This document shows positions 1 to 14,703 of a stretch of DNA of 14,703 bases, piece after piece. The stretch spans positions 1 through 14,703 of the forward strand of contig JAYTHP010000088.1 of assembly GCA_043732485.1 (NCBI GenBank), given 5' to 3'. Position numbers and translations under genes: made by a program. The DNA comes from Oligoflexia bacterium. Its GTDB lineage: Bacteria > Bdellovibrionota > UBA1018. Within the stretch, counting starts at the first letter, position 1. Every line of letters begins with the position of its first letter. Under the pieces are notes generated by a model. That model saw only the letters and a program-made list of their open reading frames with translations, was not told where the DNA came from and ran no database searches.

Positions 1-106
1 AAAAAAATGTGGATAACTATGTGGATAACGTGTGGATAACGTGTGGATAACTTTTCGCGTAAAAAGTTATCCACATAGTTATCCACATAGTTATCCACAT
101 TTTTTT
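1..106. repeat. Nested inverted repeat built from DnaA boxes
   Basis: 1-29 (AAAAAAATGTGGATAACTATGTGGATAAC) is the exact reverse complement of 78-106. 42-55 (TGTGGATAACTTTT) is the exact reverse complement of 62-75, around a 6-nt loop CGCGTA. Confidence 0.95.
8..99. promoter_or_regulatory. Cluster of 7 perfect DnaA boxes (TTATCCACA); candidate oriC or DnaA-box titration cluster
   Basis: TGTGGATAA at 8-16, 20-28, 31-39 and 42-50; TTATCCACA at 67-75, 79-87 and 91-99. AT-rich DNA follows (100-260), and dnaA ends 3.5 kb away. Confidence 0.9.
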
Positions 107-118
107 GAAAAAAACCAA

Positions 119-1317
119 TTTAGTCAAATGATTTTTCGCACTTTTGACCGACTAAACTATTTCGCTCAGATTTACTTCCGATCTTTTTAGTCACCCATTT
201 ACGAAAAACAGCCAAAAACAAGCATTTATAAAAAAAACAATTCACTCAACTATTTTTGACGCAAGACTGAAAAAGTCAGGATTAAAATCCGACCCAAAAG
301 GACGTTGAGGCCCTAAAAACGCCCTAACAGAAGACTAAAATAATCAACTATAGGGGCACTCAGCGGGGAGGCAAACGGCAAGAAAGGGGAAACGCACTCG
401 GGGACAGTGGTGCTTATTTTGGAGAAGAAGGGAGGAGCATCCCAGCTCCAGGGTTGCCGTTGTGGACCTAGGGGGCGGGAGATGGCTTCCAGAGGGCAGA
501 GGAGTTCACGCGCCTGGCCGCCGCGAGCTTCTGGGGCGAGATAAAGACGACATGGGGGGAGGATCGCTGTGGGGGGAGTAGCCTCCGAAGCAGCAGCGAA
601 AAAAAGGGACGTGACAAGTAAGCGCAATTGGCTGGGTGTGGGTGATGAGAAGACAGTTTTTGTCGGCTTTAATCTTGAGTATTTTAGTCAAAATTATAAT
701 TGAGTATTTTGATTTTTTTATGAAATCCCCTTTGATCTTCGAGGGATGGTTCTAGAATCTTTTTAGTCGGGTAAGGACTCATACAAGCCTGAAAGATTCA
801 GGTATCTAGCGCTTTACCTGACTAAAATGCATTGAAAGGGAGCTCGAGAGCGCACGCGGTTGCTTGTGAGTCACGGCGATCCCTGGCGACGGCAGCAGCG
901 GAGGGTGGTGTCGGTGGTTGGGATTTTGTCTTACGAACCCATTTTGGGCATTGTGCTGAGCGCGGACGCATGTTGGGTGATGCCTGCGTGCCCGTCTTTG
1001 GCGGTCACGCAGGCATCACGGCGGGTCTATTGGGGCAGGGTTGGTCTCCATGGCATCCAGGAAACGGTAAGGCGCCCTGCAGTCTGCGCAGGGCGGGCTG
1101 GCATGAGGGCCGTGACGCGCAGAAAACTGTTTGAGTCAGACTTAAGCTTGACCTTTTTGCTCAATCTTAAAGTGGAGTGTTCTTGTTTTTATCAAAAAAA
1201 TCCTTAAAAATTAACTAAAAAATGAGAGGACACTTAAAAAACACTTGAGTCGGATAAGGGCGATAAGCCGCCTCAAAGAGTCAGGTTTGGGGGCTTATCA
1301 CTGACTAAAGTACTCAA
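119..1317. repeat. Dispersed short repeat family TTKAGTC / GACTMAA, including 15-16 bp composite copies
   Basis: Exact TTTAGTC or GACTAAA at 119, 150, 186, 333, 683, 762, 820 and 1303; TTGAGTC at 1131 and 1245. TTGAGTATTTTAGTCA at 675-690(+) matches 1302-1317(-) at 15/16 and 333-347(-) at 14/15. ATCTTTTTAGTC is identical at 181-192 and 757-768. Confidence 0.8.
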
Positions 1318-1324
1318 CCAAAGC

Positions 1325-1348
1325 GATGCGATGCTGGATGCGATGCTG
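1325..1348 (+). repeat. Short tandem duplication GATGCGATGCTG x2
   Basis: GATGCGATGCTG at 1325-1336 and 1337-1348, with a further GATGCT at 1352-1357. Confidence 0.7.
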
Positions 1349-1576
1349 AGTGATGCTTGCGCAAGGCCAGTGCGCCAGTTACCCAAAGCCCGACGCTTGA
1401 GGTCAACATTTCCGAGCCGGGCTCGCCGGGGGGAGAGGTGTCAGTGATCCCACCCAAGTGAGCTGCGGCCCTCTCCGTTGCTGGTGCCCTCGTTCTTAGG
1501 CAAGCTTTTCCCCTTTTTTTCCCGGTAACTCAGCTCCGCTGCCGTGGGGCGGTCGCATCAAGGGTGGTTATTTTTG

Positions 1577-1609
1577 AAACCAAGCGGTTTGTTCCGCCTT
1601 CGGTTTTTT
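1577..1609 (+). terminator. Possible intrinsic terminator-like hairpin
   Basis: AAACCAAGCGG-tttgtt-CCGCCTTCGGTTT is an imperfect stem with two bulges running into a T6 tract. No upstream gene identified. Confidence 0.3.
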
Positions 1610-2007
1610 AAAAAAGATCCACAATTTTTCCGTGATCAACGACTCAGGGTTAATTTTGCGGAGCACAACAAAACGGATTTATCTATTAAGGATCGGGTGT
1701 GGGTTGGGTAGCGCTTTTTTGATCCTATTTTGCTTGAGGCTCATCGTTTTAACGAGCAAAGAAGTAAGAGGTAGTAACTGGTAAAACGAGTGTAGTGGAT
1801 GGAGTGCAGTGAAAGGCGGAGTAGCGATCAAGATTGCTTTTTTTTTCCAGTTTTTGGGCGATGGTGGCTGCTGACAAGCTTGCCTGAGGACGAGTCACAA
1901 GGCGAGAGAAAAAAGCTCTCGCTCTGCTTGGCTACCCTTCGTAGCTTTGCTTTGAGGAAGCCCTTAATTCTTCTGTCTTTCTATTGATTTTATGCTACAA
2001 AGCTCGG

Positions 2008-3291
2008 ATGACATTTAATTTAATGAAAAAATTAGAACTCCCCTCAGGTTTTGTCCGCGTTTGGCTGCAAGGGGTGGCATTACTCTGCGGGCTGAGTTTA
2101 TCTGTTCCTGGACCACTGAGTCTTGAGTCTCAGGCGTTGGCAGCGGACCATGTGCCAGACTTGCTGCAAGCGGGAGATGAGACGGGGGGAGGGGGTGCGG
2201 ACGCTCACGAGCCAGAAGGAGCGCGGCCAAGGCGTTTTGTGCGCGAAAATAGAGGGAAGAGACCAGGACGAGAAAAAGAGGAAGGGTTGCTGTCAGAAGA
2301 GACGTTCGCGGCGCTAAACAGCGGAAAACAGGATCGCTTGGGGGAGAAAAAGCCGGCTTTTGCGCGGGGAGTGCAAAGTGAGCCTCGCGATGTGTTTTCG
2401 CAACTGCCAGTTGAGCTAATTGAGGCGCAGCTTTATCCGAGGCTCAGTGTGCCGGAAGTGATTAATTTTGCTATAAAAAGCAAGCGCTGTTGGGATCGAT
2501 TGCCTGCCTATTTTCGTCTGCAGTCGGCCCGGGAGTGGATTCTATTGACCGATTTGAAAATAGAAGACTCTCAATGGGTCAGTTATTTTCAACACGCAGG
2601 GCCCCTTCATGACATCGAATCTTTGCGGTTAAGTTGTTGTAGGGTGAACTTAGGTTTACTGCCGCTGCTTCCTAAAACCCTCAAGAGTTTGGTGGTTTCT
2701 GACTTGAGGCATACCGATGGGACTCAGCTGAATCCGCGAGACGTGGAAGCTTTGGGCCAAGCGTTGTTTAAATTGCCTCATCTGCAGGTGCTGGTTTTGC
2801 GAAACAGCGTACCTTCGCAGAAGTCCCTGCAAGCGCTCAAGCTGGGGCGTCTTGCTCAGGTGCGAACCCTAGCTTTGCAGGGCTTTCGTCTGGGAGGGGT
2901 AGGCCACAAGTCTGTGGGCTTGGCGTCCTTAAAGCAGCTCGTCATTTTACGGTTGGTAAACTGTGATTTGGGATGTGATGGAGGTGCGGGCTTGCGGGCC
3001 TTCAGCTCGGCTTCCTTTCCTTGCTTGAAGAAACTTTGGCTCGACGGTAATCGCTTAGGGCCTGTAGGCGCAAGCGAGCTTCATTTGGAGAAACTAACGT
3101 GCTTGAGTGAGTTGAGTCTTGGTAGCAATCCCTTGGGAGCGGAAGGCATTCGCGCTTTAAGATTGGAGCAATTGCCCAGTCTCCAGGCTCTATTCGTTGA
3201 TTCCTGTCAACTCACTCAAGAAAACTTAGCGGAGCTGCGGGCCGCGTTACCCGCTTGCAAAATAATTACTCAGCCTCGAAAGGGGCGTTAG
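2008..3291 (+). CDS. Putatively secreted F-box-like / leucine-rich-repeat protein
   Basis: Long ORF; start is more likely ATG 2008 or 2023 than TTG 1984. Signal-peptide-like N-terminus ending ...SQALA/AD. F-box-like segment DVFSQLPVELIEAQLYPRLSVPEVINFAIKSKRCW (~2389-2502). About 8 LRRs, e.g. LKKLWLDGNRLG, LSELSLGSNPLG, LVILRLVNCDLG, LQALFVDSCQLT. Confidence 0.85.
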   Translation: MTFNLMKKLELPSGFVRVWLQGVALLCGLSLSVPGPLSLESQALAADHVPDLLQAGDETGGGGADAHEPEGARPRRFVRENRGKRPGREKEEGLLSEETFAALNSGKQDRLGEKKPAFARGVQSEPRDVFSQLPVELIEAQLYPRLSVPEVINFAIKSKRCWDRLPAYFRLQSAREWILLTDLKIEDSQWVSYFQHAGPLHDIESLRLSCCRVNLGLLPLLPKTLKSLVVSDLRHTDGTQLNPRDVEALGQALFKLPHLQVLVLRNSVPSQKSLQALKLGRLAQVRTLALQGFRLGGVGHKSVGLASLKQLVILRLVNCDLGCDGGAGLRAFSSASFPCLKKLWLDGNRLGPVGASELHLEKLTCLSELSLGSNPLGAEGIRALRLEQLPSLQALFVDSCQLTQENLAELRAALPACKIITQPRKGR

Positions 3292-3439
3292 GGTTGGTGG
3301 TGGTTTTTTTGAGGGGAGAGTTTTGGGAACTCGAGCGGAGGCCTGGTCTTTTAGCGAGTTAAGGTAGGAGGAGTCACTGAAAGGCCGGGAGAGCTGAAAT
3401 GGCCGCCTTCTTGTGGCATAAAGGTCCAAGTTTTTTGGC

Positions 3440-3466
3440 AGGCAAAGCCCTGTTTAGCCTTTGCCT
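3440..3466. terminator. Hairpin between the convergent F-box/LRR gene and tRNA-Gly
   Basis: 8-bp stem AGGCAAAG...CTTTGCCT with an 11-nt loop; T-rich sequence follows on the + strand. Confidence 0.35.
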
Positions 3467-3482
3467 TCTACTTGCTTTTTTT

Positions 3483-3559
3483 TGGAGCGGGTGATGGGGC
3501 TCGAACCCACGACCTCGAGCTTGGGAAGCTCGCGCTCTAGCCAACTGAGCTACACCCGC
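3483..3559 (-). tRNA. tRNA-Gly (anticodon CCC), CCA encoded
   Basis: Minus strand reads GCGGGTGTAGCTCAGTTGGCTAGAGCGCGAGCTTCCCAAGCTCGAGGTCGTGGGTTCGAGCCCCATCACCCGCTCCA (77 nt). Anticodon arm CGAGC-TTCCCAA-GCTCG, T-loop GTTCGA, acceptor stem GCGGGTG/CACCCGC. Confidence 0.97.
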
Positions 3560-3585
3560 CCATAAAAAAGCAATTTTATCAGGTT

Positions 3586-5106
3586 TTAAAGCAGATTTTG
3601 AATCGCTTCCACCGCTTCACGGATTTCTTGATCGCTCTCCAAGTTGGACTCAATCTTGGAGCAGGCATGCAAGATGGTGGTGTGATCTTTTCCGCCAAAA
3701 AACTGACCGATTTCTTTGAAGCCGATACTGGTATACTTCCTTATCAAAAACATCGCAATTTGTCTTGGAAAAGCGATGGAGTGCATGCGAGTGGTCGATT
3801 TGAGGTCTTGCACCCTGAGGTGGAAGTGCTTGGCCACCGCCTGCTGAATTGTCTCAATGGTAATGATCGAGCCTTCTTCTGGCACAATCGAGCGCAATTC
3901 GTGTTTTGCCATCTCTAAAGAGATCTCTGCGCCGCTTAACGACGATTGCGCCTGCAGTCTGATCAGCAAGCCCTCAAGCTCCCGCACGTTGGATTTAATG
4001 TGGGTGGCTAAAAACGTGGCCACGTCATCGGGCAAGTAAATGTCGTCCCGCTCGGCTTTGGTCTTTAAAATGGCAATGCGGGTTTCAATCTCAGGCGGAC
4101 TGATGTCAGCAACTAAGCCCCACTCAAAGCGAGTGCGCACCCGCTCGGCCAAGCCTTGGATCTCCTTCGGTGCGCGGTCACTGGTGACAATGATTTGACG
4201 CTTGGAGCTGTGCAGGGCATTAAAGGTATGAAAAAACTCCTCTTCACTGGTATTTTTACCGGCAATAAACTGGATATCGTCGATAAAAATCATGTCATAA
4301 CTGTCGCGGTATTTTGAGCGAAACTGTGGCATGCGGCGATGCTGCAAAGAGTCGATCAGTTCGTTCACGAACTTCTCAGCCGAGAGGTAAGCAACGCGGG
4401 CTTTCTTATGATGGGTCAGCGCATAGTTGCCAATGGCATGCAACAAATGGGTTTTTCCTAAGCCAGGAGGGCTGTAAAGGAATAAAGGGTTATATTGCTT
4501 GGCCGGTTGCTCGGCCACGGCAACGGCCGAGGCATGGGCAAATTGGTTACTGGCTCCGACCACAAAGCTGTCGAAAGTATAGCGCGGATCGAGGAGATTG
4601 TCGGGGCGAGTCTTAGTCGCCGGAGGATGGAGGATGCCCTGCTCGCGTGTGGGAGAAAACGGGGAAGTCGACGCGCTGCGCTTGCCGCGAGTGGAGGAGG
4701 ACAAGGAAGAAGAAGACGGCTCCTCCAGCACGCCTTCGCCGCCGCCGGGGGTCAGCCCTTTGTTTTTTGCGCTGGCCTCAAGATCGACACTTAAGTGCAA
4801 GCTGCACGTATAGCCACTCACCTGCGCGAAGGCTTCTTCAATGGTCTTTTGGAAGTGGTCGCGCACCCACTGCGCAGAAAAGTCGTTGGGCGCTAAAAGG
4901 TGCGCTTTGATTCCCTGATCTATTTGCTCAATTAAGACCAACTCGAGCGGTTGAATCCAAGCATCGATCTGGGTGCTGACGATGGAGTCTTCCAGGGTGC
5001 GGCAGGTGGCTTGCCACAGTTCCGGCCATTGCTCGGTATTAAGGTGAAGGGGCGAGTTCATAAGTGGGGCTCTCTTTAAGGGGGGGGCGATTTTACTAAC
5101 GAACAC
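3586..5106 (-). CDS. dnaA: Chromosomal replication initiator DnaA
   Basis: YTFDSFVVGASNQFA, Walker A PGLGKTHLL, Walker B FIDDIQF, EEFFHTFNAL, RFEWGL, SNVRELEG and domain IV FGGKDHTTILHA. GTG start with GAGGGAG upstream; alternative ATG at 5061. Confidence 0.98.
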   Translation of the reverse strand: MFVSKIAPPLKRAPLMNSPLHLNTEQWPELWQATCRTLEDSIVSTQIDAWIQPLELVLIEQIDQGIKAHLLAPNDFSAQWVRDHFQKTIEEAFAQVSGYTCSLHLSVDLEASAKNKGLTPGGGEGVLEEPSSSSLSSSTRGKRSASTSPFSPTREQGILHPPATKTRPDNLLDPRYTFDSFVVGASNQFAHASAVAVAEQPAKQYNPLFLYSPPGLGKTHLLHAIGNYALTHHKKARVAYLSAEKFVNELIDSLQHRRMPQFRSKYRDSYDMIFIDDIQFIAGKNTSEEEFFHTFNALHSSKRQIIVTSDRAPKEIQGLAERVRTRFEWGLVADISPPEIETRIAILKTKAERDDIYLPDDVATFLATHIKSNVRELEGLLIRLQAQSSLSGAEISLEMAKHELRSIVPEEGSIITIETIQQAVAKHFHLRVQDLKSTTRMHSIAFPRQIAMFLIRKYTSIGFKEIGQFFGGKDHTTILHACSKIESNLESDQEIREAVEAIQNLL

Positions 5107-5328
5107 CCCACTCCCTCGTACAAATAACGACGGAGGGTAGGCTTTAACAATTCGACAAGCCTCACCCTGAACCGTGTGAGGCTTTTAAGTGCTTCTGACC
5201 CTGAAATGGCAACAACGGAGCGAGCAACAAAGGCCACCCTCTCGTGTCAACAGCGACTTTTTGGGGCGACAAGCAGTGCCATCCCCCGAAGGTTTTTTGT
5301 ATCACGGAACTCATCTCTGAATCAAGGC

Positions 5329-5356
5329 TTGACAAGGGAGCAATTTCTGGGTTAAT
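5329..5356 (+). promoter_or_regulatory. Candidate sigma70 promoter for rpmH operon
   Basis: Perfect TTGACA at 5329-5334, then TGG-GTTAAT (imperfect extended -10, 16-bp spacer), ~45 bp upstream of the rpmH ATG. Confidence 0.45.
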
Positions 5357-5399
5357 CCTCAACCATTCTCAAATTTAAGATGTTTTGGAGCCTAAAGTT

Positions 5400-5549
5400 A
5401 TGAAGAGAACCTTTCAACCTAGCCGCACTAAAAGAAGACGACGCCACGGATTTCGCGCCCGCATGAAGACAGTGGGAGGACGCAACACGTTGCGCAGAAG
5501 ACGAGCCAAAGGCCGCAAGAAGCTTTCAGTGGAGATCGCTGGCAAGTAA
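5400..5549 (+). CDS. rpmH: 50S ribosomal protein L34
   Basis: Manual translation gives [49 protein letters not shown] (49 aa). GGAG RBS at 5387-5390; divergent from dnaA. Not in the ORF track. Confidence 0.97.
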
Positions 5550-5558
5550 GAGTGCTAT

Positions 5559-5981
5559 TTGCGTGCTCAAGGACGTGAGAGCGCCGGCTCCCAAAAAAAC
5601 ATCCCTTCGCAAGCGCTAGGTGCTTACTCTCTGAGTTATGAGCATCGGTTGCATTACGCTTGGCAGTTTCGAAAGTTTTTTGAGGGCTCGGAGGTGCTTA
5701 AGCTTCGAGAATGCCGCATTTTTCGTATTCCCAATGATCAGCACCACTTTCGCTTAGGCATTACCTTGAAAGCACGGGGTTCCTCCGTAGATCGCAACCG
5801 CGTGAAGCGCACCATTCGCGAATCGCTGCGGGGACTTGCTCCAACCTTAGGGCCTTATGATTATAATGTCGTCATTCGCTCTGGTACCTCACTCGATTAT
5901 CGTTTTGCCGCTCGCCTTAGATTGTGCTTGCACTCCGAGCTGACAGAGGAGTTGCGTCGTGTCGCCCAAAAGCGTCTGTAG
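5559..5981 (+). CDS. rnpA: Ribonuclease P protein component
   Basis: RLGIT...SVDRNRVKRTIRES RNR motif; conserved position after rpmH. Start codon uncertain (TTG). Confidence 0.88.
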   Translation: MRAQGRESAGSQKNIPSQALGAYSLSYEHRLHYAWQFRKFFEGSEVLKLRECRIFRIPNDQHHFRLGITLKARGSSVDRNRVKRTIRESLRGLAPTLGPYDYNVVIRSGTSLDYRFAARLRLCLHSELTEELRRVAQKRL

Positions 5982-6288
5982 TCAGTGGCGATTGCAAGGT
6001 ATTTGGTTTTGGCAAAAAACGCTTTGGATCTCCTTTCGGGTCTACCGTTGGGGAATTTCGCCGCTTTTGCATGGATTCATGACGTCCGTCGCAGGCGCTC
6101 CGGCAGGGTGTAGGTTTCATCCCAGTTGCAGCGTCTATGCAGAAGAGGTTTTGGCGCGTTTTGGGGGCTTTCAGGGCATGAAGCTCACGCTCCTGAGGCT
6201 GGCGTGCTGTCATCCTTGGGCGGGGGCGGGCGATAGGAAAAGCGTTCGTCAGGCGTGCTCAGACAAGTCTGTGGGGGGAAAGACTTAA
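5959..6288 (+). CDS. yidD: Membrane protein insertion efficiency factor YidD
   Basis: YRWGISPLL...CRFHPSCSVYA...RLACCHPW motif; position between rnpA and yidC. Start uncertain. Confidence 0.9.
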   Translation: MSPKSVCSQWRLQGIWFWQKTLWISFRVYRWGISPLLHGFMTSVAGAPAGCRFHPSCSVYAEEVLARFGGFQGMKLTLLRLACCHPWAGAGDRKSVRQACSDKSVGGKT

Positions 6289-6440
6289 GATGATCGACGG
6301 GCGGGCTGTCGGGCGGCTACGACATTCTTGATAGCCCTCGACACGCACCTTCAATCTGCAATCCCCACTGATGAGCTGGAAAATCACCCAAAAAGTCCCC
6401 CAAAAGTTAAAAAACACGAGAAAGAGGAAATGGCATAGAC

Positions 6441-8135
6441 ATGGAAAAAAAGACACTTTCGGCTATTTTAATTTGTTGCGCCATTGCCATTTTTTGGCAG
6501 AAGTTTTTCATTGATCCGCAACTGCTCCGTCAGCAGCACCAGCAGCAGCAATTGCGGGCGCGGCAGCAAAAACAGCTTGGCCAACCGGAAGCAAGTGGCG
6601 AGCGGGCGCAGGTCTTGGCTGAGCAGCCATCGGCTGAGCCCGTGGCCGCTTCTCCCCACGTGTCACTCACGCTGGAGACGCAAAACGGTCAGGTAACGCT
6701 TGGGGATGCCGGGGCTTGGATCCTTGATTGGAAGCTGAAAGCTTACTCCAAGGTCTTGCAGTCGCAAGATCAGAGTGTCGATTTGAGCTCGATCACCCGG
6801 GAAACGAGCGGCGAGCTGACCTTATCCTTTGATGACCCGCGTTCGAGCTCCTTGCTGATGAAGCAGGGACGGTTGACGCGGGTGCCTGAGGGTGCCCACT
6901 GGCTTTATGAGGATGACCAGGTGAGAGTGGAGCGCAAGTTTTTGGTGAGTCCCGCTCAGCCTTTTATGGACGTTGAGGTATTGATTGATTTCAAGGACTT
7001 GGCTCCTCCGCGTTATGCCTTTGTGTCGATGCTGGCTAAGGGTAGTAAAAATGACGGCGATGTGCAGGAGCGGCACCTGGATTATGGCTCGCAATCAGAG
7101 ATTCACCGGGTCTTGTGGCAAGAGGACCAGGAAAAATACATCGCCACGCCCGTGAAATACCTTTCTGCTAACAATCAGTACTTTGTTTTTACGGTGGTGG
7201 CGCGTGAGGCTGAGGCGTTGGGTCTGGCGCAAGGCAGTCCCCGTCAAGAGCTTGACGAACCTCGAGGGTTAATCCAGCGGGTCGATGACACGACCACGCG
7301 CTTGAGCTTGTCTTACGGTGTGAATCGTCCGGGAGGGCTCACAAGCGAGCGTCCAGCAGGGCAGCATGATTTTGCTTTGCCGCTGCGGGTTTACTTCGGT
7401 CCTAAGGACCTGGACGTCTTGCGCAAGGTGGCACCGACGCTCGATCATAATGTCGATTTTGGTAGTTTTACGGTGATTGCTTACCCTTTGTTACAGGTCC
7501 TCAAGTGGCTCTACCGCTTTGTCGGGAATTATGGTTCGGCCATTATCCTGCTGACCTTGCTGTTAAAGCTGGTGACCTATCCCCTCAGTCTTAAGACGGC
7601 CAAGAGCATGAAGAGTTTGGCGAAAATTCAGCCGGTGATTCAACAACTGAAAGAGCGTTATAAGAATGATCCTGAGACCTTGAACCGCGAGACTATGGCT
7701 TTGATGCGCACCAGTGGCGCCAATCCTTTGACGGGTTGCTTACCGGTTTTGATTCAAATGCCGGTTTTTTTAGCACTCAATAAGGTCTTAGCCAGTTCGG
7801 TGGAATTGTATCACGCTCCTTTTATCTTCTGGATTCAGGACCTTTCGAGCCGTGATCCCTTGTATTTGACCTCGCTGTTACTGGGCGGCACGATGTTTGT
7901 GCAGCAAAAAATGATGCCTGTGACGAATGCGGATCCGGCGCAGCAAAAAATGATGCAATGGATGATGCCGGTGCTGTTTACTGGCATGATGGTGACGTTG
8001 CCTGCTGGGATGACCTTATATATGTTAGTGAACACGCTAGCCGGGATCGCCCAGCAATGGCTAGTCAACCGCAAGCTGGATAACACCCCCCAGGTTTTGC
8101 CTCCCGGGGTGATTCCCTTAGGTCGGAAGGTTTGA
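6441..8135 (+). CDS. yidC: Membrane protein insertase YidC (Gram-negative type, large periplasmic domain)
   Basis: N-terminal TM anchor, YFGPKDLDVL, VDFG, GNYGSAIILLT, GCLPVLIQMPVF, FWIQDLS and LYMLVNTLAGIAQQW. Confidence 0.97.
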   Translation: MEKKTLSAILICCAIAIFWQKFFIDPQLLRQQHQQQQLRARQQKQLGQPEASGERAQVLAEQPSAEPVAASPHVSLTLETQNGQVTLGDAGAWILDWKLKAYSKVLQSQDQSVDLSSITRETSGELTLSFDDPRSSSLLMKQGRLTRVPEGAHWLYEDDQVRVERKFLVSPAQPFMDVEVLIDFKDLAPPRYAFVSMLAKGSKNDGDVQERHLDYGSQSEIHRVLWQEDQEKYIATPVKYLSANNQYFVFTVVAREAEALGLAQGSPRQELDEPRGLIQRVDDTTTRLSLSYGVNRPGGLTSERPAGQHDFALPLRVYFGPKDLDVLRKVAPTLDHNVDFGSFTVIAYPLLQVLKWLYRFVGNYGSAIILLTLLLKLVTYPLSLKTAKSMKSLAKIQPVIQQLKERYKNDPETLNRETMALMRTSGANPLTGCLPVLIQMPVFLALNKVLASSVELYHAPFIFWIQDLSSRDPLYLTSLLLGGTMFVQQKMMPVTNADPAQQKMMQWMMPVLFTGMMVTLPAGMTLYMLVNTLAGIAQQWLVNRKLDNTPQVLPPGVIPLGRKV

Positions 8136-9658
8136 GTTATTTTTCCCAAGACACGATTTGCGCTCCTGCCTCGGCCGTAGGCGGCGCCGTGGCCATCATT
8201 CGGGTCAGTGGTCCGGCGGCGCTCACCAGTCTGCGGGCTTTAGCGGCGCAACCTGAGACATTTCTGCCGCAGGCTGGCAAAATGCTGCGCTTGCAGCTTT
8301 TTGAGCCGTCAGGCCTGCCTCAGGCTGCAGCCCGGGGTCGCCCCATCGACGATTGTCTGGCGGTGTGTTTTTATGGCCCCCGCAGTTACACCGGCGAGGA
8401 TGTGGTGGAGTACCATGTCCATGGTGGAAGCCTGACGGTGCAATTGACCTTGGAAGCCTTAGTGCAACTCGGGCTAAGGGCCGCCTTGCCAGGCGAGTTT
8501 AGTTTCCGGGCGGTGCGCAGTGGCAAGATGACGGTGTTTCAAGCCCAGGCGGTGGCTGATCTCATTGCTGCTAAAAACCAGGACGCAGCCCTGCTTGCCT
8601 TAGCTAAGATGAGTCCTGCGCAAACTTCTTTTTTACAAAATCTGGCCCTACAGCTGCGCAAACTTGCGGCCTTAGCCGAAGTGGGGATCGACTTTTCTGA
8701 TCAAAATCTCCCCGAGGTGAGTTTACCCAGGCTACAATCAAAACTCCAGCCGTTGTCGCAAACGCTCGGGCACTTGGGTGCGAGTCTTGATCGCGGTCAG
8801 AAGCTGCAAGAAGGCTTGCAAGTCGTTCTGGTGGGGTTGCCTAATTCCGGTAAATCTAGTCTTTTTAATGCCCTTTTAGGTGAGGATCGCTCAATTGTGA
8901 CGCCTGAAGCAGGCACCACGCGCGATGTGATTCAGCAAAGCGTGCAGTTGTTGAGCACCCCACAAGCAGGACGGGTAACCTTGCAGTTGCTGGATACGGC
9001 AGGCCTCAGGGAGACCGACCACCGCATCGAGCACTTAGGGATTGAGCGGGCGCTGGCTGCAGTGGCGAAAGCCGATGGCTTGCTGTTAGTGATTGATCCT
9101 GCGGGTTGCGAGCGCCAGTGGGAGGACCTCAGTGCCATGCTCCCTGCGGCAGGCGGTCCGTCAGGAGTCGGGGAGACGGGGGAGAGCGCAAGCGCGCCTG
9201 CTCAGGCGTCACGCTTTGTCATTGGGGTGATCACCAAGGCTGACTTATACGATGATCCACGGTTGCAACAAGCGACTGCGCGCTTACAGCAGCTCGCACA
9301 ACGGTGGGGGGAGGGCGGTGGTGGTGTCGGCTGGGTGGGGCAAGGACTGTCAGCACCCTGGGTGGTGACCTCGGCACAAACGCATGCCGGGATCAAGGAG
9401 CTTTGTGCCCGGATTGCTGAGGCATGCTTGGGCCAAGCGCCAGGCAGCGCCGATGAATTGCTTTTGACGCGAGTACAACACCAGGTGGCGATCCACCAGG
9501 CCATCGCTGATTTAGAGCGCGCAGGTCACGCCGAGGATTTAGAGTTTTTTGCGTCCGACATTAGGCAAGCCTTAGCGCACTTGAGTCTTTTTATCGGTGA
9601 GACACTCACTGACGATATTTTGACGGCTATTTTCTCTGAATTTTGTATTGGAAAATAA
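8132..9658 (+). CDS. mnmE: tRNA modification GTPase MnmE (TrmE)
   Basis: DTICA, IIRVSG, SYTGEDVVEYHVHGG, G1 GLPNSGKSS, G2 GTTRD, G3 DTAGLR, G4 TKAD, C-terminal FCIGK. TTG start overlaps the yidC stop (TTGA). Confidence 0.97.
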   Translation: MSYFSQDTICAPASAVGGAVAIIRVSGPAALTSLRALAAQPETFLPQAGKMLRLQLFEPSGLPQAAARGRPIDDCLAVCFYGPRSYTGEDVVEYHVHGGSLTVQLTLEALVQLGLRAALPGEFSFRAVRSGKMTVFQAQAVADLIAAKNQDAALLALAKMSPAQTSFLQNLALQLRKLAALAEVGIDFSDQNLPEVSLPRLQSKLQPLSQTLGHLGASLDRGQKLQEGLQVVLVGLPNSGKSSLFNALLGEDRSIVTPEAGTTRDVIQQSVQLLSTPQAGRVTLQLLDTAGLRETDHRIEHLGIERALAAVAKADGLLLVIDPAGCERQWEDLSAMLPAAGGPSGVGETGESASAPAQASRFVIGVITKADLYDDPRLQQATARLQQLAQRWGEGGGGVGWVGQGLSAPWVVTSAQTHAGIKELCARIAEACLGQAPGSADELLLTRVQHQVAIHQAIADLERAGHAEDLEFFASDIRQALAHLSLFIGETLTDDILTAIFSEFCIGK

Positions 9659-9698
9659 GCTTAAACCCCTGCACAATAGGAAATAGGAGAGAAAGCAA

Positions 9699-9758
9699 AT
9701 GATCGCAAAACGTCAGGCGGTTTCTGCTTTCTGGCGCCAAAAGCTCACAAAAAGTTAG
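9699..9758 (+). CDS. Possible 19-aa small ORF / leader peptide (MIAKRQAVSAFWRQKLTKS)
   Basis: AGGAG at 9685-9689, 9 nt before ATG 9699; TAG at 9756-9758. No recognisable homology. Confidence 0.25.
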   Translation: MIAKRQAVSAFWRQKLTKS

Positions 9759-9824
9759 ACGCCACACCTCGCCGCCGCCAGGCGTGACGACGAAGGTTAG
9801 ACGGGCGTGGAAGGGGAGAGGGAG

Positions 9825-10694
9825 ATGGGGATCTACCAGTATCTAAGTTTTGAGTGGGCGTCTCCGATCTCTCAGCCGCTGACTTCGTCTCCCACTCACG
9901 ATCTGCTATCGCTCGCTAGCGCAAGAGGGAGCGGTGGTGATAGCGCTTTGGGTCAAATCCTGGTGCTCCGAATCTGCCGGCCGCAGGCGCTGAATGCCTT
10001 AAACTTACTCGTGCTTGAAGAGCTTCACCGCGCGCTGCAAGAGCTAGCCTTACTCCAACCTCCTGCAGCCGTGCTGATCTTCACCGGGGAAGGATCCAAG
10101 GCTTTCGTGGCAGGCGCCGATGTCACTGCAATGGCGGGGATGAGTCGCGAGCAAGCCAGTTACTTCTCCCAGCTGGGCCATCAAGTGATGCGCCTCCTGG
10201 AGAGCTATCCCGGGGTGGTGATTGCTGCAGTTCAGGGCTTTGCTTTAGGGGGGGGGTTGGAGCTTGCGCTGGCCTGTGATTGCATTCTTGCTAGCGAATC
10301 AGCAGTTTTTGGGGCACCGGAGGTGGGTTTAGGCATTATCCCAGGCTTTGGGGGCACGGTGCGTTTGAGTCGCTGGGTGGGAGTGGCGCGCGCGAAAGAG
10401 TGGCTCTTTTCAGGTCGCAAGCTCAAAGCCTTGGAGGCTCACGCTTGTGGATTGGTGAATAAGCTGTTTGCCGATCAAAACTTTCTCCCTGCGGTGATCG
10501 AGTGGGCCCGTCCGATCAGTGAAAACTCGTCACACGCGGTGGTGGCTGTCAAAAAATTGATGCACGAGGAGCATGCCGACGGCAAGTTGGACGCTGAGAT
10601 TCAGCAGTTTAGTCAACTCTTTGGTTCGTGGGCGCAAAAGGAAGGGATGAGTGCTTTTCTTGAAAAAAGAAAACCGCACTTTAAAAGCGATTAA
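9825..10694 (+). CDS. Enoyl-CoA hydratase/isomerase (crotonase family)
   Basis: RPQALNALN, KAFVAGAD, GFALGGGLELALACD and PEVGLGIIPGFGGT (both catalytic Glu present), EGMSAFLEKRKP. ATG 9825 has GGGGAG RBS; the track start is GTG 9807. Confidence 0.93.
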   Translation: MGIYQYLSFEWASPISQPLTSSPTHDLLSLASARGSGGDSALGQILVLRICRPQALNALNLLVLEELHRALQELALLQPPAAVLIFTGEGSKAFVAGADVTAMAGMSREQASYFSQLGHQVMRLLESYPGVVIAAVQGFALGGGLELALACDCILASESAVFGAPEVGLGIIPGFGGTVRLSRWVGVARAKEWLFSGRKLKALEAHACGLVNKLFADQNFLPAVIEWARPISENSSHAVVAVKKLMHEEHADGKLDAEIQQFSQLFGSWAQKEGMSAFLEKRKPHFKSD

Positions 10695-10695
10695 T

Positions 10696-11856
10696 ATGAC
10701 ATTACACGCATGGCCGAAAGGCACGGATGAGCAAGTTTGGTTTATGGACGGAGTACGCGATTGCGTCTTGAAGAAGATTCAGCCTGCAGCCAAGCTCAGT
10801 GATGCAAGCGGGGAGTTCCCGCGCGCTGGGATCCAAGAGCTTGCAAAGCTTGGGCTGATGGGGATGATGGTGGAGGAGGCTTGGGGGGGCGCGGGCTTAA
10901 GCGCCGTCTCTTATGCCATGGCCATTGAAGAGATTTCAGCGGCGTGCGCTTCAACCGGCGTCATTGTCTCGGTGAATAATTCACTGGTTTGCAGCCCGAT
11001 TGCGAAATATGGCAGTGACTTCCAAAAACAGACCTTTTTACGGCCACTTGCGCAAGGCGAGAAGTTAGGCTGTTTTGGCCTTTCTGAGCCTGAGCATGGC
11101 TCGGATCCAGCCGGATTGCAATGTCAGGCCATTCCCGTCGAAGGCGGTTACCGCCTCAGAGGATCAAAAAACTGGATCACCAACGGTAAGGAAGCCGACT
11201 TTTGCCTCGTTTTTGCAACCACCGATCGTCTTTTAAAGCAAAAAGGGATTTTGTGTCTGGTGGTGGACACCCACTCGCCAGGCTTTCAAGTCTCGAAACT
11301 GGAAGAAAAGCTCGGGATCCATGCCTCCTCCACAGCTCAGCTGTTCTTTGATGATGTCTTTGTGCCGGAAAGCCATCGCTTAGGGACGGAAGGTCAGGGG
11401 TTTCGTATCGCGCTTGATACCCTCGATGGCGGTAGGATTGGGATTGCTTCCCAAGCCCTTGGCATCGCGCGAAGCGCCCTTGAGTCCTCCAAAGCCTTTG
11501 CGCTGTCGCGTAGCCAATTTGGCGCACCGATTGCAAAACTGCAAGCTATTCAATGGTTTATCGCCGATATGGCCACCCGCCTGCAGGGCGCACGTCTACT
11601 CACTTGGCACGCAGCTCGCTTGAAAGATCAAGGTGAGAAGATTACCCAGGCCGCCGCAATGGCCAAATTAGCAGCCTCGGAAGCCGCGATGTGGATCACC
11701 ACTAAAGCGATTCAAGTGCACGGGGGCTATGGCTATACTAAAGAGTATTCCGTGGAGCGTAACTTTCGTGACGCTAAGATCACCGAGATCTACGAGGGCA
11801 CTTCTGAGATCCAGCGGCTGGTGATTGCGGCGCAGGAGTTAGCAGAAGTGCAATAG
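10696..11856 (+). CDS. Short/branched-chain acyl-CoA dehydrogenase (butyryl-CoA dehydrogenase-like)
   Basis: CFGLSEPEHGSD, GSKNWITNG, KLGIHASST, LDGGRIGIA, IQVHGGYGY and RDAKITEIYEGTSEIQR. ATG 10696 lies 1 nt after the crotonase TAA, suggesting translational coupling. Confidence 0.95.
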   Translation: MTLHAWPKGTDEQVWFMDGVRDCVLKKIQPAAKLSDASGEFPRAGIQELAKLGLMGMMVEEAWGGAGLSAVSYAMAIEEISAACASTGVIVSVNNSLVCSPIAKYGSDFQKQTFLRPLAQGEKLGCFGLSEPEHGSDPAGLQCQAIPVEGGYRLRGSKNWITNGKEADFCLVFATTDRLLKQKGILCLVVDTHSPGFQVSKLEEKLGIHASSTAQLFFDDVFVPESHRLGTEGQGFRIALDTLDGGRIGIASQALGIARSALESSKAFALSRSQFGAPIAKLQAIQWFIADMATRLQGARLLTWHAARLKDQGEKITQAAAMAKLAASEAAMWITTKAIQVHGGYGYTKEYSVERNFRDAKITEIYEGTSEIQRLVIAAQELAEVQ

Positions 11857-11965
11857 CGGGCGGAGACAAGCAAACTCTCCGATTTGGCGACTGTCACTCA
11901 GGCGAATCTTAGCCCTTAGAAAAAAAATTCACTATAAGTCCACTCCCCCCCCCCCTCCCTTGGCT

Positions 11966-11993
11966 ATTATAGGCAACAGCTGACAGAGGGCAA
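11966..11993 (-). promoter_or_regulatory. Candidate sigma70 promoter pointing back toward the 3' end of the acyl-CoA dehydrogenase
   Basis: Minus strand TTGCCC (11993-11988), 16-bp spacer, TATAAT (11971-11966). Confidence 0.3.
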
Positions 11994-12461
11994 AAGCGGG
12001 GTAGCTTTTGACCCTGGGAACAGGGTCTGGTCCAAGTATTTTAAGATTAAATAAAAAAATATTTCTCAATTCTTGCCTTCAATGATAATTTAAAGTAGGG
12101 AGCCGTCTTGGTTGTCGGTTTTAGTGTGCTTGTTTGGATTGAGGAATACTTCTTGAGCTTTGCCAAAAGCAGCGCAAGGGTCGTGCTGCTGGCGGTACTA
12201 AGATGAGGGTGACTGCTGTTGATCAGGTCTTGCTTGAGGCAAAAAAATGACAACTCAAGCTTTCTGCCTGAGCAGATGACAAAGGCCTAGGGGCGGTCCA
12301 GAGATAATGCTCACGGGCTTTGAGGGGGAAATAGCGGGGGGTGATCAGCAAGTGGAAGAGTCAGACCCCGCCTAGGCTTTCAGTGTTTTTCAGAAGAGAG
12401 AGAGAAAAAAAAGATTTGATCGTTAAGCGTTTTGTTAAGAGTTTTGTAAGGAAAAATAACT

Positions 12462-14703
12462 ATGACTGACCTCCCAGAAAGTTTTTCCGGTAATTGGCAA
12501 CTTTTTTTTGGGAGAAGGAAGGCAGACTCTCGTCGTCCAGGCGGGCCTTTAGTTCGGAGGAGGAGCGTGAGGCAACAACAGATGCCAAGGCTTGCGGGCT
12601 TTACCCTGGTGGAGACCCTAATTGCCTCGCTTTTGACCACCAGCGTTTTTATCGGGTCCTTGCCTTTGATGAAATTGATTGCCGCTAACCACACCCGCAT
12701 GGCCATGCAATCATCGTTGATGGATTTGAAAAACCAGATGGTACAAAATTTTGCAACCACCGCACGGTGCACCCAAGCCTTTAGCGGTGTGCAGTTTAAT
12801 CCGACTCAAGCCTTTCCTGCCGGCCTGAACGCCGGCATTGCCCTGCCAGGCGTAACCCTCACACCTCAGGTCTCTTCCGCAATGCAAAGCCAGCCCTCAG
12901 GCGGAAGCTCTGCTGCCACAGGTGTCTTGCCTTTTTCCAGTGGGGTGGGTATCAAAAGCCTACAATGGATCTTGCCTAACTCCTCACTCGTGCAAGCGCC
13001 GCTGATGACTTCTACGCCGCTTTTGAATACTTACTTAGCCTTACTCAAAGTGGAGGTCTTTGCTTCGGGCACGCCCTCGGTCAATAGCCTCACAGGAACG
13101 GTTCCTCTGATGGTGTCGATTAATCCCAGCGATCCGACTCATCAGATTAGGTCCTGCACGACGCAAACCGATTTGGTGGGTGCTTGTGTCAATCTCAATG
13201 GGATTATCGATAACACCGGTAAGTGCACTTTCCCCTTGCCGGTGGTCACCAGTGGGCCTAGCGGCTATCCCTGTGTTGCAGCTAGTGTCGGCGTTGGGGT
13301 TTTCCAGCCGGGTCAGGGTATTTGGGTGTGTAATGGCTCGAACTGGGAATTCCCTTATGGTCCTTGCACCCGAACATTTACTGACGCTAACCAGCATGAT
13401 TTTCAGGAACTGACCGGAAGGCTGTCCTACCATTTTACTTGGGATCCGGTGCAACCAGGTCTCACCTTGGCGTATTTGCAAGCCGGTGATCAACCCGCCG
13501 TGCACACCTCCCGCGTGTTTAACTCCTGTACCCAAGGGAAAAGCTGGGCCTCCTTTGGCTGGGTCAGCACTTTGCCCACTTCAAAGAAAATGCTAGGCCT
13601 TGGACAAAGCGAGCCGACCTCAGCTTACCCCCTAGCCTCACCTGCCGTGATGAGTCAAAACGTGGGATTATGGCATTTTAATGATGCGCCAGGAAGCATA
13701 ATCGCGCTAGATTCCGCAACCAGTTCCCCTAACAACGGCACGGTTTTTGGTAACGTTAGATTTGGTAGCCCTGGAAAAATCGGGACTGCGGCCCAGATCC
13801 CAGATAGTAATAGTTTTATAAGCTTAGGCAACGGCGGCAACGGGTCGGATCTTGACAAGGCGATGGAAGATGAGTTCACGATTGCCTTCTGGTATAATGG
13901 TACGACAATACCTCACACTGAAAGTACGATCTTCGTGCGTGGGGCAAATACCGCACTGTCGCCTAGGATTTACCAGGTGCAAAACTCCTCTGTCCCTGGG
14001 ATGATTTACATGGAGCTCTGGGATCTAAGTGTGACTCAGGATCACCCTAGTACTGCGTATCAGCAGAATCAATCCTACTTTTATCCTTCCACCAACAACT
14101 GGGGGCATATCGCGGTGGTCTTTAATCGCAAAGCCATGAGCGTTATTATGTACTCTAGTGGCGTTGAGTTTCAAAATGGCAATAGCGTCAATCCTGCTCA
14201 AATGCCGTCTTCGATACCTAAGTACCTCAAGAAGCAAGATAGTCGTGGGACCCCTTACGTGATAGGCAATACCCTGGTGAGTGGGGGACCGATTATTTTT
14301 CCTTGCTTTACGGATAGTGGTAACTCAGTCCTCGGATTAACTAATAGTTGTAACCCCGTGGGTGGGTCAACCAACGTTACCACAGAAAATACACCAGATA
14401 AGGGTAATATGAACGGCTATATTCAAGAGTTCGCGGTCTGGAACCGCAGCCTATCGCCAGGAGAAATCTTGCAGCTCTATTTGCGGGCGGCCAATCAGAT
14501 TAGGTTTCAGATCAGGGCCTGGGATTTAACGGACTATCCCCATTGCATCGCAGGCACTGAAGGATCGTGTCCGCCCTTTCGTGGGCCTGATGGCACACCG
14601 AACACCTATTTTAGCGAGATCTATAGCACTACGACCAGTAGCCCAACGTTCGGGTTGAATCCCGTCACTTATCCGGGAAATTCAACGCCGGTAGGGAGCG
14701 CAA
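12462..14703 (+). CDS. Large prepilin-type N-terminal cleavage/methylation protein with LamG (concanavalin A-like) domain; 3'-truncated by window edge
   Basis: Manual translation is open from ATG 12462 (or GTG 12567 after GGAGG) to the window end, >700 codons. RLAG/FTLVETLIASLL prepilin motif (F+1 at 12600, E+5). LamG signatures VGLWHFND, FTIAFWY, WGHIAVVF and NGYIQEFAVWNRSLSPGEILQLY (~13662-14480). Absent from the ORF track because there is no stop. Confidence 0.9.
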   Translation, partial: MTDLPESFSGNWQLFFGRRKADSRRPGGPLVRRRSVRQQQMPRLAGFTLVETLIASLLTTSVFIGSLPLMKLIAANHTRMAMQSSLMDLKNQMVQNFATTARCTQAFSGVQFNPTQAFPAGLNAGIALPGVTLTPQVSSAMQSQPSGGSSAATGVLPFSSGVGIKSLQWILPNSSLVQAPLMTSTPLLNTYLALLKVEVFASGTPSVNSLTGTVPLMVSINPSDPTHQIRSCTTQTDLVGACVNLNGIIDNTGKCTFPLPVVTSGPSGYPCVAASVGVGVFQPGQGIWVCNGSNWEFPYGPCTRTFTDANQHDFQELTGRLSYHFTWDPVQPGLTLAYLQAGDQPAVHTSRVFNSCTQGKSWASFGWVSTLPTSKKMLGLGQSEPTSAYPLASPAVMSQNVGLWHFNDAPGSIIALDSATSSPNNGTVFGNVRFGSPGKIGTAAQIPDSNSFISLGNGGNGSDLDKAMEDEFTIAFWYNGTTIPHTESTIFVRGANTALSPRIYQVQNSSVPGMIYMELWDLSVTQDHPSTAYQQNQSYFYPSTNNWGHIAVVFNRKAMSVIMYSSGVEFQNGNSVNPAQMPSSIPKYLKKQDSRGTPYVIGNTLVSGGPIIFPCFTDSGNSVLGLTNSCNPVGGSTNVTTENTPDKGNMNGYIQEFAVWNRSLSPGEILQLYLRAANQIRFQIRAWDLTDYPHCIAGTEGSCPPFRGPDGTPNTYFSEIYSTTTSSPTFGLNPVTYPGNSTPVGSA

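Follow-up and report, generated by a model that had tools for sequence, protein, structure and literature searches.

What reads the heptamer TTTAGTC, which recurs beside the DnaA boxes of an Oligoflexia bacterium? We addressed this question in a window of 14,703 nucleotides, the whole of contig C88 of an assembly of 2.58 Mb that is 89 percent complete. In order, the window carries DnaA boxes at 8-99, 1.9 kb in which no gene is recognisable, an LRR ORF, tRNA-Gly, dnaA, rpmH, rnpA, yidD, yidC and mnmE (Table 1). The original prediction had seen in the heptamer an unrecognised, origin-proximal motif that could mark sites for a second origin-binding protein. The eight copies it reported are real, at 119(+), 150(-), 186(+), 333(-), 683(+), 762(+), 820(-) and 1303(-), and the rest of the window holds only one more, at 10608; this total of nine compares with a mean of 1.41 and a maximum of 7 in 200 shuffles. 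Genome-wide there are 328 copies in 2.58 Mb, which gives an expectation of 0.15 for the stretch against the eight found (Poisson p 5.6e-12). The stretch 119-1309 is the top-ranked 7-mer cluster among 3936 genome windows of 1.2 kb, and every other 1.2 kb of the genome holds at most 3 copies. The 15-16-mers at 333-347, 675-690 and 1302-1317, and the 12-mer at 181 and 757, are likewise present. The variant TTGAGTC, which had been counted with the cluster, is common everywhere, with 2 copies in the stretch, 7 in the remaining window and 493 in the genome.

Table 1. Features of the window around the predicted origin edge, with start positions of 25-bp sites given under Details.
Feature	Coordinates	Strand	Details
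DnaA boxes, seven perfect	8..99	minus and plus	8, 20, 31, 42 minus; 67, 79, 91 plus; predicted dnaA-side end of oriC
Predicted operator site	107..131		5.4 bits; 7 bp from last DnaA box; holds TTTAGTC 119
Cluster A, predicted sites	144..351		144 or 149, 174, 205, 229, 259, 327; 25 bp each
G+C-rich spacer A-B	352..645		no protein or RNA family found
Cluster B, predicted sites	646..838		abutting 646, 671, 696 (25-bp period); then 750, 781, 814
G+C-rich spacer B-C	839..1118		18-bp stem at 977-1019; no protein or RNA family found
Cluster C, predicted sites	1119..1410		abutting 1119, 1144; then 1264, 1297, 1386
LRR ORF	1984..3291	+	points away from origin; weak LRR_4 match, LRR look-alikes
tRNA-Gly(CCC)	3483..3559	-	directly after dnaA
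Further predicted operator site	3562..3586		13.1 bits; between dnaA stop and tRNA-Gly
dnaA	3586..5106	-	upstream of dnaA: rpmH, rnpA, yidD, yidC, mnmE

What had been described as two half-sites at an 8-bp period is an inverted repeat about a 3-bp centre, 675-691 reading TTGAGTA-TTT-TAGTCAA. An alignment of all copies in this frame shows that TTTAGTC is the half-site of a 25-bp palindrome, ATAGTTGACTAAATTAGTCAACTAT, and the 15-16-mers alternate in orientation because each belongs to this palindrome. The motif has a known counterpart, since ATAGTTGACTAAATTAGTCAACTAT matches the type-1 operator consensus of E. coli IscR, ATASYYGACTRWWWYAGTCRRSTAT, as given in the accessible text of PMC3899308. 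In 101-1330, 11 places agree with the IscR consensus in no fewer than 17 of the 25 positions (mean 0.68 and maximum 5 in 1000 dinucleotide shuffles), the window sites matching at 17-21 of 25, and no other 1.2 kb of the genome exceeds 6. Two motifs obtained from the origins of relatives, without being seeded by the IscR consensus, converge on it as well.

The palindrome is not exclusive to the origin. With the IscR consensus, 22 intergenic sites match at 20 or more of 25 positions genome-wide, against a mean of 1.5 and a maximum of 8 for permuted consensus sequences (60 permutations). We then scored the genome with a matrix refined on 79 intergenic sites outside contig C88 and evaluated against local composition, the consensus of which is again ATAGTTGACTAAATTAGTCAACTAT; a first matrix, uncorrected for local composition, had drifted to plain A+T-rich sequence and was discarded. 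The refined matrix places 15 sites of at least 5 bits in 107-1330 (0-3 in 30 permutations), the next densest 1.2 kb holding 5, and it scores the copies at 150 and 1245 near zero as full palindromes, so these may be half-sites only. Across the genome 85 intergenic positions reach at least 12 bits, matrix training sites included, against a permuted mean of 9, and about 80-90 intergenic sites exist in all. Away from the origin the palindrome is an ordinary upstream element, lying 100-350 bp before many genes. Among the 40 of 47 candidate targets that were scanned, 23 had a Pfam family, and the genes after the strongest sites encode two flagellins, aspS, ileS, a PilB-like ATPase, an NtrY-like kinase, DprA, Hsp20, a cytochrome oxidase subunit and an rrf2-iscS pair, the last preceded at 22 bp by a site of 15 bits (C91:11045). 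Since only a few sites also form a -35 box (4 of the 79 genome sites and 2 of 19 in the window), the palindrome is not merely a promoter element. The type-2 IscR consensus shows a weak intergenic excess in the same genome (20 against a mean of 7.9 and a maximum of 17; 111 against 54.6 and 118). Five strong sites of 13-20 bits form a second, smaller array in non-coding DNA near a contig end (C159, L102:2810-3214), a repeated element with two or three sites about 220 bp apart is found at C195:3543-3969, C198:22459-22705, C179:3-249 and C12:19894, and a 12.6-bit site lies at 4911-4935 of the window, within the 5' part of dnaA.

The boxes of the window appear to be the far end of a single oriC. 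The dnaN and recF genes are on a separate contig, C174, whose end carries ten further perfect DnaA boxes, a trio-like TAG run and an A+T-rich tract. Box order and orientation across the ends of C88 and C174 resemble those of the complete origin of a relative, G001, and for this reason we read the two ends as parts of one origin that continues on C174; the join is inferred from this layout, no overlap having been found between the two contig ends. The DnaA boxes within 1-106 are arranged as an almost perfect inverted repeat, with arms at 1-29 and 78-106, and assemblies break there. Positions 83-3559 are covered with zero differing letters by contigs from two runs of a single study, one of them possibly the source, and a second study holds near-identical pieces of the region with five base differences in its contigs. 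The repeat stretch is therefore not an assembly artefact, because contigs from two studies reproduce it. In many genomes of the family (L031-L066) a rearrangement has split dnaA from oriC-dnaN, and tRNA-Gly and gidA-gidB-parA-parB come after dnaA. The source genome also has tRNA-Gly after dnaA, yet its origin lies 3.5 kb beyond.

A search for the literal TTTAGTC near dnaA in relatives gave no cluster over all 36 loci. This search is misleading, because in many relatives dnaA lies away from oriC and because the 7-mer is too strict. When DNA upstream of dnaN was scored, a site of at least 8 bits was found in -760 to -60 in 34 of 58 relatives (permuted mean 6.7, maximum 19 in 100 permutations); relatives with less than 590 bp upstream of dnaN, or not fetched, are left out of this count, and counts over relatives ignore shared ancestry and hence overstate independence. 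Site density is 1.21 per kb in the oriC of relatives and 0.18 in 85 of their other intergenic stretches, and in 17 of the 58 relatives no site reaches 6 bits. Once ORFs, DnaA boxes and trios had been masked, the palindrome was the best de novo motif at widths 21 and 25 in the oriC of the 58 relatives and tied with other motifs at width 17; in unmasked or partly masked searches the DnaA-trio and the 3' end of dnaA came first.

The sites also keep their distance from the unwinding element. C174 (L101:2926-2944) and 50 of the 58 relatives have, 60-240 bp upstream of dnaN, an element resembling the DnaA-trio (CCCTACTACTAC on the dnaN strand) with an A+T-rich run after it. A like trio run occurs in most origins of families without the Rrf2 protein described below, and not, by this pattern, in family f21. 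In the 50 relatives with a recognisable trio, the other 8 being left out, sites pile up at -196 to -200, -269 to -273 and -480 to -490 from it (about 199, 272 and 484 bp). The slot at -199, a few bases before a DnaA box, holds a site in 24 of 50 genomes, against 0-2 in 18 other slots and 5 in one slot; 11 sites fall at -480 to -490. The source genome's own origin site on C174 is at -198. Its site at 107-131 is the positional match to the relatives' origin-edge site, with a gap of 7 bp here and 8 bp in the relative G009. The first TTTAGTC copies are thus part of the conserved origin, which the remaining copies extend. Judged by the conserved -484 slot, the piece missing between the end of C174 and the start of the window would be just a few bases long. 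Further, a matrix built from the origin slot of 39 relatives alone yields the same consensus and ranks 144-1343 first in the source genome, with 15 sites against 10 in the next stretch (permuted mean 2.2, maximum 9 in 200 permutations). That matrix was taken at the symmetric offset 14, chosen after the script-chosen offset, which gave 17 matches against a permuted mean of 13, had run into the flank of a DnaA box. Sites for a second origin-binding protein are thus supported by the de novo search and by the fixed distances.

A purely transcriptional role for the same protein and sites has to be weighed against this. The origin sites would control a dnaN-recF-gyrB promoter within oriC, the array would serve the divergent LRR gene or undetected small RNAs, and initiation would be touched only indirectly. 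Such a role would agree with the palindrome being an ordinary upstream element before many genes elsewhere, with the position of oriC directly upstream of dnaN and of array and origin between the divergent dnaN and LRR genes, and with the rarity of overlap between sites and DnaA boxes: in raw counts, taken without a null, 39 of 83 origin sites lie within 10 bp of a DnaA box and 6 of 83 overlap one. Against it, the sites are fixed relative to the trio and a DnaA box, while the distance from trio to dnaN varies, and they occur both in genomes where dnaA lies next to the origin (inner site in 13 of 31, edge site in 12 of 31) and in those where it does not (16 of 25 and 12 of 25). Of 84 origin sites only 6 also form a -35 box, and the nearest array site is more than 570 bp from the LRR start. 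We regard transcription alone as an unlikely account, though one with some substance.

Which protein could bind these sites? The source genome has two Rrf2 genes, one on contig C74 (4131-4649, encoding 173 aa) before a nifS-like gene and mnmA, which we take as the candidate, and the other before iscS. The mnmA start in the source genome (L071:3175-3519) keeps SGGVDS and the cysteines. The candidate's best solved relative is E. coli IscR (E 4e-28), with a fold match, and its predicted structure (pLDDT 77) has IscR among the top Foldseek matches. It scores 98.5 bits against 30 for PF02082 and 109.1 against 73.3 for TIGR00738, and stays below the cut-offs of the IscR equivalog (TIGR02010, 134.2 against 207.55) and of the CymR model (73.7 against 195). 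The residues of E. coli IscR that contact DNA are S40, Y41, E43, Q44 and R59 (accessible text of PMC11475020, their role as described in a citing paper). The candidate keeps the recognition helix and wing of IscR with His in place of Ser40, and in 80 of 80 homologues Cys is absent and His40, Tyr41, Glu43, Gln44 and Arg59 are invariant; four of the five contact residues are thus those of IscR, position 40 being His, or Phe in the distant genome G272. None of the cluster ligands Cys92, Cys98, Cys104 and His107 is present in the candidate, and because the ligand cysteines are missing a Cys-ligated Fe-S cluster cannot be its input. The protein is found in 70 of 74 family genomes. The palindrome lies upstream of the candidate's own gene in 32 of 76 (permuted mean 5.0, maximum 11), 4 of 80 with short upstream DNA having been left out; in the source genome the best site there reaches only 7.4 bits. 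Taken together, these features suggest that the conserved, cysteine-free, IscR-like Rrf2 protein is the likely binder of the palindrome.

Across 220 genomes of the phylum, the candidate is present in 52 of 53 class members, in 51 of 51 genomes of family f21 and in the one genome of family f34, and was found in none of 115 genomes of other families. Together, the 32 origins taken from families without it hold 1 site, against a permuted mean of 2.2 (G115, with 52 bp of upstream DNA, and G242, with 139 bp, were left out). The genome-wide ratio of strict pattern to control is 5.5 in the family, 2.3 in the rest of the class, 1.27 in f21 and 0.90 in protein-negative genomes. In f21 a site precedes the candidate's own gene in 13 of 26 genomes (permuted mean 2.8, maximum 11), while 28 origins hold 1 site (permuted 3.7) and a de novo search of these origins gave no clear palindrome. 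The 15 further class members have 4 origin sites, no significant excess (10 of 100 permutations were as high). G272, a distant Bdellovibrionota genome (0.9 Mb, 96 percent complete) whose only Rrf2 match is the candidate, carries 4 sites of at least 8 bits among the DnaA boxes upstream of dnaN, and five of at least 6 bits among or beside the boxes; its genome-wide count of the strict pattern is 0, against 3 for the control. Its DnaA boxes are variants, TGTGGAGAA and TGTGGAAAA (L341, L371).

These data also bear on whether the palindrome, as a real origin element, is read by some other protein, either the second Rrf2 before iscS or an unrelated regulator or nucleoid protein. According to the accessible text of PMC3899308, Glu43 prevents IscR without a cluster from binding type-1 sites in E. 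coli and Pseudomonas, and a Glu43 protein without cluster ligands should therefore disfavour such sites. The candidate keeps Glu43, so its His40 or its rebuilt ligand loop would have to lift the type-1 block. Family f21 breaks the link between protein and origin sites, and one site lies directly before the second rrf2 gene. On the other side, the second Rrf2 has a recognition helix that differs from the candidate's; it was not found in G272, whose origin has sites, and has a relative in G183, whose origin has none. The palindrome is moreover the operator of the candidate's closest solved relative and stands before the candidate's own gene in two groups. We consider a different binder improbable.

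The array itself is peculiar to the source genome. Its clusters sit in A+T-rich patches (107-351, 646-838 and 1119-1410), and its strongest site, 327-351, scores 21.5 bits and matches the IscR consensus at 21 of 25 positions. Several sites abut at 25 bp, and spacings of 30-33 bp are also present. Clusters A to C could not be recognised as a triplication. No family reached threshold in an Rfam search of the array, which includes the stem at 977-1019 with its 7-base loop, and its three small ORFs have no Pfam match and low dicodon scores (a weak test, rpmH being also low). Conservation near the origin, which holds for the origin-proximal edge site, fails for the 1.3-kb array: its DNA (100-2000) gave no similarity match in plasmids or 74 family genomes, and no relative among the 58 has more than 2 sites at a like distance. 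Because so long an array has no counterpart in relatives, its function may be nil. None of the inspected loci of relatives showed the LRR ORF at this position. The look-alikes of its product are F-box/LRR and GALA-type clusters, a kind of protein often found in host-associated bacteria. At the other end of the window (12462-14703), the contig stops within a long ORF that has a prepilin-like motif at its N-terminus and a laminin-G-like domain.

The original prediction had suggested an iteron-like or centromere-like array, which, if it served a dedicated protein for initiation or segregation, would account for dense, partly abutting sites next to the origin. We think this very improbable: the sites are degenerate palindromes at spacings of 24-338 bp and not direct repeats, they precede unrelated genes throughout the genome, relatives lack the array, and the window has no rep gene. 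A centromere role is unlikely because a near-canonical parS adjoins parA-parB on another contig, C212, where the lone palindrome of the parS type (C212:42393, between gidB and parA) is the only match to the 16-bp TGTTTCACGTGAAACA within 2 mismatches, none falling in the array. Chance, A+T-rich bias, a methyltransferase target or the recombination sites of an element inserted at tRNA-Gly could be invoked, given that the clusters lie in A+T-rich patches, that tRNA genes are common insertion sites and that the LRR gene was presumably acquired, and are largely refuted by positional conservation and hardly credible, since scores corrected for local composition exceed every shuffle and permutation, a degenerate 25-bp palindrome that keeps to fixed slots in the origin is no methylase target, and no second copy of the region was found among the genome matches listed, nor any in plasmids or family genomes.

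We therefore return to the candidate. On the evidence of motifs, positions and homology, it seems on balance probable that the palindromes at fixed oriC positions are bound by the cysteine-free Rrf2 protein, a predicted global regulator that would also gate initiation. One dimer would cover each 25-bp site. At the inner slot, a dimer 4-8 bp from a DnaA box would most likely restrain the assembly of the orisome until the protein changes in level or state; by analogy with other origin regulators we lean modestly towards inhibition of initiation at this slot, and hold an IHF-like architectural helper to be a serious, if somewhat less favoured, possibility. The input, not being a Cys-ligated Fe-S cluster, may be protein level or a partner. 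In the source genome, a rearrangement left the 1.9 kb of non-coding DNA beside the origin edge, and there the edge sites continue as three clusters with abutting sites, which probably serve as a cooperative loading zone or a sink for the Rrf2 protein. More tentatively, an Fe-S sensor may have become, class-wide, a cluster-free master regulator of the cell cycle and a licensing or blocking factor for DnaA at oriC, a counterpart of CtrA. It would have kept the IscR operator, lost the metal switch and taken over flagellar, pilus and housekeeping promoters, and the 15-site array would be an origin-side reservoir tuning the regulator. We find this possible but doubtful.

If the candidate does act at oriC, it would be the first origin-binding protein of the Rrf2 family, which would join the known origin-binding regulators. 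It would also challenge the rule that a cluster-free IscR with Glu43 cannot read type-1 sites. The analysis bears on how predatory Bdellovibrionota confine replication to one phase of the life cycle: for a sister class it puts forward one protein, a 25-bp site and the exact positions of that site in the origin. Lineages that carry origin sites are represented by metagenome assemblies, and the system is probably absent from the model species. Full-text literature searches returned neither an Rrf2/IscR protein acting at oriC nor an account of the cysteine-free Rrf2 clade, either of which subscription papers or supplements could hold. Within the searchable literature, then, the motif and the kind of system are known and their pairing is new.

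The closest comparison is with IscR of E. coli and Pseudomonas, which shares the 25-bp palindrome, abutting pairs of sites, sites before the regulator's gene and an iscS gene, a nearly identical winged-helix domain that keeps Tyr41, Glu43, Gln44 and Arg59, and the predicted fold. In the Pseudomonas iscR promoter two sites lie within -18 to -67 (accessible text of PMC3899308), and they appear to abut like those of the array. Unlike IscR, the candidate would have no canonical [2Fe-2S] sensing, as it lacks the four ligands, and has His for Ser40; its gene stands before a nifS-like gene and mnmA and does not head an isc operon; its putative targets (flagellins, aspS, ileS, the PilB-like ATPase, the NtrY-like kinase, DprA) are broad and not iron-centred; and its predicted sites are built into oriC. 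CymR of B. subtilis offers a second parallel, its gene presumably being ordered with iscS and mnmA. Like CymR, which is a cluster-free Rrf2 regulator (accessible text of PMC9338935), the candidate is a cluster-free member of the superfamily whose gene lies in a regulator-desulfurase-mnmA cluster; unlike CymR, its helix and motif are those of IscR. The B. bacteriovorus origin, from the same phylum, also lies upstream of dnaN with DnaA boxes as well as a DUE; it measures 232 bp against about 500-600 bp here (accessible text of PMC5124646 and PMC11318664). No initiation regulator is known in that species, according to the accessible part of a 2023 review (PMC11318664). Sampled genomes with short origins of B. 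bacteriovorus size had neither the candidate nor the site, and we infer from this that B. bacteriovorus itself is probably without the Rrf2-origin system. The kind of system finds its precedent in CtrA, Spo0A, AdpA, MtrA and HP1021, which are lineage-specific global transcription factors with sites in oriC beside DnaA boxes, and of which CtrA, Spo0A, AdpA and HP1021 restrain initiation at the origin (accessible text of PMC4285127). The candidate differs from these in family (Rrf2), in motif and in having no receiver domain, and where the sites of CtrA, Spo0A and AdpA overlap DnaA boxes, its own predicted sites abut them.
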